Shown: positions 1-64,000 of the stretch, piece by piece
Layout of the letters: every line of letters starts with the position of its first letter
Position numbering within the stretch: the first letter of the stretch is position 1
NCBI GenBank assembly: GCA_049720475.1
Contig: JBNASH010000033.1
Span: 3,784 to 67,783, forward strand
DNA length: 64,000 nucleotides
Reading direction: 5' to 3'
From: Minisyncoccia bacterium
GTDB taxonomy: Bacteria; Patescibacteriota; Minisyncoccia; UBA6257; JAAZHW01
Notes under the pieces: generated by a model
What the model was told of the DNA's origin: nothing
What the model saw: the letters and a program-made list of their open reading frames with translations, nothing else
Databases searched by the model: none
Program-made: the position numbers and the translations under genes

Positions 1-1015
1 TGAGCATATTTAAAATAGAATACAAAGTAGTTGTTTTACCAGAGCCAGTCGGACCAGTTACCAAAATCATTCCGTAAGTTTTTTTAATACTCTCTTCAAT
101 TAATTTGGCAGTATCATCAAGCATTCCTAATTCTCTTAAACTCATTGGTTTGGCGGTGGCACGCAATAAACGCATTTCTACTTTCTCGCCATAAAAAGTT
201 GGCATAATGGACACACGAATATCCATTGCCTCCCCTAACGCTTCATAACGCAAACGACCATCTTGCGGCTTTCGATGTTCATCAATTTTTAAACCAGCTA
301 ATAATTTAATTCTTGCCACTATTGCTGGGTGAACTTCTTTTGGAATTCGCATCATTTCATGTAATACGCCATCAATGCGAAAGCGTACCAAAACCGCATC
401 TTTTAAAACTTCAATATGAATATCTGATGCATTTAAAGAAATGGCGTAGGCCAAAATACCATCAACAATATTAATAATTGGCAATTCTTCCGCCACTTCT
501 TTTTCGCCTACCATCTTCAACCGCGCCGTGGCTTTAATATTTTCTTCAATTAATTGTCTGAAGTCTTCAACAACTTCTTTGCCATAAAGCGAATAAACAT
601 AATTTAAATCTTTGTCAGTGGTAAGAAAAATTTTAATGGGCGCGTTGAGATATTTCTCTAAAAAATTAATTGTTTCCAAATCGCCCGGATCTTCCATCGC
701 CACATAAAAAACACCATTTTTATCCTGATCAAAAACTACCGCCCGCCGCATTCGAGCAATTTCCTCAGGAATTTTCGACAAAAGTGATTTTTTAATCAAG
801 CGGCCGCGCAATTTAATGACGGGCATCCTGAAATAATCCGCATAAAGTTGCAAAACATAATCCTCACTAATAAATCCGCGGGAAATTAAAATATCAATAA
901 TATCTTGGCCAGCTCTTTTACTTTCTTCAATGATTGTCTGAAAAACATCAGCCGGCACCAAACCACTATCCACCAAAAGTTCTTTTATTTTCTCAATTGG
1001 TAAACGCAAGGCCAT
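1..1015 (-). CDS. pilB: Type IV pilus / T2SS assembly ATPase (PilB/GspE family), N-terminal ~338 codons; the rest lies beyond the window start
   Basis: Absent from the ORF track because the window edge truncates it. Minus-strand translation from ATG 1015..1013 reads MALRLPIEKIKELLVDSGL... and ends in Walker A VTGPTGSGKTTTLYSILNML at nt 60..2. Confidence 0.85.
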   Translation of the reverse strand, partial: MALRLPIEKIKELLVDSGLVPADVFQTIIEESKRAGQDIIDILISRGFISEDYVLQLYADYFRMPVIKLRGRLIKKSLLSKIPEEIARMRRAVVFDQDKNGVFYVAMEDPGDLETINFLEKYLNAPIKIFLTTDKDLNYVYSLYGKEVVEDFRQLIEENIKATARLKMVGEKEVAEELPIINIVDGILAYAISLNASDIHIEVLKDAVLVRFRIDGVLHEMMRIPKEVHPAIVARIKLLAGLKIDEHRKPQDGRLRYEALGEAMDIRVSIMPTFYGEKVEMRLLRATAKPMSLRELGMLDDTAKLIEESIKKTYGMILVTGPTGSGKTTTLYSILNML

Positions 1016-1020
1016 AATTT

Positions 1021-1629
1021 TTAAAACCTGATGCTATTAATAAAATTGTTTATCCACTCAATGGGCAAATTGACTTTTTGCAAAAAGAAAACAACAATCG
1101 CCAATGGCAGCCATAAATAATAAAGGGGCAGGCGTTGATTAAACTGAATTTTTTTAAAAGCCAGCTGAACTAAATAAAGAATAATGGCAATGATTAAAAT
1201 TAAGAAAATATAAACGAGCCACATCGGATGCCCTAAAAAGATTATAGCATAAAATAACATCCATGGCTCTTCTTTTTCAAAAAAACGCTCGCCAGCCAAA
1301 CGATTTAAGATATTGGCTAAAAAGAAAAATAACAAGCCCACCAAAATAGGAAAAATCGCAGGCAAAAGAAAACGGTAATCAATATAGTGCAAAAAGAATT
1401 GAGATAATTTCTGATAGGGAGGAAGCAAATAAACAGCAATTTCGGAATTTTTAAATATTAAAAACTGCCCAATTACCTTAATGGTTAATTCAGCAATTTT
1501 CAAAATTAAAATTAAAATGACAGCAGGTTTGATTAACTGCTGGATTTTTTTAAACCCAATAATCAAACCTGCTGTAAGAACGAAATAAACAAAAGGCAGC
1601 TGATTTATAAGTCCATTTAAAAATTGCAT
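1021..1629 (-). CDS. Polytopic membrane protein of unknown function, between pilin and pilB
   Basis: 202-aa ORF with about 6 hydrophobic segments, 5 nt upstream of the pilB start. No GxGD prepilin-peptidase motif seen, so function is left open. Confidence 0.5.
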   Translation of the reverse strand: MQFLNGLINQLPFVYFVLTAGLIIGFKKIQQLIKPAVILILILKIAELTIKVIGQFLIFKNSEIAVYLLPPYQKLSQFFLHYIDYRFLLPAIFPILVGLLFFFLANILNRLAGERFFEKEEPWMLFYAIIFLGHPMWLVYIFLILIIAIILYLVQLAFKKIQFNQRLPLYYLWLPLAIVVFFLQKVNLPIEWINNFINSIRF

Positions 1630-1663
1630 AAAAAATTAATATCTGATAGTTAGAATAAAATGC

Positions 1664-2227
1664 TTAGAATAAAGTCAGATCTGAACCAACTTCATAAAGA
1701 TCACTATTATTCCCACCGTCTTTGCTTTCTACATCACCGGAACCACCATTAGAATAATAATTAGATTCCATATTGGCGTCCAGTTCAAAAGTCGTAGAGG
1801 CTGTTTTTGTTCCGTAATAATAAACATAGGAGGTTGTTGCGGATGTAGATGTTGTATTTTTAGGATCAATTGGTAAGGAAGAAAGAGGAGAACCAGAAGA
1901 AATGGAAGTAAAATTGATCGGGATCCATCCGCCGGTAATCGCCTGGGTAGTAGTGCCAGTAACACTTGAGCAAAGTGTACCACTTGCTGGAGCGCCAACT
2001 TGACTAGCGTAACAAGATGGTACTGATGATCCCATACTTGGCGAACTAACATCGGAAACGTACAAGTTAATCGCTGTTCTTAAGGCATCTAAATCAGCAA
2101 TTCTTTTGGTATCGCGGGTTTTCTTTAACATTTCCGCTGGATTTAAAGTAACAACAATCACACTCATTAACACCGCCAAAATAGCAATAACAACCAATAA
2201 TTCAATTAAAGTAAAACCTTTTTTCAT
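1664..2227 (-). CDS. Type IV pilin-like protein (class III signal peptide)
   Basis: N-terminus MKKGFTLIELLVVIAILAVLMSV carries the G/FTLIEL prepilin cleavage-methylation motif plus a hydrophobic helix. The core is Ser/Thr/Gly-rich and variable. Confidence 0.85.
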   Translation of the reverse strand: MKKGFTLIELLVVIAILAVLMSVIVVTLNPAEMLKKTRDTKRIADLDALRTAINLYVSDVSSPSMGSSVPSCYASQVGAPASGTLCSSVTGTTTQAITGGWIPINFTSISSGSPLSSLPIDPKNTTSTSATTSYVYYYGTKTASTTFELDANMESNYYSNGGSGDVESKDGGNNSDLYEVGSDLTLF

Positions 2228-2260
2228 ATTAATTAATTTTTGTTTTTAAATTAATTATTT

Positions 2261-2330
2261 CGACTTTTTAATATTTTCGACCTTTTGTTTTTAAATGATT
2301 TACATATTCTTTTTTTTTAAACGACCTTTT
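2261..2330 (-). promoter_or_regulatory. Three direct AAAARGTCG repeats in the spacer between the two pilin genes
   Basis: Plus-strand CGACTTTTT (2261), CGACCTTTTG (2278) and CGACCTTTTT (2322). A TATAAT (minus sense) lies at about 2331..2336. Confidence 0.25.
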
Positions 2331-2349
2331 TATTATAACAAATTTTAAA

Positions 2350-2931
2350 CTAATTTAAAATACTTAAATCCGAACCAATTTCATAAATTGTAGAGTTATT
2401 TCCACCATCTGTAGTTTCCAAAGAGGCATAGGCACTTGACTCTAAATTAGCATTTAATTCATAAGTTGTTAAGCTGCTTGAGGCGGCAAACACATAATAA
2501 TACCCTGAAGAAGTACTATTGGTTGGATCAATTGGCAATGCTGAAATTGGTGAGCGCAGAGTTAAAACACTAAAATTAATTGGTAGCCATCCTGTCGTAC
2601 CTATCGTCCGATAATTACTTAAAGCAGCACAATAAGCTGTTCGTCCACCATAAGAACCGCAGGTGCCAGCACTAGCTAATGGCACAGAAAGATAAGCATA
2701 GGTGGTGTAGCCGGAAAAATTATAATCCTCAGATAAATACAAATTTAATGCCGTTCTTAACGCCGCTAAATCAGAAAGTCTTCGTGAATCTCGAGATTTT
2801 TTTAACATTTCTGAAGGGTTTAAAGTAATTACAATCACACTCATTAACACCGCCAAAATAGCAATAACTATCAATAATTCAATCAAAGTAAAACCTTTTA
2901 AGGAGCTTTTCTGAATATTTTTCTTTGACAT
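2350..2931 (-). CDS. Type IV pilin-like protein, tandem paralogue
   Basis: KGFTLIELLIVIAILAVLMSV motif. The 5-prime ~100 nt and the C-terminal DGGNNSxxYExGSDL are conserved with 1664..2227, while the middle is divergent. Confidence 0.85.
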   Translation of the reverse strand: MSKKNIQKSSLKGFTLIELLIVIAILAVLMSVIVITLNPSEMLKKSRDSRRLSDLAALRTALNLYLSEDYNFSGYTTYAYLSVPLASAGTCGSYGGRTAYCAALSNYRTIGTTGWLPINFSVLTLRSPISALPIDPTNSTSSGYYYVFAASSSLTTYELNANLESSAYASLETTDGGNNSTIYEIGSDLSILN

Positions 2932-2971
2932 TTTGAAAAATTAGAAGTTTATTTTATTTATACCGGCTTTT

Positions 2972-3361
2972 TTATTTTTTGCTTTTATTTAAAAATTCTT
3001 TAATTTTAAAAATTAAATCATCAATGGAAATTTTGGCTTTAACAAAATATTCAACCGCGCCCAATTGTTTGCCTTTTTGAATATCAGTTGTTTGTCCAAG
3101 ATTGGAAATAATAATTACTGGTTTGTTCCTTAAACTAGGATTTTTGGAAATGTTTTCTAAAACTTCAAAACCACTTTTCTTAGGCAAAATTAAATCTAAT
3201 AAAATTAAATCGGGTTCAATTTCATTTAATTTTTTTATCGCTTCATCACCATCCACAGCGGAAATAACCTCCATTTGTTCCTTTTGGAGACGCAATTTTA
3301 AAAGATTAGACAAAAAAGGATCATCTTCAATAACTAAAATTTTAGCCATTGTTTCTGCCAT
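2972..3361 (-). CDS. Single-domain response regulator (CheY-like receiver)
   Basis: KILVIEDDPFL...DLILLDLILPKKSGFEVL...PVIIISN...K receiver signature. No output domain. Confidence 0.85.
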   Translation of the reverse strand: MAETMAKILVIEDDPFLSNLLKLRLQKEQMEVISAVDGDEAIKKLNEIEPDLILLDLILPKKSGFEVLENISKNPSLRNKPVIIISNLGQTTDIQKGKQLGAVEYFVKAKISIDDLIFKIKEFLNKSKK

Positions 3362-3430
3362 TAATTATATTATAAATAAAATAAATAATTTTTGACAAAT
3401 TAAATTGTGGATATCTTTGAGATAAAAAAC

Positions 3431-3460
3431 AAAAACCGCCATTTATTAATGGCGGTTTTT
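3431..3460. terminator. Bidirectional intrinsic terminator after the 16S trailer
   Basis: AAAAACCGCCATT-TATT-AATGGCGGTTTTT: an 8-bp GC core extended by A/T pairs, with T-runs on both strands. Confidence 0.7.
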
Positions 3461-3570
3461 GTTAAAAAATAAATCTCTTTTTCATTGTTTCGTGCCGCCC
3501 ATCGCTATTCTAAAAAGAATAGCGAACCGACCTAAGGACCTCATTCTCAGCGAGAATGAGCGTCATCCTT

Positions 3571-5095
<1,525 letters not shown>

Positions 5096-5208
5096 AAAAA
5101 ATTTGATCTAACCCCATCCGATTATTATCGAATGGGACTAATACAACTCAAAGGACGACACGAAACAATGAAGAAAAAATTTATTTTTTGTTATTAATGT
5201 GCTAAAAA

Positions 5209-5237
5209 CGAAAATGATAAATTTATTATCATTTTCG
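5209..5237 (-). terminator. 12-bp hairpin plus U-run between rpsI and the 16S (r-protein operon terminator or rRNA leader hairpin)
   Basis: CGAAAATGATAA-ATTTA-TTATCATTTTCG, followed on the minus strand by TTTTTAGCACATTAATAACAA (weakly boxA-like). Confidence 0.5.
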
Positions 5238-5245
5238 ATAGATTT

Positions 5246-5273
5246 ATTTTATTCTTAATTTTTCTGATGTCAA
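5246..5273 (-). promoter_or_regulatory. Sigma70-like promoter TTGACA-16-TAAAAT
   Basis: Minus-strand TTGACA (5273..5268), 16-nt spacer, TAAAAT (5251..5246). It sits right after the rpsI stop and upstream of the 16S leader. Confidence 0.45.
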
Positions 5274-5281
5274 GAATAAAA

Positions 5282-5788
5282 TTAACGCTTAGACCATTGA
5301 GGAGCGCGGCGCGCTTTCTTTAATCCGTACTTCTTTCTTTCAACCATTCTTGCATCGCGAGTAAGAAATCCTACTCGACGCAATCGTTTCTTAAAATCTG
5401 GATTGAAAGCAACCATCGCTCTGGCAATTCCCATTCGCACAGCCTCCGCTTGAGCAGATAACCCTCCTCCTCTCACTATAGCCGTTAAACCAAATTTACC
5501 AGGACATTTCATTTTTTCAAACGGGGCTTCAATCATTGCCTGCAATTTTTTAAAGGGAAAATAAACTTTATAATCTTTTCCATTAATCAAAATTTCTTTA
5601 TTCCGGGTATAAAGTCGAACAATAGCAGTGGCTGTTTTTCTTGAGCCAACGCCTTCATAATAAACTTTCCCTTTGCGTCCTCTTTTTTCTTCTTTAGTTT
5701 CTTCCTCTTCAGAAGTTAAAACTTCGGGATTTTTTTCTTCCGATAATTTATTTTCTTTTTCTTCTGTAGTAATTTTTTTCCTAGGCAT
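5282..5788 (-). CDS. rpsI: 30S ribosomal protein S9 with a ~40-aa acidic/basic N-terminal extension
   Basis: YYEGVGSRKTATAIVRL...GGGLSAQAEAVRMGIARAM...RDARMVERKKYGLKKARRAPQWSKR. Confidence 0.95.
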   Translation of the reverse strand: MPRKKITTEEKENKLSEEKNPEVLTSEEEETKEEKRGRKGKVYYEGVGSRKTATAIVRLYTRNKEILINGKDYKVYFPFKKLQAMIEAPFEKMKCPGKFGLTAIVRGGGLSAQAEAVRMGIARAMVAFNPDFKKRLRRVGFLTRDARMVERKKYGLKKARRAPQWSKR

Positions 5789-6125
5789 ACATCTTTAAAT
5801 TTTTAATTCTTTTTGACCGCAAACTATTTTTAGGCAACATTCCTAAAACAGCTCTTTTTAAAACCTCCGTGGGATTCTTCTCAAAAACTTCCCTTAACTT
5901 TTTTTCTTTTAAATGACCCAGATACCCTGTATGATGTCTGTAAACTTTCTGATAAAATTTCTTTCCCGTAAATTTCATTTTTGAAACATTTTCGACGATG
6001 ACTTTAACATTTGCCACTTTGTTAGGCGCATAATCAGGATTATCTTTGCCTTGCAAAAGAACGGCTATTTTTGAAGCCAAACGTCCTAATGGTTGATTGG
6101 TAGCGTCAATTTTATATTCTCTCAT
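5781..6125 (-). CDS. rplM: 50S ribosomal protein L13 (short form)
   Basis: IDATNQPLGRLASKIAVLLQGK...YRHHTGYLGHLKE...AVLGMLPKN. Overlaps rpsI by 8 nt. Confidence 0.9.
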   Translation of the reverse strand: MREYKIDATNQPLGRLASKIAVLLQGKDNPDYAPNKVANVKVIVENVSKMKFTGKKFYQKVYRHHTGYLGHLKEKKLREVFEKNPTEVLKRAVLGMLPKNSLRSKRIKNLKMYA

Positions 6126-6126
6126 A

Positions 6127-6483
6127 TTAATCCAAAATAAATTCGATTATTGCCATTGGAGCGCCATCGCGTTTCCGAGCGCGAGGACTTTTAATAATGC
6201 GTGTATAACCGCCACGGCGATTTTTCATTTTTGGAGCAATATTATAAAAAAGTTCTTTCGCGGCTGGCTCTCCAATTCGACTAATTAATAAACGATAAGA
6301 AGCAAGGGTTTGTTTTTTGGCTAAAGTTACTAATTTATCAACTAATCTTTTTAGTTCACGAGCTCGTGCTTCAGTAGTTTCGATTTTTTTAGACAAAACA
6401 AAATTATGAATTAAACTCTTCAAAAAGAGTTTGCGATCACCGCGTGTTCTTCCAAATTTTCTGCCTTTTTTTAAGTGACGCAT
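6127..6483 (-). CDS. rplQ: 50S ribosomal protein L17
   Basis: MRHLKKGRKFGRTRGDRKLFLKSLIHNFVLSKKIETTEARARELKRLVDKL. Confidence 0.95.
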   Translation of the reverse strand: MRHLKKGRKFGRTRGDRKLFLKSLIHNFVLSKKIETTEARARELKRLVDKLVTLAKKQTLASYRLLISRIGEPAAKELFYNIAPKMKNRRGGYTRIIKSPRARKRDGAPMAIIEFILD

Positions 6484-6492
6484 AAGTTCGAA

Positions 6493-7281
6493 TTATTTTT
6501 TAGTTGCTTTAGTTTTTTTAGTTTTTTTGGTAGTTGCCTTCTCTTTCTCTTTTTCTTTTATTTCTTCTTTCGTCGCTTTTGTTGTTTCCTCAGGCACTTG
6601 AATATCGGCAACGATTTTAAAATGATCGACCAAAATATCAGCGGCTTGTTTTAGAGCCACACGTGGCAAAATGCTTCCATCGGTTTCAATATAAATTCTT
6701 AAACGGTTATAATCGGTTCTTTCTCCAACGCGCATATTTTCAACTTCGTAGTTCACTTTTTTAACGGGAGTAAAAATTGCATCTAAATTAATTGTTCCGA
6801 TTGGCAATTTTTCTTTCTGACGTGTTTCCGCCGGCGAATAACCAACACCTTCTTCAACGGTTAAAACCATTTCCAATTCTGATTTTTTATCTGTTAAAGT
6901 GGCAATATGTGTTTCGGGATTGATAATTTCAACATTTGAATTTTTGGCAATATCTCGAGCTGTTACCTCTCTTTCTCCTTTGGCAGATAAAGTTAAAGTA
7001 TGAGGGCCGGGGCTATAAACTTTTACTCTGATTTTTTTCAAATTAAGAATAATCTGAATAACATCTTCCAAAACACCTTCAATAGTAGAAAACTCATGAT
7101 GAACGCCTTTGATTTTAACGCTAGTAATGGCTGCACCTTTTAAAGAGGATAAAAGAACCCGACGTAAGGCATTCCCCAAAGTTAAACCATAACCAGTGTA
7201 TAAATTTTCAATTTCAAAAACGCCTTCGGTTTCTGTCTCTTTTATAATTTTTGGTTTTGTGGGTAAAATTAACCCTAACAT
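6493..7281 (-). CDS. rpoA: DNA-directed RNA polymerase alpha subunit, N-terminal domain only, followed by a Lys/Thr/Glu-rich tail
   Basis: GYGLTLGNALRRVLLSSLKGAAITSVKIKGVHHEFSTIEGV is the alpha NTD signature. The ORF ends at 262 aa with EEIKEKEKEKATTKKTKKTKATKK. Confidence 0.9.
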   Translation of the reverse strand: MLGLILPTKPKIIKETETEGVFEIENLYTGYGLTLGNALRRVLLSSLKGAAITSVKIKGVHHEFSTIEGVLEDVIQIILNLKKIRVKVYSPGPHTLTLSAKGEREVTARDIAKNSNVEIINPETHIATLTDKKSELEMVLTVEEGVGYSPAETRQKEKLPIGTINLDAIFTPVKKVNYEVENMRVGERTDYNRLRIYIETDGSILPRVALKQAADILVDHFKIVADIQVPEETTKATKEEIKEKEKEKATTKKTKKTKATKK

Positions 7282-7292
7282 ATTTTTATAAA

Positions 7293-7919
7293 TTAACGTG
7301 AATAAAATTCGACGATTTGTCTAAAATCAAATGGCGGCAATTGTTTTGCCAAGCTTGGCTCGGCAATAATTTTAGCTTCTAGTTTTTCTGGATCAAAACT
7401 TAGATAATCTGGTAGTTGAACTTTTTTAAGTTTTTTATCTAAATTCACAAAAGGAGCCTTGTTCTTACTTTCCGGCCGAATAGAAATTATATCACCCTTT
7501 TTCAATTCATAAGCGGGAACATCGATTTTCTTGCCATTAACCAAAATATGACCGTGACTTACCAGCTGGCGCGCGCCTCGTCGAGAAGAAGAAAAACCCA
7601 AACGATAAATAACATTGTCCAATCGCAATTCTAATTTTTTAAAGAAAATGTCACTGGTTGATTGGGGACTTTTACTTGCTTCTTTAAAGTATTTTTTCAT
7701 TTGAGCTTCATTAACACCGTAAGTAAGCTTAACCTTTCTTACCTCATTCAATTGTTTTCCATATTCAGAAGTGGCTTTTGTGACTTTTTTGCGATGCATA
7801 CCGGGCGCATAAGGCTTTCTAATTAAAGCGCATTTTATAGAATAGCAACGATCCCCTTTCAAAAAAAGTTTTTCCCCAACTCTACGACATTTTCGACATT
7901 TAGCATCTAAAATTGCCAT
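7293..7919 (-). CDS. rpsD: 30S ribosomal protein S4
   Basis: Zinc-ribbon type N-terminus MAILDAKCRKCRRVGEKLFLKGDRC, and S4 domain RLDNVIYRLGFSSSRRGARQLVSHGHILVNG. I chose the ATG at 7919; the track ORF runs on to 7988 inside rpsK. Confidence 0.9.
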   Translation of the reverse strand: MAILDAKCRKCRRVGEKLFLKGDRCYSIKCALIRKPYAPGMHRKKVTKATSEYGKQLNEVRKVKLTYGVNEAQMKKYFKEASKSPQSTSDIFFKKLELRLDNVIYRLGFSSSRRGARQLVSHGHILVNGKKIDVPAYELKKGDIISIRPESKNKAPFVNLDKKLKKVQLPDYLSFDPEKLEAKIIAEPSLAKQLPPFDFRQIVEFYSR

Positions 7920-7923
7920 AATT

Positions 7924-8382
7924 TTATACTCTCCGTGGTTTTGGCGGTCGACATCCGCCGTGTGGAACCGGAGTAATATCTTTAACACTAACGACGTTTA
8001 AATTTTGAGCAATAAAACTTCTTAAAGCGGCTTCCCTACCAGCACCTAATCCTTTGATATAAACATGAAACTCTGGAATAATTAATTTCTTGATTTTTTG
8101 AACAATCGATTCGGCAACTTTGGTAGCCGCAAAGGCAGTTGCTTTTTTGGGTCCTTTAAATTGTAAATGTCCAGCCGATGACCAAGCCAAAGTATTTCCC
8201 AAATGATCAGTCACGGTAATAATAATGTTATTATAAGAAGAGGAAATATAAATATTAGCAAATGGATAACTTCCTTTTTTGCCAACTTCTTTTGATTCAA
8301 CTTTTTTAAGCGCTGATTCCAGCGTCTCTTTTTCTTTTAAAACTTCATTTTCATCTTGAACAGCTACTCTTTTCTTCCCCAT
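7924..8382 (-). CDS. rpsK: 30S ribosomal protein S11 with an N-terminal extension
   Basis: ANIYISSSYNNIIITVTDHLGNTLAWSSAG...KGLGAGREAALR...ITPVPHGGCRPPKPRRV. Confidence 0.95.
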   Translation of the reverse strand: MGKKRVAVQDENEVLKEKETLESALKKVESKEVGKKGSYPFANIYISSSYNNIIITVTDHLGNTLAWSSAGHLQFKGPKKATAFAATKVAESIVQKIKKLIIPEFHVYIKGLGAGREAALRSFIAQNLNVVSVKDITPVPHGGCRPPKPRRV

Positions 8383-8383
8383 A

Positions 8384-8770
8384 TTATTTAAGTTCTAATT
8401 TTCTGCGACCGCTACCGACTGTCCGACGAACATTACCACGAATGGTTCGCGAATTAGTTTTTGTTCGTTGACCGCGCACCGGTAATTTTCTTAAGTGTCT
8501 TATACCACGATAACAATTAATATCTTTTAATCGGCGGATATTAGATTGAATCTCTCGTCTTAAATCACCTTCAATTTTATAATTCGTTTCAATTATATTT
8601 TGCAAACGATTAATTTCTTCGGTTGTTAAATCTTTGGCTTTTTTGTTTTGATTAATATTAGCCATATTTAAAACTTTTCTAGCCAAAGATTGCCCGATTC
8701 CATAAATATAGGATAGGCTAACAAAAATTGGTTTATTATCAGGGATATTTACATTACAAATACGTACCAT
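8384..8770 (-). CDS. rpsM: 30S ribosomal protein S13
   Basis: MVRICNVNIPDNKPIFVSLSYIYGIGQSLARKVL...CYRGIRHLRKLPVRGQRTKTNSRT. Confidence 0.95.
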   Translation of the reverse strand: MVRICNVNIPDNKPIFVSLSYIYGIGQSLARKVLNMANINQNKKAKDLTTEEINRLQNIIETNYKIEGDLRREIQSNIRRLKDINCYRGIRHLRKLPVRGQRTKTNSRTIRGNVRRTVGSGRRKLELK

Positions 8771-8775
8771 ATTTT

Positions 8776-8892
8776 TTAACCTTGTCTTTGTTTATGTTTT
8801 GGATTTTTTTTACAAATAATAAAAACGCGGCCTTTGCGCCTTACTACTTTACAATCGCGACAAATTTTTTTAACCGACGCTCTTACCTTCAT
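8776..8892 (-). CDS. rpmJ: 50S ribosomal protein L36
   Basis: Too short for the ORF track. Hand translation gives [38 protein letters not shown], in the expected position between infA and rpsM. Confidence 0.9.
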
Positions 8893-8901
8893 AAGATTTT
8901 A

Positions 8902-9108
8902 TCATTTGCGATAGACAATACGTCCTCGCTTTTCATCATAAGGGCTTAGTTCAACCACTACCCTATCACCAACCATAATGCGGATAAAATTTAATCTTAA
9001 TTTACCTGATAAATGAGCTAAAACCTCTCTCCCATCATCCAGTTGGACTTTAAAAGTGGTACTGGGTAAGGCTTCGATCACTACGCCCTCAAATTGATTA
9101 TTCTTCAT
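8902..9108 (-). CDS. infA: Translation initiation factor IF-1
   Basis: [59 protein letters not shown]-16-TATAAT promoter lies at about 9146..9173. Confidence 0.95.
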
Positions 9109-9176
9109 AAAAAATGCTTTTCCAACCCAATGGTTGATTATTGTTCATTATAAAAATGTTTTTGAAATAGTCAACA

Positions 9177-10892
9177 CTAAATCGTTTTTTCATCAATTAA
9201 AACTTTGATTCTGTTGGGATTTAAAGGTGTAAACTTTAGGAATTTTGGCCAGATGTCTATTTCTACTTTATTGATAGTTTTATATTGCTTTAAAAATGAT
9301 TCGAGATTATTAACATTTTTTCCTGCCAAATTATTAATGAATTCAGATAAAGAAATTCTGTCACAGAAAACCAAATTAGCAGTAACAGGAAAAGATAAAA
9401 GTTTTTTATCAAAATCAAATCGAGCAGCGCCATAATTGAATTGATAACTAAATAATTCTTTATCCGATAATTGAGAATTGCTTTTTTGGGCTTCATTAAC
9501 AAACAATTTTTTAATATCTTCTTCATTAAATACCAAACTCTTCATCGTAATTTTAGCAGTAGCCTCAAATTGTTCTGCTTTTTCATCTAGTTTTGGATTG
9601 GTTGAAAAACTGACAATTGTAATTTGTTTCGCATCAGGCAAAACAATATCATTAGAAAGCAATTTACTCTTTAACTCTTCTTCCAAAGAAAGAGAAGCAA
9701 TTTCAATTAATTTACTTTTGGCTTGATTAATATCTGATTGACCAACTACTTTTGTTGTTCCTATATAACCACCGGTCATCGGCGAAAGAGATTCAGCATA
9801 AAATTTAGTATAGCGCGGCGTCCCTTCAAAACCAGGAATAGTAAAGGTTGTTGGGCCAATATTATAAGATTCGCCGGCTTGATCAGCGACAACTTCCGCA
9901 TCAATATAAGACGGAACAATTTTTCCATCCTGAATTTTAGCGCCGGGAATTGTTGTTTTGTTTACTAATCTAAAAAGTTTTCCTTCTTTTGATAAAAATC
10001 TTGTTGTTGCCACCAAAACCTGGGGTTCGGAGCTATAAGCATTATAAATTCTTATTGTACCCCTGGCTTTAGCTTGAATAGTTTTTATTTCGGTGGCAGG
10101 AAAGTTTTGAGTAATTGTACGGGAGAATTCAAAAAATTTTACAGGGATTTTAAAATTAGTTTGATCAATCTCGCTAATTCCAGCTGTTGCTAAAACTGGA
10201 ATTTGCTCGGACCAATTATATTTATTAGAAAAAATTCTTACTTCTGCTTTGGCAATAAAATAAATAAGGAAAAAAATGAGGAGAACAAAAACGAAAACGG
10301 AGGCTGACAAAATTTTGATGCCTTTTGTAATTTTAATTTTTGGCTTGAAAGATTTTTCTCTTTTTATTTCTGCTTCATCCAATTCAACGCCGCTGAAATC
10401 TGCTTCGTCAAAATAATCTGTAAAAAATTTTTTCTCAGTATTAATTTTACTCTCCTCACCTTTACCTTTTTTAACCTCAACTTTTTTGGGTTTTTCTGTT
10501 TCTATTTTTTGAATAATTTCTTTAATCTCTGGCAATTCTTCTTCTGATCTCACATCGATTTTCTTTTCAGTTTTTTTTCTTTTTGGTGGCTTAATATCAC
10601 CTAGAAAATTTTTTGTTTTTGGCTTAGGCCTGCTTATTTCTGCCATTTCAATTAATTTCATTCCTGCTTCTTTGGCCATAGCCACAATCTCCTCAACATC
10701 GCTACTAACAAAAAGTTTTTTATCAGCAGCAGCCGCTTCTCTTTTGATCAATTTGAAATTTAACAAAGAATCGGCGATTTTTGCGTTTTGCGGAATAATT
10801 AAAACAACGGTGTCGTTTTTAGAATTAATAATTTTTTCAACGACCTCAGAAACCGATTCAGTTATATCAACATAAATATTTTCTGCTTTCAT
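9177..10892 (-). CDS. Hypothetical membrane-anchored protein (571 aa)
   Basis: N-terminal cytoplasmic domain, Lys/Glu-rich linker, one TM helix (ILSASVFVFVLLIFFLIYFIA) and a large beta-rich extracytoplasmic part. I recognised no family. Confidence 0.5.
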   Translation of the reverse strand: MKAENIYVDITESVSEVVEKIINSKNDTVVLIIPQNAKIADSLLNFKLIKREAAAADKKLFVSSDVEEIVAMAKEAGMKLIEMAEISRPKPKTKNFLGDIKPPKRKKTEKKIDVRSEEELPEIKEIIQKIETEKPKKVEVKKGKGEESKINTEKKFFTDYFDEADFSGVELDEAEIKREKSFKPKIKITKGIKILSASVFVFVLLIFFLIYFIAKAEVRIFSNKYNWSEQIPVLATAGISEIDQTNFKIPVKFFEFSRTITQNFPATEIKTIQAKARGTIRIYNAYSSEPQVLVATTRFLSKEGKLFRLVNKTTIPGAKIQDGKIVPSYIDAEVVADQAGESYNIGPTTFTIPGFEGTPRYTKFYAESLSPMTGGYIGTTKVVGQSDINQAKSKLIEIASLSLEEELKSKLLSNDIVLPDAKQITIVSFSTNPKLDEKAEQFEATAKITMKSLVFNEEDIKKLFVNEAQKSNSQLSDKELFSYQFNYGAARFDFDKKLLSFPVTANLVFCDRISLSEFINNLAGKNVNNLESFLKQYKTINKVEIDIWPKFLKFTPLNPNRIKVLIDEKTI

Positions 10893-12157
10893 TTTTTATA
10901 ATTTTTTAATAAATTTTGATTTAACCATTTAATTCGACGTTTTAAAATTTTGTTCATTTCCTCATATTTAGGCTCTGACACAAAAGGATAAACTAAATTA
11001 GGTATAAGGTTAAAAGAGATATTTGCGGCTCTATTATCCTCTACTTCAATTTCCAAATCAGAAAGAAATCTTTCATTATCATAATAAATTATATTAACCG
11101 GCGTTTTAAAAATACTCACAGGCCAATGGTTTTTTTCAAAACTCTCTATTAAACCAGGAAAGTTTTTCAAAAGACCTATTAAATAAAAACCTTCGATTTT
11201 TTCTTTTGGCGATATTTCTTTAGCCGTTAAGTTCACGCCATCCAATAAAATTTTCAATTCCTTATCAAATAATTTTTTTAACCAATTACTTGCATTCTCG
11301 CTTAAATCACCATTCTCATATTTGTTTTTTATTTCTGTGGCGGTTGTCAAAGAAACAGAAAGGTTTTGAGAAATAGCGAGCAATAAATTCTTTTCTCCCC
11401 AATCAAAATATTTGGCTGTGTTTAAATAATCTGTTATCAATCCGGCGCTCGTAATCGTATAACCAATTTCGACAAGAATATTTTTCTCTATATTATTTAT
11501 TAAAGAAAAAGTTTTATCAAAAATCAAATTTTTTTCTCCGATAAAAAGCAGTTCGCCACCCCATTGCTCTAAAACATTCTTTACTGCTTCCCAAAAAAGG
11601 CAGTGCATGTAAACATTCTCAACACAAAAAGAAAATGTTTTGCCGGTAAAACCAAGAGGATTTAAAACTCTTTTATCATCAATGCGAGGATCGCTTAATT
11701 TTGAATGTGCCAAAACCACATCCCATTCAGAAATTTTCATTTTTTGTCCAACAAAAATACGCTCTTTATCATACAAACGCCAAATCAGATTTAAAATGAC
11801 ATTTTCCAATTCTTCGTGATCAATTGCGGTTAAAGGATTGTCCCTAACAACAGAAAGGCGCGTTTTCGTTGATTTAATAAACGGTTGTTCAAAACTGATA
11901 ATCGCTGGTGTTTTTTTGGAAATTTTTTTAATCTCTTTAGTTAAAATTTTCACCAAATCCTCTTCTCCAAATCCCTCATCATTATCACAAAAATAATTTT
12001 TGATTTTTTTAATTTTTATTTTCTTTTTTTCAAAATCTACCAACGCCAAAGCCGCAGCTATTTCTCTCATTCCTCCAAAAAAGCAAAAAACAGGTTTCCA
12101 ATTTTTATGAAATATTTTGAACATCGTAAATTTTCCTCTCTTTATAATTATAATCAA
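10889..12157 (-). CDS. Hypothetical protein (422 aa; alternative start at 12124)
   Basis: Long ORF whose stop overlaps the downstream start by 4 nt (ATGA). No motif recognised. Confidence 0.5.
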   Translation of the reverse strand: MIIIIKRGKFTMFKIFHKNWKPVFCFFGGMREIAAALALVDFEKKKIKIKKIKNYFCDNDEGFGEEDLVKILTKEIKKISKKTPAIISFEQPFIKSTKTRLSVVRDNPLTAIDHEELENVILNLIWRLYDKERIFVGQKMKISEWDVVLAHSKLSDPRIDDKRVLNPLGFTGKTFSFCVENVYMHCLFWEAVKNVLEQWGGELLFIGEKNLIFDKTFSLINNIEKNILVEIGYTITSAGLITDYLNTAKYFDWGEKNLLLAISQNLSVSLTTATEIKNKYENGDLSENASNWLKKLFDKELKILLDGVNLTAKEISPKEKIEGFYLIGLLKNFPGLIESFEKNHWPVSIFKTPVNIIYYDNERFLSDLEIEVEDNRAANISFNLIPNLVYPFVSEPKYEEMNKILKRRIKWLNQNLLKNYKK

Positions 12158-12165
12158 TAAAGCCG

Positions 12166-13947
12166 CTATTCCAAAATCGCTTTAATCCGTCTGACGCCGC
12201 TTGAAACCGCTTCTTCTTTAATTATTTTAAAATGTCCTAGAATACCTGTATTTTGCACGTGGGGTCCACCACAAATTTCTTTTGAATAAGCTTTTGCTGG
12301 ATCACCAATAAAATAAACTTTGACTCGTTCGCCATATTTATCTTCAAAAAGTCCAACAGCACCAATTTCTTTCGCTCTACTTAAACTCATTTCTTCCATA
12401 TAAACCGGCAGGTTCTCTTGTATTTTCTGATTAACTATTTCTTCAACTTTCTTTAATTGCTCTGGGGTAGGCTTTCCCGAATAAGAATAATCAAAACGCA
12501 ACCGCTCTTCATTGATATGACTACCTCTTTGTTTAACTTCCTCACCTAAAACTTCTCTTAAAGCTTTATGCAATAAATGAGTGGCTGTGTGATACTTGAT
12601 AGCTTTTTCAGAATGTTCCGCTAATCCTCCTTTAAACATCCCAGCCGATGCCGTACGTGATAATTCTTGATGTTTTTTAAATTCCTGATTAAAACCATCC
12701 TCGTCAATTTTTACCCCTTTTTCCTTGGCTATCTCTTTAATTAATTCCAAAGGAAAACCATAACTTTGATACAAACCAAAAGCATCCGCGCCACTAATCT
12801 CATTTTTGTTTTGAATAATTTTTTCTAATATATTAAGACCTCTTTCCAGTGTTTTGGTAAATTTTTCTTCTTCGCGAACTAATTGTTCTTCGATAAAATC
12901 CTTATTTTCCTTGATCTCTGAGTAAAAATCGCCATAAATTTCTAAAACAGGGGCAAGTAGTTGAAAAGAAAAAGTTTTTTGAACGCCTAACAATCGCCCA
13001 AACCGAACCGCTCGACGAATTAACCTTCTTAAAATATATCCCCTTTCCACATTCGATGGTTCTAACTTTTCAGCCAGCAAAAAAATAGCTGCTTTTAAAT
13101 GATCGGCAATAATTCTAAATTCTCTTGCATATTCACTATATTTTTTGCCAGTAATTTCCTCGATTTTTTTAATCAATGGTTCAAAAAGCTCGGTTTCAAA
13201 AACTGTTGGCAAACCATTAATGGCAGCAAGCGTTCTTTCTAACCCCATTCCCGTATCAACATTTTTTTGTTTCAAAACTTCATAAGTACCATCGGCTTTG
13301 CGATTATAAGTCATAAAAACATTATTCCAAATTTCTACCCAGTTAGGATTTTTTGGGTCAAAATTTTTTGGCGCTGGCTCATTAGAAATCCAATAAAAAA
13401 TTTCTGAATCAGGACCACAGGGTCCGGTTTCACCAATCGGCCCCCACCAATTATCTTTTTTGCCCAAAAAAGCAATCCGCTCCGCCGGAATACCTGAGCG
13501 GCGCCAGATTTGATAAGATTCCTCATCTTTCGGCGCATCTTCATCGCCACCAAAACAAGTCACCGCCAACCGATTTTTATCTAATGCCAGCCATTGGGGC
13601 GAAGTTAAAAATTCCAGACTCCAACTAAGCGATTCTTCTTTAAAATAATCACCCAAAGACCAATTGCCTAACATTTCAAAAAAAGTTAAATGTGAAGCAT
13701 CGCCCACTTCTTCAATATCATCAGTTCTCAAACATTTTTGAACATCACACAATCGCTTGCCCGCTGGATGCTTTTCACCAAGCAAAAAAGGAATTAAAGG
13801 ATGCATCCCGGCCGTCGTAAAAAGAACACTTGGATCGTTTTCTGGAATTAAAGGAGCCGAGGGTAATCTTTTGTGTCCTCTTTCTTCAAAAAATTTTAAA
13901 AATTTTTCTCGCAATTCATTTCCTCTCATAATTTTTATTCTAATCAT
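12166..13947 (-). CDS. alaS: Alanyl-tRNA synthetase, short form (likely start at 13929, MRGNELREKF)
   Basis: FLKFFEERGHKRLPSAPLIP...DPSVLFTTAGM, WNNVFM, HTATHLLHKALREVLG and CGGPHV motifs. The ORF ends soon after the editing-site motifs. Confidence 0.9.
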   Translation of the reverse strand: MIRIKIMRGNELREKFLKFFEERGHKRLPSAPLIPENDPSVLFTTAGMHPLIPFLLGEKHPAGKRLCDVQKCLRTDDIEEVGDASHLTFFEMLGNWSLGDYFKEESLSWSLEFLTSPQWLALDKNRLAVTCFGGDEDAPKDEESYQIWRRSGIPAERIAFLGKKDNWWGPIGETGPCGPDSEIFYWISNEPAPKNFDPKNPNWVEIWNNVFMTYNRKADGTYEVLKQKNVDTGMGLERTLAAINGLPTVFETELFEPLIKKIEEITGKKYSEYAREFRIIADHLKAAIFLLAEKLEPSNVERGYILRRLIRRAVRFGRLLGVQKTFSFQLLAPVLEIYGDFYSEIKENKDFIEEQLVREEEKFTKTLERGLNILEKIIQNKNEISGADAFGLYQSYGFPLELIKEIAKEKGVKIDEDGFNQEFKKHQELSRTASAGMFKGGLAEHSEKAIKYHTATHLLHKALREVLGEEVKQRGSHINEERLRFDYSYSGKPTPEQLKKVEEIVNQKIQENLPVYMEEMSLSRAKEIGAVGLFEDKYGERVKVYFIGDPAKAYSKEICGGPHVQNTGILGHFKIIKEEAVSSGVRRIKAILE

Positions 13948-13954
13948 TTTTTTA

Positions 13955-13984
13955 AAAAAGAAAAATCCGCCCTACTGGCGGATT
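13955..13984 (-). terminator. Intrinsic terminator of cassette A (stop codon in the loop)
   Basis: Minus strand AATCCGCC-AGTAG-GGCGGATT followed by TTTTCTTTTTT. The TAG stop of 13972..14352 lies in the loop. Confidence 0.7.
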
Positions 13985-14352
13985 GACTTTCTTAGAATTT
14001 CTACTCTTAAAAAGAAATTTCCTTCTTTTCTTTCAGCGATTTCTTCAATTTTTTCTTTTCCGACCGCCTTTTCTAACTCACCTACTTTAACCTCCACAAT
14101 TTGCAAAAATTTCTTTAAGGGCAACAGTTTGAAAACATTTACAGCTTCAACTTTCAATAATACTGGTTTAACTAATCTAACAATTCTGTTTTCTCTTTCT
14201 AAAATTATTTCTCTTCTTCCTCTCTTCTCCATTAATTTAATTAAACTTCTTTCGATTTTCTCTTCTTCTTTTTCTATGTGAGCCTTTTTTCTCCGCAGCT
14301 CCACTAGCTGCCTCCCTAATTTTTCCAACCGATGGTTTCTATTTTTTCTCAT
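13972..14352 (-). CDS. Hypothetical coiled-coil protein (126 aa), cassette A gene 2
   Basis: ATG at 14352 is preceded by GAAAGGAGGCAAA. N-terminal Arg/Lys/Glu coiled coil, then a beta-rich part. Any resemblance to phage Gam-like proteins is weak and unverified. Confidence 0.5.
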   Translation of the reverse strand: MRKNRNHRLEKLGRQLVELRRKKAHIEKEEEKIERSLIKLMEKRGRREIILERENRIVRLVKPVLLKVEAVNVFKLLPLKKFLQIVEVKVGELEKAVGKEKIEEIAERKEGNFFLRVEILRKSIRQ

Positions 14353-14611
14353 TTTGCCTCCTTTCAATCTTTTCAATAAAATCTCTTAAAACAAAAAATC
14401 GGCGTTTTTTTAGTTCATCCTGCCTCTGCTTCAAATTAGCAATTTTTTCATTGATTTCGTATAAATCCTGCATCCATCGCAACCGACTCAACTCTGCCCC
14501 CCAAAATTCCTGTTTGCTCAATAAACTTCTTTGTAGTTCCAATCTTTGCACCTCAGTTTCCAAAAAAGCAATCTCTCTACTGAGTAACAAAATAATTTCT
14601 CTTTCACTCAT
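14339..14611 (-). CDS. Hypothetical coiled-coil protein (90 aa), cassette A gene 1
   Basis: ATG at 14611 is preceded by TTAAAAATTTAATAAAGGAGGTTTTATAAA. Heptad-like sequence LETEVQRLELQRSLL...ANLKQRQDELKK. Confidence 0.55.
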   Translation of the reverse strand: MSEREIILLLSREIAFLETEVQRLELQRSLLSKQEFWGAELSRLRWMQDLYEINEKIANLKQRQDELKKRRFFVLRDFIEKIERRQNEKK

Positions 14612-14656
14612 TTTATAAAACCTCCTTTATTAAATTTTTAATTTTTGCTAACTTTA

Positions 14657-14684
14657 ATATTACAATTTTTTATTTATTTGTCAA
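14657..14684 (-). promoter_or_regulatory. Consensus promoter TTGACA-16-(TG)TAATAT of cassette A
   Basis: Minus-strand TTGACA 14684..14679 and TGTAATAT 14664..14657, about 45 nt upstream of the ATG at 14611. Confidence 0.6.
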
Positions 14685-14715
14685 CGATTACTTCCTATCT
14701 TGCTTTTAATAATTT

Positions 14716-16023
14716 TTACCAATTGAAAATCAATTTAATGGTTCTCATTATAATTGCCAAATCAAACCAAAAAGATTGATTGCGAATATAATACAAATCA
14801 TATTCAAATTTTTTTAATTCATCTTCCAAACAAGCGGCATAACGATAATTTAATTGCGCCCAACCAGCCAAACCAGGCTTGATTAAATTTCTCAAATAAT
14901 AAATTGGCTTTTCTTTCACGCATAAATCAAAAAGTTCTTTTTCAATCGGCCGCGGCCCAACAAAAGACATTTCTCCTTTCAAAATATTAACTAACTGCGG
15001 TAATTCATCTAAATGCGTCTTTCTCAAAAATTTTCCCACCCTCGTAATTCTTTCATCATTCTCTTTTGACCATCGCGATGAATTAGAAACATTTTGATAC
15101 ATTGAACGAAACTTATAAATTTTAAACAACTTGCCATTTTGGCCAACACGCCAAGAAGAATAAAAAATTGGCCCCGCAGAATCAATTTTTATTGCCAAAA
15201 TAATCAAAGGCCAAAACGGCAAACTCACAACTAAAAAAATCAACGCCAAAATAAAATCGCAAACATCTTTAATAAAAAGATTAATTTTTTGATGATAGAG
15301 ATTAAAGTAATCCAAAAACCAATTTTCATCAACAAAATTTAATGGCACGCACTTAAAAATCAACGAATAAAAATCAGCCGTATCATAAATCTCAACTTTT
15401 TTAAACATCATCTTTAAAAGCACGTCCTTTAATTCTTTCTGAGAAGATAAATTATCAACCACAATCACTTTAATGCCATCTTTTTCAAACATTCTTTCCA
15501 CATCTTCCTTTTTTATGCCATCAATTTTTTCAATATGTGTTATAAGTTTATAACCCAATTGAGGTGATTCTTCTAAGTGTTTTTTGATTTCCTTTATTTC
15601 TTCGCTTTCGCCGATTAATAAAGTTTTATAAACCAGATGTCGAGAGAAAACCGAATAAAAAACTAGCCGCCAAACCAAAACAAAAACAGAAGAAAAAACA
15701 ATAATCAAGATTAAATTGGTTTTTGGCGTAATGATGGGGTAAAGATAAAAAATGATAATGGCTAAAACAACATTAATGATCTGTAATTTTGTTAAAGAAG
15801 ATATTATTTTTTTTCTTTCCCTAAAATTTATTAACTCATAAAAATGTCCTATGTAAAAAATAAAAATCCAAACTAAAAAAATTATGGAAAAAAGCTTCAA
15901 GTGAATAATTAAATAATCAGCGCTTAAATTTCTAATAATCGCCATTAAATAAAGTGAAAAATAAAAACAGATGATGTCGCCTATCACCAAAATAATTTTT
16001 CTAATTTTTTCCGCGAAAGACAT
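14716..16023 (-). CDS. Polyprenyl-phosphate sugar phosphotransferase (WbaP/EpsL-type bacterial sugar transferase)
   Basis: N-terminal TM bundle plus a C-terminal domain with GPIFYSSWRVGQNGKLFKIYKFRSM...DELPQLVNILKGEMSFVGPRP. Confidence 0.85.
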   Translation of the reverse strand: MSFAEKIRKIILVIGDIICFYFSLYLMAIIRNLSADYLIIHLKLFSIIFLVWIFIFYIGHFYELINFRERKKIISSLTKLQIINVVLAIIIFYLYPIITPKTNLILIIVFSSVFVLVWRLVFYSVFSRHLVYKTLLIGESEEIKEIKKHLEESPQLGYKLITHIEKIDGIKKEDVERMFEKDGIKVIVVDNLSSQKELKDVLLKMMFKKVEIYDTADFYSLIFKCVPLNFVDENWFLDYFNLYHQKINLFIKDVCDFILALIFLVVSLPFWPLIILAIKIDSAGPIFYSSWRVGQNGKLFKIYKFRSMYQNVSNSSRWSKENDERITRVGKFLRKTHLDELPQLVNILKGEMSFVGPRPIEKELFDLCVKEKPIYYLRNLIKPGLAGWAQLNYRYAACLEDELKKFEYDLYYIRNQSFWFDLAIIMRTIKLIFNW

Positions 16024-16034
16024 ATTCGTCTTTA

Positions 16035-16940
16035 TTATCGCCTATTTTTTCTCTTTTGCAAAAACAAATACCAATCGTAAAGCAACGGACTAGCAATAAA
16101 AATAGACGAATAAGTGCCAAAGAAAGTGCCAATTAAAAGAACGAGGGTAAAATAAAAAAGATTGCTGAGACCAAAAATTAAAAGCGCTATAAGAACCAAG
16201 ATTAAAGTTGCAGAGGTTAAAATGGAACGGCGCATTGTTTCATTTATACTTTCGTTAATGACTTGCCCAAAATCTAAACCAGGATGAGTTCTTAATTTTT
16301 CACGAATCCGATCAAAAACAACAATGGTATCATGAACCGAAAAACCCAAAACAACAAGCAAAGCAACAATAAAATTCGAATCTATTTCCACTCCCTTTAA
16401 AAAACCTAAAAGAGCAAATAATCCAGCCGGAATACTAATATCATGAATTAAAGCTAAAATAGCAGTCACCCCATATCGCCATGAAGCCATTGGCCTTGAA
16501 ACCTGACGAAAAGCCCAAGCAAGATAAAGAATGATCAAGATGATGACTAAAATAATAGCGGTGATTGATTTATTTCTTAATTCCTTTCCAATGGTTGGAC
16601 CAAAAGAATCAAATCTCATTTCTTCAATTTTGGGATAGTGCTGTTTGATTTGAGAAAGAATTAATTGATGATTTTCTTCAGAAACATCATTTGAACGAAT
16701 TGTTAGTCCGTCATTTCCATTTGGAGAAATAGAAACAAATTGATAACCATATTGCTTATAAATATCTTCGATTACTTTATATTCTATTTGGGTGTTGTTC
16801 AATTTTAATTCTAAAAGTGAACCGCCCACAAAATCCATACCGGGCTTTAAACCAAAAACAATCAAAAATACCCAAGACGCTAATACTAAAATAGCAGATA
16901 TTCCATAAGCAATTTTTCTTTTTTGAACAAAATTAATCAT
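16035..16940 (-). CDS. secF: Protein translocase subunit SecF
   Basis: MDFVGGSLLEL..., FGPTIGKELR, and a C-terminal 6-TM domain with HDTIVVFDRIRE. Confidence 0.9.
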   Translation of the reverse strand: MINFVQKRKIAYGISAILVLASWVFLIVFGLKPGMDFVGGSLLELKLNNTQIEYKVIEDIYKQYGYQFVSISPNGNDGLTIRSNDVSEENHQLILSQIKQHYPKIEEMRFDSFGPTIGKELRNKSITAIILVIILIILYLAWAFRQVSRPMASWRYGVTAILALIHDISIPAGLFALLGFLKGVEIDSNFIVALLVVLGFSVHDTIVVFDRIREKLRTHPGLDFGQVINESINETMRRSILTSATLILVLIALLIFGLSNLFYFTLVLLIGTFFGTYSSIFIASPLLYDWYLFLQKRKNRR

Positions 16941-16945
16941 AATTT

Positions 16946-18241
16946 TTATTTAATAAAAACTCTCAAAAAAGACCGCGTTAAAACCACAGCTGAAAACATA
17001 CTCACCAAAACACCTATCAACAAAGTTAAAGCAAATCCTTTAATCATTGAACTGGTAAAATTATAAAGCACTAAACAAGTAATAATAGAAGATATATTGG
17101 AATCACGAATTGAAGGCCAAGCGCGACGAAAACCTTCTATTAAAGCGCGCTTTTTCTCCAAACCGCGTTTTATTTCTTCTTTATATCTTTCAAAAATTAA
17201 AATATTAGCATCAACCGCCATTCCAACCGACAAAATAAAACCAGCAATGCCGGATAATGTTAAAGTAACGGGTATTATTTTAAAGATAGAGAGATTAATA
17301 ATTGTATAGATAATTAAAGCCAAAGAGGCAACAAAACCAAGAAAGCCATACATTAAAATCATAAAAGCAATCACAACCAGCAAACCAATCAAGCCGGCTT
17401 TAATGCTAAGTTTTAAAAAGAATTCTCCTTGGAGAGCGCCCACTGATTGTTGAGAAATGAGTTTAATCGGTACTGGCAAAGCGCCAGCGTTTAAATTTTC
17501 AACCAGTTTTTTCGCCTCCTCAGCCGTGAATTTACCGGTAATCTGAGCCTGACCAGAACTAATTTCTTCCTGAACTACCGGCAAAGAAATTGGTTGACCA
17601 TCTAAATAAATCGCTAAAATTTTTCCTACATTCTTTTTGGTTAATTCGGCAAAAATTTTTGCGCCTTCATCATTAAATTCTAAACTCACCATTGGTTCAT
17701 AAGTGCGTGGATTGAAATCTAAACGAGCTGCCTTTAAATATTTACCCGTCAATAAAGGTTGCGATGGCACAAAATAAGGATCAACAAAAGCGTAATCAGG
17801 ATTTTTATTTTTTTGTTCCTCTAAAATTTTTTCTGTTTCTTCCTTTGGCCGCTCTTCGCGAAATTCTAAGTAGGGCGTTTCTCCGATCATTTGAATAGCC
17901 GAGGCAATATCTTTAACGCCGGCTAACTCAACATTTAAACGATAATCATTACCCACTTTGACCACTTCCACTCGCGGTTCACTCACTCCAAATAAATTAA
18001 CCCTTCGCTCAATAACATCGCGCAAACCATTCATTGCCGAATCACGATCTTTCGCTTCAACCTGCGATAAATCAGCCTCATAAATTAAACGCGTGCCCCC
18101 GCTTAAATCCAAACCTAAACGATACGGTTTTTTAAACCAATTGGGTAAAAAATTAAATTGGCCATAAGCAAATAGGCCACCAATAATTGCTAAAATTAAA
18201 ATGATAATAACAAAAATTAAATTCTTCGAATGTTCATTCAT
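16946..18241 (-). CDS. secD: Protein translocase subunit SecD
   Basis: LGLDLSGGTRLIYEAD, LEFREE, SIKAGLIGLLVVIAFMILMY and GMAVDANILIFERYKEE. Confidence 0.9.
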   Translation of the reverse strand: MNEHSKNLIFVIIILILAIIGGLFAYGQFNFLPNWFKKPYRLGLDLSGGTRLIYEADLSQVEAKDRDSAMNGLRDVIERRVNLFGVSEPRVEVVKVGNDYRLNVELAGVKDIASAIQMIGETPYLEFREERPKEETEKILEEQKNKNPDYAFVDPYFVPSQPLLTGKYLKAARLDFNPRTYEPMVSLEFNDEGAKIFAELTKKNVGKILAIYLDGQPISLPVVQEEISSGQAQITGKFTAEEAKKLVENLNAGALPVPIKLISQQSVGALQGEFFLKLSIKAGLIGLLVVIAFMILMYGFLGFVASLALIIYTIINLSIFKIIPVTLTLSGIAGFILSVGMAVDANILIFERYKEEIKRGLEKKRALIEGFRRAWPSIRDSNISSIITCLVLYNFTSSMIKGFALTLLIGVLVSMFSAVVLTRSFLRVFIK

Positions 18242-18302
18242 GGCAAATTAGTTTTATTCTAATCTAAAATAAATTATTTTCAAGCAATTTTTGTTTTTAT
18301 TG

Positions 18303-18375
18303 TCCCCCCGGCAGGACTCGAACCTGCAACTTTCTGCTTAAAAGGCAGCTACTCTACCAATTGAGTTACGGGGGG
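18303..18375 (-). tRNA. tRNA-Lys (anticodon UUU), CCA not encoded
   Basis: Hand-folded cloverleaf: CCCCCCG/CGGGGGG acceptor, anticodon loop CTTTTAA, T-arm GCAGG-TTCGAGT-CCTGC. Confidence 0.9.
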
Positions 18376-18410
18376 ATAAAAAGAACTTATTTAAAAATAA
18401 TAACTTTTTT

Positions 18411-18767
18411 TTAGAAAATTTCAAGAATTTTTGGTAGGAAAACAAGAAAACCGACAATTAAGGCAGTTAAAGAAGCAACTAGCACAGCGGCCGCCACTAA
18501 ATCTTTTGCTACTTTCACAATCGGATTAATTTCCGGCCGCAAATAATCAAAACTTCTTTCCCAAGCAGTATTAATAATTTCCAAAGTCAAAACCAAACCC
18601 ATACTTAAAACAATCATCACCCATTCCAACAAAGAAATTTTAAACAAAATTCCAAGAATACAAACCAAAATAACAATAAAAAGCATCACACGGAAAGAAT
18701 GTCCCTTTATCGCCTCCTTCAAACCATCAAATGCAAAAGAAAAACTTTTTATCAATTTTTGAAACAT
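18411..18767 (-). CDS. dgkA: Diacylglycerol/undecaprenol kinase (DgkA family)
   Basis: 118-aa 3-TM protein with FSFAFDGLKEAIK...EIINTAWERSFD. Confidence 0.8.
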   Translation of the reverse strand: MFQKLIKSFSFAFDGLKEAIKGHSFRVMLFIVILVCILGILFKISLLEWVMIVLSMGLVLTLEIINTAWERSFDYLRPEINPIVKVAKDLVAAAVLVASLTALIVGFLVFLPKILEIF

Positions 18768-18773
18768 AATTTT

Positions 18774-20174
18774 TTATCGCCAAGTTGGCAACCACAATCG
18801 CTGGAGATATTGTTGATCCGTTAAAGAAAGACCATAACTCAATGGCGCAAAATACAAAAAGGATTGAATAATAACAATAAAAATAACAATTAAAATCAAA
18901 GGTTTGATGCGCAAGAAAAACCATAATAAGAAGCCACTAATCAAAGTCATAAAAATAAAAGATGGAAAATAATGATAAATAAAAGCCGGCCGGGTAATAA
19001 AAACATAAGGCAAGAGGTTTAAAAGATAACCAAAGGTTAAGATGAGCAGCGGTTGGAAATAAATTGTTTTATCTTTAAATCGCAATTCATAAAGTAAAGC
19101 AAAAATAGCAAAAATAGCACATAAAAAACCCAACCACCAAATTAAAGGATTACCAATCAAATAAATTCTCTCATTCGTTTGATCACTAATATTTTTGTGC
19201 CATTCAAAAATAGGGCGATACATTATTGGCCAGCTATACCATTTCGAACTATAAGGATGACTTTGTTTAATGCTGGCATTAGCAGCAAACATTTTTACAT
19301 TTAATTCAATAATGCGTTTGATTAAATTTGGCGGTTCATATTTACCATAATATTGATTGCCCAACAAAGCGCTTTGCGATTGTGGGGATAGAAAAGCATC
19401 ATGATTTGGTCCGCCAGTATACGGCAAACTTAATAAATGGATAGCAAAAACCCCAAAATAAACCAAAACAAAAATAACAAACATTATTATTGATTCTTTA
19501 ATAAATAGTTGGAATTTTTTATGAGAAATTCTGTCCAACAACAAAATCAAAGCGCCGACAGCAACAAAAACCAAAGCCGTCCACTTGACCAAAACGCTAG
19601 CTGTTAAAAATAAACTGGCCAAGAATAATTCTGGAAAAGAATTAGCATCTAATTTTTTATAATCCCTCAAACGCAAAACAAAATAAATACCTAAAGCGCC
19701 AAACGCCAAAAGAAAAATATCGGTAAAAATATAGCGCGATTGAACTAAAATGGCGTTGTCAAAAATAATAAATAATGATGCCAAAAAGCCTGGCCATTTA
19801 TTGTAAAATAATCTTTTGCCAATTCCATAAACAGCCAAAACCAAAATTAAACTAAAAAACATTTCTACCGCTCTAAACAATTTATAAAAATCGCCTTTAT
19901 ATTTATTACCAATTTGGGAGAAATCAGTATTGTTTGTTTCATCAAAACCAAAAATTTTTCCAGTTGCTGCCAAAATCATTTTTGCCAGCGGCGGATGAAT
20001 ATCAAAATAAAATTCACCTTTGAAATAATTGGTTGACCAACGAGCAAAATAAACTTCATCAAAAACAACTTCATCCGGATGACCAAAATAAGGAATTCTA
20101 GTTGCAGCCGTTAAAATAATGAGGATTGTAATCAAAACCCATTCTTTTTGAAAAAATTTAAGCATTTTTTTCAT
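18774..20174 (-). CDS. PMT-family (GT39-like) glycosyltransferase, polytopic
   Basis: GHPDEVVFDEVYFARW...FDIHPPLAKMI loop motif followed by about 10 TM segments. Confidence 0.65.
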   Translation of the reverse strand: MKKMLKFFQKEWVLITILIILTAATRIPYFGHPDEVVFDEVYFARWSTNYFKGEFYFDIHPPLAKMILAATGKIFGFDETNNTDFSQIGNKYKGDFYKLFRAVEMFFSLILVLAVYGIGKRLFYNKWPGFLASLFIIFDNAILVQSRYIFTDIFLLAFGALGIYFVLRLRDYKKLDANSFPELFLASLFLTASVLVKWTALVFVAVGALILLLDRISHKKFQLFIKESIIMFVIFVLVYFGVFAIHLLSLPYTGGPNHDAFLSPQSQSALLGNQYYGKYEPPNLIKRIIELNVKMFAANASIKQSHPYSSKWYSWPIMYRPIFEWHKNISDQTNERIYLIGNPLIWWLGFLCAIFAIFALLYELRFKDKTIYFQPLLILTFGYLLNLLPYVFITRPAFIYHYFPSFIFMTLISGFLLWFFLRIKPLILIVIFIVIIQSFLYFAPLSYGLSLTDQQYLQRLWLPTWR

Positions 20175-20995
20175 AATTGAAATAAATTAAAACAATTTTC
20201 TGTAGTTATTTCAGCAATTTTATTTAAAGACATTTTTTTGATTTTGGCAACTTTTTCGGCAATAAATTCCACAAAAATCGGCTCATTTCTTTTTCCTCGA
20301 TAAGGAACCGGTGCGACATAAGGACAGTCTGTTTCTACTAATAATTTATCCAAGGGCAAAGAGGCGATAATATTATCATAACTTTCCGTAAAAGTAATCA
20401 CGCCTGGAAAAGAAATATAAAATCCGTGTTGAATAAATTCTTTAGCCAGTTTTAAATCGCCGGAAAAAAAATGAACCACTCCACTCCGAACACTTTTTTC
20501 ATTAAATCCATAATTTTTTAAAATTTCTAAAGCATCAAAGTAAGCATCTAAATTTTTGCTGGCGCGAAGATGCAAAACTAAAGGTTTTTGAATTTCTTTG
20601 GCAAATTCTATTTGTTTTTTAAATTCTTCCTTTTGCTTTTCTCTGGCTTCTTTTGATGAGTTATGAAAATAATCCAAACCACATTCGCCCACTCCTACTA
20701 TTTTCTTGCTTTGCGCCAATTGAAAAAATTTCTCTTTCATAAAAAATTCAACCTCGCTTTCTCCCTCATTTGGATCTCGAGATTCAAAAAGATGAATAGG
20801 ATGAAGTCCTATTACCGCATATAAAAAATCATATTCTTCTGCTAATTCCAATGCTTTTTGGGATAATAAAAAATTAGAACCAATATTAATGGCCCAAATA
20901 TTTTTCTGCTTCATCCGCTCAATGACTTCTTTTCTATCATTATCATAAGCGGCAAATTGCAAATGGGCGTGAGAATCAATTAGAAATGGTTTCAT
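20171..20995 (-). CDS. tatD: TatD-family metal-dependent hydrolase/DNase
   Basis: LIDSHAHLQF..., GECGLDY, LVLHLR, VETDCPYVAP. Confidence 0.85.
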   Translation of the reverse strand: MKPFLIDSHAHLQFAAYDNDRKEVIERMKQKNIWAINIGSNFLLSQKALELAEEYDFLYAVIGLHPIHLFESRDPNEGESEVEFFMKEKFFQLAQSKKIVGVGECGLDYFHNSSKEAREKQKEEFKKQIEFAKEIQKPLVLHLRASKNLDAYFDALEILKNYGFNEKSVRSGVVHFFSGDLKLAKEFIQHGFYISFPGVITFTESYDNIIASLPLDKLLVETDCPYVAPVPYRGKRNEPIFVEFIAEKVAKIKKMSLNKIAEITTENCFNLFQL

Positions 20996-20996
20996 A

Positions 20997-22475
20997 TTAA
21001 TTTAATCGCGGGAAAAGAGGCGGAATTCTTTTGACCGTAAATTCTTTGCCTAAAAAATTAATTTCGTTTTTAATCCCCAACGAATCCTTTATCTTTAAAG
21101 CGGTGTTGGGAAGATAAGGAGAAATTAAATCAGCTAAATTAGCGAGAATCAGCCACAAACTGCTCAAAATCTCATTCTTCTTTTGAACATCTTCAATCGC
21201 CCAAACTTGTGTTTGATTTATAAAAACATCAGCTTTGCTAATCAATTGCAAGAAAGCCTCGGCCGCTTGATTAAATCGGAAATCATTCATTGCTTCATCA
21301 TATTTTTGCCACGTCTCATCAATTTCATTTTTTAATAAATTGCTATTGATTTTAATTCTTCCTCCTTGTTTTTCGATTAATGCCACTACGCGATTTAATA
21401 AATTCCCCAAACCATTAGCCAATTCTTTTTCATAGCGCTCTTTAATGTTGGTTATTGTCAAATTGCCATCCTGCGCCAATGAAAATTCTTTTAGCAAATA
21501 ATAACGAATGGTTTCCACGCCAAATTGATTAGCCAATTCCACTGGATCAATAATATTGCCAATTGATTTAGACATTTTTTGACCTTCTACGGTAATAAAT
21601 CCATGAATAATAATTTTAGTTGGCAAACGCACACCAGCTGATAAAAGCATCGCCGGCCAATAAATGCAGTGGAATTTTGTAATGTCTTTACCAATAAAAT
21701 GCCAGATTTGGGTGGAAGGATCGTCCCACCAAGCGCGATACAAAGGAGAATTAATAGCATAACCCAAAGCTGTTATATAATTGCAAAGCGCATCAAACCA
21801 AACATAAATAATTTGACTATCGTCGTTCGGCACAGAAATACCCCAATTATGCGCTCGTTCTTTAGAACGTGAGATACTAAAATCTTTTAATCCGCCTTTA
21901 ATAAAATTCTCCACTTCCACCTTTCGATTTTCCGGCACAATTTGAATTTGATTAGTTTGATAAATCTCCTCTAATTTTTTCTCGTAATTAGAGAGTTTAA
22001 AAAAATAATTTCTTTCTGAAACCACCTGCGGCGGAGTTTTATGATTTGGGCATAATCCATCTATCAAATCCGTATCTTTTAAAAAATCTTCACAACCAAC
22101 ACAATATAATCCTTGATAATCACTCTGATAAATATCTTTTTGGGCGGCTTGCCAAAATTTTTTTACACCATCAATATGGCGCTTTTCGGTTGTGCGGATA
22201 AAATCAGAAATGCTAATATCATAAAGTTTTAAAATATCTTTAAATAACTGCGCCTTCTCATTAACCAAATCTATCGGCGAAATTCCTATCTTTTCCGCCG
22301 CTAAAGCATTCTTTAAACTATTTTCATCAACGCCGGTTAAAAAATAAACGTCATTGCCTTTGAGGCGTTGATAACGCGCCACGCAATCAGCTTGAATAAA
22401 TTCTAAAACATGACCAATATGCGGATCGGCATTAACATAAGGAATGGCAGTTGTAATATAAATTTTTTTGAGCAT
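20997..22475 (-). CDS. metG: Methionyl-tRNA synthetase
   Basis: ITTAIPYVNADPHIGHVLE (HIGH), zinc knuckle CVGCEDF...CPNH, and KMSKSIGN. Confidence 0.95.
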   Translation of the reverse strand: MLKKIYITTAIPYVNADPHIGHVLEFIQADCVARYQRLKGNDVYFLTGVDENSLKNALAAEKIGISPIDLVNEKAQLFKDILKLYDISISDFIRTTEKRHIDGVKKFWQAAQKDIYQSDYQGLYCVGCEDFLKDTDLIDGLCPNHKTPPQVVSERNYFFKLSNYEKKLEEIYQTNQIQIVPENRKVEVENFIKGGLKDFSISRSKERAHNWGISVPNDDSQIIYVWFDALCNYITALGYAINSPLYRAWWDDPSTQIWHFIGKDITKFHCIYWPAMLLSAGVRLPTKIIIHGFITVEGQKMSKSIGNIIDPVELANQFGVETIRYYLLKEFSLAQDGNLTITNIKERYEKELANGLGNLLNRVVALIEKQGGRIKINSNLLKNEIDETWQKYDEAMNDFRFNQAAEAFLQLISKADVFINQTQVWAIEDVQKKNEILSSLWLILANLADLISPYLPNTALKIKDSLGIKNEINFLGKEFTVKRIPPLFPRLN

Positions 22476-22517
22476 AATAAAATAATAATTGTCGATTTTT
22501 AAATTTCAAATTTAAAA

Positions 22518-23036
22518 ATGATTCTAAGTGTTCACTTTATCACCGGCGCGGCAATCACCAAACTAATTCCAAACAAATTGATTGCTTATCCTCTAGCATT
22601 TTTCAGTCATTTTTTGCTTGATGCTTTGCCGCATACTGATTATTCACTTAAAGGTCTTTCTGCTGGCTGGAAAAAACAAACTTTTTACGAAGCTATCTCA
22701 AGTTTAATTTTAGACTTATTATTTGGTATTGCTTTTATTATAATCTGGGCGATGGCTTTTGACAATTTTAATATCACAATGGCTTTAACAGGTGGCTTTT
22801 TGGGGGTTTTACCAGATTTTCTTAATCTTATCGCATATGGTCTGCACAATAAAAATTTTCTATTGTTTATTAAAGGTCATCCCCTAACCGAACTTGAAGA
22901 ATTTAAAACCAAGACCCAAAATCCTTATTATCGCTTTCATCATTTTATACACAACAAAAAAGAGCCGAGTAATTTTTTAGGCATTATAACGCAATTGATT
23001 GTTTTTTTAGTGAGTTTAATTGTTTTGGTAAAATAA
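22518..23036 (+). CDS. Small membrane protein (possibly a YdjM/DUF457-like membrane hydrolase)
   Basis: 172 aa, 4-5 TM segments, HFLLDALPH motif. The assignment is tentative. Confidence 0.35.
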   Translation: MILSVHFITGAAITKLIPNKLIAYPLAFFSHFLLDALPHTDYSLKGLSAGWKKQTFYEAISSLILDLLFGIAFIIIWAMAFDNFNITMALTGGFLGVLPDFLNLIAYGLHNKNFLLFIKGHPLTELEEFKTKTQNPYYRFHHFIHNKKEPSNFLGIITQLIVFLVSLIVLVK

Positions 23037-23070
23037 AAATGGCGAACCGGAGGCTCGCCATTTTTCTATT

Positions 23071-24117
23071 TTACGGCAAAGGGGGTGCTTCTGGCTCTCC
23101 TTTTTTATTAATCTCTTTAATTGTTTCTTCAATAACAATAATAGTTGGCAAAGCAATTAAAACGCCCACCACGCCACCTAATTTAGCACCAATCAATAAA
23201 CCCAAAATAACAATTACTGGATTAAACCCAATGGTTTTCTTCATCGTCAAAGGAATTACCAAATCATTTTCTAATCGCTGAATTAAAATAAAAGCAAGTG
23301 CTGTCCATAAGGCCAACGGCACTGATTGCGTTAAAGCAACTAAAGTTGCTACAATGCCAGCCAAAATTGGACCAACCACTGGAACTAATTCACAAAACGC
23401 ACCAAATAACGCCAAAACAAAAGCGTATCTTACACCCAACAAAAGCAAAGCCGCTAAATCCAAAACACCAATGAAAGTACTTAACAAAAGCTGAACCCGC
23501 AACCATTTCCCCAATCGCAATTTCGAACGATACCAAATTTTTAATACTGTTGTTTCAATGCTTGCCGGCAAAACAAATTTTATAAAATCCGCCACACCAT
23601 CTTTTTTAAGCAAAAGATAAAAGGAAATTAAAAAGACGGTTACAACCGAAACAATGCCGCCACCCAAATTAAACAAAATAGCAAAAAACCTGCCGGCATC
23701 CTGAAACAAAGAACCTTGATAAGTTGATAAGAAATCCAAAATTTTCTCACCTAATTGAGAAGTGGTGGCTGACCCAAAAAACTTTTCTGAAAATCCTGGC
23801 AATAAATTACCAATGTTTAAAATTTGCTCATAAACAATCGGAAAAGAAAAATACAAAATGGCAGCCAAAAGAAGCAAGATGCCTAAATAAATAATAATTG
23901 CGCCCAAAAAACGCGGCCAGCGCTTTTTTTCAAACCAATCAACCAAAGGCGTTAAAGCCGCCGCTACAATAATCGCCACAAAAAGCATCACAAAAACTGA
24001 CCTTAAAACATAAATTAAGGCCAAAATAATCACAAGCAAAAACAACCTCCAAAAACTCATCCACGATATTTCCAATGTTTGCCTCTCTTTAGCCATCAGT
24101 TTTATTATAAAAATCAA
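23071..24117 (-). CDS. AI-2E family transporter (PerM/UPF0118); probable true start at 24096
   Basis: 8-TM profile with a Pro/Gly-rich C-terminal core (ELVPVVGPILAGIVA...). A TATAAT at 24104..24109 lies 7 nt from the ATG at 24096. Confidence 0.7.
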   Translation of the reverse strand: MIFIIKLMAKERQTLEISWMSFWRLFLLVIILALIYVLRSVFVMLFVAIIVAAALTPLVDWFEKKRWPRFLGAIIIYLGILLLLAAILYFSFPIVYEQILNIGNLLPGFSEKFFGSATTSQLGEKILDFLSTYQGSLFQDAGRFFAILFNLGGGIVSVVTVFLISFYLLLKKDGVADFIKFVLPASIETTVLKIWYRSKLRLGKWLRVQLLLSTFIGVLDLAALLLLGVRYAFVLALFGAFCELVPVVGPILAGIVATLVALTQSVPLALWTALAFILIQRLENDLVIPLTMKKTIGFNPVIVILGLLIGAKLGGVVGVLIALPTIIVIEETIKEINKKGEPEAPPLP

Positions 24118-24182
24118 AAATAATTTAGCAAATAGAAACTCTGGGAAACTCAGTTTTTATTCTTTAAATCCTGGGTTATAAT
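24104..24182. promoter_or_regulatory. Divergent promoter pair giving leaderless mRNAs
   Basis: Minus-sense TATAAT at 24109..24104 is 7 nt from ATG 24096. Plus-sense TATAAT at 24177..24182 is 6 nt from ATG 24189. Confidence 0.55.
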
Positions 24183-24188
24183 AAAAAT

Positions 24189-25274
24189 ATGAAAATTTTA
24201 CTTGTTATTACACACGGAAAAATTGGCGGAGCTACTAATATGGTCTATTGGCTGGCGAAAGGAATAAAAGACGCTGGAGAAAATGTTGTGGTGAGTTTTG
24301 GTGAAGGAGAATATCTTAGACAAAAACTCGAAAAAGAAAATATTCCCTACTACAATTTCAAATGGCTCAAGAGAACGCACAATCCTTTTGCTAATCTCTG
24401 TTTTATTGCGGAAATTAAAAAATTCCTGGACAAAAACCATTTTGACATCATTCATTTGAATTCCACCAATGCTTTATTTGGTGCAATTGGTGCCAAACTT
24501 TCTCAATCAAAACCAAAAACCATTTTTACTTTTCACGGTCTTTCAATTTTAGATCCTAATTATAAAAAACTTTTCCTTTTGAAAATATTTTATTGGTTAT
24601 TATTCAAATTTTTGCTAATTTTTGTTGATATTCCAGTTTTTGTTTGTCAAAAAAATTTAGAAATTGCGCAAAAAATCGGCCTAATAAAAAAGGGAGTGGT
24701 AATTTACAATGGGATAGAAAAACCTGAATTTTTAGACAGAGAACGAGTTAGAAAATTTTTTGAAGAAAAATTAAAAATGTCTTTGAAAGATATTTTTGTT
24801 ATCGGCTCAATTGGCAGATTAGACTATTCAAAAAATTATGAGTTTTTAATTGGGATTTTTCCAGAAATTCTAAAAATTAAAGAAAAGGCCATTTTAATTA
24901 TTATCGGCGAAGGACCAGAAAGAAAAAAATATGAAAATTTAATTGCAAATTTGAATTTGAAAAATAAAATTTTTCTTATCGGAGAAATTCCAAACGCTTC
25001 ACAATATATAAAAGGTTTTGATTTGTTTGTTTTGCCATCGCGTTATGAAGGATTATCAGTTACTCTAATCGAAGCTGTATTTGCTCAAATACCAATTTTA
25101 GCTTCAGATGTAGGTGGAAATAAAGAAATTGTCGGGGAAGAACATACTTTCAACCTCAATAACAAACAAGATTTTTTAGAAAAAATTAAAAAAATTAAAA
25201 ATTCAGAAGAAAGAGGAAGTGTTTTCAAAATTGAAGAAATGATCAAGAAATATTTATCTTTTTATTTATCCTAA
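24189..25274 (+). CDS. Glycosyltransferase, GT4 (GT-B fold)
   Basis: GGATNMVYWLAKG N-terminal half. C-terminal EGLSVTLIEAVFAQIPILASDVGGNKEIV matches the E-x7-E region. Confidence 0.8.
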   Translation: MKILLVITHGKIGGATNMVYWLAKGIKDAGENVVVSFGEGEYLRQKLEKENIPYYNFKWLKRTHNPFANLCFIAEIKKFLDKNHFDIIHLNSTNALFGAIGAKLSQSKPKTIFTFHGLSILDPNYKKLFLLKIFYWLLFKFLLIFVDIPVFVCQKNLEIAQKIGLIKKGVVIYNGIEKPEFLDRERVRKFFEEKLKMSLKDIFVIGSIGRLDYSKNYEFLIGIFPEILKIKEKAILIIIGEGPERKKYENLIANLNLKNKIFLIGEIPNASQYIKGFDLFVLPSRYEGLSVTLIEAVFAQIPILASDVGGNKEIVGEEHTFNLNNKQDFLEKIKKIKNSEERGSVFKIEEMIKKYLSFYLS

Positions 25275-26465
25275 TAATTTCTTCCATTGATCAATAATCT
25301 TCTCTGCTGAAAAATCAACTGCTCTTTCTTTTGCTTTTTTTGAATATTCTTTTCTTAGACTCTCATTCTTTAAAAATTCCTTTAAGGTTTCAACCCAAAT
25401 TTTTTCCTTTTCTGTTAGAGGATCTTCTGCGTTTTGAAATTTATTCTCGAAAGCTGGCATTAAAATTCCGTATTCTCCAAATTCTGGTTTTTGAATCTTT
25501 TTTAACAAATTAGTATTCGGGGCCAAAATTTCCCTCGGACCAGATTGGCAATCAGAACTAATTATCGGAACCCCACACGCCAAAGATTCTAATAAAACCA
25601 TGGGAAAGCCCTCCCACAAAGAAGGTAAAACAAAAAGAGCTGATTTTGCTATAAATTTAAAAGGATTTTTTTGGAATCCCAAAAAGTAAACATCAAAATC
25701 CGAACTTAAATCATCCTTATCCCACATAAAAGTCTTTAAACCAAGTTCTGTGGAAATTTTAAATAAATAATTTCTTAATTCACCATCTCCCAATATAACA
25801 AGTTTTAACATTGGAAAATCGTCTTTTAATGCTTTATAAATTCTAAGCAAAAACCACTGCCCCTTTTGTCTAGTTAAACGCCCAATATTTATAAGGACAG
25901 GATTGCAAAAAATATCCTCATATTCTTTTAATTCTTCCTGCATTTTTTCTTGTATATCTTTAAAATCAATTGGATTATAAATAACTTTAATTTTTTGTGG
26001 TTGAATTTTATAGAATTTTTCAAGTTCACTTTTTATACCCTCAGAAACCGAAATTATTATATCCGCTTTAGGATAAAGAATTCTTGTTAATAAATTATAT
26101 GGATGCAACTTTGACCTTCCTACAGATTGGGACATATGTACAGAAATAATGGTTTTATGTTTACTTAACAAAGAAGCTAAAATATTAACATAATTTGCTC
26201 GCTCTAACATCGAAACTATTATAGAATCACTCCGAATTTTTTTAGCTAATCTCCAAGCATAAATTGGAATAAAAAGACTCTTCAAAATAGGACTGAATTT
26301 AATGTGATGATCTGATAAGAATTCTATTTGTTGGTTATTTAATTGGTACTTTACATCTTTTTCTAATAGGAAAATTTTAGAAAAATTCAAAAAATTGTAG
26401 AGATTTATAGCTACTCTTTCAGCGCCTCCAAAGGCTAATGAATTAATAAGAATGTATCTATTCAT
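25266..26465 (-). CDS. Glycosyltransferase, GT4 (GT-B fold)
   Basis: FGGAERVAINL..., and PSLWEGFPMVLLESLACGVPIISSDCQSGPREIL. Confidence 0.8.
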   Translation of the reverse strand: MNRYILINSLAFGGAERVAINLYNFLNFSKIFLLEKDVKYQLNNQQIEFLSDHHIKFSPILKSLFIPIYAWRLAKKIRSDSIIVSMLERANYVNILASLLSKHKTIISVHMSQSVGRSKLHPYNLLTRILYPKADIIISVSEGIKSELEKFYKIQPQKIKVIYNPIDFKDIQEKMQEELKEYEDIFCNPVLINIGRLTRQKGQWFLLRIYKALKDDFPMLKLVILGDGELRNYLFKISTELGLKTFMWDKDDLSSDFDVYFLGFQKNPFKFIAKSALFVLPSLWEGFPMVLLESLACGVPIISSDCQSGPREILAPNTNLLKKIQKPEFGEYGILMPAFENKFQNAEDPLTEKEKIWVETLKEFLKNESLRKEYSKKAKERAVDFSAEKIIDQWKKLLG

Positions 26466-27400
26466 TTTATATACAAATAATAAATAATTTCTATAATGTG
26501 TCTGGCTTTATAAGGAGAAATAAGATAGATAAGCCATTTAAAATAGTTATGAAGTTTGGGGCTAAATTTTATGATTATATTTTCTAAATATTGAGATAGA
26601 TAATCTAAAAATTTTGCAAAAAAATTAATTTTTCCATTTAAAACTTTTTTTAGATCAACTTCGCTCACTTCTTTATTTTTTCTTAAATTGTCTGCTATTA
26701 AAAAAGTCAATTTTAGCTGCATTGGTCGTTGGACAGATATTCTACCTCTTCGATACTCTACTCTATATTTAAGAAGAGGTTCATTAATGAAGCCTATTTG
26801 GCACCCATTTAAAACCGCTCGTGCTAATAATTCGTAATCCTCAACTGTTTGAAATTGAGGACGATAATAATTCAATTTTGTAATAAAAGATTTTCTAAAA
26901 AACCAAGTAGGGTGCGGGATTGGACTTATACCGGCGCAAAGTTTTTTTATGATTGTTTCTTTTGTTAAGCTTTTCGATTCGTTCAAAATCTGATTTTGGG
27001 GATTTATAAAAATTACCTTGCTACCAACCAAATCAATTTGTGGATTTTGTTTCATGTAATTTAATTGTGTTTCGAATCTATGCAATAAAGCAATATCATC
27101 AGCGTCCATACGGGCTATAAATTCTCCTTCGGCTAAGGAAATTGCTTTATTTAATGATTGTGGCAATCCCAAATTTTTCTCATTAATAATCAATCTTGCT
27201 CTGTCATCGTTGTTTAAACAATTTTTTACGGCATTATAAACTCTCAAAAATTCCGCATCATCTTTTCCTGTATCTATAACAATTAATAATTCAAATTTTT
27301 TAAAAGTTTGATTGAGTACGCTCTTTATAGATTCCTGAACATATTCATCCTTCTCTTTAAATACGGGTAAAATTACTGAAAGAGTAATTTTGTGAAACAT
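26462..27400 (-). CDS. Glycosyltransferase family 2
   Basis: LSVILPVFKEKDEYVQESIKSVLNQTF...ARMDADDIAL (DxD). Confidence 0.85.
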   Translation of the reverse strand: MFHKITLSVILPVFKEKDEYVQESIKSVLNQTFKKFELLIVIDTGKDDAEFLRVYNAVKNCLNNDDRARLIINEKNLGLPQSLNKAISLAEGEFIARMDADDIALLHRFETQLNYMKQNPQIDLVGSKVIFINPQNQILNESKSLTKETIIKKLCAGISPIPHPTWFFRKSFITKLNYYRPQFQTVEDYELLARAVLNGCQIGFINEPLLKYRVEYRRGRISVQRPMQLKLTFLIADNLRKNKEVSEVDLKKVLNGKINFFAKFLDYLSQYLENIIIKFSPKLHNYFKWLIYLISPYKARHIIEIIYYLYIK

Positions 27401-27434
27401 GCCTCTATCATAAAAAATAACGACGCTATAAAAA

Positions 27435-28460
27435 TTAAGCTTTAAAAATTCTTCTTAATTTAAACTTTATTCTACTTTTGTAAATTTTTTTTAAATCCTT
27501 CCACGATAAATCCCTTTTTATCCCATCAATTAGATCACATGTATAAAAACATGGCTGACATTTTTTTGATATAATTATATTTTTAATTTCTTCCACTTTA
27601 TTTGAATTTTGTTGAAATAAATTTATTAAACTTAAGTCATAATCCTTTAAATTGCCCAGACACAAATCTGCAACTAATCCATCACAAGGATAAACATTTC
27701 CATCGCTATCTATAACTATTTTTTTTATTAATCCATAACATGGAAAAATTGTTTGACCATTATTAATATTGCGAATTAAATAATATTGGGGGAGGTATTC
27801 TGGATAAATATGTGAGAGTTTTTGAAGGATCGTCTCCAACTCTCGCAAGTCTTTTGAAGAAAATTTTGTAAAACCTTGATTGCCATCTAAATCCCCATAT
27901 CTAGAATCCATACGCCCAATTCCCATAATAATATCTACCCCCCGACTTCTCCAATAATGAAAAAATGGTATTGTTTCCTGAATATTAAAAGGGAAGGCTG
28001 TATAACTTAAAGAAAATGTGATATTATTCTTTTTTAAAAAATAAATTAGATTTTCTATTTTTTGATAATTTCCCACTATATTGCGAGAAAAATCATGAAT
28101 TTGCTGAAATCCATTGCAAGACAAGGAAATATCAAAAGGAATTTTCTTTTTTTTCAATAAAAGTACGTCTCTTTTTATCTTATCTATTAAAATTCCATTT
28201 GTGGCAAAAGATATTCTTGCTCCTGAGGTGCGATGAATAATTTCTGCAATTTCAACAAAATTTTCTTTTAAAGAAACTTCACCTCCTGTTAAATAAACTA
28301 TTTTAGCTTTTACATTGGAATAGATTTTTTTTAGGCTTTCTATCTTTAGAATTTCATCATTGCTCTTTTTTATCTCACCTCGCCAGATAGAACATGTGAT
28401 ACATTTCGAATTGCATCGCCATGTTAAATATTGAATTATAGTGTCAAATTGTAATGACAT
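27435..28460 (-). CDS. Radical SAM enzyme with a SPASM/twitch-like Cys-rich C-terminus
   Basis: CNSKCITCSIW (CxxxCxxC), then FPCYG...GNVYPCDG...CQPCFYTC. Confidence 0.8.
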   Translation of the reverse strand: MSLQFDTIIQYLTWRCNSKCITCSIWRGEIKKSNDEILKIESLKKIYSNVKAKIVYLTGGEVSLKENFVEIAEIIHRTSGARISFATNGILIDKIKRDVLLLKKKKIPFDISLSCNGFQQIHDFSRNIVGNYQKIENLIYFLKKNNITFSLSYTAFPFNIQETIPFFHYWRSRGVDIIMGIGRMDSRYGDLDGNQGFTKFSSKDLRELETILQKLSHIYPEYLPQYYLIRNINNGQTIFPCYGLIKKIVIDSDGNVYPCDGLVADLCLGNLKDYDLSLINLFQQNSNKVEEIKNIIISKKCQPCFYTCDLIDGIKRDLSWKDLKKIYKSRIKFKLRRIFKA

Positions 28461-29102
28461 TTATTTTTGTTTTTTTCGACACTTAAAATAAAAAGTTTTC
28501 ATATAGCTTAAATTTCTAACACATTTAAAGTTTTCGATGATAAAATAACGTCCTAATATTTTTGAAATTTGTACAAAAGTAAAATGATGTGGATGAGGCT
28601 TATCTTCCCAAATGCCAAATATCTCTAAAATTTTTTCAATAATTAAAAAGGGTTTGGAATAAGTATTGATTAAAAAATTTAACTCCCCGTCATTTTTTAA
28701 TATTCGATGCATTTCTCTTAAACCAAGCTCTGGATCTTCGATATGATCTAAAACGTTGATACAAAAAACTATATCAACATAATCGTCTTCTAAAGGAATA
28801 GCCTCCGCGGTAGCATTAATAAATTTAGTATTAGAATCTAAAGTATATTTTTTACTATATAAATTTATAAGAGGGTCTAATCCTATTTTTTCTTTGGCAT
28901 CCGTAATATAATGTACAACCCCCCTTGGTCCACATCCAACATCAATAATAGTTTTGTTTTTGGTATTAATACCACTGAGCAAATATTTCTTCCATCTTTC
29001 TTCTTCAACTTCATTCAATGCTAAGGAATTCCAAAAATTTAACTCTGCATCTTGAGCCTCCTTCCATCTATTTTTTTTATCTTTTTTTTGTATTATTACC
29101 AT
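28461..29102 (-). CDS. Class I SAM-dependent methyltransferase
   Basis: IIDVGCGPRGVV motif I, DIVFCINVLDHIEDP, and LKNDGEL. Confidence 0.8.
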   Translation of the reverse strand: MVIIQKKDKKNRWKEAQDAELNFWNSLALNEVEEERWKKYLLSGINTKNKTIIDVGCGPRGVVHYITDAKEKIGLDPLINLYSKKYTLDSNTKFINATAEAIPLEDDYVDIVFCINVLDHIEDPELGLREMHRILKNDGELNFLINTYSKPFLIIEKILEIFGIWEDKPHPHHFTFVQISKILGRYFIIENFKCVRNLSYMKTFYFKCRKKQK

Positions 29103-29128
29103 ATTTTCATAAAACTTTTTAAATGCTG

Positions 29129-30409
29129 CTAAATTTTTAGATCTTTTTGTTGAGTGGCTTCTAACTTAATAATCTTATCTCTAAACCAAGTCAATAATCC
29201 AAAATTTGCCGCTTGGGATAAAATACTAGTGAAAGCGGCGGCGAACATGCCGAATTTTGGAATAAGCAAGAAATTAAGAACTAAGTTAATTATAGCACAA
29301 AAAGCCGTAAGATAAAAATTAAGCCATTGCTTGTTATAAGCAATATAAAGATAGCTTAAATAAACGGCTGGGAAGGTAAAAACAATAATCCAGCTTAAAA
29401 ATTGTGCCAAGGAAACTGATGGTTCATACTGTTTGCCAACAAAGAAGGGAAGAATTGGCGCAAAAATAAAGATTAATAAAGCAATTAAAAACCCTAAAGC
29501 TAAAAAGCCAATAAGCGCTTTTTGGGTAATTTTTTTGATTTTTTCTTTATCATTGATATTGGCGGAAAGATATGGGAAAAGAGCAATCATTATTAAACTC
29601 GGCAAAAGATTGATTAATAATATTCCTTTAGTAATAAGGGAATAATAACCAACTTCAGTTACTCCGCGCATTTTACCCAGCATAATTTGATCAGTCGAAA
29701 ATAAAATAAAATTTAAGAGACCAAACAAAGCAACTGGCAAACCATTAATAAATAATTGTTTGAAAAGATTTTTATCAAGTTGCGGCAAAAAATAATTTTT
29801 AAAAGGTTTTATCATCAAGCCAGCCGTAATAAAACTCAAAAGCACACCAATTAAATAACCCACGCTTAAAGAAATAATATTTTTATAAATTAAAATTAGA
29901 AAAATGCTAAATGCCATCACCGAAAAACTTTCAACCAAAATTACTATAAATTCCTTCTCCATTTTTTGAATGGCGCGCAAAAAAGAAACAAACAAATCTT
30001 TAATATTCGCCACAAAAAGATAAATTGAAATCACCAAAAAATTAAGACGGAATTCGGGATTTTGAAAAACAAAAAGTCCCAAGATTGCCGCAATTAAACA
30101 TAAAGAAGTGGTCAAAATTCTAAACAAAAACGCGGCGCGCGTATATTTTTCCCTTTCGACTGCTTGCTGATAATCGCGAATGATTAAAGTATTAATGCCC
30201 CAATCAGCAAACAAGAAGAAAAGCGTGCCAATTGATAAAATATAATTGAAGGTTCCAAAGCCTGTTGGTCCTAAAACGCGCGCTGAAACCAAAACTAAAA
30301 TCAACTTGAAAAGACGGCTCAAAATCTGACTAAACAAAAGCCAAAAACTATTTTTGAAAAAAGTTTGCTTGGGCGAAATGTTATTAAAAAGTAAATTTTC
30401 TAAATCCAT
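29129..30409 (-). CDS. Polysaccharide flippase (Wzx/MOP superfamily)
   Basis: 426 aa with about 12 TM segments, in a glycan cluster. Confidence 0.7.
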   Translation of the reverse strand: MDLENLLFNNISPKQTFFKNSFWLLFSQILSRLFKLILVLVSARVLGPTGFGTFNYILSIGTLFFLFADWGINTLIIRDYQQAVEREKYTRAAFLFRILTTSLCLIAAILGLFVFQNPEFRLNFLVISIYLFVANIKDLFVSFLRAIQKMEKEFIVILVESFSVMAFSIFLILIYKNIISLSVGYLIGVLLSFITAGLMIKPFKNYFLPQLDKNLFKQLFINGLPVALFGLLNFILFSTDQIMLGKMRGVTEVGYYSLITKGILLINLLPSLIMIALFPYLSANINDKEKIKKITQKALIGFLALGFLIALLIFIFAPILPFFVGKQYEPSVSLAQFLSWIIVFTFPAVYLSYLYIAYNKQWLNFYLTAFCAIINLVLNFLLIPKFGMFAAAFTSILSQAANFGLLTWFRDKIIKLEATQQKDLKI

Positions 30410-30412
30410 AAA

Positions 30413-30991
30413 TTAGGAGTTTTTCGCCTTTTCCACTCGTTCTACGTATTCACCTGTTTCAGTATTTACTCTAATAATATCTCCTTCGTTGATAAATAAT
30501 GGCACGGCAATTTTAGCACCAGTTTCAATTGTCACTGTTTTCGTGCCTCCTTGTGCTGTATCGCCTTTTATTCCCGGTGGCGCTTCTATAACTTTAAAAT
30601 CCATTTTAATTGGCAATTCGATATTGATAATTTTTCCGTTAAATTTAAAAGCGTCGATTGGAACTCCAGCTTTCAAAAAATTTTTATTATCCCCCAAAAC
30701 CGTTTCGTCTAATTGAAATCTTTTTGATCGATCGCCGGCTTCGCAAAACCAATATTCGCCGCGATGCTGATACAAAAACTCAACACTCAAGCGCTCGAGA
30801 TCGGCTTCTTCAAATTCTTCGGAATGCTGAATGTTTCGATCAATAACTTTGCCGTTAATTAAATTTTTGAGCCGCGTTTGAAGAACCGGTTTTCTCTGTT
30901 GCATCTTTAAAAAATTAGCGCTTAAAACTTCGTACGGCTCATCATCAATAATAATAATTGTTTTTGGTTTTAAATCATTGATTCCCAACAT
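30413..30991 (-). CDS. efp: Elongation factor P
   Basis: NDLKPKTIIIIDDEPYEVLSANFLKMQQRKPVLQTRLKNLINGKV...ETGAKIAVPLFINEGD. Confidence 0.95.
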   Translation of the reverse strand: MLGINDLKPKTIIIIDDEPYEVLSANFLKMQQRKPVLQTRLKNLINGKVIDRNIQHSEEFEEADLERLSVEFLYQHRGEYWFCEAGDRSKRFQLDETVLGDNKNFLKAGVPIDAFKFNGKIINIELPIKMDFKVIEAPPGIKGDTAQGGTKTVTIETGAKIAVPLFINEGDIIRVNTETGEYVERVEKAKNS

Positions 30992-31054
30992 ATTATCAAT
31001 AATCTTAAAAAATATTCGCTAACTGTCAATAAAAATTTTCCTCTTGAGAAAATT

Positions 31055-31300
31055 TCAGAGGGAAATATCAAAAATTTTTTGCCTGCTTTTCCCTCCTTTT
31101 AATAAATTAATTCGGGAAGGCGCAATATCAAAAAATTCTGCCAATAATTTAACAGCTGCTTCATTGGCTTTATTTTCTTTGGCCGGCGCTGTTACCAAAA
31201 TTTCAAATTGATTATCGCCAATTTTTTTAATTTTGTTTACTGAAGCATTAGGTTTTACTTTCACAAAAAAATGCATATTTTTAAAACGCCTATTTAACAA
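31055..31300 (-). CDS. YggU/DUF167 family protein
   Basis: VKVKPNASVNKI...ILVTAPAKENKANEAAVKLLAEFF...LLKGGKSRQKIF. Confidence 0.75.
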   Translation of the reverse strand: MLNRRFKNMHFFVKVKPNASVNKIKKIGDNQFEILVTAPAKENKANEAAVKLLAEFFDIAPSRINLLKGGKSRQKIFDISL

Positions 31301-31324
31301 AATGGTAACAAAGCTAAATTTTGA

Positions 31325-32992
31325 TTATTGACTCTCTTTATTTTCTTCTTTGTTTTCTTCTTTCTGGCTTAATTTAGCAAGTGATTCCCTTAAAGCCCTT
31401 TTTAATTCATCTACATTAGCTTGGGTTTTGGGTTTCTCTGTTGGTTGTTTGCTAATCAATTTTTTGCCGCTACTTTCAAAAATGTTTTTAACAATTTTTG
31501 TTTCTAAACGCAAAGGTTTTGTCGGCGGAATAATTTCGCCTTTCTCTACTCCGCTTAAACACGTTTTACAAAAAACCGGCCTTTTTCCATCTGGTTGAAA
31601 CGGCACTTCTGTTTCTGCTCCACACACCCAACAAAAATCAATATATGTTTTTTTCTTCTCTTTCTTCTCTTTTTTCTCTTCCTCATTATTTTCCTCGTTT
31701 CCCTCAAGCCATTCAGCGCTAATCTGTTTTTCTACTTCGCTGCGCGGCTGACAATAAATTTTTCTGGTGTTTTCTATAATTTGATTCTTAAAATTAACCT
31801 CGGGCTTTAATCGAGGTGGCAGAGTGACGGCTGAAAATGCTTTAGAAGTTATTCCATCAATCATTAATTTAAGATAAATATTGTATTTGGGCAGATTAAC
31901 TAAATCGGTTGCTGTAAATTCTGGCGCAAATTCTTTTTCCAGCCATTCTGCATCCTCTGCTCCTACTCGAAAAACAACAAAAGTGCCAACATTACCAAAA
32001 ATAGCTGCCTTTACGGATTCGGGCAACTGCCCAATGTATTGATGAGAAATAATTAGGGATAAATGGTATTTGCGCGCTTCGGATAAAATATTGGAAAAGG
32101 ATTCGGTAGCAAAAGTTTGAAACTCATCAACATATAAAAAGAAATCGGGCCGCTCTTCTGGTGGAACATCGGCTCGGCTCATCGCTGCTTGTTGAATACG
32201 CGTTATCATCATCGCTCCCAACAACGCCGAATTAACTTCTCCAATTCGTCCTTTGGACAAATTCACAATTAAAATTTTTCCCTCATCCATTATTTTTCTG
32301 ATATTAAAAGAAGATTTTGGTTGCCCAACAATATTTCTTACCAAAGGATTTGTCAGAAACTGCCCTACTTTATTTTGAATCGGCGCAATTGCTTCTACTT
32401 GAAATTTTTCATGATAACGGGCAAATTCATTAACCCAAAAATTTTTTACCACCGGATCCTTTAGGTTTGATACAATGTAATCGCGATATTTTTTATCTGT
32501 CAGCAATCGCATTATGCCCAACAGCGTTGAATTAGGATATTCAAGAAGCGCCATTAAACAATTGTTTAAAATATATTCCATTCGGGCGCTCCACACATCC
32601 GGCCAAATTTTCTTGAAAATTTCCAAAATACCACTGGCCACTAAATGTCTTTGCTCATCGTTGACTGATTCTAATGGATTAAAAGCAATGGGATAATTTG
32701 TATCGTGTGGACAAAAATAAATCACATCGTCAACGCGCTTTTCAGGAATATGCTCAAGCAATTGCTCGGCTGATTCGCCATGAGGATCAATAAAAGCCAA
32801 ACCAAATCCCGATTCAATATCAGAAATAGCCATATTGGTTAACATAACAGTTTTGCCCATGCCGGTTTTACCAATTGCATACATATGCTTTCGGCGGTCA
32901 TCTAATTTGATGCCAAATTTCACTTTCTGATTTCGAAAATTGGTCTCGGCAAAAAAATTGATGTTTTCTTCGCTGTATTTTGCTTTCTTCAT
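31325..32992 (-). CDS. VirD4/TraG/TraD-like P-loop ATPase with a C-terminal CxxC...CxxC zinc ribbon
   Basis: GKTGMGKTVML (Walker A), FFLYVDEFQTF (Walker B), LSLIISHQY, then CWVCGAETEVPFQPDGKRPVFCKTCL and a Lys/Glu tail. Confidence 0.7.
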   Translation of the reverse strand: MKKAKYSEENINFFAETNFRNQKVKFGIKLDDRRKHMYAIGKTGMGKTVMLTNMAISDIESGFGLAFIDPHGESAEQLLEHIPEKRVDDVIYFCPHDTNYPIAFNPLESVNDEQRHLVASGILEIFKKIWPDVWSARMEYILNNCLMALLEYPNSTLLGIMRLLTDKKYRDYIVSNLKDPVVKNFWVNEFARYHEKFQVEAIAPIQNKVGQFLTNPLVRNIVGQPKSSFNIRKIMDEGKILIVNLSKGRIGEVNSALLGAMMITRIQQAAMSRADVPPEERPDFFLYVDEFQTFATESFSNILSEARKYHLSLIISHQYIGQLPESVKAAIFGNVGTFVVFRVGAEDAEWLEKEFAPEFTATDLVNLPKYNIYLKLMIDGITSKAFSAVTLPPRLKPEVNFKNQIIENTRKIYCQPRSEVEKQISAEWLEGNEENNEEEKKEKKEKKKTYIDFCWVCGAETEVPFQPDGKRPVFCKTCLSGVEKGEIIPPTKPLRLETKIVKNIFESSGKKLISKQPTEKPKTQANVDELKRALRESLAKLSQKEENKEENKESQ

Positions 32993-33086
32993 AATTCTTT
33001 TTTATTGTAATTTAAAATAATGAAAAACTCAAATACAAGCTTTAATCTTGTTTAATCCGATTTTTTATAGTAAAATCCATTATTGT

Positions 33087-35294
33087 ATGACAGAAATGGA
33101 TAAAGTTTATAATCATTTAGCCATCGAGAAAAAAATTTATCAAAGCTGGGAAAAATCCGGCTATTTTAATCCAGATAAATTACCGACCAAAAGCAAAAAA
33201 TTTTTCTCTATTATTATGCCGCCGCCCAATGCTAACGGCGCGCTTCATTTAGGGCATGCTTTAACCGTAACGCTGGAAGATATAATGATTCGCTATAAAA
33301 GAATGCGGGGTTTTAAAACTTTGTGGCTGCCAGGGGCTGATCATGCTGGCTTTGAAACTCAAGTCGTTTTTGAGAAAAAACTGGAAAAGGAAGGAACAAG
33401 CCGTTTTGAAATTTTGAAAGAGGAAGGCGGCCGCGAGAAACTTTATCAAATGATTTGGGATTTTACTCAGACTAATAAAATTCAGATGGAAAACCAATTG
33501 CGACAATTGGGCGCTTCCTGTGATTGGTCAAGAGAAAAATTCACTCTCGATCCTTCGATTATTAAAGTAGTTTATGAAACTTTTAAAAAACTCTACGATG
33601 ATGGGCTGATTTATAAAGCCAATCGCATTATTAATTGGTGTCCCAAACATCAAACAGCGCTTTCTGATTTGGAAATTTTGTGGGAGGAAAGAAAGGATAA
33701 ATTGTATTATGTAAGATATTTTTTGGAAGAAGATCCTTCTCAATTTTTAACTGTTGCAACCACTCGACCAGAAACTATTCCGGCTGATATGGCGATTGCT
33801 GTTCATCCGAATGATAAAAGATACAAGAATTGGGTGGGCAAAAAATTGACTAATCCTTTGATTAAAAATCGCGGAAAATACGGCGATAGTATTGAAATTA
33901 TTGCCGATGAATTAGTGGATAAAGACTTTGGCACGGGCGCTTTAAAAATTACGCCCGCCCACGATCCAATTGATTTTGAAATTGGAACAAAGCATAATTT
34001 GCCTCTTGATTACCAAATCATTGATTGGGATGGCAAAATGAATGATTTAGCTGGTGAATTGAAAGGCTTAAAACCCGAGCCGGCCAGAGAATTATCAATT
34101 AAAATTTTAAGCGAGAGCGGCGCTTTGGAAAAAATCGAAGATTATTCCCACAAAGTGCCTCTTTGTTATAAATGTAAATCGGTTATTGAGCCATTGCCGC
34201 GTAAACAATGGTTTTTAAAAATGACGACGCCGCCAAAAAACAGCAAAAAATCTTTGCGCGATTTAGCGGTGGAAGCAGTAAAAAAAGGAAAGATTAAATT
34301 TGTTACTAAACGCTTTGAAAAAATTTTTTATCATTGGATGAAAAATATTAAAGATTGGAATATTTCCCGACAAATTGTTTGGGGCATTCCTATTCCTGTT
34401 TGGTACTGCAATGATTGCGGAAAAGAAATTGTCCATATTGAAAAAAAGCCGCTGCGTCAATGTCCGAAATGTCACAGCAAAAATTTAACTAAAGAAACTG
34501 ATGTTTTTGATACTTGGTTCTCGTCTGGTCAATGGCCATTTGCTACTTTGGGCTATCCTAATAATTCTGATTACAAAAAATTCTATCCAACCGATGTTAT
34601 GGAAACAGGCTGGGATATTTTATTCTTCTGGGTAGCAAGAATGATTATGTTTGGATTATACAGAACCAAAAAACCACCTTTCAAATATGTCTATCTTCAT
34701 GGTTTAATCCGCGATAAAGAACGCCAGAAGATGTCGAAATCCAAAGGAAATGTTATTGATCCTTTAGGCGTGATTGACTTATATGGCGTTGATGCTTTGA
34801 GAATGGCTTTTGTTGTGGGAACCGCGCCCGGCAATGATCCTATTATTTCCGAAGACAAAATTCGAGCTTATCGCAACTTTTCTAATAAAATCTGGAATGC
34901 TTCTCGTTTTGTTTTAATGAACCTCTCGAATTTTGATAGCAAACCAGTTAAGTTAAACAATAAGGACAAAAGAATTTTAAAACAGTTGGAAAAATTAATA
35001 TCGGATGTTACTAAAGAAATGGAAAATTTCCAATTCCATCGTGCTTCCGAAAAATTATATCACTATTTCTGGCATGTTTTCGCGGATAAAATTATCGAAG
35101 AAAATAAACCGCGACTTCAAAATCCCCAAGAACGTCGAATGGCCCAATATCTTCTTTTAACTATTCTAACAACGCTTTTGAAATTGCTTCATCCATTTAT
35201 GCCTTTTGTTACTGAAGCGATTTACCAATTGCTGCCAAACAAAAATAAAAAGTTTATAATGATTGAGGATTGGCCCCAAAAAATCAAACTTTAA
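33087..35294 (+). CDS. valS: Valyl-tRNA synthetase (short, no long C-terminal coiled coil)
   Basis: PPPNANGALHLGHAL (HIGH), TRPETIPADMA, KMSKSKGNVIDP. I preferred the ATG at 33087 to the TTG at 33048 used in the track. Confidence 0.9.
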   Translation: MTEMDKVYNHLAIEKKIYQSWEKSGYFNPDKLPTKSKKFFSIIMPPPNANGALHLGHALTVTLEDIMIRYKRMRGFKTLWLPGADHAGFETQVVFEKKLEKEGTSRFEILKEEGGREKLYQMIWDFTQTNKIQMENQLRQLGASCDWSREKFTLDPSIIKVVYETFKKLYDDGLIYKANRIINWCPKHQTALSDLEILWEERKDKLYYVRYFLEEDPSQFLTVATTRPETIPADMAIAVHPNDKRYKNWVGKKLTNPLIKNRGKYGDSIEIIADELVDKDFGTGALKITPAHDPIDFEIGTKHNLPLDYQIIDWDGKMNDLAGELKGLKPEPARELSIKILSESGALEKIEDYSHKVPLCYKCKSVIEPLPRKQWFLKMTTPPKNSKKSLRDLAVEAVKKGKIKFVTKRFEKIFYHWMKNIKDWNISRQIVWGIPIPVWYCNDCGKEIVHIEKKPLRQCPKCHSKNLTKETDVFDTWFSSGQWPFATLGYPNNSDYKKFYPTDVMETGWDILFFWVARMIMFGLYRTKKPPFKYVYLHGLIRDKERQKMSKSKGNVIDPLGVIDLYGVDALRMAFVVGTAPGNDPIISEDKIRAYRNFSNKIWNASRFVLMNLSNFDSKPVKLNNKDKRILKQLEKLISDVTKEMENFQFHRASEKLYHYFWHVFADKIIEENKPRLQNPQERRMAQYLLLTILTTLLKLLHPFMPFVTEAIYQLLPNKNKKFIMIEDWPQKIKL

Positions 35295-35295
35295 T

Positions 35296-36060
35296 ATGCC
35301 CACTATCCTGCAAATCTTATTTCTAGTTAGTTTAGCAATTTTACCTAGTTTAATTTGGTTAGGATATTATTTGAGACGCGATGATCGGCCTGAACCGCGT
35401 TCTCGTTTAATGATTTCTTTTGCCATTGGCGTTTTAATTACTCTTTTAGCGGCCTTTTTGGAAGGTGCTTTAGCTAAAATTTCTCCCAAAAACAATATCC
35501 TTCTCTCAACGGTAATCTTCTTTTTTGCTTTCCCTTTTATTGAAGAATTGAGTAAATTTATCACGACCCTAATTAGCAATATTAAAAATCGTTACTTCGG
35601 AGATGAATATACTGACCCGATGATTTATAGTATTACCGCTGCTTTGGGGTTTGCCGCTGCTGAAAATTTAAAAGTGTGTCTTTCTATCCTTCAAGAAAAC
35701 TCAATTGTATTAAAAATGCCTCTTTTAGCCAATTTAACTATTCCGTCTCTCGTGTTAAACACTTTAGTAATTACTATTTTCATTCGCTTTCTTTCAGCTG
35801 TTTTTCTCCACGCTAATGCCTCCTCAGTTTATGGATATTTTTGGGGGATTAGTTTAATTCTAAAAAAGGATAGAAAAACGAAATTTTTGCTTATTGCTTT
35901 TGGAATTATTATGGCTACACTTTTGCATTCTTTTTATAATTATCTTATAATGAAAACAAGTGAAAATTTATACTTTGCTTTAATGGTTATTGGGTTTTTA
36001 TTTATTACTAATTACATAATGGGTCGCGGTTTTAAACAATTAAAATCTTATCAACAATAA
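35296..36060 (+). CDS. PrsW-family intramembrane protease
   Basis: YLRRDDRPEP, FIEELSKF, LGFAAAENL and HSFYN motifs. The ATG lies 1 nt after the valS stop. Confidence 0.75.
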   Translation: MPTILQILFLVSLAILPSLIWLGYYLRRDDRPEPRSRLMISFAIGVLITLLAAFLEGALAKISPKNNILLSTVIFFFAFPFIEELSKFITTLISNIKNRYFGDEYTDPMIYSITAALGFAAAENLKVCLSILQENSIVLKMPLLANLTIPSLVLNTLVITIFIRFLSAVFLHANASSVYGYFWGISLILKKDRKTKFLLIAFGIIMATLLHSFYNYLIMKTSENLYFALMVIGFLFITNYIMGRGFKQLKSYQQ

Positions 36061-36065
36061 ACAAT

Positions 36066-36497
36066 ATGGCTTTTAGATTTTTTAAATCAAAAGAGGAAAA
36101 CGAAGAAAAAAAGATTGACATCAAAAATCATTTAGAAACTGAAGAAAACGATGATGTTTTGGAAGGAGAAGGACAATTAATGGTCGATGTTTATCAGACG
36201 CCCTCGGAAATCGTTATTAAATCAGCCGTAGCGGGAGTTAAACCAGAAGATATCGATATTTCTATTGTGAATGATATGATAACTATTAAAGGAAAGAGAG
36301 AGTTGGACGAAGTTGTTAAAAGCGATGATTATTTTTATCAGGAATGTTATTGGGGTTCATTTAGCCGTTCAATCATTTTGCCAATCGAAATTGATGCCGA
36401 TCGGGTAAATGCAACACTGAAAAACGGAATTCTAACTATTCGCCTGCCAAAAATTGATAAAAACAAGGTGAAAAAAGTAAAAATTAAATCCGAATAA
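36066..36497 (+). CDS. Small heat-shock protein (Hsp20/alpha-crystallin)
   Basis: VDVYQTPSEIVIKSAVAGVKPEDIDISIVNDMITIKGKR...GSFSRSIILP...ATLKNGILTIRLPK. Confidence 0.9.
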   Translation: MAFRFFKSKEENEEKKIDIKNHLETEENDDVLEGEGQLMVDVYQTPSEIVIKSAVAGVKPEDIDISIVNDMITIKGKRELDEVVKSDDYFYQECYWGSFSRSIILPIEIDADRVNATLKNGILTIRLPKIDKNKVKKVKIKSE

Positions 36498-36524
36498 AAA
36501 ATCTCCCCGAAAGGGGAGATTTTA
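36496..36524. terminator. Bidirectional intrinsic terminator
   Basis: AAAAATCTCCCC-GAAA-GGGGAGATTTT between convergent genes. Confidence 0.8.
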
Positions 36525-36527
36525 AAT

Positions 36528-37049
36528 TTATTGAAAAAACTTTATTTTTATCGCCAATTTTTCCACAAACCAAGCCGACAAAACTCCCAAAATTATCCCT
36601 CCTAAAATATCTGAAGGATAGTGAACACCACTATAAATTCGCGCAATTCCCATCAAAACACCCAAAACAATAAAAGCTAACCCGATTTTTTTGTTGGCCA
36701 GCGCCACAAAGTAAATTAAAGGAAAAATAAAGGTCATGTGGCCTGAAGGAAAAGAACCGCTAATATCGTGAGAAATTAAATTATTTACTTGGTGAGTTAA
36801 AAATGGTCGGGGACGGTAATAAAAAAATCGGATTATTTCTGTAATAATGCCACGACTTAAAATAATGGCTGAAATCACCTTTAAAATTTTTTTCCAATTT
36901 TTTTGATAAGCAAAAAATAGATAAATCAATCCAAAAACAGCCATCAAATAAATCAAATCTTCGGCAAGAAAAACCATTAATTTATCAAACCAAGGACATT
37001 GCCCGACCAAATTATTAATTTTTTGAAAAATTAAATAATCAAGATTCAT
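36528..37049 (-). CDS. PAP2-family phosphatase (undecaprenyl-diphosphatase-like)
   Basis: RPRP...SFPSGH...RIYSGVHYPSDILGG tripartite PAP2 motif. Confidence 0.85.
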   Translation of the reverse strand: MNLDYLIFQKINNLVGQCPWFDKLMVFLAEDLIYLMAVFGLIYLFFAYQKNWKKILKVISAIILSRGIITEIIRFFYYRPRPFLTHQVNNLISHDISGSFPSGHMTFIFPLIYFVALANKKIGLAFIVLGVLMGIARIYSGVHYPSDILGGIILGVLSAWFVEKLAIKIKFFQ

Positions 37050-38407
37050 AATTCAATTTGATAATGCGTCTTAACAAAATCGACCATTTTTAAAATATCT
37101 GATTTAACATCATCGGATTTTAAAGCAATAAAAACGATTGGGCGTTTTTCGCCATTAAATTGAAGTTCAAAAACCGCCAGCATTGTTTCTTTACTAACAT
37201 CGGTTTTGCCAACTTTTCCACCAACAAAATCATTATTATCCGCAAAAAAATTTAGATTTTTCAATTCATAGATTGGCTGGCCATAATAAGTGTTATCAAA
37301 AATTCCTTTGGTCATTTTGAAAATAAAACTGCGATTAAAATAAAGATAACGCGCCAATTGATAGAGATCAATGGGCGTTGAAACGTTTTCGCTTTCAATA
37401 CCATTGGCATCAACAAAATTCGTATTTATCATCCCGATGCTTTTAGCAATATCATTCATCCACTCAATTAATTTATCTGTCCCTAAATAGTTAGCCAAAG
37501 TAACTCCGGCTTCATTAGAAGATTCAACTAAAAGCAAAGCCAGCAAATCAAAAACAGAAATTTTTTGACCCGCCTTTAGTCTCGGAATGGAAGTAAAAAT
37601 TAATGCCTCTTTTGGTACGGTAATATTGTATTCTAAAAAAGTGTGATCCAACACTGCCAGCGCCGTCACCAATTTGGTAATTGAAGCAATGGGGAATTTT
37701 TGGTTTTTATTTTTTTCCAAAAAAACAAAGTTATTTTTTAAATCCACCGCTAAATACGCTTCGGCTGATAATTCAGGAATTGAGTAACGGTAACTCGAAT
37801 TTTCGGTTAATAAATCTTTTTTAAATACTAAAACTGGCATATCAATTTCGGCCAAATCATAAATTTTTTTTGCATCCTCATCAAATAAACGAATGCAACC
37901 ACCAGAATAAGAACTGTCTACTTTGCGGCCATTAGGATAATAAGGCCAGCCATGAATTAAAAAATTTCCTTCAAAAGCCAAGGCATAATTCATATAAACA
38001 TTGGCGAATCTAGAATAGGCCTTATTAAATTTAGCTTCGATTTTATATAATCCGACGGGCGTTTCAAACCAAGAACCCTCGCGACCCTTAGCAATAATCG
38101 GCACTGCTTCTACTATTTCTCCATTTTTATAAACGGTTATTTTCATTTCATCTAAATCCGCTAGAATAAAATCCATTTTTTGATTTATCATCTTGTTTAA
38201 AACATTATGGAAAAAATTAACATCACCCAATTCGGGCCAAATACCATATTGGAATTTAATTTCTTTATTATTGCCACCATCAAGTTGAATATTGTATTCT
38301 TTAACTTCTTTTTTTGGATAAAAATAAAATAAGGCAACAAGACTTAAAGCAACTATTAAAAAGCCGAAAATTAACCAAAAAGAAATTTTTTTTGATTGTC
38401 CGCTCAT
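37046..38407 (-). CDS. Fusion of an L,D-transpeptidase (YkuD) domain and a serine DD-peptidase (S11/PBP5-like) domain
   Basis: N-terminal TM; HGWPYYPNGRKVDSSYSGGCIRL (YkuD catalytic motif); then ASITKLVT (SxxK), ESSNEA (SxN) and GKTD. Confidence 0.75.
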   Translation of the reverse strand: MSGQSKKISFWLIFGFLIVALSLVALFYFYPKKEVKEYNIQLDGGNNKEIKFQYGIWPELGDVNFFHNVLNKMINQKMDFILADLDEMKITVYKNGEIVEAVPIIAKGREGSWFETPVGLYKIEAKFNKAYSRFANVYMNYALAFEGNFLIHGWPYYPNGRKVDSSYSGGCIRLFDEDAKKIYDLAEIDMPVLVFKKDLLTENSSYRYSIPELSAEAYLAVDLKNNFVFLEKNKNQKFPIASITKLVTALAVLDHTFLEYNITVPKEALIFTSIPRLKAGQKISVFDLLALLLVESSNEAGVTLANYLGTDKLIEWMNDIAKSIGMINTNFVDANGIESENVSTPIDLYQLARYLYFNRSFIFKMTKGIFDNTYYGQPIYELKNLNFFADNNDFVGGKVGKTDVSKETMLAVFELQFNGEKRPIVFIALKSDDVKSDILKMVDFVKTHYQIEL

Positions 38408-39033
38408 AAAATTATTACTTTCCGGCCATTAATTTTAATTCGGCCCTCAGCAAAAACTTTAATTCCCTCGCATAAAATTTCTTCTTCTTTTTGATGAATT
38501 TTTTCTTCTAAACTTTCTATGGTTTCATCATCTTTAATATCCACCGCGCGTTGAAAAATAATTGGACCTGTATCAACGCCCTCATCAACAAAATGTAAAG
38601 TACAACCTGTAATTTTTGCACCATAATCGAGAGCTTGCTTTGGTGCATCAAGCCCTGGAAAAGCCGGGCATAAAGAAGGATGAATATTGATTACAGCATT
38701 TGGAAAATTTTTTAGGAAGGTTGGAGAAAGTATCAAATCCCAACCAGCCAAAACAACTAAATTAATTTTTCTTTCTTTTAAAATATTCGCCAATTCTTTA
38801 TCAAAAGATTCTCTATTTTTACCTTGATTCTTCCAATCGCTCAAACGAAAATAAAAAGCTTCGATACCTTGCTGTCTGGCCCATTCAACACCTGGTGACT
38901 CTTTTTTGTGGGAAATAACAACAGCTAATTCAACTAGAGGATGATTTTGGCAACATTCATAAATAGCCTTTAAACGGCCGCCTCTTCCTATTAAAGCCGC
39001 AACGCGACATCGATTGGTTGAAGAAAAAATCAT
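38404..39033 (-). CDS. purN: Phosphoribosylglycinamide formyltransferase-like (PurN/formyl_trans_N)
   Basis: LVVLAGWDLIL...INIHPSLCPAFPG...GCTLHFVDEGVDTGPII. Confidence 0.75.
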   Translation of the reverse strand: MIFSSTNRCRVAALIGRGGRLKAIYECCQNHPLVELAVVISHKKESPGVEWARQQGIEAFYFRLSDWKNQGKNRESFDKELANILKERKINLVVLAGWDLILSPTFLKNFPNAVINIHPSLCPAFPGLDAPKQALDYGAKITGCTLHFVDEGVDTGPIIFQRAVDIKDDETIESLEEKIHQKEEEILCEGIKVFAEGRIKINGRKVIIL

Positions 39034-39042
39034 AATTTCGAG

Positions 39043-39594
39043 TTATTTTTGATTTTCTAATTCTTTGCTTTGTTCTGCCTGCTTTTTTAAATAATCTCCC
39101 ACCAATTTAGCTTCAGTTTTTCTAAAAGCAGTTTCCGCTCCTGCTTCCATCATTTCTTCATTTTTAGCTTCCGAACTGCTAAAACCAATTATTTTTATTC
39201 CATTCGCTAATTTTTTTATTTGATTAACAACAAGAGGGCCGCTATTCAATTCTTCATCATCTAAATCCAAATAACCGTCAACTAAAATTGTACCTGGCAA
39301 TTTTTCTTTATTTTCTATTCTTCTTTTTAACTCCTCAATAGCATCTTTAGCCTTATCAAAATGATTAAATTGATAATCAGATCCTTTACTTTCAAATTCC
39401 CACAATCTTAAACAAGCATCAACAATATTTTTATCATCATCAATAATCCAAATTTCTTTCTGGTTTAAATCCAGCAATTCTCTTTTTTCTATTTTTTCAT
39501 TAATGTTTTGGGGTGGTTGATCGCTTTTGGAAGATGATTGGTCTGTTTTTTTAAATTTGTCTATTTTATCAATAAAGCCAAACATATTATTCAT
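39043..39594 (-). CDS. Receiver-like (REC) domain protein with a ~45-aa N-terminal extension
   Basis: IWIIDDDKNIV...TILVDGYL...IIGFSS...FRK resembles the CheY fold. No output domain. Confidence 0.5.
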   Translation of the reverse strand: MNNMFGFIDKIDKFKKTDQSSSKSDQPPQNINEKIEKRELLDLNQKEIWIIDDDKNIVDACLRLWEFESKGSDYQFNHFDKAKDAIEELKRRIENKEKLPGTILVDGYLDLDDEELNSGPLVVNQIKKLANGIKIIGFSSSEAKNEEMMEAGAETAFRKTEAKLVGDYLKKQAEQSKELENQK

Positions 39595-39654
39595 TATATC
39601 TTATAATCTAAAAATCTGCAATTGAGCGGTGTGTATTTGAAAAAATCCGAACTG

Positions 39655-39760
39655 ATTTTGTGACTGATTGGCTCGGCGGGCGGAATTCCCTCCGAATATC
39701 CCTCTTCCGCCTACCTCGCACTGAAGCGGAAGCGAAAAGGACGATCTCAAATTTTTATTT
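39655..39760. other. GC-rich structured spacer (candidate ncRNA or decayed tRNA-like remnant)
   Basis: GGCGGA...TCCGCC and CTTCCGC...GCGGAAG stems share the TCTTCCGCC segment, so they are mutually exclusive. The minus strand ends in ...CCGCCCGCCGAGCCA. It stands out from the AT-rich flanks. Confidence 0.3.
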
Positions 39761-39808
39761 AGCAGCAAATTCTTTGGTTATTCTTTTAAATATTTCTTCC
39801 AAGAATGT

Positions 39809-40012
39809 TTAAAATCTGCTTCTAAATCTATGTTTTGTTTTGGAATTTGAATAACTACTACAAACAAAATTATCGTCAAACTTAAATAATAAATATTTAA
39901 GTTTTCTGACCAAAATTTCCCAATCGCCCAAAAAGAAACCCATATAAACACACTCCAAATAACCGGCGCGATTAAAAATGTAGAAATCGGGATCTGATTT
40001 TTTAGTTTTCAT
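39809..40012 (-). CDS. Hypothetical protein (67 aa), last gene of the XRE-led operon
   Basis: Its ATG overlaps the stop of the upstream small ORF (ATGA). No motif recognised. Confidence 0.4.
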   Translation of the reverse strand: MKTKKSDPDFYIFNRAGYLECVYMGFFLGDWEILVRKLKYLLFKFDDNFVCSSYSNSKTKHRFRSRF

Positions 40013-40122
40013 TCGCGCTTTAATTTTTTCGCTCTGGACAAAGCTAAAAAAAGAAGGTAAATAATTTGGCTAAAAGCAAACATCCTAAAAAATAAACCAA
40101 ATATGAAAATTGCAATTCCCAT
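40009..40122 (-). CDS. Small hydrophobic protein (37 aa)
   Basis: Not in the track. Hand translation gives MGIAIFIFGLFFRMFAFSQIIYLLFLALSRAKKLKRE. Its start lies 1 nt after the upstream stop. Confidence 0.4.
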   Translation of the reverse strand: MGIAIFIFGLFFRMFAFSQIIYLLFLALSRAKKLKRE

Positions 40123-40123
40123 A

Positions 40124-40834
40124 TTAGTAGTTTAAATTATTTTTAATAATAACCTCATTTGGCAATTCGGTTTGACCTGCCATAGAGCGACAATCTACTG
40201 CTGAATGGCCTTTTAATAAATCAGTGATTGAATTATCTAATTTTTCTTTCTTATCCTTGTTTCGTAATTTGTGCACTACATATTCGTATAAAATCCCGAC
40301 CGTAAGCGGAAGCAAAATAATATCGGGTCCGGCAGACATATGAAAGATATGACCCAAGCCATTGCCACCGGAACGCTCAAAAACTAAAAAACTATATTTT
40401 GCCAACGAATAACGCGGTTCTTCATCTTCTGAAAAAGTTAGGGGTGGCATTGGCAAAAATCTATTATAGATTTTGAATAATCCAAGCGTTGCATCTTTTT
40501 CCATTTGATCTAAGGTTTGAAAAATGATCTCATACAACTTTGGTGTAATCTCATTAGATTTTGATTTTTCGATTTCGTTTAAAAGAAATTTCCTAACAAC
40601 CTCTATCTGTCTATCATCACAGATGAAAAAGTATCGGGCTAAAAATAAGATATAACCGGCGATCAATAAGTCATCAGGTAAAAATTGCTCTTTGTATTTT
40701 GTTTCAATTTTTACAAACGAGGGGCCATAATTAAAATGCCACTCTAAAACATTGTCCTTTCGTTGAGTAAATAAATTTGTCAACCACCTAATTGGGGCGA
40801 AAATAATTGAAAATATAAAACGGAATATTGCCAT
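40124..40834 (-). CDS. Hypothetical protein (236 aa) with a hydrophobic N-terminus
   Basis: Long ORF tightly coupled to its neighbours (1-nt gaps). No family recognised. Confidence 0.5.
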   Translation of the reverse strand: MAIFRFIFSIIFAPIRWLTNLFTQRKDNVLEWHFNYGPSFVKIETKYKEQFLPDDLLIAGYILFLARYFFICDDRQIEVVRKFLLNEIEKSKSNEITPKLYEIIFQTLDQMEKDATLGLFKIYNRFLPMPPLTFSEDEEPRYSLAKYSFLVFERSGGNGLGHIFHMSAGPDIILLPLTVGILYEYVVHKLRNKDKKEKLDNSITDLLKGHSAVDCRSMAGQTELPNEVIIKNNLNY

Positions 40835-40835
40835 A

Positions 40836-41198
40836 TTATTCTTTGTTCGTTGTTAATCTATTACCACTGAAAGCACCAAAAACGACAGGAATATATAACA
40901 GCGTCATGAAATAAGCAAAATTTGCGGCTCTTTGTTCGGTGGTTGGCTCAAAACCATCATCAGCATATTGTTCGCAACCGCCATATACTGGATCAGATTG
41001 TTCTATGCAAGAGGGATTTCCCAAAGTGAAACTCGCGAATAAAGCAATCCCAGCACACCACAAAAGTCCTTTCCATAAAACTTTTTTAAGTTTTCCGTTT
41101 TTTGAGTTGTCGCGTGCTGTCTTCCAAGCAAACAACGCAACACCTGCGATTAACAGGTAGCCAAGTGCTCTAAAAATTTCATGAAAAATCAATTCCAT
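40836..41198 (-). CDS. Hypothetical 3-TM membrane protein (120 aa)
   Basis: Three hydrophobic helices and a Cys-containing loop (NPSCIEQSDPVYGGCEQY). Confidence 0.5.
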   Translation of the reverse strand: MELIFHEIFRALGYLLIAGVALFAWKTARDNSKNGKLKKVLWKGLLWCAGIALFASFTLGNPSCIEQSDPVYGGCEQYADDGFEPTTEQRAANFAYFMTLLYIPVVFGAFSGNRLTTNKE

Positions 41199-41199
41199 A

Positions 41200-41397
41200 T
41201 TATTTCAATAAATCCTCAACCGAAACGCCTAATGCTTTGGCAATTTTGGCCATAACTTGGACGCTCGGTTTTTTAACAAAATCGCCCTCTATTTTGGTAA
41301 GGGTAGTGTGTTTTACGCCAGACTTTTTCACCAAATCGTCCTGCGTTAAATCAAGTTTGTTGCGGTATTTTTTGATATTTTCACCTATTGTTGCCAT
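41200..41397 (-). CDS. XRE-family helix-turn-helix transcriptional regulator (65 aa)
   Basis: IKKYRNKLDLTQDDLVKKSGVKHTTLTKIE...MAKIAKALGVSVEDLL. A TGATATCA palindrome lies at 41411..41418 upstream. Confidence 0.85.
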   Translation of the reverse strand: MATIGENIKKYRNKLDLTQDDLVKKSGVKHTTLTKIEGDFVKKPSVQVMAKIAKALGVSVEDLLK

Positions 41398-41590
41398 AGT
41401 TTCAAAACTTTGATATCATTAAACCATAAAAGGTGATTTCAAATATATAATATTAAAAAATTTCAATTCAGTAAAGAAAGCCCGCTTCTGGCGTCCTCGC
41501 TTTGCGGGACAAAGACAAAAAATTCAATTTTACGTTTAAAATCGGCTGGCGAGCCCTTGCAGAGGGCGAGCCAGCAACCTTTTTTTTGAT

Positions 41591-41682
41591 TGGCGGTGGG
41601 GGCGAGACTCGAACTCGCATGTCCGCTCATCACGGACCCCGCTTTTCGAGAGCGGTGCCTTACCAATTCGGCGCACCCCACC
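41591..41682 (-). tRNA. tRNA-Ser (anticodon CGA), class II long variable arm, CCA encoded
   Basis: GGTGGGG/CCCCACC acceptor, anticodon loop CTCGAAA, variable arm GGTCCGTGATGAGCGGACAT, T-arm GCGAG-TTCGAGT-CTCGC, and G-CCA. Confidence 0.9.
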
Positions 41683-41699
41683 AATTTTTAAATTTCTTT

Positions 41700-43139
41700 T
41701 TATTCTAATTCGAAGGTTTGGCCGCAATCCGGTATCTCAGTAACAACACCAAAATTATCTTTTACTTTTTGAGCCAATTCTTTGGATGCTTCCTCTTCGC
41801 CATGTACAACAAATAATTTTTTAAGTCGGAATCTTAATTCTTTTATCCAATCCAAAAGCATTCTTTGATCAGCATGGGCTGAATACCCCGTAATTTGCAT
41901 TACCTTACAATTAACATTAATCAATTCATTATGAATTTCAACTTGTTTTGCTCCTTCTAAAATTTTCCTTCCTAAGGAATTTTTTGCCTGGTAAGAAACA
42001 ATTAATAAAATGCTGTGGGGGTCAGAAAGATATCTTTTTTCATGATGCAAAATTCGGCCGCCTTCCGACGATCCAGAACCAGCCAAAATCACTTTGGGTG
42101 GCGGCACAGCATTAATTGCTTTTGATTCTTCTGTTGTTAAAGTAAAAGTTAGACCCGGAAACTCAAATAATCCGCGGCCATTGCCCACAAATTTAAAAGC
42201 CTCAATTTTGATATATTCGAGATATTTTTGATAAACAGCAGTTAATTTCCCGGCTAAAGGACTATCCATAAAAATCGGTACCAAAGGAACGCGATGGTGA
42301 ACAACTAACTCATTTAACTCCACTAAAATTTCTTGTGTTCTTTCTAACGCTAAAACAGGAATCATCAACACTCCTCTATTTCGTATCACTTCTTCAATAG
42401 CATCTTCTAATAAATCTTTTCTAATCTCAGCATCTTCGTGAATTTTATTGCCATAAGTTGATTCGACTATGCAGTAATCTGCTTCCTCGCTAATAACATC
42501 AGTATCAGGCAATAAAATATTAAATGAATTTCCTAAATCTCCAGAAAATAAAATTTTTACTTCCTTTTCGGGTTTTTTTATTTTTAATAAAACAATTGCT
42601 GACCCCAAAATATGACCGGCATTATAAAAAATAAAAGAAATGCGTGGCGAAATTTTAACCTCTTGATAGTATTTTTGAGGACTAAACAGTTTTAAAGTTT
42701 CTTGCATATCATTCTCGTCATACAACAAAGGCAATCCTTGTTTTTCTGCTGCTTCTTTCATTAAATTAAAAGCATCTTCCCACAAAATAGAACAACAATC
42801 TATTGTTGGCGGCGTAGCATAAATTTTTCCTCGAAAACCATTTTTATACAACAAAGGAGCTAAACCGCTATGATCAATATGGGCATGAGTTAAGATAACG
42901 GCCTTTAATTCTTTTGGGTCAAAAGGTAATGGTTCATAATTTCTTTCGTTTCTTATATCGCGATAAATTCCGCAGTCAATTAAAACTTTTTCATTTTTAT
43001 ATTCAACTAAAAAGCGGCTTCCTTCTACTTCTTTCGCAGCGCCATAAAAAGAAATTTTAATTTTGTTATTGGTTTTTTTGCGATTAATTTGGCTATTTTT
43101 AGAATTTTTCTTTGGTTGTTTATTAATCTTCTTTGGCAC
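41700..43139 (-). CDS. MBL-fold beta-CASP ribonuclease (RNase J/CPSF-like)
   Basis: LIDCG..., ILTHAHIDHSG, STYG, and a C-terminal ...GYSAHAD...VHGE. Confidence 0.8.
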   Translation of the reverse strand: MPKKINKQPKKNSKNSQINRKKTNNKIKISFYGAAKEVEGSRFLVEYKNEKVLIDCGIYRDIRNERNYEPLPFDPKELKAVILTHAHIDHSGLAPLLYKNGFRGKIYATPPTIDCCSILWEDAFNLMKEAAEKQGLPLLYDENDMQETLKLFSPQKYYQEVKISPRISFIFYNAGHILGSAIVLLKIKKPEKEVKILFSGDLGNSFNILLPDTDVISEEADYCIVESTYGNKIHEDAEIRKDLLEDAIEEVIRNRGVLMIPVLALERTQEILVELNELVVHHRVPLVPIFMDSPLAGKLTAVYQKYLEYIKIEAFKFVGNGRGLFEFPGLTFTLTTEESKAINAVPPPKVILAGSGSSEGGRILHHEKRYLSDPHSILLIVSYQAKNSLGRKILEGAKQVEIHNELINVNCKVMQITGYSAHADQRMLLDWIKELRFRLKKLFVVHGEEEASKELAQKVKDNFGVVTEIPDCGQTFELE

Positions 43140-43620
43140 TTTTTTGACGATTTGTTATTAATTCGACAGCTTGAAGAAAAATTTTACGAGTATTAGCAAA
43201 AGTTATAGTTTTTGATGCTTCGTTTGTTGTCATCCATTTTGCTTCCGTGTGTTCGGGCGATAATCGAATGTCGCTTTCTTTAGTCTCGCCTAATAAAAAA
43301 ATGACTTTTTTATAAATCCACTCTTTCTTGCCCGTGTATTTTTGATTATTAAACCAGTAGGTAATTGATTTTTGAAAATTCGGATAAATTTGAAAATTTT
43401 TGATGCCCGTTTCTTCAAAAACTTCCCTTCTTATAGTTTCCTCTATTTTTTCATTTTTTTCAATATGTCCTTTCACAAAATCCCAGTGGCCAGCCGGATA
43501 ATGAAGGAGGAGCCAAAAAATTTTTTCGTTTTCTTTTCGAAAAAGAAAAATGCCAACAGAAATTTCAAATTTTACTTTTTTCTTTTTGCGGTTTTGAGTA
43601 ATTTTAACATTTCTGGCCAT
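43123..43620 (-). CDS. Nudix hydrolase
   Basis: GHWDFVKGHIEKNEKIEETIRREVFEETGI matches the Nudix box. The ORF overlaps the polX 3-prime end by 49 nt if the ATG at 43620 is used. Confidence 0.8.
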   Translation of the reverse strand: MARNVKITQNRKKKKVKFEISVGIFLFRKENEKIFWLLLHYPAGHWDFVKGHIEKNEKIEETIRREVFEETGIKNFQIYPNFQKSITYWFNNQKYTGKKEWIYKKVIFLLGETKESDIRLSPEHTEAKWMTTNEASKTITFANTRKIFLQAVELITNRQKSAKED

Positions 43621-45326
43621 GGTCTTGTATTAATAACATCTTCTTTTGTTGCCCAACCGCGCCGCGCTTGAGCAATACCAAATTTTAAATAATTCAGATG
43701 AGTAATCGAGTGGGCATCAGAATCAATAGAAAGTTTAACTCCAGCTTCAATAGCTTTTTTTATATGCTCATCTTTCAAATCCAATCTATCGGGAGAAGCA
43801 TTAATTTCCAAACACGTCCCGCTTTTCTTCGCTTCTTCAATAATTCTTTCAATATCAATTTCATAAGCCGGCCGTCTTAAAAGCACTCGACCAGTGGGAT
43901 GGAAAATTATATCAACATAGGGATTGCGGATGGCTTTGATTATTCTTTCAGTCATTTCTTTTTTATTCATATGAAAATGGGAATGAATGGCCGCTGCCAC
44001 TAAATCAAGTTTTTTCAAAACTGATTCATCAATATCCAAAGAGCCATCTTCTAAAATATTAACCTCAGCGCTTTTCAAAACTTTAAATTTGATCCCTTCT
44101 TTTTCTAATTTTTGATTAATACCATCAATCTCTTTCATTTGTTTCATCAATTTCTTTTCATCATTGCCACCGGTCATGGCTAAACTTTTAGTATGATCAG
44201 TAATAGCAATATACTCTAAACCAATTTTCATTGCCGCCTCAATATATTCTTCAATGGAATTGCTTCCATCAGTCCAGGTTGTTTGAATTTGGAGATCGCC
44301 TTTTAAATCATTGTAAGAAATTAATTTCGGCAATTGATGTTTTAAAGACAGCTCAATCTCTCCCCAGTCCTCTCGCATTTCTGGCTCAATATAATCCATT
44401 CCCAATTTGTGATAAATTTCTTCTTCATTTTTACCAGCAATTCTAATTTCTTTTCCTTTTTTTATTTCAAACAATCCGTACTCATTTAGTTTATAACCTT
44501 TTTTCATGGCAATTTCGCGTAAATGAATGCCGTGGGATTTAGAACCAGTAAAATAATTCAGGGCGGCACCAAAAGATTCTTCCGGCACAACCCGCAAATC
44601 AACATCCAAACCATTATTTAAGCGAATGGCTGACTTTGTTTCACCATGTGCCACCACCTCAAAAACATCATCAAGATTAACAAAATAATCCATCACCGGC
44701 TTCGGATTATCAGAAATAATTAAAATATCCAAATCGCCGATTGTTTCTTTCATTCGTCTGACTGAACCAGCAGCAATAATTTTTTTCACTTGTTTTAATT
44801 TGGCTAATTTTTCAATAATAGCTTCGATCTGCGGATAAATAAAACCCAAAATAAAACGATTGCCACCTTGTTTTAAAAATTCAATACTTTTTAAAATTTT
44901 TGCTTCGCTTTTTTCACCAAAACCTTCAATTTTTCTAATTTTTCCATCTCGCGCGGCCTTCTCTAAATCATTTATTGTTTTAATTTTTAATTTTTCATAA
45001 AGTTTTTTTAATGATTTAGGACCAACCCCTTCAACGCGCGTCAAATTATCCAAATCCAAAGGATATTTTTTGCGAAATTGTTCATAATATTTTAATTTGC
45101 CGGTTTTCAACAATTCTTCGATTTTTTCTGCAATTGAAACGCCAACACCAGGAATTTCCTCAATTCCCTTAATCCCTTTCTTTTTATAAATCTCTTTTAA
45201 TGGCGTATCTAAAGCCTCAATTGCCGAAGCAGCTTTTTCATAAGCGCGCGGTTTAAATGGTTCGCCTTCCATTTCCAAATAAAAAGAGAGATGGGATAAA
45301 ATTTTAGCAATCTCCCAATTTTGCAT
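43572..45326 (-). CDS. polX: Family X DNA polymerase with a C-terminal PHP domain
   Basis: N-terminal HhH (PRAYEKAASAIE, IPGVGVSIAEKI), GSVRRMKETIGDLDILI, then PHP motifs ITDHT and IDSDAH. Confidence 0.9.
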   Translation of the reverse strand: MQNWEIAKILSHLSFYLEMEGEPFKPRAYEKAASAIEALDTPLKEIYKKKGIKGIEEIPGVGVSIAEKIEELLKTGKLKYYEQFRKKYPLDLDNLTRVEGVGPKSLKKLYEKLKIKTINDLEKAARDGKIRKIEGFGEKSEAKILKSIEFLKQGGNRFILGFIYPQIEAIIEKLAKLKQVKKIIAAGSVRRMKETIGDLDILIISDNPKPVMDYFVNLDDVFEVVAHGETKSAIRLNNGLDVDLRVVPEESFGAALNYFTGSKSHGIHLREIAMKKGYKLNEYGLFEIKKGKEIRIAGKNEEEIYHKLGMDYIEPEMREDWGEIELSLKHQLPKLISYNDLKGDLQIQTTWTDGSNSIEEYIEAAMKIGLEYIAITDHTKSLAMTGGNDEKKLMKQMKEIDGINQKLEKEGIKFKVLKSAEVNILEDGSLDIDESVLKKLDLVAAAIHSHFHMNKKEMTERIIKAIRNPYVDIIFHPTGRVLLRRPAYEIDIERIIEEAKKSGTCLEINASPDRLDLKDEHIKKAIEAGVKLSIDSDAHSITHLNYLKFGIAQARRGWATKEDVINTRPWPEMLKLLKTAKRKK

Positions 45327-45353
45327 AATTTATTTTATTATAATCCTTTTGTT

Positions 45354-46388
45354 TTAAATAATAAACATGGCGTCACCAAAGCTGAAAAAACGATAATTAT
45401 TTTTGATAGCTTCCTTATAGGCCTTAAAAATCAAATCCTTTCCAGCAAAAGCAGAAACAAGCATTAATAAAGTTGATTTCGGTAAATGAAAATTGGTGAT
45501 TAAAGCATCAATAAATTTAAATTGATAACCGGGATAAATAAAAAGATCTACAAATTTCTGGCCGGCTTTTAAGTGATTCTTTTCGGCAAAACTTTCTAAA
45601 GTACGAGTAGTAGTTGTGCCAACAGCAATAATTCTTTGTCCTTTATCTTTGGCCTGATTTAAAAATTGGGCTGTTTTTTTATCTATCTCTGCCCATTCAG
45701 CCTCCATTTTATGTTTTTCGATTTCTTCCACTCTCACCGGTTGAAAAGTTCCCAATCCCACATGCAATGTCACATATTTAAAAATAACACCCTTCTTTTT
45801 TAATCTTTTAATCAAACGCGGAGTAAAATGAAAACCAGCCGTTGGCGCCGCCACTGATCCCAAACGTTTCGCATAACTCGTTTGATATTCCTTTAAATTT
45901 GAAAGGCGTTTAATATAAGGTGGGGTTGGTGCTTGTCCGACTTGATAAATTAATCGTTTTAATTTTTCACCTTGATAATTAAATTCAATAATTCTTTCAT
46001 AATTCAAAACTTCCTTCACTTCAGCCTTTAAACCATTTTTAAAAATAATCTCTTGCCCTCTATTTAATCCCGGCTTGCCAATCGCAATCCATTTTTTGCT
46101 CCATTGATAATTTTTTAAATTTTTGACCTGCGGACGAATTAACAAAATTTCAATTTTGCCTTTTGTGTCTGGTTTTTGCCCAATTAATCGCGCTGGCAGA
46201 ACTTTGGTGTTATTTAAAACCAAAACATCACCTCTTTTTAAAAACTTCTCTATTTCATAAAAATAATGATGGGAAATTTCACCAGTTTGGCGGTTGACAA
46301 TCATTAATTTCGAATGGTCACGAGGAGAAACTGGTTTTTGAGCAATATATTCTTTTGGTAAAAAATAATCAAATTCAGAAAGTTTCAT
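45354..46388 (-). CDS. queA: S-adenosylmethionine:tRNA ribosyltransferase-isomerase
   Basis: MKLSEFDYFLPKEYIAQKPVSPRDHSKLM...APTAGFHFT...VTLHVGLGTFQPV...GTTTTRTLES. Confidence 0.9.
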   Translation of the reverse strand: MKLSEFDYFLPKEYIAQKPVSPRDHSKLMIVNRQTGEISHHYFYEIEKFLKRGDVLVLNNTKVLPARLIGQKPDTKGKIEILLIRPQVKNLKNYQWSKKWIAIGKPGLNRGQEIIFKNGLKAEVKEVLNYERIIEFNYQGEKLKRLIYQVGQAPTPPYIKRLSNLKEYQTSYAKRLGSVAAPTAGFHFTPRLIKRLKKKGVIFKYVTLHVGLGTFQPVRVEEIEKHKMEAEWAEIDKKTAQFLNQAKDKGQRIIAVGTTTTRTLESFAEKNHLKAGQKFVDLFIYPGYQFKFIDALITNFHLPKSTLLMLVSAFAGKDLIFKAYKEAIKNNYRFFSFGDAMFII

Positions 46389-46390
46389 AA

Positions 46391-47068
46391 TTAATAATGA
46401 TAATCCCTGATTTTAAACGGTGAAAAATTAGTTTGAAAATCAAAAGTATCAATTTTTTCTTTTTTCTTCAAAAAATTAGCTACCCAATAAGTAATCGGTG
46501 TAAACAAAACTTCAATTAAAACTTTGAAAATATAATTGGAGATTATAATGGCAAAAAGAAGAGAAGAGGGAATTTTCCCTAAAAAAGCAATTAGACAAAA
46601 AATTAAGGAATCTAAAAATTCAGCTACTAAAGTTGAACCAATAGTGCGCATCCATAAAAATCGGCCCTTAGTAAAAATTTTCATTTTGGCCAATATAAAA
46701 GAATTAACAAATTCGCCCACCCAATAAGCAATAATACTTGCCAAAACAATTCTCGGCACCCAGCCTAAAATGGCTTCATAAGCCTTTTGATTGTTCCATC
46801 CTTCGGCTGGCGGCAATTTCGAAACAATTATAAAAACAAAAGCCATCAAAATATTAGCTAAAAACCCTAACCAAATCACCCGACGCATTCTTTTATAGCC
46901 ATAAACTTCAGTAAAAACATCACCTAAAATATAAGCCAAAGGAAATAAAATAGTGCCTCCATCAAAAGTCAAAGGACCGAATTTTAAAATTTTGGCTGAA
47001 ACAACATTGGAAACCAAAAGAACAACAATAAATAATGCCAAAAGAAAATCAAAATATTTAAAAAACAT
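46391..47068 (-). CDS. yhhQ: Queuosine-precursor transporter (YhhQ/DUF165 family)
   Basis: VVSAKILKFGPLTFDGGTILFPLAYILGDVFTEVYGYKRMRRVIW. Adjacent to queA. Confidence 0.75.
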   Translation of the reverse strand: MFFKYFDFLLALFIVVLLVSNVVSAKILKFGPLTFDGGTILFPLAYILGDVFTEVYGYKRMRRVIWLGFLANILMAFVFIIVSKLPPAEGWNNQKAYEAILGWVPRIVLASIIAYWVGEFVNSFILAKMKIFTKGRFLWMRTIGSTLVAEFLDSLIFCLIAFLGKIPSSLLFAIIISNYIFKVLIEVLFTPITYWVANFLKKKEKIDTFDFQTNFSPFKIRDYHY

Positions 47069-47069
47069 A

Positions 47070-48557
47070 TTATTGGAAAATTAATTTGTCTCCAACAGCA
47101 ATTTCTACATCAGAATCAATTAATATTCCGCATTCTTTGCCTTCTAAGACTTCTTTACTATCAATTTTGTTGCATTGTAAATTTAGAATTTTGCCGCGGC
47201 CAACAATTTCTTCTCCTCGCATTATTTTCACTTGCGCGCCCTTAACAATGCGGCCGTTAATAACTTTTCCACCAATTACTTGCTCGCTGCGTTTTTTGCT
47301 GAATAAAGCCAAAATTTCAACTTCTCCTTTAATCGGCGGCTCTTGCGGTTTAAACATCGTCTCTATTTCCTCTTTTAAGAATTTTTCCATTTCATAAATA
47401 ATATCAAAAGTATAAACGCGAATATTTTTAGCTTGAATAATTGTTTGCAAATCTTTTGGAATTTTAATACGGAAACCCAAAATTACTGCTGGCGCTGTTT
47501 CTGCCAAAGAAACATCCGAAACAAAAACATCACCAATTGATTCACTGATAATTTTAAGCGCTGTTCCTTCTGGTAAAGTTAAATTATTTAAAATTTTCTT
47601 CATTGCCTCAAGCGAACCAACAACATCGGCTTTTAAAATAAGATTGAGAGTATTCTCTTCGGTGGTTTTCTTTTGGATCTCAATTTGTTTTGTCTCTCTA
47701 ATTTTTTTCAATTCTTCTTCTGTTTTTTCGCCAACAAAAAATTCTTCGCCCACCTGAGGCATATCCTTAAAACCAACAATTAAAACGGGTGAGGAAAAAG
47801 TGGCTTCTTTAATTTGCTTGCCATTGCAATCCTCTAACAAACGCACTTTTCCTAAACTTGTTTCCGTATAAATTGGGTCGCCGATTTTTAAAACGCCATT
47901 CTTAATAACGGCACTCACTAAAATTCCGCGTTTATTATCAAATTTAGTTTCTAAAATGACACCATTTGCCGGCCCATCTTTTTCAGCCGTCAAATTTTCC
48001 ATATCAGCCACCAAAAGAATTAATTCCAATAATTCTTCAATATTTTTGCCTTCTTTGGCAGAGATATTAACGATCGGCACATTACCACCCCATCCCTCAA
48101 CAAAAACTCCCAATTCCGCTAATTGAGTCTTTACTCTGTCTGGATTGGCCTCGGCTCGATCAATTTTATTCAAGGCAACAATAAAGGGAATTTTAGCTTG
48201 TTGAATATGATTTAATGCCTCAATTGTTTGCGGCTTAACGCCTTCATCAGCCGCAATAATTAAAATTGCTACATCACCTACTTGCGCCCCTCGCGCTCTA
48301 ATAGCAGAAAAGGCTTCGTGTCCTGGTGTATCAATAAAAGTAATTTTTCGGCCATTGTATTCTGGATTTTTGCTCTGAACAGTAATTTCATAAGCGCCGA
48401 TATGCTGGGTAATTCCGCCTGCTTCTTTAGCTGCCACATTGCTTTTGCGAATGGTATCCAAAAGAGTGGTTTTCCCATGATCAATATGGCCCATTACTAC
48501 AACAATCGGTGGTCTGGAAACTTGATTATTTAATTGTTGCCCTTTTTTATCTGCCAT
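47070..48557 (-). CDS. infB: Translation initiation factor IF-2 (short form)
   Basis: [37 protein letters not shown] chose the ATG at 48557 (MADKKGQQ). Confidence 0.95.
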
Positions 48558-48623
48558 AATTTTTATTTCCAAACTATTTTTTGTGTTTTTATCTTATCAC
48601 AAAAAATTCTTTTCGTCCACTTT

Positions 48624-48656
48624 AAAAAACAAAAAGGGACTCAAATGAGTCCCTTT
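48624..48656 (-). terminator. Intrinsic terminator of cassette B
   Basis: Minus strand AAAGGGACTC-ATTT-GAGTCCCTTT followed by TTGTTTTTT. Confidence 0.75.
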
Positions 48657-48663
48657 ATAAAAA

Positions 48664-49077
48664 TTACCTTCTTTCCACATACAATCGCCCATCCGACCCT
48701 TGTCGGATGGTGAAAGTATAAGAATATCTGGAATACGAGGAATAAACCCAGAGGGCATCGCTATAAGCGAAGCCCTTTTTATCAATAATCTGAAGTGCTA
48801 CTTGAACGCCATAATAAGATCCATTCCATAATCCTCCAACCCATTTTCCGTAGGATTCCACCACCCCTTTCTCTTCCCCATCAATTAAAACATAAAAATA
48901 ATAAGGAGTGGCGTTGATTACAGTAATACGAGTCGTCTGGATGGGAAGATTGGTATCAACCGCCATCGTTATCCCCAGCGGGGTACAGCTGGAAAACAAC
49001 AGCAGAGCCGCCAACAACCCTAGCAATATCAAAACAATAAAAAATCTCCTTGCGAATTCTTCAATTAATTCTTTCAT
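48664..49077 (-). CDS. Putative lipoprotein (137 aa), cassette B gene 2
   Basis: ATG at 49077 is preceded by TTTAAAAGGAGGAAAAAA. Signal peptide with lipobox LLLFSSC. The mature part is Tyr/Gly-rich and beta-like. Confidence 0.6.
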   Translation of the reverse strand: MKELIEEFARRFFIVLILLGLLAALLLFSSCTPLGITMAVDTNLPIQTTRITVINATPYYFYVLIDGEEKGVVESYGKWVGGLWNGSYYGVQVALQIIDKKGFAYSDALWVYSSYSRYSYTFTIRQGSDGRLYVERR

Positions 49078-49103
49078 TTTTTTCCTCCTTTTAAATTTTA
49101 AAA

Positions 49104-49628
49104 TTAAAATAAAATTTCGTTTTTCCAAAAATGTCTCTGCCAACCATGGGTTGGGGGGACATTAATACCCATTCGTCTGGCCAGTTTAACAACTTCATAA
49201 TCTAAGGAAAGTAATTTTACTTTGCCTTCGCCGCCATTTTTGAGGGCAATGGCTGTCGCCACCACCCGAATATCTGCTATAGAAATGGACTTTAAATTCA
49301 TTTTTTGTGCCTCTAAAATCAAGCTGGGTACAATCCTTTTTCGATAGGATCCAGCAACCTTCCATTCGCCGGATCTAATTTTCTTTTCAATCTGTGGCCA
49401 TCGCCTTAACGCTAAAGCGATGGTTTTTTTCCACTTTTTAACCTCTCCCTTTTGCGGCTTAGTTTTTAGCCGCTTTAATTTTTCAAGATCGGCGGCATTT
49501 CGAAGTTCTTCCACTACTGCCCGCGGAACTACTATCTGAATCTCATCTTCTTTTCCCAACATTTCCACAAAAGCAAAACTTCTCAACAACATATTACTAT
49601 CAACAATCAAAAACAACCTTTCTTCCAT
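49104..49628 (-). CDS. PIN-domain protein (putative ribonuclease) with a ~60-aa basic insertion, cassette B gene 1
   Basis: Acidic quartet in the expected order: LIVDSN, VVEEL, IADIRVVATA, LLSLDYE. ATG preceded by AAATAAAAGGAGGAAGAA. Confidence 0.65.
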   Translation of the reverse strand: MEERLFLIVDSNMLLRSFAFVEMLGKEDEIQIVVPRAVVEELRNAADLEKLKRLKTKPQKGEVKKWKKTIALALRRWPQIEKKIRSGEWKVAGSYRKRIVPSLILEAQKMNLKSISIADIRVVATAIALKNGGEGKVKLLSLDYEVVKLARRMGINVPPTHGWQRHFWKNEILF

Positions 49629-49679
49629 TTCTTCCTCCTTTTATTTAATTTTTAAAGATCTCTTTTCTTTGCCGCCTAA

Positions 49680-49707
49680 ATTATAATAGATTTTAATCTT
49701 TTGTCAA
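49680..49707 (-). promoter_or_regulatory. Consensus promoter TTGACA-16-TATAAT of cassette B
   Basis: Minus-strand TTGACA 49707..49702 (overlaps the stop of the upstream rluD-like gene) and TATAAT 49685..49680. Confidence 0.65.
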
Positions 49708-50414
49708 ATGTTTGGACTGCCGCCTGTTTTTCTTAAAACAAACTCTAAATCTTGAGGTAAATCACTTTCTAAATGCAAAACTGTGCCATTGGGCGCTTTA
49801 AATTCCAAAAAATAAGCATGTAAAAATAAACGCGGGGATAAATCGTTTTTCTTCCGACCATAAATTTTATCTCCCACAATCGGATGCCCAATACTTGATA
49901 AATGAACTCTAATTTGATGGGTTCGACCGGTTTTAGGGAAAACTTTTAATAAAGAATATTTTTCGCCTTCAAACTCCCAACTATCGACCACTTCATATTC
50001 AGTAATGGCCTCTTTTAATTCCTTCATCTTCTTAGCAGCCGTCGAACGCTTAATTGAAGAGGAAACAATGCCAATGGGTTTATCAATTATTCCTTTTTTG
50101 TTTTTAAACTCGCCATAAACTAAAGCTAAATATCCTTTTTTAATTTGATGTTCTTGAAAAAGTTTTTTGAAATATTCGAAAGCTTTTTGATTTTTAGCAA
50201 CCAAAAGCAAACCGGAAGTTTCTCTGTCCAAACGATGAACAATGCCCGGCCGCGTTCTGTCCTCGCCTACATCTTTTATTTTAGGATAACGATTGAGTAA
50301 CCAATCAACCAGCGTTTTTTCATCTTTTTTTGCTGAATGCACCAAAAGGCCATTGGGTTTATTCACCACTAAAAAATCTTCATTTTCAAAAATAATTTTA
50401 ATTTTTTCCAGCAT
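49704..50414 (-). CDS. RluA/RluD-family pseudouridine synthase (no N-terminal S4 domain)
   Basis: FLVVNKPNGLLVH...GIVHRLDRETSGLLLVAKN...RTHQIRVHL. Confidence 0.85.
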   Translation of the reverse strand: MLEKIKIIFENEDFLVVNKPNGLLVHSAKKDEKTLVDWLLNRYPKIKDVGEDRTRPGIVHRLDRETSGLLLVAKNQKAFEYFKKLFQEHQIKKGYLALVYGEFKNKKGIIDKPIGIVSSSIKRSTAAKKMKELKEAITEYEVVDSWEFEGEKYSLLKVFPKTGRTHQIRVHLSSIGHPIVGDKIYGRKKNDLSPRLFLHAYFLEFKAPNGTVLHLESDLPQDLEFVLRKTGGSPNI

Positions 50415-50489
50415 TGATAATATCCTAACATCTATTGATTTTTTTGCAAATAAAAAGCGCCTTCTAAGAGGCGCCTTTGTTTTTTTAAA

Positions 50490-51038
50490 TTACAACCCAC
50501 CAAACCACTTAACAAAAAGATAGCCATTACCAAGAACAAGCAAATTATAAGCAAGATGAGAAAAAATTACACTTAGAGCTGCTGGGGCAAATTTTTGCCG
50601 ATACCCGCCATTTTTTAAAAAGAGATAAGACCAGATTAATCCTAAAACGCCTTGAATAAAAATATTAAACGACGTTGAATGTTCAAGAGCAAATCCCCAC
50701 GATAAAAAAATAATCGCAATAATCAACAATAAATTTCCCAATCTTTTATCTTTTAATTTACTAAACAATGACACGAGTAAAGATAATGGCAAAATTCGCC
50801 AAATAACTTCTTCGCCAACTGAAAAAATAATTATTGTTTTTAAATTAATAGCGGAATTTTTTAAAAACCACATCCAGAATTTCGCAAAATAAACCTGTGG
50901 GAAAAAGAAATTATCAGAAATAAACGAAAAAAAATAACAGAAAAACAGCGTATAAATAAATCCAACAAGAGTAACAATCATTACCAAAACAGCTTTTTCT
51001 ATATTATTTAATTCGGTCAGTTGATTTTTTCCAAACAT
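50490..51038 (-). CDS. CPBP-family (CAAX/Abi) intramembrane metalloprotease
   Basis: EEVIWR (EExxxR), FALEH (FxxxH) and HLAYN (HxxxN) in a 6-TM frame. ATG preceded by TTTAAAGGAGGTCAAA. Confidence 0.8.
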   Translation of the reverse strand: MFGKNQLTELNNIEKAVLVMIVTLVGFIYTLFFCYFFSFISDNFFFPQVYFAKFWMWFLKNSAINLKTIIIFSVGEEVIWRILPLSLLVSLFSKLKDKRLGNLLLIIAIIFLSWGFALEHSTSFNIFIQGVLGLIWSYLFLKNGGYRQKFAPAALSVIFSHLAYNLLVLGNGYLFVKWFGGL

Positions 51039-51121
51039 TTTGACCTCCTTTAAATTTTTAAATTGCTAATTTTATTATAAAGTGTTTAAAAAAATAAAAA
51101 AACCCACTAGCAGGTTTTAAG

Positions 51122-51193
51122 TGCGCCCTGGAGGGATCGAACCTCCGACCTTTTCGATGTCAACGAAACGCTCTACCACTGAGCTAAGGGCGC
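51122..51193 (-). tRNA. tRNA-Val (anticodon GAC), CCA not encoded
   Basis: GCGCCCT/AGGGCGC acceptor, anticodon loop TTGACAT, T-arm GGAGG-TTCGATC-CCTCC. Confidence 0.9.
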
Positions 51194-51255
51194 AATCTGA
51201 AATTTAAAGATCTTCTTTATATTAGAATAACAAAAGAAAAAATTTAGTCAATCAA

Positions 51256-51330
51256 TGGTGGACCGGATGGGAGTTGAACCCACGACCTTCCCGATGCGAA
51301 CGGGACGCTCTGCCACTGAGCTACCGGCCC
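51256..51330 (-). tRNA. tRNA-Ala (anticodon CGC), CCA encoded
   Basis: GGGCCGG acceptor with a G3:U70 pair, anticodon loop TTCGCAT, T-arm GTGGG-TTCAACT-CCCAT, A-CCA. Confidence 0.9.
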
Positions 51331-51396
51331 AGAAATTATTTTAACTAACCTTATTAATCTTAATAATTTTTCTTGTTTTTTCAATTCCTGATTTAT

Positions 51397-51424
51397 TTGA
51401 CAAAAAATAAAAAAGTTCTAAGAT
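51397..51424 (+). promoter_or_regulatory. Promoter TTGACA-16-TAAGAT
   Basis: TTGACA 51397..51402 and TAAGAT 51419..51424, about 37 nt upstream of the ATG at 51462. Confidence 0.55.
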
Positions 51425-51461
51425 TAAATTGGTTTTTTAAAAATTTTTTAGGAGGTAAAAA

Positions 51462-52463
51462 ATGAATAAAAAAAGAAATGAAAAAGTTTTTCCCCTATTG
51501 GAACCCATTCATACTATTCAACCAGATACTCTGACTGGAATCGTTTTTGGAGATGACCCTGAGATAGATGCCAGCGATTTTCCTTTAGTTTTCATCGATG
51601 CTGATGCCACTATTATGCCTATTACGCTTTTTAAGGGGTATGGAGAAATTGGTAGTGATGCTTTTGTTTCCAATTGTTTTTTATCCAAAGCAACCATAAA
51701 AGATGGAGTTAAAATTATTGATAGTAGAATTTTTACGGCGGTAATTGAAGAGGGATCAGTGGTAATCGACTCCACCATCGAAGGTTCAAAGTTTGGACCG
51801 GGCTGTTATGTTAACGGGTCTATAATTATGGAAAGCGTTTTCGGCAAAGAAGTGGTTGTTTGCGGAAATTCGCATATTAATTGCTCAAGGATTTATGATG
51901 AGGTTGTATTGGGACCACAAGTTGTTGTAGACAATGCTAAAATTGAAAATTTTTCTTATTTAGAAACCGGAGTAAAAATTATAGGACACAAGGGAAAAGA
52001 GCAAGCAATAGTAATTATTAAATCAAAGGTTTATATTGGGGCTGGTGCTTGGATTATTGGGCCGGCACTGATTGATCATAATTGTTACATTGATAACAAT
52101 GTTATACTTGATCCAGGAAAAAATTCTATTGGTATTTTTATTCCGCCATTTTCTTGGGTTCGAAAAAGCAATAATGCAGAAGGATATGAAATTTTAGAAA
52201 AGAGGGCATGCTATTTACTCGATGGGTTGTGGTATGTATCAAAAGCAGAACCGATAAAAATCAAAGAGTTGGTGGATGTAAAAAGAAAAATAAGATTATT
52301 AGAAGAAGAAGTTGCGAAAAAAAGAATAGATATCAAGGAAATATTGCAAGAACCAAATCATTTAACTCAAAATCAACCACCAGTTAGTACTCTCCTTGAA
52401 AAAAATGGATTGGAAAAATTTAGAAATTTCCTTCAATCAATCATAGAAACCCTGGTCAATTGA
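51462..52463 (+). CDS. Left-handed beta-helix (hexapeptide-repeat) protein with a C-terminal coiled-coil tail
   Basis: About 10 imperfect [LIV]-x-x-x-x-x repeats (VKIIDSRIFTAVIEEGSVVIDSTIEGSKFG...VYIGAGAWIIGPALIDHNCYIDNNVIL). ATG preceded by TTTTAGGAGGTAAAAA. Confidence 0.6.
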   Translation: MNKKRNEKVFPLLEPIHTIQPDTLTGIVFGDDPEIDASDFPLVFIDADATIMPITLFKGYGEIGSDAFVSNCFLSKATIKDGVKIIDSRIFTAVIEEGSVVIDSTIEGSKFGPGCYVNGSIIMESVFGKEVVVCGNSHINCSRIYDEVVLGPQVVVDNAKIENFSYLETGVKIIGHKGKEQAIVIIKSKVYIGAGAWIIGPALIDHNCYIDNNVILDPGKNSIGIFIPPFSWVRKSNNAEGYEILEKRACYLLDGLWYVSKAEPIKIKELVDVKRKIRLLEEEVAKKRIDIKEILQEPNHLTQNQPPVSTLLEKNGLEKFRNFLQSIIETLVN

Positions 52464-52473
52464 CCAGGGTTTT
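52450..52473 (+). terminator. Terminator formed by a 20-nt perfect palindrome that contains the stop codon
   Basis: CCCTGGTCAATTGACCAGGG followed by TTTT. The TGA of 51462..52463 is at the centre. Confidence 0.7.
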
Positions 52474-52508
52474 GACTTATTAATGGAAAATTTATAAAAT
52501 TAAAAAGT

Positions 52509-53771
52509 ATGAAAACAAATATTTTTGATGAATTAGAATGGCGCGGTCTGATTAATCAGACAACCGATGCCAATCAATTAAAAAAACGGCTAGAAAAACC
52601 GATTGTGTTATATTGTGGTTTTGATGCCACTGCTGATAGTTTGCACGTTGGCCATCTTCTGCCTTTAATAACTTTAAAACGCTTTGCTCAATTTAATCAT
52701 ACGGCTATTGCTGTTTTAGGTACTGGCACGAGTTTAATTGGCGATCCCAGCGGAAAAAAATCAGAAAGAAAATTACAAGCAGAAGAATTAATTGATGAAT
52801 GGGCAAAAAAATTAGAAAAACAATTCTTATGGTTATTAAATGAAGAGATAGAAAACAAAAAAGCGCTTGTTTTAAAAAATAAAGATTGGTTGAAAAAATT
52901 AACTATGCTTGAATTTATCCGGGATATTGGCAAGCATTTTGGCATTGGTTATATGCTGGCAAAAGAATCAATCAAAAACCGATTAGAAGTAGGTATATCT
53001 TTTACCGAATTTAGCTACATGCTTTTACAGGCCTATGATTATCTCTGGCTTTTTAGAAATTATAACTGTGAACTTCAAATTGGTGGCAGCGATCAATGGG
53101 GCAACATCACAGCAGGCATTGATTTAATTAAAAAATTGGAAAATAAAGAAGTTTTTGGTTTAACTTTGCCCTTGCTTCTTAAAGCAGATGGAACAAAATT
53201 TGGTAAAACCGAAGGAGGGGCAATCTGGCTCGATGCGCAAAAAACTTCTCCTTATCAATTCTACCAATTTCTTATTAATACTGATGATCGTGATGTGATT
53301 AATCTTTTAAAACTTTTGACATTCTTAGCCAAAGAAGAAATCGCCGAATTAGAAAATGAGGTAAAAAATCGTCCGGAACAAAGAAAAGCGCAAAAACGTT
53401 TGGCCGAAGAATTAACAAAAATGATTCATGGTGAAAAAGCTTTAGAACGCGCTCAAAAAATATCTGAAGCTTTGTTTTACAATAATTTAAAAAATCTTTC
53501 GGCTGAAGAATTAAAAGAAGGATTAAACGATGTTCCTTCTGCAATAATTAAAAGCAAAAAAGAATTAAATATTGTTGATTTTCTAATAGAAACGGGAGTT
53601 TGCCCATCCAAAAGACAAGCACGTGAAGATATAAACAATAAGGCCATTTCTTTAAATGGCGAGATTGTGAAGGATATTAATTTAATTCTTACACCCCGAA
53701 AAGCTTTGGTTGAAAATATCTTTGTTGTTCGCCGCGGCAAGAAAAATTATTATCTAATTTATTGGCAATAA
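52509..53771 (+). CDS. tyrS: Tyrosyl-tRNA synthetase
   Basis: YCGFDATADSLHVGHLLP (HIGH), GGSDQWGNI, KFGKTEGG (KMSKS), and a C-terminal S4 domain. TTGACT-17-TAAAAT ends 8 nt before the ATG. Confidence 0.95.
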   Translation: MKTNIFDELEWRGLINQTTDANQLKKRLEKPIVLYCGFDATADSLHVGHLLPLITLKRFAQFNHTAIAVLGTGTSLIGDPSGKKSERKLQAEELIDEWAKKLEKQFLWLLNEEIENKKALVLKNKDWLKKLTMLEFIRDIGKHFGIGYMLAKESIKNRLEVGISFTEFSYMLLQAYDYLWLFRNYNCELQIGGSDQWGNITAGIDLIKKLENKEVFGLTLPLLLKADGTKFGKTEGGAIWLDAQKTSPYQFYQFLINTDDRDVINLLKLLTFLAKEEIAELENEVKNRPEQRKAQKRLAEELTKMIHGEKALERAQKISEALFYNNLKNLSAEELKEGLNDVPSAIIKSKKELNIVDFLIETGVCPSKRQAREDINNKAISLNGEIVKDINLILTPRKALVENIFVVRRGKKNYYLIYWQ

Positions 53772-53816
53772 TTTAAAATTGACATTCTCTTTTTATCAAT
53801 TAATATCAATTCTGAT

Positions 53817-54296
53817 ATGACAGGGCTCATATTTAATTCGTCGGATAACAAGAAATTCAGCCTCAAAAAATTAATTGGGGAAATTTTTAGTTTCATCCAA
53901 GAAAATCCCACTGCCACTTACAAATTAGTTATTGGCACGGATTCTTTGAATGCAGCCGACCATTCAGATTTTGTCACAGCCATTATTATTTGGCGAGTTG
54001 GTAATGGCGGTCGTTATTTCTGGCGACGGATTAAAGATAAAAATTTTAAGAGTTTAAGGGAGCGTATCTATAAAGAAGTCTATCTTTCTTTGGAAATCGG
54101 CCAACAATTGTTAAAGCTTTTGGAAAAAAATAAATTTTATAATTTTGATTTAGAAATTCATGTTGATGTGGGTCAAAATGGCGAAACGCGCAATTTAATC
54201 AATGAAGTTACCGGCTTAGTAAGAGGCTGCGGTTTCTTGGTTAAAACCAAACCCGAAAGCTTTGCCGCTTCAAGCGTCGCTGATCATTGTATTTAA
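53817..54296 (+). CDS. YkuK/DUF458-like RNase H-fold protein
   Basis: YKLVIGTDSLNAADHSDFVTAIIIWRVGNGGRYFWRR...EIHVDVGQNGETR recalls the DUF458 pattern. The assignment is from memory only. Confidence 0.5.
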   Translation: MTGLIFNSSDNKKFSLKKLIGEIFSFIQENPTATYKLVIGTDSLNAADHSDFVTAIIIWRVGNGGRYFWRRIKDKNFKSLRERIYKEVYLSLEIGQQLLKLLEKNKFYNFDLEIHVDVGQNGETRNLINEVTGLVRGCGFLVKTKPESFAASSVADHCI

Positions 54297-54297
54297 A

Positions 54298-54915
54298 ATG
54301 CTTGATAAAATAGTTCTTGATTTAGAAACAAAAAATTCTTTTGCTGATGTTGGAGGAAAACAAAATCTTCACAAACTCCAAATTTCTCTCATTGGCGTTT
54401 ATTCTTATAAACGAGACGAATATCTGGCTTTTACGGAAAAAGAATTTCATCTTTTTGAAAAGTTACTTCATGAATCAGGTGTTATTGTTGGTTTTTCAAT
54501 TTATAATTTTGATTTGCCGCTAATTGAAAAACATTTTAATTATAAATTCGACGATCATATTGTTTTGGACATTTTGAAAGAAATCGAAGAAAAACGCGGG
54601 CATAAAATCAGCTTAGACGAATTGGCTCTTGCAAATATAGGACAAGGAAAAAATGGTAATGGTTTGGAGGCAATTCAATTATACAAAGAAGGCAAAATCG
54701 AAGAGCTTAAAAAATATTGCTTAAATGATGTTAAAATAACTAAAGAGTTATACGAGCTTATTTTAAAAAAAGATCATTTAATTATTCCCTCCAAATTTCA
54801 TGCGCCCGTCAAAGTGCCTTTTAATTGGTTATCATTGCATCGGGAATTAGAGAAAAAATTAGAAGAATTGGAAAAAAAGCGTTTTGCAACACCCTCTCAA
54901 AATTCTTTATTCTAA
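54298..54915 (+). CDS. DEDD-type 3-prime-5-prime exonuclease-like protein (RNase H superfamily, YprB-like)
   Basis: IVLDLETKN (Exo I), GFSIYNFDLPLI (Exo II), CLNDVKITKELY (Exo III). The ATG is 1 nt after the upstream stop. Confidence 0.6.
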   Translation: MLDKIVLDLETKNSFADVGGKQNLHKLQISLIGVYSYKRDEYLAFTEKEFHLFEKLLHESGVIVGFSIYNFDLPLIEKHFNYKFDDHIVLDILKEIEEKRGHKISLDELALANIGQGKNGNGLEAIQLYKEGKIEELKKYCLNDVKITKELYELILKKDHLIIPSKFHAPVKVPFNWLSLHRELEKKLEELEKKRFATPSQNSLF

Positions 54916-54946
54916 AACCAACCGCCGAAAGGCGGTTGGTTTTTTA
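54914..54946. terminator. Bidirectional intrinsic terminator
   Basis: AAACCAACCGCC-GAAA-GGCGGTTGGTTTTTT. Confidence 0.8.
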
Positions 54947-54947
54947 G

Positions 54948-55020
54948 TGGACCTGAGGGGACTCGAACCCCTGACCTCCTCGATGCCATCGAGGCGCTCT
55001 ACCAACTAAGCTACAGGCCC
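54948..55020 (-). tRNA. tRNA-Ala (anticodon GGC), CCA not encoded
   Basis: GGGCCTG acceptor with G3:U70, anticodon loop ATGGCAT, T-arm AGGGG-TTCGAGT-CCCCT. Confidence 0.9.
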
Positions 55021-55071
55021 TTAAATTTTTAACGTTTTTTATTTTACTTCTTTTTCAAAATTTTTCAACTT

Positions 55072-56388
55072 TTAAAGTGAAGACGCGATATAACGCTTGG
55101 GCAATAATTTTTCATCCATTGGAAGCGTAAAATAGAAAGTGGAACCGCGATTCTCAATTGATTCAGCCCAAATTTTTCCTCCGTGCGCTTCAACAATATT
55201 CTTAGTGATGTAAAGACCAAGTCCTGTTCCTTCGGTTTCATATTTTAATACATTGGTAGCACGGAAAAATTTATTAAATAATTTGGGAATTTCATCTTTA
55301 GGAATGCCGATACCAGTGTCTGTAACGGAAACCTCAACATAAGGCGGCTTTTTTTCGATTTTGATAATAATTTGCCCATTTTCAACATTGTAACGCAAAG
55401 CGTTTTCAATAAGATTTTGAATAACGATTTTTATTCGCATTGGATCAAATTTGAAAGGATCCAAACCATCAGCTGGCGGCTGAAAATAAATTTTAATTCC
55501 ATGTCTTTCAGCTAAAGAAACATACCCTTCTATGACTTTATGGATTAGAGCAATTAAATCACTTTGCACAAATTCATAACCAAATTTACCTGCTTCAATA
55601 TTAGCCGTATCAAGCAAATCATTAGCCAATTTCAAAACTTTATCCGTTGCTTCCAATGTTCTCTTTAATAAATCCCTCTGGGTTTCAGTCAAATTTTTAT
55701 TATCTTCACCCAGCAAAGTCTCCAAACTCCAGCGAATACCCGATAAAGGCGTTCGCATCTGATGGGCTGCTACCGTCAAAAATTCTGATTTGGTCTTTAA
55801 AATTTCCTCTTCTCTTGTCCTGTCCTTAATAACTTTAAAAAATCCCAAAATTTTTCCTTTTTGATCCAAAACTCGAATAGTGGTTACAACTAATTCTATA
55901 AATGGATCAGTAATTGAAATTTCCATTATATTGGGGAAAACAGCTGGATCGCTTTTCCAAGTCATCGTTGGTGCTAAACTGGGAAAAAGAACCTGGGCCA
56001 ACAATTTGGTTTTTGAATTTTTAGCCCACTCAGGAGTAACAATCTGACCTACAATGTCAATCGCTTTTAAACCAAAAAGTTCTTCAGCAGCGCTATTAAA
56101 AACAGTGATTCTAAAATCGCTGTCATAAGCAATAATTGCTTCGGTAAAATTAGCAATTATTGTTTTAATTTGATTGCGTTCGGCCAAAAGCTCGTAGTGT
56201 CTAATTGTATTGCGTAAAGTTAAAAAGAAGCTGATTAGCAAAAAAACTATTATGACTACAAGACCAATTGTTTCCCAAATCCCTTCGCCAAAATACAAAA
56301 TAATGCCTAGTAAAAATAGCATCACAACCAACATCATCCAAAACAAAATCATTTCTGGTAATGACAAATAGGCTAAAATTTTCTTCAT
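55072..56388 (-). CDS. Sensor histidine kinase (2 TM, PAS, HisKA, HATPase_c)
   Basis: H-box AAHQMRTPLSGI, N-box NLIENALRY, DTGIGIP, GTGLGLYITKNIVEAHGG. A TATAAT lies 7 nt upstream of the ATG. Confidence 0.9.
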   Translation of the reverse strand: MKKILAYLSLPEMILFWMMLVVMLFLLGIILYFGEGIWETIGLVVIIVFLLISFFLTLRNTIRHYELLAERNQIKTIIANFTEAIIAYDSDFRITVFNSAAEELFGLKAIDIVGQIVTPEWAKNSKTKLLAQVLFPSLAPTMTWKSDPAVFPNIMEISITDPFIELVVTTIRVLDQKGKILGFFKVIKDRTREEEILKTKSEFLTVAAHQMRTPLSGIRWSLETLLGEDNKNLTETQRDLLKRTLEATDKVLKLANDLLDTANIEAGKFGYEFVQSDLIALIHKVIEGYVSLAERHGIKIYFQPPADGLDPFKFDPMRIKIVIQNLIENALRYNVENGQIIIKIEKKPPYVEVSVTDTGIGIPKDEIPKLFNKFFRATNVLKYETEGTGLGLYITKNIVEAHGGKIWAESIENRGSTFYFTLPMDEKLLPKRYIASSL

Positions 56389-56454
56389 CTTTTTAATTAT
56401 ATAAAAAACTTAAAAAAATAAAAACCCCCAAAGGCTTAGGGGGTTTATTTTGAT

Positions 56455-56700
56455 TTATTTTAGAAGTCCTTTTTCCTTTAAAATTCTTTCTAATTCTGCC
56501 CTATTAAAGCCAACAATGATTTCTCCATCAATATCAATAACTGGCACACCCATTTGACCACTTTTTTCAATCATTTCTTGCGCTGCTGCTTCATCTTGAG
56601 AAACATCAACATCTTCAAACTCAACATTCATCGCTTTTAAAAATTCTTTGGCTAAATGACAATAAGGGCAGGTTGGGGTTGAATAAATTTTAATTTGCAT
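56455..56700 (-). CDS. Glutaredoxin-like protein (NrdH/YruB type)
   Basis: IKIYSTPTCPYCHLAKEFL...GVPVIDIDGEIIVGFN. I preferred the ATG at 56700 to 56712. Confidence 0.85.
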   Translation of the reverse strand: MQIKIYSTPTCPYCHLAKEFLKAMNVEFEDVDVSQDEAAAQEMIEKSGQMGVPVIDIDGEIIVGFNRAELERILKEKGLLK

Positions 56701-56701
56701 A

Positions 56702-57478
56702 TTATCGCGCATAAGTATCTAAAATCGACTTCACAACAGTGTAGGGCTGGGCTCCGATTAGTAATGTTGCATTGCCCAGATCAGCCGAAGGACTAGAACC
56801 CTCAAAAGCTGCCTTAATTTTTTGAACATCAATATCTAAAGGCAAGTTTTTGGTAGGTGTAATAATCAATGAGGGTGTTCCAATAATTCCCAATTTAAAA
56901 GCTAGATCAAGAGATTGTTGAACTCGCGCTGCATATTTATTTGAATTCAAACAATCAGAAAAATTCGCAGGGTCTAGTTTTAATTCCTTGGCATAATTTA
57001 TTAACGAATCAATTTTTAAACCATCCGCACTTTCAGCTGAAGCAAATATTTTGTCATGCATTTCCCAAAATTTATTTTGGTCTTTGGCGCACCAAACTGC
57101 TTCTGAAGCCTTTTGAGCAAACTCGTGGAAGGGCAATGGCGTATCAACAAAGACAATTTTGGCTAATCCTGTATCAACATAATCTTTAACTAAATCAAGA
57201 TGACTTAATAAATAAAAACGGCGGCAATAAGGACACTGATAATCCGCAAATTCAAAAATAGTTATTGGCGCATTCTCTTTACCTAAAACAACATCATCGG
57301 AAGCAATATTTAACTTTAAAATATTGCCCGACGATTGTTGTTCTGTTTCTTGCGTTTTTTGGGAAACATTTAATCCCTTACTATAAATAAAAGCGCCACC
57401 AATAATCAAAGCTGCCAAAACAATAGAAATTGGCAATAAATAATCTTTTTTCTTAGGAGTTTGATTTTGTGTTTCCAT
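56702..57478 (-). CDS. DsbA-like thiol:disulfide oxidoreductase, membrane-anchored
   Basis: N-terminal TM, EFADYQCPYCRRF (CxxC), and GTPSLII. Confidence 0.85.
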   Translation of the reverse strand: METQNQTPKKKDYLLPISIVLAALIIGGAFIYSKGLNVSQKTQETEQQSSGNILKLNIASDDVVLGKENAPITIFEFADYQCPYCRRFYLLSHLDLVKDYVDTGLAKIVFVDTPLPFHEFAQKASEAVWCAKDQNKFWEMHDKIFASAESADGLKIDSLINYAKELKLDPANFSDCLNSNKYAARVQQSLDLAFKLGIIGTPSLIITPTKNLPLDIDVQKIKAAFEGSSPSADLGNATLLIGAQPYTVVKSILDTYAR

Positions 57479-57537
57479 AATTGTAAATTTTATTTTGACC
57501 TTTCTAAAATCTTAAACAACTTTTAATTTTATGCAAG

Positions 57538-60051
57538 TTAGAAAAGTTTATCCCATTGTTCGTTTTCAACTAAATTAATAAATTCCTGAACATCAGTTGC
57601 ATAACGCGAATCAATTTTTAAAACTTGTTTCGCATATTCGATAGCCTTTTCTTTATTATGTAACTGAGCGTAAGCAGCAGCTAATTTAATAATTATTTGG
57701 AGGCGATTTTTTTGATATTGATTAGCTTTTTCTAAATAGGCAATAACTTTATTGATATGTTCTGGATCTTTAGGTGGATTGCTAATTTCTACAAAAATAG
57801 CCAAATCAATTAACCCTTTGACTTTATTTAACAGAAGGCCTTTTTGGAAAGCCGACAATTTTTTATCTTGAAGCATTGCTTCTGTTTTTTCAATTTCTTG
57901 ATCCACTAAATTAATTAACTTTCCTTGTTGCTGAAAATAAGAAACTTGCGGCATAACATTCATAATGAAATCAGAGGTATTTTCCAAAGAAAACTCATAG
58001 CCATTATCAAAAGCAGTGTTCATATATTTGAAAATTTCCTCCTCGCTTTTTTGATCTTGAATAGCCAAAACTGCCTTCAACCACCAAGCGGGTGCATATT
58101 TAGGAGTTTTCTCTAGCATTTCTGATAATTCCTGTTGTGTTTTTTCTTTTGTTGGCTGACTCAAAACATATTGCAAAATCAAATCGCTTCTTTTCGGATA
58201 ATTTTTCTTCAAAAAACCAAAATATTCATCCATTTCATTTAGGTATAACTGTCTTTCTGTTTCTGATAAATTAGGAAGTTTTGGCATTTGCGAGGCAATA
58301 TAGCTCAAATAAACATAAAAATCTACCATTGGCTCTCTTTTATAACCCGATAGTAATTGATCTTTAATCTTTTCATAATCTTTAATTACTTGATTCGTGT
58401 CAATTTTAATCTGACCAGAGTTGGCATAGGATAAATAAGAAAAGAAGTAATCGGCCCAAGGCTTTTTTATTTCGGTATTAATGAAAGTGTTCAAATTGAC
58501 CGCCTTCTCAAAAATTACAAATCTCCCTTCTAAATCCTGGGGGTTAACCCGATTTGCTTCAAAAACTAATTGGGCGGCCTTATAAGGTTTGTAATCAACA
58601 TGATAAAAGATAAAGGCGGCCACCAATAAAAACGCTCCTATTACTAATACATCCAAAACATCGAGCGAGTTTTTGGAAATAAATTTTTTTGACTCATTTT
58701 TATCATCAATGATATTTTTTCGAATTTTTATATTAGTAGTTGATAAATTGATAAATGCTAAAAAGAAATAGAAAAAGATTGAGTTAGCTGGCGTATCAAA
58801 AACAAAAAAGTTATGAACATTATAGGCTATAAACAAAGAAAAAATGATGATCCAACTAATTTTATCTTTTAATGTTTCGGATGATTTAACTTTTTTATAA
58901 ATCAAATACCCGACCACAAACAACAAAAATAAATAAGCTAGAAAACCAACTATTCCATTCATCACTAAGACATCAAAAAATTTATTATGCGCTCTATCAA
59001 AACGTTCATGACTTAAGGCATAATCATTGGCATCATAATGACTATCAAAAACAGCATAATACATATCTTGGCCATAACCAAAAATAGGTCTTTCTTTCCA
59101 CCAATTAAAACTGCGCTGCCAATTTAAAATACGGGCGCGCGTCGAAGCATCGGACAAAGAAATACTGGCCAAACGACCGATAAAAGGAATTTTTTCGCTA
59201 ATAACACTTTTTTGAATTTTGGGTTGAAAAACAAAAAACAAAACACCCAAAATAATAATCGCGACGGCAACAATAGCACTAATTTTTTTGTATTTTTTAT
59301 CAGGAATAGTAAAAATACTCAAAATTAACCCAACAAACAATCCCAAACCCAAACCTAAAATAGAACCGCGCGTCTGAGCCCACCAAAAAACGAAAAACGA
59401 AACAATGCCCATTATTAATACTAAATTTTTTTGCTGTTTAAACTCAGATTGCTGAATAAAATTAAGATAATACCAAACGATTAAAAACAAATGCACGAGC
59501 AAAAAGCCGGCAAAGAATGTTGGATTGCCAAAAACACCACCGGGCCGGGACAAATTTTCACCTCCCACTACCGGCACAATTTTTAAAATTTCCAAAATAG
59601 GAAAAATAGCGCCAAAAAAACTAATACAAATCGAAGTAAAAATTAATTTGCGGATCGCTTCTTTATCTTCAAAAAAAATCGAAGAAATGGCTAAAAAGAA
59701 AACATAAAAATGAAGCAAAGAAATAAAACCCTCCATTCGCTCAGCATTACCCCAAAAACTACGATAAGGAACAAGGCTAAAAATACAACTAATTAAAATG
59801 GCTAGATAAAAAATTGAGATGGCAATCGTTAAGAGATTAAAATGCGGCTTATATTTTTGAAAATTAATCACCATTAAAATTACCCAGACAAACAAAAGCA
59901 AAAGGACAAAAAACTGAAAAGGAAACATTTTGCCTAAAATAAATGGCCTTAAAATATTAGGCAAAAACATTAATGCGGAAAATAAAGCCGCGCCCACCAA
60001 GAAAAAAGCAACTTTTTTTAAATTTTTCTCCAGAGAAATTAATTGGTTCAT
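57538..60051 (-). CDS. O-antigen-ligase-like (Wzy_C) polytopic membrane protein with a C-terminal TPR-like domain
   Basis: About 12 TM segments with the WAQTRGSILGLGLG loop, then a ~350-aa helical-repeat region (AIEYAKQVLKIDSRYA). Confidence 0.6.
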   Translation of the reverse strand: MNQLISLEKNLKKVAFFLVGAALFSALMFLPNILRPFILGKMFPFQFFVLLLLFVWVILMVINFQKYKPHFNLLTIAISIFYLAILISCIFSLVPYRSFWGNAERMEGFISLLHFYVFFLAISSIFFEDKEAIRKLIFTSICISFFGAIFPILEILKIVPVVGGENLSRPGGVFGNPTFFAGFLLVHLFLIVWYYLNFIQQSEFKQQKNLVLIMGIVSFFVFWWAQTRGSILGLGLGLFVGLILSIFTIPDKKYKKISAIVAVAIIILGVLFFVFQPKIQKSVISEKIPFIGRLASISLSDASTRARILNWQRSFNWWKERPIFGYGQDMYYAVFDSHYDANDYALSHERFDRAHNKFFDVLVMNGIVGFLAYLFLLFVVGYLIYKKVKSSETLKDKISWIIIFSLFIAYNVHNFFVFDTPANSIFFYFFLAFINLSTTNIKIRKNIIDDKNESKKFISKNSLDVLDVLVIGAFLLVAAFIFYHVDYKPYKAAQLVFEANRVNPQDLEGRFVIFEKAVNLNTFINTEIKKPWADYFFSYLSYANSGQIKIDTNQVIKDYEKIKDQLLSGYKREPMVDFYVYLSYIASQMPKLPNLSETERQLYLNEMDEYFGFLKKNYPKRSDLILQYVLSQPTKEKTQQELSEMLEKTPKYAPAWWLKAVLAIQDQKSEEEIFKYMNTAFDNGYEFSLENTSDFIMNVMPQVSYFQQQGKLINLVDQEIEKTEAMLQDKKLSAFQKGLLLNKVKGLIDLAIFVEISNPPKDPEHINKVIAYLEKANQYQKNRLQIIIKLAAAYAQLHNKEKAIEYAKQVLKIDSRYATDVQEFINLVENEQWDKLF

Positions 60052-60124
60052 TGTTTAAAAAATTTTAAATTAATCTTAATTCGCGACATTAATCTATATT
60101 ATAGACAATAATTTATTTATGACA

Positions 60125-60153
60125 AACAAAAAAGCCCATAAAAGGGCTTTTTG
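60125..60153 (-). terminator. Intrinsic terminator
   Basis: AAAGCCC-ATAAAA-GGGCTTT with flanking A/T runs, downstream of 60172..60990. Confidence 0.7.
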
Positions 60154-60171
60154 CTTTAAATCTCAGCAATT

Positions 60172-60990
60172 TTACAATCCCATCTTCTGTTTCAATTCAT
60201 CAATAATTATCAAAACATCTACGCAACGATTATTGCTTAATAATTCATCAGCTTGTTTTAACTGATTTATAACTTCTTCTTTTTCCTCCATACTGAAATC
60301 TATGTAATCAATTTTGTCTTTAATATAATTTAAATCGTCTTCCAAATAAACAGGGCAATGATTAATTTTTTCTTCTGCTTCTGATTTTAAGGCAAAAACT
60401 TTATTTTCTACTTCCTGCAGTTGATTTTGAATTTTAACTATTTCGCTTGCCGATTCGTTTTTATTTGCAATTTGTTTCAAACTCTCTTTTGCTTTGTTGG
60501 TTTCTTTTTGTAATTGTTCGGATAAAATAGCCACTTGTTGAGGATTGGAAATTTGTTTTATTTGATTGGTCAATTCCTCTAAATTCTGAGCAACGGTTTC
60601 AAAAGCCAGCTGATTGTAATAATCACCTACTTTTTTATTTAAATCATTAACGACTGCTTGCGTCAGCATCATTTTCAAATCCAACTTGTATTCAGCCGGC
60701 GCTAAAGCAATTAAGCTTTTATTTATTAAGAGTTTAAAGCTGTAAAGAGGGCTATCAATGGAAGCGGTTTGAGCTAAATTAACGATACCGCCGAACAAAA
60801 GCAAGAAAGCACAAAAAACGGCTGCTAATTTATATTTCCAACCAAAAACAAAAATAGGCGCTTGAGCGCTTTTTATTTCAGTTTTCTCAATTTGGGCCAT
60901 TAAAATTCTTTTGCTTGAATCCAACCATTCTTGATCAGGCCTTATCATCTTTAATTGTTTGATTCTGGCAATAATTTCGGCTTTTTTCAT
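60172..60990 (-). CDS. Hypothetical single-pass membrane protein with an extracytoplasmic coiled coil
   Basis: One TM (LAAVFCAFLLLFGGIV) after a ~50-aa cytoplasmic head, as in anti-sigma-like layouts. No motif recognised. Confidence 0.45.
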   Translation of the reverse strand: MKKAEIIARIKQLKMIRPDQEWLDSSKRILMAQIEKTEIKSAQAPIFVFGWKYKLAAVFCAFLLLFGGIVNLAQTASIDSPLYSFKLLINKSLIALAPAEYKLDLKMMLTQAVVNDLNKKVGDYYNQLAFETVAQNLEELTNQIKQISNPQQVAILSEQLQKETNKAKESLKQIANKNESASEIVKIQNQLQEVENKVFALKSEAEEKINHCPVYLEDDLNYIKDKIDYIDFSMEEKEEVINQLKQADELLSNNRCVDVLIIIDELKQKMGL

Positions 60991-61036
60991 ATTGTCCCTC
61001 TATAATATATAACGAAAAACTTGCCAAAATATTACC

Positions 61037-62710
61037 TTAATAACCAAACCATTGACGATTGGCAATAGCCCGCGTTAAAGGACCAAAATAACCGGTGGCT
61101 GGCAGACCATTTTTCTGCTGGAATTTTTGAATGGCTGCCTTGGTTAGATCCAAAAAATTACCAGTGATTAATCTTTCGCTATAAAGATCGGGTTCTTTTT
61201 CAGAAAGCATCTTTTGCAAACACTTTACTTCATTATCATTTCTTAAACCATAATACAAGTCTCTTTGGAAAAATGAGCAAGAAAGATTTGTTTGATTCAT
61301 TGCGTTCAATTGAGCAATAAGCGTTGATAGCTGGGCTTTTAATTGAGCAATCCGTTGAGTGAGCTGCTCTATTAAAGCAGAATTATTGGAAGCGCTGCTA
61401 GAAATTTGAGCATCATACTTGAATAAAACGCCGCCGGAAGAGCTATCGGTAATTATTGGTAAAAGATAAAGAGTATTGGTATCAACGCCGAAATCATTAA
61501 TCGAGATTGTCCCTTTTTTATTCTCACTACTAACCGTTTCAATCTTTTTGTTGTTACTTTTATCAGTGGTGATATAAACTAAAATAAATTGGGTGTCTTG
61601 AGGAAATTCATAATAAATTTTTAAATCACCTCGGCCGCCACTAATTTTAATCCAGTTGCCAGCATATAAATTTAAATAAGTGCTAGCAGTTAAAGAAACC
61701 ACGCCATATTCCGGCAAATAGGTAGTATAGGGATAAATATGAAAGTTTTTTAAATTAGCATTATCAAAACAATAAAGTTTGCCCAACGAACAATCATTAA
61801 AAAGGAGGGTAATCAACCAATTTTTGAAAATAGTATTAAAATCTTCCGAATAACCATTTTTTGCTAAAGCATAATTGATGGAAGCAATACCAGTTAAATT
61901 AGAACGCAAAGAGTCAACTAAAATTTTAATGCCATACTTCTCAACAATGTATTCTGCTAAAAGATGGACCGCGGCATAATCGCTGTTTGTACCTCTAAAT
62001 TCTAACAAAGAAAAGCTTGGGTTTTGACGTAAATCATTAAGATGTTTTTCTAAAAAACTGCCGCTTAAATTAGTGTTATAACCCAAAAAGGTGGAGAGAT
62101 AATCAGAACGCGCTTCGGCTAACCAGCGCTCATCGTCAGAATTAACAAAAATCCCCTTTTGATTAAACGAAATAAGATGCAATACTTCATGAGAAAGATA
62201 ATAGCCAAGTTGATTAATCGACGCGTCCCAAAAAATACTCGTGCTTAAATAAACCATCTCATGCTGATTGGAAAAATTGCCAGAGGCGGCTGGCAAAGAA
62301 TCAACAAAGCGAGCATAACCAACATAATTTTCTTTCAAAGGATGAATTAAAACATAAATGTGGTAATCATTGTCATAGCCGGGAAGCGCTTCAGAGCCAA
62401 AAGTAGCAACAATTCGTGGATAATCGTACTGCTCAAAATAAGTAGCTAAGGTAGCAAATTTGGCGCTGATGGTGTTTTGATTATTGAAAGAAAGGCTTTG
62501 CCACCAATTAGTATCAACGAAAAAATTAAGTTTATTGGTTTGATAAACAAGGGTGGCATTAAGTTGATTGCGCGAATAATAATCATAATCGCTTTCAACA
62601 TAAAAAACGCTCTGAGAATTAATTGATTGCGCAAAAACAGCTGGCGAGAGAAAAACAAAAAGTGCCGCGATAATAAAGATAATTTTCCAATTAAATATCT
62701 TTTTTGGCAT
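61037..62710 (-). CDS. Secreted protein with an HExxH motif and a C-terminal peptidoglycan-binding domain (track ORF extends to 62746)
   Basis: Signal peptide MPKKIFNWKIIFIIAALFVFLSPAVFA, SHEVLHLISF, and C-terminal QKFQQKNGLPATGYFGPLT. TTGAAA-17-TATAAT ends 7 nt before the ATG at 62710. Confidence 0.65.
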   Translation of the reverse strand: MPKKIFNWKIIFIIAALFVFLSPAVFAQSINSQSVFYVESDYDYYSRNQLNATLVYQTNKLNFFVDTNWWQSLSFNNQNTISAKFATLATYFEQYDYPRIVATFGSEALPGYDNDYHIYVLIHPLKENYVGYARFVDSLPAASGNFSNQHEMVYLSTSIFWDASINQLGYYLSHEVLHLISFNQKGIFVNSDDERWLAEARSDYLSTFLGYNTNLSGSFLEKHLNDLRQNPSFSLLEFRGTNSDYAAVHLLAEYIVEKYGIKILVDSLRSNLTGIASINYALAKNGYSEDFNTIFKNWLITLLFNDCSLGKLYCFDNANLKNFHIYPYTTYLPEYGVVSLTASTYLNLYAGNWIKISGGRGDLKIYYEFPQDTQFILVYITTDKSNNKKIETVSSENKKGTISINDFGVDTNTLYLLPIITDSSSGGVLFKYDAQISSSASNNSALIEQLTQRIAQLKAQLSTLIAQLNAMNQTNLSCSFFQRDLYYGLRNDNEVKCLQKMLSEKEPDLYSERLITGNFLDLTKAAIQKFQQKNGLPATGYFGPLTRAIANRQWFGY

Positions 62711-62775
62711 TTTTTTGATTATAAAATAAAAAAGATGAGGTTTCAATAATGAAAGGAAAATGAAAGGAAAAAGAA

Positions 62776-62806
62776 AAGCGGCTGCGTTGTCCCAACGCAG
62801 CCGCTT
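62776..62806. terminator. 13-bp bidirectional terminator at the left edge of the GC-rich island
   Basis: AAGCGGCTGCGTT-GTCCC-AACGCAGCCGCTT, with A-run/T-run flanks, 5 nt after the stop of 62811..63605. Confidence 0.8.
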
Positions 62807-62810
62807 GTTT

Positions 62811-63605
62811 TTAATTTTCTTCTTGGAAGTCCCTCAGGGACAGGCCCCGAGGGTTTTTTTCTACCTCATCCGCTGCCCGAAGGGGCAATTCCTTGCCCCT
62901 TCTCGCCTCAACCACCCTTCTTTTTTCTTTTATTTTTTTATTTTTAGAAGGGGAAGGGGAGGCAGGGGAGGCAGGCTCCGGTGGTTGTGGCCGAATTAGT
63001 TGCGGTGGACGGGTTGGGATTGGGACTTTTTTAAGCCCCGCTTCCCATTTGGGGTTGGGAAGTCTCCGATCGGACTCAAAGAGTTCGACCGAGACTTTCA
63101 GGATTTCCTCGTCAACCTGACCGACGAGGAAATCCCGCAGGGATTCCTTATCCCGCACATAGTGCGGGATATCAATCATTACTCTCTCTCTTTCTAAGAG
63201 AGAGTAATGATTTCCCTGACGGGCTACCCCTAGGTAGTCCGCCACCAGTTTCCGGCCATGGAACCGTACAACGGTCCCATTCCGGAAAAGAAGTAACCAC
63301 TTCCCCACTTTATTGTTAAAGTGGGGAGTGATAAGTTTGTTCTCCCCAACCACTACAGCCCAGCCCTTGGGACCGGGCACAGAAAGGGAAATCTGAAACC
63401 ACTGGGGCTGCCCCAGTTGGGGCAAAAACACCCAAGGTTTCACAATTCCCCGCTCTACCACCACGCACGGCACTTTCAGCCGTGCTTTTAAAGGATCAAA
63501 GTGGACGCCCTGAAGGGCGCCACTTTTAATCCTCTCCAGAATGTCCTGCGGTTTGGGAATGCGTTCCCAAACCGCCCAGATTTTCAAAAAATTACTCCTG
63601 ATCAT
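62811..63605 (-). CDS. Hypothetical protein (264 aa) of the GC-rich island: beta-rich N-domain, Pro-rich linker, basic tail
   Basis: ATG preceded by TTAAAAATTTAATAGGAGGTTTTAA. Plausible protein composition. The ORF is overlaid by many perfect hairpins (see findings). Confidence 0.55.
   Translation of the reverse strand: MIRSNFLKIWAVWERIPKPQDILERIKSGALQGVHFDPLKARLKVPCVVVERGIVKPWVFLPQLGQPQWFQISLSVPGPKGWAVVVGENKLITPHFNNKVGKWLLLFRNGTVVRFHGRKLVADYLGVARQGNHYSLLERERVMIDIPHYVRDKESLRDFLVGQVDEEILKVSVELFESDRRLPNPKWEAGLKKVPIPTRPPQLIRPQPPEPASPASPSPSKNKKIKEKRRVVEARRGKELPLRAADEVEKNPRGLSLRDFQEEN
63101..63212. repeat. Three consecutive perfect inverted repeats (13, 10 and 16 bp stems) inside the ORF
   Basis: GGATTTCCTCGTC-N9-GACGAGGAAATCC (63101..63135); TATCCCGCAC-ATA-GTGCGGGATA (63149..63171); AATCATTACTCTCTCT-N7-AGAGAGAGTAATGATT (63174..63212). 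Confidence 0.9.
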
Positions 63606-63628
63606 TTAAAACCTCCTATTAAATTTTT

Positions 63629-63672
63629 AACAAGGTGTGGCCCGGGCCGATAGCCCTAAGGTTCACCTTGTT
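63629..63672 (-). promoter_or_regulatory. 5-prime-UTR stem-loop immediately upstream of the SD leader
   Basis: AACAAGGTG...CACCTTGTT 9-bp stem enclosing GGCCCGGGCC and GGGC-N5-GCCC sub-helices. A TATTGACTTTTT promoter-like box lies at 63701..63712. Confidence 0.5.
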
Positions 63673-63726
63673 GCTGTTTTAAGAATATCATAAAAATACA
63701 AAAAGTCAATAGGGTTGAAGAATAAA

Positions 63727-63746
63727 AGCGGGCTTAAAAGCCCGCT
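63727..63746 (-). terminator. Intrinsic terminator with the stop codon in the loop
   Basis: Minus strand AGCGGGC-TTTTAA-GCCCGCT followed by TTTATTC. The TAA of 63734..63931 lies in the loop. Confidence 0.7.
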
Positions 63747-63931
63747 TTTTTTCTTTCGCCCTTTTCCTTCTTCCTGTCCTCTAGGACAGAAAGAAGGACC
63801 ATTAAAAAGACTGAGAACAGCATCAGTCCCCCAGTCAACCCCGTCCATCCAACCTTTTCCTGTCCCCACGGCCGAAAGGCGTAGAGAACCAGATTCTCAA
63901 TTAATAACAAAAACAATAAAAAATATTTCAT
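63734..63931 (-). CDS. Small 2-TM membrane protein (65 aa) of the GC-rich island
   Basis: ATG at 63931 preceded by GAAAGGAGGTTTTTTG. MKYFLLFLLLIENLVLYAF...GLMLFSVFLMVLLSVL...KKEKGERKKAGF. A TATTGACTTTTT box lies at 63989..64000. Confidence 0.55.
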   Translation of the reverse strand: MKYFLLFLLLIENLVLYAFRPWGQEKVGWTGLTGGLMLFSVFLMVLLSVLEDRKKEKGERKKAGF

Positions 63932-64000
63932 CAAAAAACCTCCTTTCTTTTTTTTAAAAAGCTTCTTATATTCCAGCATAAAAATTTAAAAAAGTCAATA

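Follow-up and report, generated by a model that had tools for sequence, protein, structure and literature searches.

Directly downstream of a tRNA-Ser(CGA) gene, a Minisyncoccia contig carries a compact block of small genes led by an XRE-type regulator and bracketed by two GC-rich spacers, which raises the question of how the block came to stand beside the tRNA and what its products might do. The original prediction, made from the 64,000-nucleotide stretch analyzed here (the window), described a five-gene operon that could be a phage-exclusion, abortive-infection or toxin module or the remnant of an integrated element. ARAGORN places the tRNA directly upstream of the block, as had been stated; the features discussed below are collected in Table 1.

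Table 1. Features of the tRNA-Ser(CGA) locus (window positions)
Feature	Position	Strand	Basis
tRNA-Ser(CGA), integration target	41591..41682	-	ARAGORN; Rfam tRNA 52 bits
attL, last tRNA-Ser(CGA) bases, CACCG+CCA			
CACCGC left copy, attL crossover region	41593..41598	-	blastn breakpoints, L091 attB comparison
Upstream GC-rich spacer (a1+a2): antisense recombinase 3'-end copy plus segment preceding the recombinase RBS in L001	41477..41590	-	blastn
Junction motif CAGAAGCGGGCTTTCT, putative site of recombinase deletion	41475..41490	-	sequence comparison
XRE promoter/operator region, GC 0.19	41398..41476	-	95.7% identical to L001 5344-5437 (blastn)
Palindrome TAATATTA	41448-41455		
Palindrome TGATATCA	41411-41418		
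XRE/Cro-C1-type HTH regulator, 65 aa	41200..41397	-	Pfam HTH_3 E=1e-13
p120, small membrane protein, 2-3 hydrophobic helices, Cys-containing loop; accessory 'slot' gene	40836..41198	-	
p236, 236 aa, hydrophobic N-terminal helix, duplicated beta-hairpin-plus-helices domain	40124..40834	-	
p115 gene, 3-TM protein, 114 codons, in-frame TGA at 40009-40011	39778..40122	-	
Downstream GC-rich spacer (elemB): large serine recombinase gene remnant (last ~31 codons plus 3' flank)	39632..39756	+	
CACCGC right copy, attR; chromosomal flank restarts beyond	39626..39631	-	L091 match

Empty sites at the tRNA-Ser(CGA) gene

Comparison of related genomes for presence or absence of the block revealed two that are without it. 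In the closer relative (L091, 98-99% nucleotide identity) and in a second at 81% identity (L092), whose synteny with the window is complete (PolX-NUDIX-betaCASP-tRNA-RR183-PurN), the RR183 gene directly follows tRNA-Ser(CGA), leaving the site empty. Because both genomes run straight from the tRNA into RR183, the window carries a precise insertion of 1,967 bp (39626-41592) right at the tRNA 3' end, with CACCGC at either end as judged by the blastn breakpoints; past it, L091 375-1374 matches window 39631-38632 at 98.2% identity (blastn). The CACCGC core is common to both junctions and to the L091 attB (attB, cccCACCGCtcaattgcag; window attL, cccCACCGCcaatcaaaaaaaagg), and at just 6 bp this repeat is weak evidence by itself; its coincidence with the breakpoints is what carries weight. 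Repeats of 12 nt from the tRNA 3' end, sought downstream of the elements, were uninformative, the core being only ~6 bp, and a search of IMG/VR found no relative.

The empty sites, the 6-bp repeat, the recombinase remnants and the intact recombinases of relatives all point the same way, and we consider it likely that the block is what remains, minus the recombinase, of a small integrative element of Parcubacteria (Minisyncoccia), one of the possibilities originally raised. The block could instead be a native chromosomal operon that was deleted in L091 and L092, and its GC content (0.352) is indeed close to that of the window (0.338); but in two independent relatives the block is missing precisely at this 6-bp repeat, the same module accompanies serine recombinases at tRNA-Ser(GGA) in AP024682 (90% nucleotide identity over 1.9 kb) and at further tRNAs in other loci, and recombinase fragments flank the block in the window. 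These observations largely refute a native operon, to which we give almost no credence. The 20-kb L007 locus and the window have no housekeeping genes in common.

Recombinase fragments and the putative attP

The absence of an integrase, noted originally, holds insofar as no recombinase ORF was found in the 64-kb window, but two 3'-end fragments of one are present. They lie in the two spacers, whose odd GC richness (0.49 for both, versus 0.338 for the window; 96th percentile among 110-nt windows) arises because they are the arms of the element's att sites. The spacers had been described as structured as well as GC-rich, and of these properties only the second is borne out, the folding z-scores (-1.65 and -0.78) being like those of shuffles. 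A structured-RNA reading was rejected more generally: the spacers and the promoter fold no better than shuffles, and an Rfam search of 38500-42500 returned the tRNA as its sole match.

The downstream spacer aligns with residues 494-525 of the recombinase of a relative, L001, at 75% identity (tblastn, E=1e-8) and with L001 7119-7272 at 84.6% identity (blastn); this remnant points toward the operon, convergent with it. The upstream spacer matches L001 in two parts, at 92.5% to 5185->5067 and at 93.5% to 3640-3716 (blastn), the latter adjoining tRNA-Ser(GGA), and its plus strand encodes KDKKFNFTFKIGWRALAEGEPATFF, which resembles the C-terminal part of a degraded recombinase ORF in L001. In relatives of the block the order XRE-(slot)-p236-p115 adjoins an intact recombinase, in most cases at tRNA-Ser genes, and such intact genes accompany the same module in L001, L021, L025, L030 and L038. 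The recombinase of AP024682 (L001 7151-8743), 530 aa long and beside a 94-96% identical module, matches PHROG 95 'integrase' at 4.7e-85, and the Pfam domains of the related recombinases are Resolvase, Recombinase and Zn_ribbon_recom.

The core, in reverse complement TGGCGG, falls at codons W499-R500 of the 530 in the L001 recombinase, and the L021 recombinase ORF reads ...DSWR and then runs on into tRNA antisense sequence; L021 also has an inverted copy of the recombinase end that is intact and reads ...DSWRCFLDEVRTFFEQNPNSEF*. Judging from these few loci, the attP core would be contained in the 3' coding end of the recombinase gene itself, mimicking the tRNA 3' end, with the putative attP of the AP024682/L021 recombinases spanning about 50 bp around gcaCACCGCcaatatt. 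With the core in that position, integration would split the arms, so that one comes to rest next to the tRNA and the final ~31 recombinase codons land beyond the cargo; the inverted copy may in turn permit an inversion that swaps the protein's tail. In the window genome the recombinase body may have been lost later, probably between two CAGAAGCGGGCTTT(T)CT copies, and the junction motif occurs twice in L001, ahead of the recombinase RBS and ahead of the XRE promoter. Alternatively, a recombinase-less form may have moved in trans.

The four genes of the operon

Four genes make up the operon, XRE, p120, p236 and p115, the first three being present on the minus strand where they had been predicted. 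The count of five does not stand: a 37-aa ORF (40009-40122) and a 57-aa ORF (39778-39951) belong to one 114-codon frame, and the predicted 67-aa protein is not a gene product. The close spacing is confirmed, with all three gene junctions reading TAATATGG and leaving a gap of 1 nt, but the reported ATGA overlap exists only by chance, through the nonsense codon in p115. The downstream genes would be translationally coupled through these TAATATG junctions. The dN/dS values of XRE, p120 and p236 (0.15-0.27) mark them as genuine genes on which purifying selection acts.

The XRE protein matches PF01381 (HTH_3) at 51.5 bits against a curated cut-off of 23, with dN/dS 0.19 relative to its L001 counterpart, and its matches to PADLOC HTH/CapH/control-protein models (1e-9 to 1e-11) are to generic HTH models only. 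The palindrome proposed as its operator, TGATATCA, is present and belongs, with TAATATTA (centers 37 bp apart), to paired inverted half-sites whose position at the promoter is kept while their sequence co-varies with the XRE clade. Because of this co-variation, the regulator most likely controls its own operon through two putative inverted half-sites (TTGRTANYAT ... ATRNTAYCAA) overlapping the promoter. Promoter-like hexamers are present in this region; scan counts for promoters and terminators are at shuffle level.

The product of the slot gene, p120, is 96% identical to its L001 counterpart (dN/dS 0.27). Neither p120 nor p236, p115 or the 227-aa slot protein gave anything above threshold in Pfam, PADLOC, PHROGs or NCBIfam; a PDB sequence profile search yielded no match, and neither did fold searches of PDB with p120, p236 and p115. 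BLAST and profile comparisons of the 227-aa protein with the N-terminal extensions seen in fused p236 proteins revealed no Rosetta-stone link.

p236 is the founding member of an uncharacterized family, with 94 homologues; in a set of 1.84 billion proteins the family forms 122 clusters (50% identity). The dN/dS of p236 is 0.15. The AF2 model is confident (pLDDT 88, pTM 0.85), and the predicted fold has no match in PDB or BFVD. The hydrophobic N-terminus noted originally is a helix of moderate hydrophobicity only, in a protein where no 19-residue window attains a Kyte-Doolittle mean of at least 1.6. Because this N-terminus and Cys72 are unconserved across the wider family, and family members are fused to TPR, FtsK-gamma, Zn-ribbon and GYF domains, the core of p236 looks soluble; the protein is probably a cytoplasmic or membrane-tethered, non-enzymatic domain.

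The p115 gene, whose product has three TM segments and a charged tail, is broken in the window. The supposed 37-aa peptide is what remains of the p115 N-terminus: residues 1-114 align in a single frame (tblastn), and codon 38, GGA or GGT (Gly) in relatives, has become TGA through a G-to-T change. The 67-aa protein that was predicted here (39809-40012) is a non-conserved artefact in a different frame. The decay of p115 is shown solely by the nonsense codon and by changes at invariant, family-conserved positions (P23L, W28L, P29S); its low identity to L001 (75%) was rejected as a sign of decay, dS of 0.91 and dN/dS of 0.14 (Nei-Gojobori) indicating a divergent allele. Recoding of TGA (code 25) was rejected as well, since TGA is the stop codon of 8 among the window's 55 long ORFs. 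Because of the nonsense codon, the module in the window is probably dead. Similarity of p115 to DUF5976 is weak and sub-threshold, seen in 11 of 30 p115 members with a best E of 0.0016.

Conserved co-occurrence of all the genes does not hold. The core kept across the element family is XRE-p236-p115, and p120 is a rare extra, present in 2 of 41 near-clade loci; joint occurrence of the three core genes is confined to the clade at 70% identity or more. Homologues of p236 lack an adjacent XRE at 17 of 18 mid-clade and 15 of 15 far-clade loci, and many have neither a recombinase nor an XRE or tRNA around them; contigs binned as Chloroflexi and Zixibacteria carry p115 by itself. Because each occurs without the other in other lineages, p236 and p115 need not form one machine.

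Candidate functions of the payload and known systems

The lambda cI-rexA-rexB operon, carried on an integrated element, encodes a repressor, a non-membrane protein and a small polytopic membrane protein. By analogy with that layout we tentatively suggest that the payload, consisting of p236, the 3-TM protein p115 and, in the window, the extra membrane protein p120, may be a repressor-linked exclusion or abortive-infection module, made up, as in lambda, of a soluble sensor plus a small effector in the membrane. No PADLOC-DB v2 defence model matched p120, p236, p115 or the 227-aa slot protein. A broader proposal, more speculative still, would join a serine integrase with attP in its own tRNA-Ser-mimicking 3' end to an XRE-p236-p115 payload acting as a new two-component exclusion or abortive-infection system; the hypothesized family would comprise 2-4-kb integrative elements of Parcubacteria, with p236 and p115 as protein families that have no known relatives.

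Other functions have been weighed against exclusion. The payload might stabilize the element as a toxin-antitoxin-like addiction module, the XRE protein serving as antitoxin and repressor and p236 and/or p115 as toxin, as the spacing of only a few bases between XRE and p236 (16 of 25 loci having both), a weak, sub-threshold similarity of XRE to HipB/Y4mF/PezA-type antitoxin HTH models and a p115 topology compatible with a membrane toxin would allow. We regard this as unlikely: p236 homologues (27-65% identity) and p115 homologues with no adjacent XRE are hard to square with an unneutralized toxin, and no known toxin domain was found. The combination of a broken p115 and an intact XRE in the window is the opposite of the usual tolerance to decay only if p115 is the toxin. 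An unlikely role, too, is that of p236 and/or p115 as life-cycle proteins of the element (directionality factor, replication/partition, DNA-uptake/transfer helper). The many p236 homologues away from any recombinase, XRE or tRNA and the solitary p115 genes argue against it, and a hydrophobic N-terminus and a membrane partner would be unusual for a directionality factor; on the other hand, elements of the clade at 70% identity or more hold little beyond recombinase, XRE, p236 and p115, an FtsK-gamma DNA-binding domain is joined to one protein of the p236 family, and directionality factors of serine integrases are diverse and not known to share a common family. That the payload performs an ordinary host membrane function (envelope, transport, stress tolerance), outside genetic conflict, seems to us quite improbable, given its patchy, element-borne distribution, the variable slot gene, the lack of transporter or enzyme motifs and the neighbors at distant loci, which include DUF4238 ('Pers' candidate defence), a HATPase_c plus STAS-like pair and serine recombinases; in its favor, the products include two or three small membrane proteins, the searches yielded neither a defence nor a toxin signature, and conservation of p115 is high even between distant contigs (60-97% identity).

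Little has been described of the mobile elements of CPR/Parcubacteria, and literature searches combining CPR or Patescibacteria with serine recombinases turned up no account of elements such as these. The locus offers a clean case, with occupied and empty sites, of a very small serine-recombinase element that targets tRNA-Ser; genome engineers, too, may find such compact tRNA-specific integrases of interest. Its payload defines two small uncharacterized protein families, p236, with a confidently predicted fold unmatched in the structure libraries searched (PDB, BFVD), and p115; each is a candidate for a membrane function related to conflict, in organisms not yet genetically manipulable.

Among known systems, holins are small proteins with 2-4 TM helices and a charged C-terminal tail, encoded next to a lysin; p115 has three TM segments and a charged tail, with no lysin nearby and no match to a holin family, and it also occurs as a stand-alone gene. 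The module differs from type II toxin-antitoxin systems in having no recognizable toxin family and in an XRE-p236 pairing that is not obligate. With XRE autoregulators (Cro/C1, restriction-modification C-proteins, CapH) it shares HTH_3 and putative paired inverted sites overlapping the promoter, but it has no partner protease or antirepressor gene of the ImmA/CapP type. The likeness to lambda cI-rexA-rexB lies in the order of an XRE/cI-type repressor, a ~240-280-aa non-membrane protein and a small membrane protein, and is an analogy only, p236 and p115 having no sequence or fold similarity to RexA, RexB or PADLOC models.

The element itself is closest to large-serine-recombinase elements (phiC31/Bxb1-type integrases, SCCmec Ccr, XisF), with which it shares the recombinases of its relatives (PHROG 95; Resolvase, Recombinase and Zn_ribbon_recom domains), precise insertion, a short common core and empty attB sites in relatives. 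It differs in its size of ~2-4 kb, its tRNA-Ser 3'-end target, its Parcubacteria (CPR) hosts and an attP that appears to lie within the recombinase 3' coding end; the window copy, in addition, is without a recombinase. In archaea, SSV-type ('suicidal') tyrosine integrases carry their site within the integrase gene, which is split upon integration into a tRNA gene, and such self-disrupting recombinases have been described in a review as exclusive to archaea (PMC8371274). The relatives L001 and L021 are alike in that the att core appears inside the recombinase ORF, and the last ~31 codons would land at the element's far end; unlike the archaeal tyrosine enzymes, theirs is a bacterial serine recombinase, of which only the C-terminal tail past the conserved domains would be exchanged. 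If the placement of attP within the gene holds, a feature that the review confines to archaea (PMC8371274) would be extended to bacterial serine integrases.

Gene content and insertion at tRNA-Ser(CGA)

The original prediction placed a five-gene operon beside the tRNA-Ser. Its XRE regulator is present as an HTH_3 protein and its p120 and p236 ORFs also stand, but the last two do not: comparison with AP024682 ("Candidatus Parcubacteria bacterium KatS3mg098", the closest complete genome and the source of related loci L001 and L007), where the operon reads XRE65-p120-p236-p115, leaves four genes. The predicted 37-aa gene is the N-terminal stump of p115, since one reading frame, running on past the TGA, aligns with the 115-aa gene, and the 67-aa ORF lies in another frame and lacks conservation. 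All three junctions between genes are TAATATGG (stop, one base, start), which fits the predicted translational coupling.

Codon 38 of p115 is GGA or GGT in three relatives, so the TGA in the window stems from a single G-to-T change. TGA is a genuine stop codon in this genome, as it terminates 8 of the 55 long ORFs in the window. In a 30-member alignment Gly38 is nearly invariant, and the window p115 is also altered at P23, W28 and the invariant P29. Relative to L001, p115 has a dS of 0.91 and a dN/dS of 0.14, versus 0.07-0.18 and 0.15-0.27 for XRE, p120 and p236; this contrast marks the window allele as divergent and mosaic, with long-standing constraint and recent inactivation. If p115 is required, the window module is probably non-functional.

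A search with the downstream gene RR183 (4 homologues among 5.8 billion clusters, very few) retrieved two empty-site contigs, in both of which RR183 directly follows tRNA-Ser(CGA). L091 matches both window flanks at 98-99% nucleotide identity; L092 is 81% identical with full synteny (PolX, NUDIX, beta-CASP, tRNA-Ser(CGA), RR183, PurN, YkuD/S11). By blastn, the flank matches break off at window positions 41589 and 39631 and overlap by 11 nt in L091; the inserted segment measures 1,967 bp with a CACCGC copy on each side. By comparison with the empty sites, the XRE-p120-p236-p115 block is an insertion. The element provides the encoded CCA end of the tRNA at the occupied site; both empty sites are without one. 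The insertion ends 31 nt ahead of the RR183 start codon, so element sequence has taken the place of the upstream control region of RR183.

Coordinates and sequences of features in the window and at related loci
Feature	Locus	Position	Strand	Remark
tRNA-Ser(CGA)	window	41591-41682	-	
XRE (65 aa)	window	41200-41397	-	Pfam HTH_3 1e-13
p120	window	40836-41198	-	
p236	window	40124-40834	-	
p115 orthologue	window	40122-39778	-	one frame, TGA at codon 38
RR183	window	39043-39594	-	183-aa orphan receiver-domain-like protein; Response_reg E=7e-5, under Pfam cut-off
insertion	window	39626-41592		
attB	L091			cccCACCGCtcaattgcag
attL	window			cccCACCGCcaatcaaaaaaaagg
attR	window			acaCACCGCtcaattgcag
occupied tRNA end	window	41591-41598		CACCGCCA
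empty tRNA end	L091	373-385		CACCGCTC
empty tRNA end	L092	5955-5967		CACCGCCC
inverted recombinase 3'-end copies	L001	5067-5294; 8878-9039		
inverted recombinase 3'-end copy	L021	about 5040-5270		
half-sites	L001, L042			TTGATATCAT ... ATGATATCAA
half-sites	L021 group			TTGGTAGTAT ... ATACTACCAA
half-sites	L012 group			TTGATAGTAT ... ATGCTATCAA
227-230-aa slot protein	L012	445-1128		
227-230-aa slot protein	L033	550-1233		
227-230-aa slot protein	L042	370-1134		
227-230-aa slot protein	L086	4160-4852	-	
p115 family	L093	3487-3864		
p115 family	L094	5001-5348		
p115 family	L095	1668-2015		
XRE-p236-p115 modules	L029	390-1630; 4651-5891	+; -	
tandem elements	L001	3545-10632		AP024682.1, about 353,900-361,000
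p236, then TPR protein	L061	6001-7399		

Recombinase remnants and the proposed att site

The spacers bracketing the operon had been described as GC-rich and structured; they are GC-rich (0.49 vs 0.338 for the window, 96th percentile), but folding z-scores of -1.65 and -0.78 against shuffles do not bear out structure, and Rfam returned no RNA family besides tRNA in the spacer region. Both are single-copy in the window, yet matched in L001. L001 encodes an intact 530-aa large serine recombinase, convergent with the operon and matching PHROG 95 'integrase' at 4.7e-85; the downstream spacer matches the 3' end of this gene at 84.6% identity, and by tblastn window 39615-39704 (+) matches residues 494-525 of the protein at 75% identity. 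Two stretches of L001 match the upstream spacer: the sequence following tRNA-Ser(GGA), at 93.5% identity, and an inverted copy that precedes a degraded recombinase, at 92.5%. The plus strand of this spacer reads like the C-terminal region of that degraded protein. No recombinase is encoded within the 64-kb window.

The arm-type junction of L001, gcaCACCGCcaatattcaa, lies within the recombinase ORF at ...EYWRCAFEK... (codons W499-R500). L021 is a complete element at tRNA-Ser(GGA); its recombinase ORF runs through ...CDSWR into antisense of the tRNA, and an inverted, intact 3'-end copy upstream of the gene ends in CDSWRCFLDEVRTFFEQNPNSEF and a stop. We propose that attP would lie within the 3' coding end of the recombinase, mimicking the tRNA-Ser terminus, and that after integration one arm would adjoin the tRNA, with the final ~31 codons past the cargo. 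The window arrangement is exactly what such att-in-gene integration would leave. In L001 and L021, each recombinase gene is preceded by its own inverted 3' end with an intact att-like core. The recombinase is oriented one way relative to the XRE module in L021 and the other way in L025, L031 and L057; these two orientations, together with the inverted copies, suggest that inversion would switch the recombinase between a full C-terminal tail and a tRNA-antisense tail.

L001 has CAGAAGCGGGCTTT(T)CT twice, once ahead of the recombinase RBS and once ahead of the XRE promoter; the window has one fused copy at 41475-41490. The recombinase of L031 comprises the first ~60 codons only, and L033 and L019 share the recombinase-less junction of the window. 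The recombinase-less form could have been mobilised in trans; we prefer loss of the gene by deletion between the direct copies, as read from these repeats.

Distribution, architecture and regulation of the family

A word-indexed search found 94 homologues of p236, and when all 1.84 billion representatives were scanned with an HMM, the family came to only 122 clusters at 50% identity. Scanning genomes and metagenomes gave a table of 84 non-redundant related loci, mostly on short metagenome contigs, whose bin labels, for instance 'Deltaproteobacteria' or 'Gammaproteobacteria', may be mis-binning. The recurrent order is tRNA, serine recombinase, XRE, variable slot, p236, p115 and recombinase 3' remnant, the tRNA being mostly tRNA-Ser (anticodon GGA, GCT, CGA or TGA). 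Co-occurrence of the full gene set, proposed originally as a check, fails because p120 is rare and p115 is also found without p236; XRE-p236-p115 does recur, within one clade only, that of p236 proteins at least 70% identical to the window's. There XRE lies upstream in 23/34 and p115 downstream in 27/34 loci, versus 1/18 and 3/19 at 50-70% identity and 0/15 each below 50%. Within this clade, 2 of 41 loci have p120, and several have an unrelated 227-aa gene in its place; XRE immediately adjoins p236 in 16 of the 25 loci with both detected, and 13 of the 24 loci of at least 3 kb encode a recombinase.

A 227-230-aa slot protein without a family match sits between XRE and p236 in several elements, and in L086 it lies 1.1 kb away from a p236 homologue of 27% identity; it may be a second recurrent p236 partner. 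The 111 p115 homologues are nearly all exactly 115 aa, and those on contigs with Chloroflexi and Zixibacteria bin labels include copies that lack an accompanying p236; one stand-alone copy lies between a GIY-YIG gene and dprA. Identity of 60-97% across contigs binned as CPR, Chloroflexi and Zixibacteria is unusual for a small membrane protein, and this conservation suggests recent horizontal spread. The 6.3-kb contig L029 carries two complete, convergent XRE-p236-p115 modules. At tRNA-Ser(GGA) in L001, a degraded serine recombinase, XRE-p120-p236-p115, the intact recombinase and a second XRE (73 aa) follow in tandem, the last accompanied by a 324-aa protein and an N6-methyltransferase/S24-LexA-like pair; elements seem to accumulate here, as at a hotspot.

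Upstream of XRE lie two inverted half-sites, constant in position, the distal one overlapping the likely -10 element. The palindrome TGATATCA (41411-41418), singled out earlier as a possible operator, is the proximal half-site. At the distal site the window has TAATATTA (41448-41455) where L001 (5382-5389) and L042 have TGATATCA; the two substitutions are symmetric, preserve the palindrome and give a better -10 match (TATTAT). Because the paired half-sites change together with the XRE variant, they support XRE autoregulation via these candidate operators.

Payload function and comparison with known elements

p115 combines three strongly hydrophobic helices with a charged tail that is conserved, and p120 has 2-3 marginal TM helices. 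Since distant p236 members lack the hydrophobic N-terminus (and Cys72), and fusions to TPR repeats, FtsK-gamma, zinc-ribbon or GYF domains occur among them, the p236 core looks like a soluble, probably non-enzymatic domain. In proteins P0099 and P0100, p236 is joined to C-terminal TPR repeats, and in L061 a separate membrane TPR protein follows p236, a hint that p236 has a TPR partner in certain lineages. Genes near distant p236 homologues encode, among others, a DUF4238 ('Pers') protein, a HATPase_c and STAS-like pair, serine recombinases and a TPR membrane protein, which points weakly to a conflict-island setting.

Like lambda cI-rexA-rexB, the operon combines, co-transcribed on an integrated element, a repressor, a soluble ~240-aa protein and then a small polytopic membrane protein; the payload shows no homology to that system. 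By this analogy the payload might be a Rex-like exclusion or abortive-infection module, a reading we hold tentatively. That it is an addiction module, or serves the life cycle of the element, seems to us doubtful in equal measure, and an ordinary membrane function is less likely still.

The element belongs to the broad class of serine-recombinase integrative elements, among which its very small size, its tRNA-Ser 3' end target, its CPR host and the apparent att core inside the recombinase gene are unusual. We did not find such elements described in the CPR/Patescibacteria literature, of which our coverage was incomplete. Self-disrupting recombinases have been called archaea-exclusive in a review (PMC8371274). 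The putative att-in-gene arrangement resembles that of SSV-type integrases, which are tyrosine recombinases, whereas the enzyme here is a serine recombinase.

Follow-up and report, generated by a model that had tools for sequence, protein, structure and literature searches.

A bicistronic operon for a predicted PIN-domain endoribonuclease and a putative lipoprotein in a small Patescibacteria lineage

Introduction

Members of the Patescibacteria (candidate phyla radiation, CPR) are ultra-small, abundant and mostly uncultured bacteria whose surface biology and RNA metabolism are poorly understood. In a 64-kb stretch of DNA from this group (the window, meaning here the whole stretch that was analysed), a gene for a PIN-domain protein is followed by a gene for a putative lipoprotein. 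What kind of unit this pair represents, and whether it is resident or acquired, is the question raised by the locus. The initial annotation, made from the sequence alone, described a G+C-rich cassette inserted between infB and a pseudouridine synthase gene, with possible antisense RNA signals in its coding regions. The question also concerns annotation practice, as a PIN gene in a neat two-gene operon is easily mis-called a toxin-antitoxin module.

Organization of the operon

All genes of the locus are on the minus strand (Table 1). The operon promoter matches the sigma-70 consensus at 12 of 12 hexamer positions and is the only such match in the window, where 0.03 perfect matches would be expected. 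The TGA stop (49704-49706) of the upstream RluA-type gene sits within the -35 hexamer, and the promoter is located in the 3' end of rlu. Each of the 20 fetched loci with an rlu/PIN junction contains exactly one perfect match, located at this same junction. The 75 nt upstream of the PIN gene contain only the promoter and the Shine-Dalgarno (SD) site. Between the window and a near-identical relative (L033), the leader has diverged, with a 7-nt indel among the changes, and the promoter is identical. The spacer between the two genes is 10-27 nt long in most relatives and carries an identical SD site; in two loci (L010 and L015), the spacer region holds an additional 38-aa mini-ORF.

At the other end, the unit is closed ahead of infB by a terminator with a 10-bp stem (5 G-C pairs, 48656-48633) followed by a T-run. 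All relatives have a hairpin and a T-run at this position, with stem sequences that differ between lineages yet stay complementary. The infB gene appears to have its own promoter. Thus, the consensus promoter overlapping the upstream stop, the two perfect SD leaders (AAGGAGG ahead of both genes), the strong terminator and the self-contained transcription unit of the initial annotation were all borne out. The wider neighbourhood consists of rlu, infB, a Vut_1 transporter gene, queA, tyrS and tRNA genes, and a 16S gene is present in the same window (3569-5099).

Table 1. Features of the operon and its upstream neighbour (window positions)
Feature	Position	Strand	Details
RluA-family pseudouridine synthase gene (rlu), upstream	49704..50414	-	Annotated as PF00849 in related loci; always next to the pair
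Sigma-70 consensus promoter	49680..49707	-	TTGACA 49707-49702, 16 nt, TATAAT 49685-49680; 12/12 match
5' untranslated leader	49629..49679	-	AAGGAGG SD 49640-49634, 5 nt upstream of the PIN ATG at 49628; read from sequence
PIN-domain gene (predicted endoribonuclease), 174 aa	49104..49628	-	
Intercistronic spacer, 26 nt	49078..49103	-	AAGGAGG SD 49090-49084, 6 nt upstream of the lipoprotein ATG at 49077
Lipoprotein gene, 137 aa	48664..49077	-	
Intrinsic terminator	48623..48656	-	AAAGGGACTCA-tt-TGAGTCCCTTT then TTGTTTTTT

The PIN-domain protein

The product of the first gene matches the Pfam family PIN_4 (PF13638) with E = 4e-9 and 37.3 bits, above the gathering cut-off of 21.9, and the match aligns residues 7-157 with profile positions 1-128 of 132. 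The same family is precomputed for all orthologues. The PIN assignment made earlier is confirmed by this match, and the predicted structure has the alpha/beta/alpha sandwich of the PIN fold. Its nearest neighbours are SMG6 and NOB1, with SMG6 outscoring Nob1 in structure comparison, and the protein groups with the PIN domains of SMG6, Nob1 and Dis3, above VapCs. A likeness to HARP (protein-only RNase P, PIN_5), suggested by a Foldseek match, was rejected on its rank below many other PINs; a PIN_5 profile match combined with greatest structural similarity to Aq880 or Hhal HARP was not seen.

Three acidic residues (D10, D119 and D143) are invariant and a fourth (E41) is nearly so in 15 sequences down to 24% identity, a conservation that fits the acidic metal site of PIN domains; these four are the predicted catalytic residues. 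The acidic quartet had been described as split by a basic insertion of about 60 residues. The quartet is intact and a helical segment of approximately residues 45-110 is indeed basic (20 K+R, net +14), but the size of the insertion was overstated, as the protein exceeds the PIN_4 profile by only about 23 residues across the matched region. The protein has a pI of 10.2, contains no cysteine, ends 30 residues past the last PIN acidic residue (D143) and carries a conserved C-terminal tail (VPPTHGWxRHFWKxEIL). It is a single-domain protein, for which Pfam and NCBIfam searches match PIN families only, the NCBIfam search yielding just a sub-threshold match to PRK12496.

As a single query against PDB sequences, the protein gave noise only (E >= 0.7). 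The family profile matches the PIN domains of MJ1533, Dis3 and Pyrococcus horikoshii Nob1, with MJ1533 as the closest solved sequence relative (E = 2e-5). The family is very rare, with eight clusters below E = 1e-10 among 1.84 billion representatives. A further homologue search with a wide PIN alignment, limited by its word index, gave almost no additional members.

These matches raise the possibility that the protein is a bacterial analogue of Nob1, that is, a site-specific rRNA-maturation endonuclease acting, for example, at the 16S 3' end, with the lipoprotein as an unrelated passenger in the operon. The family profile matches the Nob1 entry 2lcq at E = 0.0016, PIN_6 is matched weakly (E = 0.003, residues 7-59 only), an orthologue (P0004) is named 'rRNA maturation endonuclease Nob1' by JGI, and the gene neighbourhood given above is in keeping with such a role. 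Against this, the zinc ribbon is absent because the protein has no cysteine, the PIN_6 match of 18.3 bits is under the gathering cut-off of 27, and SMG6 scores better than Nob1. The confinement of the family to a small clade would be odd for a core maturation step, and PIN alleles are shuffled between strains. A Nob1-like role is thus considered improbable.

The lipoprotein

The second product starts with MKELIEEFARR, followed by a hydrophobic helix and the lipobox L-F-S-S-C31. The lipobox (LLLFSSC) had been recognized earlier, and its cysteine is present in every full-length homologue. With this N-terminal signal peptide, lipobox and invariant cysteine, the protein has the features of a lipoprotein and is probably lipid-modified. 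In the structure model, an N-terminal signal/transmembrane helix (residues 2-29) precedes a generic eight-strand beta-sandwich rich in Tyr and Trp. Pfam searches with 18 homologues, and a search of their profile against the PDB, gave nothing significant that would place the protein in a sequence family. Genes for Lgt, LspA and YbeY were absent from the 10 ORFs scanned in the 64-kb window, a result that speaks for these ORFs only.

Conservation of the pair

The order rlu>PIN>lipoprotein was found in every recovered locus (L001-L015, L017, L024-L028 and L033); one further contig (L034) stops just after the PIN gene. Distant PIN loci were recovered by a metagenome profile scan with a 5-sequence alignment, and the arrangement, with the same perfect promoter and the terminator, is kept down to 30% PIN identity. 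In L024-L028 the three genes are intact, with ftsH upstream of them and no infB downstream. The pair thus survives rearrangement of both flanks. The locus is single-copy, was never absent, duplicated or moved in about 15 lineages, and is under purifying selection (dN/dS 0.09-0.21).

An empty rlu-infB site was not seen in the infB genome scan, which gave only three close relatives, two of them with the pair. In the third (L016), a 1.9-kb contig carries tig-clpP-infB, a rearranged order and not an empty rlu-infB junction. The view that the pair was inserted between infB and the pseudouridine synthase gene is not supported, as the pair has a fixed place beside rlu in all relatives, including distant ones without infB downstream. 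Both genes co-occur in every related locus, and such strict co-occurrence, even where the surroundings are rearranged, may point to a functional link.

Base composition, hairpins and the question of mobility

The count of 26 G+C in the 60 nt at 48721-48780 is exact. The operon has a G+C content of 38.3% versus 33.8% for the window, which is in the top 4-7% of equal-sized windows, and the GC3 values of the two genes rank second and third among 60 ORFs. The raised GC3 is common to all orthologues and is therefore an old property of the genes.

Hairpins in the coding regions, noted initially, do exist at 48689-48710 (9/9), 49398-49423 (10/11), 49454-49473 and 48758-48770. Terminator-like hairpins number four in 1.1 kb, two per strand, one of which is the operon's own terminator. 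Their density is weaker evidence than the description implied, since 3 per kb, compared with 0.67 per kb window-wide, is reached by 6% of 1-kb windows; the coding-region hairpins are barely above chance. Two of them (H3 and H4) persist in the three closest lineages, each hairpin with one G-C to A-T double change in L006. Overall, the hairpins are kept in the nearest subclade only and are lost in most relatives. The T-runs that follow them on the plus strand correspond, on the coding strand, to AAA/AAG codons for Lys in the basic segment. The sole plus-strand promoter-like site upstream of the hairpins is a 9/12 match and is not conserved, and Rfam searches at gathering and permissive thresholds found no RNA family in or antisense to the operon. 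The idea of antisense terminators or small antisense RNAs is not upheld by these results, and the hairpins and antisense promoter were rejected as functional elements on their lack of conservation and on the window-wide density.

A recently acquired, G+C-richer mobile cassette between rlu and infB, with the hairpins serving as antisense terminators or small antisense RNAs, would account for a G+C content and GC3 above those of the flanks, for the private promoter and terminator, for the four terminator-like hairpins and for the retention of H3 and H4, with their double changes in L006, in the closest lineages. It is nevertheless very improbable. All relatives, even those with 30% PIN identity, have the unit at the same site, all orthologues share the raised GC3, and there are no repeats, integrase genes or viral matches. 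The limited retention and ordinary density of the hairpins, the unconserved 9/12 promoter, the Lys-codon origin of the T-runs and the empty Rfam searches also stand against it.

Toxin-antitoxin and phage-related readings

The tight two-gene operon is the feature that recommends a non-canonical, VapBC-like toxin-antitoxin system, in which the PIN protein would be the toxin and its antidote either the downstream protein or an unrecognized RNA or peptide. The initial annotation had noted that the arrangement is not a classical VapBC and proposed a check for an antitoxin-like partner; this view proved correct. No small gene for a DNA-binding antitoxin (AbrB, RHH, PhD or MerR type) lies upstream or downstream, and the partner of the PIN gene encodes instead a protein with a signal peptide, a lipobox and a beta-sandwich fold. 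The patchy, multi-copy or mobile distribution of VapBC loci is not seen either, as the locus is single-copy, vertically inherited and fixed in position in all relatives. Partner alleles do not co-vary (see below), and the PIN protein groups with SMG6, Nob1 and Dis3 PINs above VapCs. Of all the readings considered, this one is given the least credence.

Searches for defence or phage relatives were similarly negative. Neither protein matched a PADLOC model (PADLOC-DB v2) at E <= 1 or a PHROGs phage family, and IMG/VR scans with both proteins found no true viral relative, one 24-residue match being disregarded.

Allele exchange between strains

Where strains are 97-100% identical in the flanks, the operon stands out as a mosaic island of divergence, as seen from sliding identity and dS in five close pairs. 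The dS values are 0.007-0.2 in the flanks, from 0.4 (0.41) to saturated in the lipoprotein gene and up to 1.0 in the PIN gene. In the pair L010/L003, PIN dS is 1.0 versus 0.04 for rlu; the PIN genes share 75% identity and the lipoprotein genes, over their 5' half, 92-100%. Between L003 and L013, identity is 99% for PIN and 83% for the lipoprotein. The gene trees are discordant and the alleles of the two genes assort independently, and therefore there is no cognate specificity between them.

Exchange of alleles between close strains is much more extensive in the operon than in the neighbouring genes. The operon is a hot spot of such homologous replacement, chiefly in the region for the mature lipoprotein. 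The contigs are metagenomic, and strain-collapsed assembly could sharpen some of the mosaicism but cannot create the divergent alleles themselves. The initial 'cassette' idea and G+C count are right in one respect: the operon behaves as a unit of allele exchange between strains and has a conserved, raised GC3, but it is not a recent insertion.

Such diversity would suit a conflict module with two components, serving for example in defence, abortive infection or exclusion. The hypervariable surface lipoprotein would then confront or block an invader at the envelope, with the PIN RNase as cytoplasmic effector, and an arms race would keep both diverse. Both genes, and not the lipoprotein gene alone, diverge between near-identical flanks; the pair is predicted to be strictly co-transcribed and outlasts changes on both sides; the family is rare and clade-restricted; and GC3 is raised. 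PIN nucleases are also common effectors of conflict systems (Matelska et al., 2017; PMC5499597). Weighing against this reading, no PADLOC model, phage family or viral copy was matched, and typical defence islands do not show the constancy of this locus, which is never absent, duplicated or moved across about 15 lineages. The independent assortment of alleles is unfavourable as well, a perfect promoter, if strong and constitutive, fits badly with an unrestrained toxic effector, and the two products are predicted in different compartments. A conflict module is thus unlikely, though less so than the alternatives discussed above. In its fullest form, which we likewise regard as a minority possibility, the pair would be an undescribed, Patescibacteria-specific conflict or recognition module at a fixed site, expressed from the sole perfect consensus promoter of the region and coupling an envelope event sensed or blocked by the lipoprotein to cytoplasmic RNA cleavage. 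Balancing selection and cassette-like homologous exchange of alleles would keep the polymorphism, with the promoter/rlu end and the terminator/infB promoter as recombination arms.

Proposed function

The explanation that we find somewhat easier to accept than to doubt is that the pair forms a bicistronic operon, inherited vertically and specific to a small Paceibacteria/Minisyncoccia (Patescibacteria) lineage, encoding an RNase of the SMG6/NOB1 class and a surface lipoprotein and diversified by recombination, rather than a mobile cassette or toxin-antitoxin module. The first gene would encode a PIN endoribonuclease of the SMG6/NOB1/Dis3 (PIN_4-like) class that resides in the cytoplasm and has an intact catalytic site, with the basic helical elaboration as a likely RNA-binding surface. 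Such a protein may act in specific RNA processing or turnover and not as a growth-arresting toxin. The second gene would encode an exported, lipid-anchored beta-sandwich protein on the cell surface. So exposed, it may be under diversifying or frequency-dependent selection and could be an adhesin or a phage or host target. The two proteins are probably co-expressed, but not as a cognate, allele-matched pair, and a functional link between them is unproven.

Some observations count against this vertically inherited operon as the full explanation. Allele shuffling would not be expected of an RNase with a housekeeping role, and the PIN divergence in L010/L003 may go beyond what hitch-hiking with the lipoprotein can account for. 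The rarity of the family is more in keeping with an accessory than with a core role, and the strict co-occurrence of the two genes hints at a link that this explanation does not include.

The lipoprotein is small, probably strongly expressed and exchanged as alleles between strains, which makes it a candidate host or phage interface and a possible strain-typing marker. Its partner is a predicted stand-alone bacterial PIN RNase of the SMG6/NOB1 class, which is typical of eukaryotes and archaea. If both genes do work together, they would represent a new coupling of the envelope to RNA cleavage.

Comparison with known systems

The PIN domain of the SMG6/EST1A type falls in the group PIN_4.COG1875, and the acidic site of SMG6 consists of D1251, E1282, D1353 and D1392 (Matelska et al., 2017; PMC5499597). 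The same four-residue pattern is formed here by D10, E41, D119 and D143. In contrast to SMG6/EST1A, the present protein is a stand-alone bacterial protein of 174 aa that lacks 14-3-3/TPR, PhoH and TRAM partner domains. Its basic helical segment is peculiar to the family, its C-terminal tail is conserved and rich in Trp and His, and the family is restricted to a small Patescibacteria clade.

In eukaryotes and archaea, the endonuclease Nob1 (PIN_6/COG1439) acts at the 3' end of 18S/16S rRNA. The likeness to Nob1 lies in the profile match to 2lcq, the JGI name of an orthologue and a neighbourhood themed on translation and RNA modification; the differences are the missing four-Cys zinc ribbon, the PIN_6 score below cut-off and the narrow distribution. 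With VapC, the protein shares the fold, the metal-binding acidic residues and the two-gene operon. It differs from VapBC in having no VapB-type antitoxin, a partner predicted to be an exported lipoprotein, a fixed chromosomal position, a perfect promoter and unmatched alleles.

As a single-domain protein, it also has neither the C-terminal TRAM domain of PIN-TRAM (YacL) proteins nor the fused PhoH ATPase of PhoH2. The YacL-type PIN-TRAM protein TTHA0540 (3ix7) and the PIN-KH protein MJ1533 (3i8o) are presumably housekeeping RNases. Unlike these two, the present protein lacks a TRAM or KH RNA-binding domain, and the basic helical elaboration inside its PIN domain may take over that role.

The beta-sandwich of the lipoprotein resembles TssJ, IglE, the C-terminal domain of AlgF and the extracellular domains of PepT and HGSNAT at 7-15% identity, and TssJ and IglE are lipid-anchored, as is predicted here. 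No type VI secretion or alginate genes were found near the locus, and the resemblance is generic, with no functional implication.

Hypervariable loci at which alleles are exchanged between conserved flanks include surface antigens, porins, pilins and the agr and com specificity regions. The present operon shares with them a sharp island of synonymous and non-synonymous divergence within near-identical flanks and discordant gene trees. In contrast to the surface-antigen, agr and com loci, the island here holds the gene for a predicted cytoplasmic RNase besides that for a surface protein, and whereas the partners in agr and com co-vary, the PIN and lipoprotein alleles of this operon are inherited in independent combinations.

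Organization and conservation of the operon

In the Minisyncoccia/Paceibacteria MAG from which the window is drawn, a gene encoding a PIN-domain protein and a gene encoding a lipoprotein make up a two-gene operon that is conserved and has a consensus promoter. The initial annotation had described the promoter, two AAGGAGG sites, two ORFs and a terminator correctly, and had rightly called the unit self-contained, as it possesses its own 12/12 promoter, SD sites and terminator. A perfect TTGACA-N16-18-TATAAT occurs only once in the 64-kb window, against 0.03 occurrences expected from shuffles. The GTGGAC-N18-TAAGAT element beyond the terminator is conserved in five related loci (L001, L006, L007, L017 and L033) and probably serves infB itself as a promoter, its -10 being TG-extended; this would place infB outside the operon unit.

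Features of the operon, all on the minus strand, and of other minus-strand elements in the window
Feature	Position	Strand	Remarks
RluA-type pseudouridine synthase gene (rlu)	49704-50414	-	TGA stop inside TTGACA hexamer
Promoter	TTGACA 49707-49702, 16 bases, TATAAT 49685-49680	-	sigma-70 consensus 12/12
5' leader, ~50 nt	upstream of PIN ATG	-	AAGGAGG 5 nt from ATG
PIN gene	49104-49628	-	174-aa ORF
Intercistronic spacer, 26 nt	between PIN and lipoprotein ORFs	-	second AAGGAGG, 6 nt from lipoprotein ATG
Lipoprotein gene	48664-49077	-	137-aa ORF
Terminator	48656-48623	-	hairpin, 10-bp stem and T-run; ~65 nt before infB
GTGGAC-N18-TAAGAT element	48591-48620	-	…gtggacgaaaagaattttttgtgataagat…; between terminator and infB
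infB	47070-48557	-	short (~495 aa), GTPase domain almost at its start
264-aa ORF	62811-63605	-	51% G+C, GC3 0.55; no Pfam match; Pro/Lys/Arg-rich C-terminus

The PIN and lipoprotein genes are adjacent in every related locus fetched, and the order (Rce1-like)-rlu-PIN-lipoprotein-infB-(Vut_1)-queA-PolX is found in L001-L015, L017 and L033. Scanning metagenomes with distant relatives of the PIN protein yielded five further loci (L024-L028), identical to the window at 30-33% (PIN), 39-47% (lipoprotein) and 59-62% (rlu), in which rlu>PIN>lipoprotein is still whole, with ftsH upstream and a gene other than infB downstream. Exactly one 12/12 promoter, located at the rlu/PIN junction, is present in each of the 20 loci holding that junction, and in the distant set it also has an extended TG. 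The position of the terminator is likewise constant among relatives; its stem sequences vary between lineages with complementarity kept. The operon is thus not a recent insertion, and the initial suggestion that it was inserted between infB and the pseudouridine synthase gene is not borne out, since the pair and its promoter are fixed at rlu in all relatives. The promoter overlaps the rlu coding end, so that separation would damage one or the other; the persistence of the linkage may have this simple physical cause. Both genes are under purifying selection (dN/dS 0.09-0.21). In L016, where infB is 75% identical, that gene is preceded by tig-clpP and not by the PIN-lipoprotein pair.

No small DNA-binding-domain gene was found on either side of the operon, its proteins had no defence-system (PADLOC) or phage-family (PHROGs) match, and IMG/VR scans revealed no viral copy of either gene. 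Given these results and the conserved rlu linkage, a VapBC module was rejected, in keeping with the earlier remark that the arrangement is not classical VapBC.

Several relatives contain additional elements. L010 (~2136-2252) and L015 (~605-720) have an SD-preceded 38-aa mini-ORF (MKEKFRILIFLEDQDPFWVWAFWVEVGLFFLIIVLLLT) between the two genes, absent from the window; its product, conserved between these loci despite nucleotide differences, resembles a small membrane peptide. Between terminator and infB, directly after the terminator, L003, L007, L010, L013, L015 and L017 have a perfect palindromic repeat (…cagctgttatgctatagcataacagctg…), in some cases twice, of REP- or MITE-like appearance; the window, L001 and L006 lack it. 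In L024, the region 3760-3960 contains ~2.5 tandem copies of the -10 box and early leader (unit ~76 nt, starting gatataattgaggcg), so that TATAAT occurs three times and the leader is ~220 nt long. In the leaders of L006, L007 and L017, an SD-like box is duplicated and a tiny ORF is present (ATG TTT TTT AAA AAG TAA in L006; ATG TTC CTT TAA in L007 and L017), both features being absent from the window.

Allele exchange at the operon

Allele exchange is concentrated on the operon. The flanks of L033, a near-identical relative, are 98-100% identical to the window over ~7 kb (dS 0.007 for rlu and 0.038 for infB), and loss of identity is confined to the operon: 84% in the leader, 75-86% in the final third of PIN (dS 0.23 for aa 116-174 vs 0.014 for aa 1-115) and 77-85% in the mature part of the lipoprotein (dN 0.07, dS 0.71), with 94-98% in the signal-peptide part. 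This mosaic island of divergence is repeated in four further close pairs.

Identity within four further pairs of closely related loci
Pair	Flanks	PIN gene	Lipoprotein gene
L003/L013	99-100%	99%	5' two-thirds 66-79%
L007/L017	94-100%	93%	59-72%, dS saturated
L010/L003	rlu 99%, dS 0.04	75%, dS 1.0	5' half 92-100%
L010/L015	infB onward mostly 100%	mosaic with lipoprotein gene, 66-98%	mosaic with PIN gene, 66-98%

Synonymous divergence in the operon exceeds that of the flanks 2- to 100-fold; together with discordant relationships, this means that alleles have been imported, and faster amino-acid evolution alone is insufficient to explain it. Divergent tracts end close to the promoter and the terminator, both conserved, which suggests that these may act as homology arms for the exchange. 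In addition, PIN and lipoprotein alleles assort independently, contrary to what is expected of a cognate toxin-immunity type pairing. That the pair forms a conflict module appears unlikely, although the idea is kept alive because the PIN gene is itself allele-shuffled, yet the pair is never separated.

The raised G+C content reported earlier is real and conserved. GC3 is 0.43 in the lipoprotein gene and 0.38 in the PIN gene vs a mean of 0.275 (sd 0.057), ranking second and third among the 60 window ORFs. The excess is common to all orthologues, at 10-15 points over neighbouring genes per lineage (window and L001-L017 lineages), and could result from GC-biased gene conversion at a recombination hot spot or from selection on expression. 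The top compositional outlier of the 60 ORFs is the 264-aa ORF, a candidate foreign gene.

Coding-region hairpins were also proposed to stop or produce antisense transcripts. The inverted repeats exist: perfect hairpins (at least 6 bp, at least three G-C pairs) number 3 per kb in the operon vs 0.67 per kb window-wide, a level attained by 6% of 1-kb windows. An antisense role is not borne out, as the sole plus-strand promoter-like site upstream of them is a 9/12, unconserved match, the plus-strand T-runs are AAA/AAG lysine codons of the PIN basic segment, and Rfam showed no RNA family in or antisense to the operon. In codon-based alignments, the hairpin at 48689-48710 is partly conserved, only through conserved IRQ..DGR codons. 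Conservation of those at 49398-49423 and 49454-49473 does not extend beyond the three nearest lineages, the others having lost them; L006 has a single G-C to A-T double change in each. We treat the hairpins as by-products of coding sequence and give them little weight.

Encoded proteins

The lipobox assignment for the second gene stands. All full-length homologues begin with positive charge and a hydrophobic helix followed by a lipobox-like Cys (LFSSC, LLSSC, LLTSC or LSGC), then a conserved DTNLP..TTR and a C-terminal DGRLWVERR motif. In the model (pLDDT 83.9), a helix at 2-29 precedes eight strands that form a generic beta-sandwich; searches of Pfam, NCBIfam, PADLOC, PHROGs and PDB sequences gave no match.

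The first gene product is predicted to be a PIN nuclease of the SMG6/NOB1 class with catalytic residues intact, which upholds the PIN fold first proposed. It passes the Pfam PIN_4 cut-off (37.3 vs 21.9 bits). Modelling with AlphaFold from seven homologues gave a confident structure (pLDDT 88.8), for which Foldseek ranks the SMG6/EST1A PIN top (E = 8e-6). Among 15 family members with identity down to 24%, D10, D119 and D143 never vary, and E41 is conserved. The protein is strongly basic (pI 10.2; net +14 over residues 45-110). What was initially described as a ~60-aa basic insertion is not a single block: the protein exceeds the PIN_4 profile by only ~23 residues and its extra helices are dispersed (H48-55, a long H61-85 and H100-109). 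It contains no TRAM, KH or PhoH domain. The family is tiny: when all 1.84 billion representative proteins were read, only 21 matched at E <= 1e-3, of which 8 reached E <= 1e-10.

Proposed role and relation to known systems

We propose that the PIN protein may be a cytoplasmic metal-dependent endoribonuclease that binds RNA through its basic helices and acts on specific substrates, rather than a growth-arresting toxin. The lipoprotein would be acylated and surface-exposed, its diversity possibly upheld because phages, hosts or competitors exert frequency-dependent selection. Co-transcription would then provide common strong expression and not reflect a matched partnership.

The D10/E41/D119/D143 quartet agrees with the four acidic site residues that Matelska et al. 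(2017; PMC5499597) list for SMG6 and Nob1, and the family profile matched the PIN domains of MJ1533, Dis3 and Nob1 in PDB. A Nob1-like role in rRNA maturation is nevertheless quite improbable: Nob1 is defined by a zinc ribbon, which the PIN protein, having no cysteine, lacks, and so narrow a family does not fit a core function. The match to PIN_6 (Nob1) is below threshold. Overall, the operon combines two known types of component, a PIN_4-class RNase with a small lipoprotein, and its population-genetic behaviour is unusual.

Follow-up and report, generated by a model that had tools for sequence, protein, structure and literature searches.

A G+C-rich block in a Patescibacteria genome as a possible product of selection for a hyper-structured mRNA in a vertically inherited coding gene

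We analyzed a G+C-rich block at the right end of a 64-kb stretch of DNA (referred to here as the window). The block consisted essentially of one gene encoding a 264-aa protein and one small membrane-protein gene. The reading that we prefer, and hold with about even confidence, is that the block represents a vertically inherited, lineage-restricted Patescibacteria gene whose G+C content results from selection for a hyper-structured mRNA. An earlier note on this DNA had described the block as an island and raised an episomal or chimeric origin as something to check; the island reading is mostly wrong, and we do not regard the block as freshly acquired. The features of the locus are as follows.

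62718..62746, minus strand: promoter-like site of the next gene (TTGAAA-17-TATAAT, 11/12)
62776..62806, no strand assigned: intrinsic terminator for the 264-aa gene, with a 3-nt loop on a perfect 14-bp stem; both strands have T-runs and look terminator-like
62811..63605, minus strand: 264-aa protein-coding gene (ORF, homologues, coding signature; G+C 0.51, GC3 0.55)
62957..62974, minus strand: tandem GGGAGGCAG x2 (plus-strand letters) in the hypervariable Pro-rich linker, encoding PASPAS
63606..63675, minus strand: 5' leader of the 264-aa gene (stem-loop and Shine-Dalgarno [SD] sequence)
63682..63711, minus strand: promoter of the 264-aa gene (TATTGACTTTTT box with -35 TTGACT, 16-nt spacer, TG-extended -10 TATTCT)
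63724..63749, no strand assigned: terminator of the small gene (11-bp stem)
63734..63931, minus strand: gene for a 65-aa two-helix membrane protein (MKYFLLF...; ORF with an AGGAGG SD upstream)
63989..64000, minus strand: second TATTGACTTTTT promoter box (sequence match), upstream of the small gene and cut by the window edge

In 200-nt windows, the G+C content rose from 0.31-0.35 (62400-62800) to 0.51-0.525 (62800-63600), i.e., a break at ~62.8 kb from about 0.32 to 0.51 in a surrounding genome of 0.34. Among 1-kb windows over the 64 kb, the sole equal in G+C was the 16S rRNA gene (4001-5000, 0.529). The sharp change that the earlier note had seen at the 62776..62806 terminator was thus borne out at both scales, and its hand counts of single 60-nt lines (34/60, 33/60, and 12/60) were all exact on recount. 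The terminator itself was present, with a perfect 14-bp stem and a 3-nt loop rather than the 13 bp described. To the left of the block, the next gene encodes a PG_binding_1 protein (ATG at 62710) and has host composition; the promoter-like site at 62718..62746 forms the left border of the G+C-rich unit. The block had also been thought to run on past the window, perhaps with integrase or replication genes. An independent, 99%-identical contig (L011) instead carried, beyond position 64000, a spacer of ~300 nt followed by the 3' end of a PG_binding_1 protein gene with a G+C content of ~0.42, and such mobility genes were found neither there nor in a second relative (L004).

On sequence evidence, the 264-aa ORF (CDS length, 795 nt) is clearly a bona fide protein-coding gene: its dN/dS was 0.15-0.33 and column variability peaked at third codon positions (0.44/0.30/0.72 for the three positions). 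Indels among orthologues stayed in frame. According to homologue searches, the protein family is an orphan confined to Patescibacteria. Searches of Pfam, PHROGs, NCBIfam, PADLOC, and PDB sequences (with the single sequence and with a profile) returned nothing meaningful for the protein, and the GTDB representatives, IMG/VR, and phage and plasmid collections contained no real relatives of the gene. Neither sequence nor fold comparison with viral proteins revealed any similarity, neither a muralytic or other enzyme domain nor a signal peptide was detected, and literature searches for a described equivalent found nothing specific. AlphaFold reached a pLDDT of 81.5 with a 23-sequence alignment vs only 49 with 11 close sequences. 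The predicted layout comprises a well-predicted N-terminal domain of no known fold, a hypervariable, basic, Pro/Gln-rich linker, and a conserved G-x-S-L-x-D-F peptide at the C terminus; the tail is disordered and Lys/Arg rich, with a net charge that is only mildly positive. The tandem repeat reported earlier as encoding PASPASP was present, with GGGAGGCAG copies starting at 62957 and 62966 (encoded context, ...EPASPASPSPS...); it is predicted to pair with Arg/Gly/Glu-rich codons downstream.

The gene was G+C rich in every lineage examined (G+C, 0.44-0.60; GC3, 0.44-0.75), and the GC3 of neighbouring and ribosomal-protein genes (0.24-0.32) was far lower. Expression-linked codon bias was considered as a source of the high GC3 and ruled out, given a GC3 of 0.24-0.31 in the ribosomal-protein genes.

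We retrieved the genomic context of relatives through homologues of the window's proteins. At least eight independent assemblies of related Patescibacteria, ultra-small bacteria of the CPR, carried the 264-aa gene and the small gene in the same gene order. Synteny was conserved in contigs L001-L009, L011, and L022-L024, with the 264-aa gene at a constant position upstream of genes for PG_binding_1, a 273-aa protein, Wzy_C, DsbA, Grx, and HisK. A distant-lineage homologue (L019; 25-30% identical) also lies beside HisK, Grx, and DsbA, and the small gene adjoins the large gene in L019 as well as in another distant lineage (L018). No empty site or patchy presence of the 264-aa gene was found in related contigs; only neighbouring cassettes varied. 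Upstream of the gene, the cassette content varies among relatives: there is nothing in L007, the small gene in the window, L004, and L011, and a 99-aa gene together with an SLT gene and the small gene in L002, L003, L005, and L006. L001 carries the latter three genes plus an extra hairpin-rich cassette (minimum free energy [MFE], -0.64 kcal/mol per nt; 13 perfect hairpins in 594 nt), whose ORF, found in L001 and L024, is a singleton unrelated to the 264-aa gene.

The predicted MFE of the 264-aa gene was -404.9 kcal/mol, compared with -277.0±7.3 kcal/mol for synonymous-codon shuffles (z = -17.5); dinucleotide shuffles gave z = -17.6. With synonymous shuffles, the orthologues ranged from -13 to -20, and two neighbouring genes scored +0.5 and -2.1. 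Some 73% of the mRNA bases are predicted to pair, and over 37-75 C the predicted stability per nucleotide exceeds that of the 16S rRNA of the same organism. The gene ranked highest in the 64 kb for predicted structure even with G+C regressed out, and no other gene in the 64 kb displayed a comparable hairpin or structure pattern. About 18 local hairpins in a row are predicted along the CDS, and six perfect hairpins of at least 8 bp were present vs 0.29 expected (maximum, 3 in 200 shuffles). The earlier note had described one hairpin inside a coding sequence, that of the small gene; the many found here turned out to be the key feature of the locus. The following hairpins of the 264-aa CDS are discussed here.

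62879..62902, minus strand: perfect 10-bp hairpin spanning the RRGKxxPLR codons, which are conserved in the C-terminal tail (orthologues, CGGAGAGGAA/TTCCTCTCCG)
63101..63135, minus strand: perfect 13-bp hairpin (predicted); orthologues have different perfect stems at the same codons (18 bp in L004)
63149..63171, minus strand: perfect 10-bp hairpin (orthologues, TGTCCCGCAC/GTGCGGGACA, a compensatory A-U to G-C change)
63174..63212, minus strand: perfect 16-bp hairpin (helix 14); orthologue stem with five compensatory pairs
63302..63327, minus strand: perfect 11-bp hairpin (predicted)
63465..63485, minus strand: 7-8-bp hairpin, conserved in both clade A and clade B, that spans the codons of the invariant A-R-x-K-x-P-C motif
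63548..63575, minus strand: perfect 12-bp hairpin over codons 11-20 (predicted)

Predicted structure was absent from the first ~30 nt and the SD region, and the G+C content of the first 30 nt was 0.07-0.37. Relative to shuffles, the energy gain of the sense strand exceeded that of the antisense strand by 15-32 kcal/mol. The confinement of the G+C excess to paired bases (0.60 vs 0.29 in unpaired bases) was real, but it was mostly reproduced by synonymous shuffles (0.61 vs 0.36) and constitutes weak evidence. Rfam at permissive thresholds yielded only generic hairpin and terminator look-alikes (best match, 28.9 bits vs a gathering score of 58.7), and no common loop or stem motif was seen among the CDS hairpins. 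We also considered whether the hairpin arms follow a codon:anticodon register. This applied to 62% of the consensus pairs, but per hairpin the preference was marginal in the window gene (6/9, P = 0.04). Neither the orthologues nor the L001 cassette displayed it, and the idea was dropped.

Conservation of the pairing was assessed with eight to seventeen related sequences, and much of the covariation rests on two or three clades; the number of independent covariation events is therefore small. Across eight orthologues, 93.3% of the cells of 193 consensus pairs were paired, compared with 36-49% when the partners were slid. Double (compensatory) changes occurred in 39 of these 193 pairs vs 21±3 in shuffles (0/500) and 7-13 in slid controls. 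Paired columns were less variable than unpaired columns at all three codon positions, and hairpin positions were kept across clades with only 46% protein identity. The hairpin over the A-R-x-K-x-P-C codons, for example, exhibited synonymous compensatory changes between clades (CGG/CCG to AGG/CCT). Isolated mismatches inside Watson-Crick stems were G·U in 29 cases vs A·C in 7, and this fourfold tolerance of G·U points to the mRNA as the probable strand on which pairing is maintained. In a second, strand-symmetric test, which scored Watson-Crick stems at orthologous positions, G·U was only weakly in excess (154 vs 118 and 460 vs 413). Structured RNAs are generically recognized by folding energies well below those of composition-matched controls and by compensatory changes beyond controls; the 264-aa gene displayed both, the latter from few independent lineages. 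These patterns suggest that codon choice, and even some amino acid changes in the protein, may co-evolve with the pairing partner.

The sequences flanking the CDS were also conserved. The promoter was nearly invariant in all orthologues. In the leader, an AGGAGG SD sequence (63612-63617) is preceded by a nearly invariant 40-nt stem-loop at 63631-63670 (CAAGGUG...GGGCUAUCGGCCC...CACCUUG); the leader comprises 16 pairs, of which 6 are compensatory between clades, and its loops are invariant. It occurs once per locus, only upstream of the 264-aa gene, and nowhere else in 235 kb. The TATTGACTTTTT box occurs exactly twice in the window, at 63700-63711 and 63989-64000, both on the minus strand; the earlier note had both boxes, with the coordinate of the first off by one. 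Its description of modular units was confirmed, as each gene has its own promoter-like site, AGGAGG SD, and terminator. The stop codon of the small gene (63736-63734), which had been placed in the terminator loop, does lie within the terminator (63724-63749) but precisely at the junction of the loop and the 3' arm. The hairpin inside the small gene, noted as 13/14 bp at 63766..63797, is present and measured 15/16 complementary positions (63765-63780/63783-63798); it is conserved in six orthologues.

On the basis of these results, we propose that the 264-aa gene is probably an independent transcription unit with a conserved strong promoter, a structured leader, a hairpin-rich CDS, and a 14-bp terminator, in which the ribosome-binding and start region would be left open and A+U rich. 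G+C-rich segments in A+T-rich genomes are known to mark structured RNAs (PMC6429828). Selection for stable RNA stems in an A+T-rich genome would then have left its mark as G+C enrichment, just as it makes the rRNA and tRNA genes stand out there, and the same RNA encodes a selectively constrained protein. We infer that the selection on structure concerns mRNA stability or translation control. Most likely, the pervasive structure, together with the 5' stem-loop, the perfect SD, and the strong 3' hairpin, would make a long-lived, RNase-resistant mRNA, or would, alternatively or in addition, throttle elongation. The invariant leader may serve as a gene-specific cis-regulatory site, possibly through feedback by the product. 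A wider proposal, which we consider rather doubtful, is that Patescibacteria carry a so far unrecognized class of "hairpin-saturated" coding cassettes in which the transcript itself is a functional or protected RNA, with the L001 cassette as a second member. Such a cassette may be a promoter-leader-ORF-terminator unit with rRNA-like structure and a protein that co-evolves with the pairing, and its transcript may be an ultra-stable or a packaged or exported mRNA, or may form a ribonucleoprotein with its own product.

Several other explanations need to be weighed against selection on the mRNA. An unlikely one is mutational: at a recombination hot spot, G+C-biased gene conversion would raise GC3, and intrastrand template switching (i.e., quasi-palindrome correction) would continually create and perfect inverted repeats, leaving the hairpins and the "compensatory" changes as unselected by-products. 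Perfect pairing over 10-18 bp, as in many of the stems, is uncommon in functional RNAs, and the second strand test above gave only a weak G·U bias. Both dS and dN in close strains also far exceeded those of the flanking gene: dS between the window and L004 was 0.186 in the 264-aa gene vs 0.009 in the flank, and dS in a second close comparison was 0.71 vs 0.35. L024 carries a mosaic allele made up of parts of those in L007 and L001, and this mosaicism, together with a dS above that of the flank, indicates that recombination, possibly G+C biased, is also acting. In the distant L019 homologue, GC3 is 0.75 (0.62 at unpaired positions) with a structure z of only -3.3; stems thus cannot explain all of the G+C there. 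Arguing against a purely mutational origin, hairpin positions persist at 46% protein identity with synonymous compensatory changes, and the 29 G·U vs 7 A·C mismatches are not predicted by a DNA-level copying mechanism. The structure-free start and SD region, the lower variability of paired columns, the covariation of the leader stem-loop, and the uniqueness of the pattern within 64 kb likewise count against the mutational reading. Quite unlikely, in our estimation, is a dual-function RNA or ribonucleoprotein in which the transcript is a scaffold or cargo for the basic disordered tail of its own product, together with the small membrane protein. Capsid-like proteins are known to bind their own RNA. 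This possibility would fit the predicted stability above that of 16S rRNA, the covariation along the whole CDS, the novel fold with its Lys/Arg-rich tail and conserved terminal peptide, and the pairing with the small gene across deep divergence; the invariant leader and conserved loop nucleotides would suggest a specific binding partner. The hairpins, however, share neither a loop nor a stem motif that would offer a binding partner repeated sites, and they form a string of simple local elements rather than an intricate tertiary architecture, and the net charge of the tail is only mildly positive.

A mobile island or cassette array from a foreign G+C-rich donor, virus, or plasmid that has not yet ameliorated seems improbable. 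The block does have the atypical composition of genomic islands (G+C, 0.51 vs 0.34; GC3, 0.55 vs ~0.30), with atypical codon usage and self-contained promoter-gene-terminator modules whose repeated promoter boxes could mediate cassette gain and loss. Neighbouring cassettes, including the singleton hairpin-rich ORF of L001 and L024, vary among near-identical strains, the small protein has a sub-threshold holin-like match, and a G+C content of 0.59-0.60 in the L018 homologue and its small gene suggests that a G+C-rich donor lineage may exist. Against an acquired island or episome, the 264-aa gene occupies the same site in all relatives, with the same neighbours in a distant lineage, and is G+C rich in all lineages; high GC3 was retained across lineages in which HisK is only 59% identical, which is time enough for amelioration. 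No mobility gene (integrase, transposase, relaxase, or replication gene) was present in the block or past its edge in L011 and L004, and no Pfam, PHROG, NCBIfam, or PADLOC family gave a hit; homologues were likewise absent from IMG/VR and the phage and plasmid collections. Nor was there a tRNA at the boundaries or an att-like direct repeat of the kind that the earlier note had proposed to look for; the nearest tRNA is ~7.8 kb away and the sole repeat is the promoter box. Synteny combined with host-like codon usage had been named as what would speak against the island, and although the synteny was conserved across relatives, the codon usage was not host-like. A chimeric join near 62.75 kb, also raised earlier, has a negligible probability: its sole support is the abrupt compositional change at a hairpin, whereas both junctions recur in independent NCBI, JGI, and Logan assemblies, and the 99%-identical JGI contig spans the whole block.

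Selection for a structured coding RNA, our preferred reading, can be compared with several known systems. The GC-IGR approach found the large noncoding RNAs (ncRNAs) OLE, GOLLD, and ROOL in A+T-rich genomes (PMC6429828, PMC11109978). The 264-aa gene resembles such G+C-rich ncRNA genes in its composition (~0.5 in a 0.34 genome, equal to the 16S rRNA gene of the organism), its very strong predicted structure, its covarying pairs, and its narrow lineage. It differs in being a 264-aa coding sequence with a dN/dS of 0.15-0.33, in matching no Rfam family, and in folding into simple hairpins strung one after another, not into a complex multi-junction structure. In the genomes of single-stranded RNA phages (Leviviricetes, e.g., MS2) and in viroid-like Obelisk RNAs, the coding RNA is mostly paired, with covarying hairpins inside ORFs and a small membrane or lysis-like gene beside a larger gene. 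The 264-aa gene shares all of these properties (i.e., an RNA predicted to be mostly paired, covarying ORF hairpins, and an adjoining small membrane-protein gene). Unlike those replicons, it is encoded in DNA, has a fixed position in the chromosome, and is served by a sigma-70-type promoter and by intrinsic terminators; its RNA is a series of local hairpins rather than the rod-like global fold of Obelisks, and no replicase, coat, maturation, or Oblin homologue was found at the locus.

Certain bacterial mRNAs are stabilized by terminal stem-loops (i.e., the ompA 5' UTR, the STAB-SD of cry genes, S-layer mRNA leaders, and puf intercistronic hairpins), and a 5' stem-loop, an SD, a strong 3' hairpin, and a strong promoter make up the classical recipe for long-lived, highly expressed transcripts. 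The 264-aa gene has a 5' stem-loop near the predicted transcript start, AGGAGG, a 3' hairpin, and its own promoter. The known stabilizers lie in untranslated regions, whereas here the whole coding region is predicted to be folded too, at a cost to codon usage and apparently to amino acid choice. Dual-function RNAs (RNAIII/hld, SgrS/SgrT, and SR1/SR1P) likewise combine conserved RNA structure and a translated ORF in one transcript, but the ORFs within those regulatory RNAs specify peptides of 26-60 aa; here, a 264-aa ORF fills the transcript, and there is no known base-pairing target. A genomic island or integron cassette array has a similar compositional anomaly, self-contained modules, and variable neighbouring cassettes. 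The locus differs in lacking an integrase, attC/attI, a tRNA, and a direct-repeat boundary, its core gene is syntenic and vertical, and every unit has its own promoter and a plain terminator whereas integron cassettes are usually promoterless. A phage-type lysis cassette (holin plus endolysin) in a cell-wall gene neighbourhood is suggested by the two-helix protein and by the SLT and PG_binding_1 genes nearby in relatives. However, the match of the small protein to Phage_holin_2 (Pfam) scored 20.8 bits, under the cutoff of 32, the 264-aa protein lacks both a muralytic domain and a signal peptide, and the chromosomes that conserve the gene pair have no other phage genes.

Compositional anomalies in bacteria are routinely taken as horizontal transfer; here, RNA-structure selection that persists across lineages in a coding gene seems a better explanation. 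If this is true, the gene would represent, at an extreme for bacteria, the optimisation of one sequence for both a protein and near-complete RNA folding, a combination so far familiar, to our knowledge, mainly from RNA viruses. For annotation pipelines and G+C-based finders of ncRNAs and islands, the locus is a warning that "coding," "structured RNA," and "foreign" can overlap. It would also offer a tractable ~800-nt system for studying how ribosomes and RNases handle heavily structured messages, and would inform how RNA pairing constrains protein evolution. The role of an orphan, novel-fold protein and a small membrane protein in a cell-envelope locus of CPR bacteria would then become approachable.

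The G+C content of the 64-kb window was 0.338. In 200-nt windows, it rose from 0.31-0.35 to 0.51-0.525 between 62.7 and 62.9 kb, stayed on a plateau until ~63.6 kb, and was 0.35 to 0.47 from there to the window edge. The sharp compositional break that an earlier note had placed near 62.8 kb is thus present, and the hand counts of G+C in that note were exact on recount. Among 1-kb windows, the only other segment that matched the block was the bacterial 16S rRNA gene (3569-5099, minus strand; G+C, 0.54); the window also contains five tRNAs (G+C, 0.55 to 0.65). No 23S or 5S gene lies beside the 16S gene. Its flanks are filled by protein-coding open reading frames (ORFs; 1021-3361 and 5282 onward), and the rRNA genes are therefore unlinked in this genome.

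The block was laid out as follows.

64000-63989, minus strand, TATTGACTTTTT promoter box upstream of the small gene
63931-63734, minus strand, SD and 65-aa membrane-protein gene (the small gene)
63749-63724, minus-strand layout, terminator of the small gene
63709-63682, minus strand, promoter of the 264-aa gene (TTGACT, 16 nt, TG-extended TATTCT)
Between this promoter and AGGAGG, minus strand, leader of the 264-aa gene (~70 nt)
63605-62811, minus strand, 264-aa gene, preceded by AGGAGG
62806-62776, minus-strand layout, 14-bp terminator of the 264-aa gene
Downstream of the 14-bp terminator, minus strand, TTGAAA-17-TATAAT promoter of the next gene, which has host composition

We recovered the terminator at the left border, both TATTGACTTTTT boxes (one previously misplaced by one position), the stop codon of the small gene at its terminator loop, the hairpin inside that gene, and the GGGAGGCAG repeat in the 264-aa gene, all reported earlier.

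The 264-aa gene is truly protein-coding. Among its alignment columns, 44% of first, 30% of second, and 72% of third codon positions were variable, dN/dS was 0.15 to 0.33, and all length differences among orthologues were in frame and within a Pro/Gln-rich linker. For residues 1 to 170, AlphaFold (23-sequence alignment) predicted, with pLDDT above 90, a domain that is mostly beta and then three helices; residues 195 to 264 form a disordered tail, which closes with a conserved peptide, RGxSLRDF, seen again as G-x-S-L-x-D-F/V in distant members. In having a globular domain, then a disordered linker and a terminal peptide, the protein is reminiscent of FtsZ or SSB with their partner-docking tails. 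The C-terminal (R/K/P)G-x-S-L-x-D-(F/V/L) motif, followed by acidic residues (codons at 62811-62860), was kept even where the remaining tail was unalignable (distant homologous proteins P0013, P0015, P0016, P0018, P0020, and P0021). Searches of Pfam, PHROG, NCBIfam, and PADLOC assigned the protein to no family.

The coding sequence contained nine perfect hairpins (7 to 16 bp; loops, 3 to 9 nt); elsewhere in the 64 kb, perfect hairpins of at least 9 bp that contain G+C were nearly all intergenic, with terminator-like placement. Relative to shuffles that kept protein and codon usage, six hairpins of at least 8 bp were observed versus 0.29 expected (200 shuffles; maximum, 3), and the minimum free energy (MFE) was -404.9 kcal/mol versus -277.0±7.3 (25 of those shuffles; z = -17.5). 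The z values were -13 to -20 for five orthologues, and +0.5 and -2.1 for two neighbouring genes. With 73% of nucleotides paired, the predicted fold was more stable per nucleotide than the organism's own 16S rRNA at 37, 55, 65, and 75°C. Once the effect of G+C on MFE had been regressed out across 852 windows of 150 nt, the gene accounted for the three most extreme and for 14 of the top 26. Paired bases were richer in G+C than unpaired bases (0.60 versus 0.29), a contrast that folding such a sequence would mostly produce in any case (shuffle control, 0.61 versus 0.36).

Fourth in this G+C-corrected ranking of the 64 kb was a separate region, 1400-1600 (minus strand; MFE, -53.5 kcal/mol versus -32.5±3.9 in shuffles; z = -5.35), with two long A+U-rich hairpins (e.g., CAGCAGGUUUGAUUA...UAAUCAAACCUGCUG). 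It lies inside an unannotated 202-aa ORF (1021..1629) that adjoins a pilin-like (N_methyl) gene (1664..2227).

Orthologues of the 264-aa gene carried stems at the same codons with differing sequences. One stem was GCACGGC/GCCGTGC, GCACGGG/CCCGTGC, or, in clade B (an orthologue group), GCAAGGG/CCCTTGC, the last through synonymous changes of CGG to AGG (Arg) and of CCG to CCT (Pro) where the peptide A-R-x-K-x-P-C is invariant. Two further stems varied likewise (TATCCCGCAC/GTGCGGGATA versus TGTCCCGCAC/GTGCGGGACA; TCTCCAATCCC/GGGATTGGAGA versus TCTCTAACCCC/GGGGTTAGAGA). For the first 600 nt of eight orthologues, RNAalifold gave 18 helices with 193 pairs, and 93.3% of cells were paired in the consensus versus 36 to 49% with slid partners. 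Both-sided changes, drawn from few independent lineages, occurred at 39 pairs versus 21±3 in column shuffles (0 of 500 reached 39) and 7 to 13 in slid controls. Paired columns varied less than unpaired ones at each codon position. Some amino acid replacements were themselves paired; therefore, the structure shapes the protein.

Regarding the strand, stems were defined in a strand-symmetric way, from Watson-Crick runs only, and the isolated mismatches within them were 29 G·U versus 7 A·C; in a cruder count based on orthologues, the figures were only 154 versus 118. Measured against its own dinucleotide shuffles, the sense strand showed a gain 15 to 32 kcal/mol larger than that of the antisense strand. 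Our conclusion, at moderate confidence, is that selection acts on the structure of the mRNA strand. The first 30 nt of the coding sequence were A+U-rich (G+C, 0.07 to 0.37), and the SD region was predicted to be unpaired.

Promoter and leader were more conserved than the gene itself. The leader contains an ~40-nt stem-loop with an inner 4- to 5-bp helix; 6 of its 16 pairs switched compensatorily between clades A and B, with invariant loop and bulge sequences. A covariance model found exactly one copy per locus, always before the 264-aa gene, and none elsewhere in 235 kb. Neither the leader nor the gene's RNA matched Rfam. In the distant lineages L019 and L018, the small gene directly adjoins the large gene without this leader, and the two are presumably co-transcribed.

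A hypothetical protein from a metagenome-assembled genome (MAG) of Minisyncoccia (Patescibacteria/CPR) matched the 264-aa product at 100% identity. There were 11 close homologues among 5.8 billion clusters and 15 profile matches among 1.84 billion representatives, all from Patescibacteria MAGs or metagenomes. The same PG_binding_1 gene lay directly downstream in every contig long enough to show context, followed in longer contigs, as in the window, by 273-aa, Wzy_C, DsbA, glutaredoxin, and histidine-kinase genes. Even the L019 homologue (~25 to 30% identical) adjoins a 67-aa membrane-protein gene and HisK, Grx, and DsbA genes, its HisK being 59% identical to that of the window. The 272-aa neighbour (60172-60990, minus strand), conserved in all relatives, had weak coiled-coil-type matches to the SMC-like defence proteins LmuB, DruC, and JetC (E, ~2e-3 to 7e-3), probably reflecting a generic coiled coil; its identities between strains were either ~99% or ~71% and therefore define two allele classes.

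These data run against the proposal of a recent foreign island, as the gene is syntenic in relatives including L019, and neither the block nor the extension of L011 (an independent, 99%-identical contig) held an integrase, tRNA, or att-like repeat. Nor does an island run on past the window edge: L011 reaches 960 nt farther, and all that lies there is spacer and the terminal part of a PG_binding_1 gene. A chimeric join near 62.75 kb was excluded, since the same junctions recur in NCBI, JGI, and Logan assemblies. The gene had G+C of 0.51 to 0.57 (GC3, 0.54 to 0.66) in the window's clade, 0.44 in clade B, and 0.56 (GC3, 0.75) in L019; GC3 of neighbouring genes, ribosomal-protein genes included, was 0.18 to 0.32. 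A foreign signature should fade over such divergence, yet the gene is G+C-rich in every lineage; therefore, something maintains its G+C. High GC3 in L019 came without strong excess structure (z = -3.3). We conclude that the compositional block is not a recent island.

Cassette content between the ~626-aa PG_binding_1 gene and the 264-aa gene varied among close relatives.

L007:6153-6559 (also L008), no cassette
Window 63606-64000 (also L004 and L011), small gene alone
L002:8537-9864 (also L003, L005, and L006), 99-aa gene, SLT_2 lytic transglycosylase gene, and small gene
L001:7794-9885, 99-aa gene, SLT_2 gene, small gene, and an extra cassette

Repeated promoter boxes flanking the units could mediate cassette gain or loss. 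The extra cassette (L001:9146-9885; GCA_026415775.1), between the small gene and the 264-aa gene, begins with the same TATTGACTTTTT promoter box and a leader that forms a hairpin, followed by an SD, a 197-aa ORF (ATG at 9281), and its own terminator; its 3' part recurs, identical, in L024:1-235. The ORF (G+C, 0.55) contains 13 perfect hairpins of at least 7 bp in 594 nt; its predicted fold has an MFE of -0.64 kcal/mol per nt, 78% of the bases are paired, and its product was a singleton among 5.8 billion clusters. The cassette could represent another "hairpin-saturated" gene; alternatively, the ORF could have arisen by chance in a structured RNA.

Three other explanations were weighed. Divergence was elevated within the gene: dS was 0.186 versus 0.009 in the flank (window versus L004), dN was 0.151 versus 0.017 (L001 versus L002), and dS was 2 to 20 times that of the adjacent PG_binding_1 gene. 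The L024 allele (L024:351-1217) is a mosaic of L007:6560-7396 (nt 1 to 225, 100% identical) and L001:10001-10834 (nt 226 to 300 and 451 to 525, ~100%), which shows that co-occurring strains have recombined within the gene. GC3 could be raised further by G+C-biased conversion. A mutational origin, through a recombination hot spot and palindrome-generating template switching, would fit this divergence; weighed beside the both-sided changes in stems, we consider it unlikely. A dual-function RNA or RNP, to which the invariant leader loop might point, seems slightly less probable again. A residual mobile-cassette scenario is favoured by the variable neighbouring cassettes and the hairpin-rich singleton ORF in L001; set against the synteny, and with no relatives of the block's gene in IMG/VR, phage, or plasmid collections, it appears quite improbable.

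The best-supported explanation is that the gene is vertically inherited and that its hyper-structured mRNA has left the compositional "island" as a footprint. Structured RNAs are set apart from the rest of an A+T-rich genome by the same principle (PMC6429828). The predicted structure presumably forms in vivo. A 5' stem-loop, a perfect SD, and a strong 3' hairpin are the architecture of long-lived bacterial mRNAs; by analogy, their presence here suggests that the structure may serve transcript longevity, RNase resistance, or translational throttling. The leader would be a putative regulatory binding site.

Bacterial untranslated regions are known to carry stabilising hairpins, and selection on RNA structure inside coding sequence has precedents, chiefly in RNA viruses. 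We found no description in the literature of a chromosomal bacterial gene folded to such a degree along its whole length, and no RNA or protein family for the 264-aa gene. The IVYWREL amino acid fraction of the whole window was 0.427 (35 ORFs; 14,187 aa), which would place the growth optimum near 65°C by the regression on this fraction reportedly given by Zeldovich in 2007. The host may be a moderate thermophile; if so, G+C-rich stems alone would stay stable in vivo.
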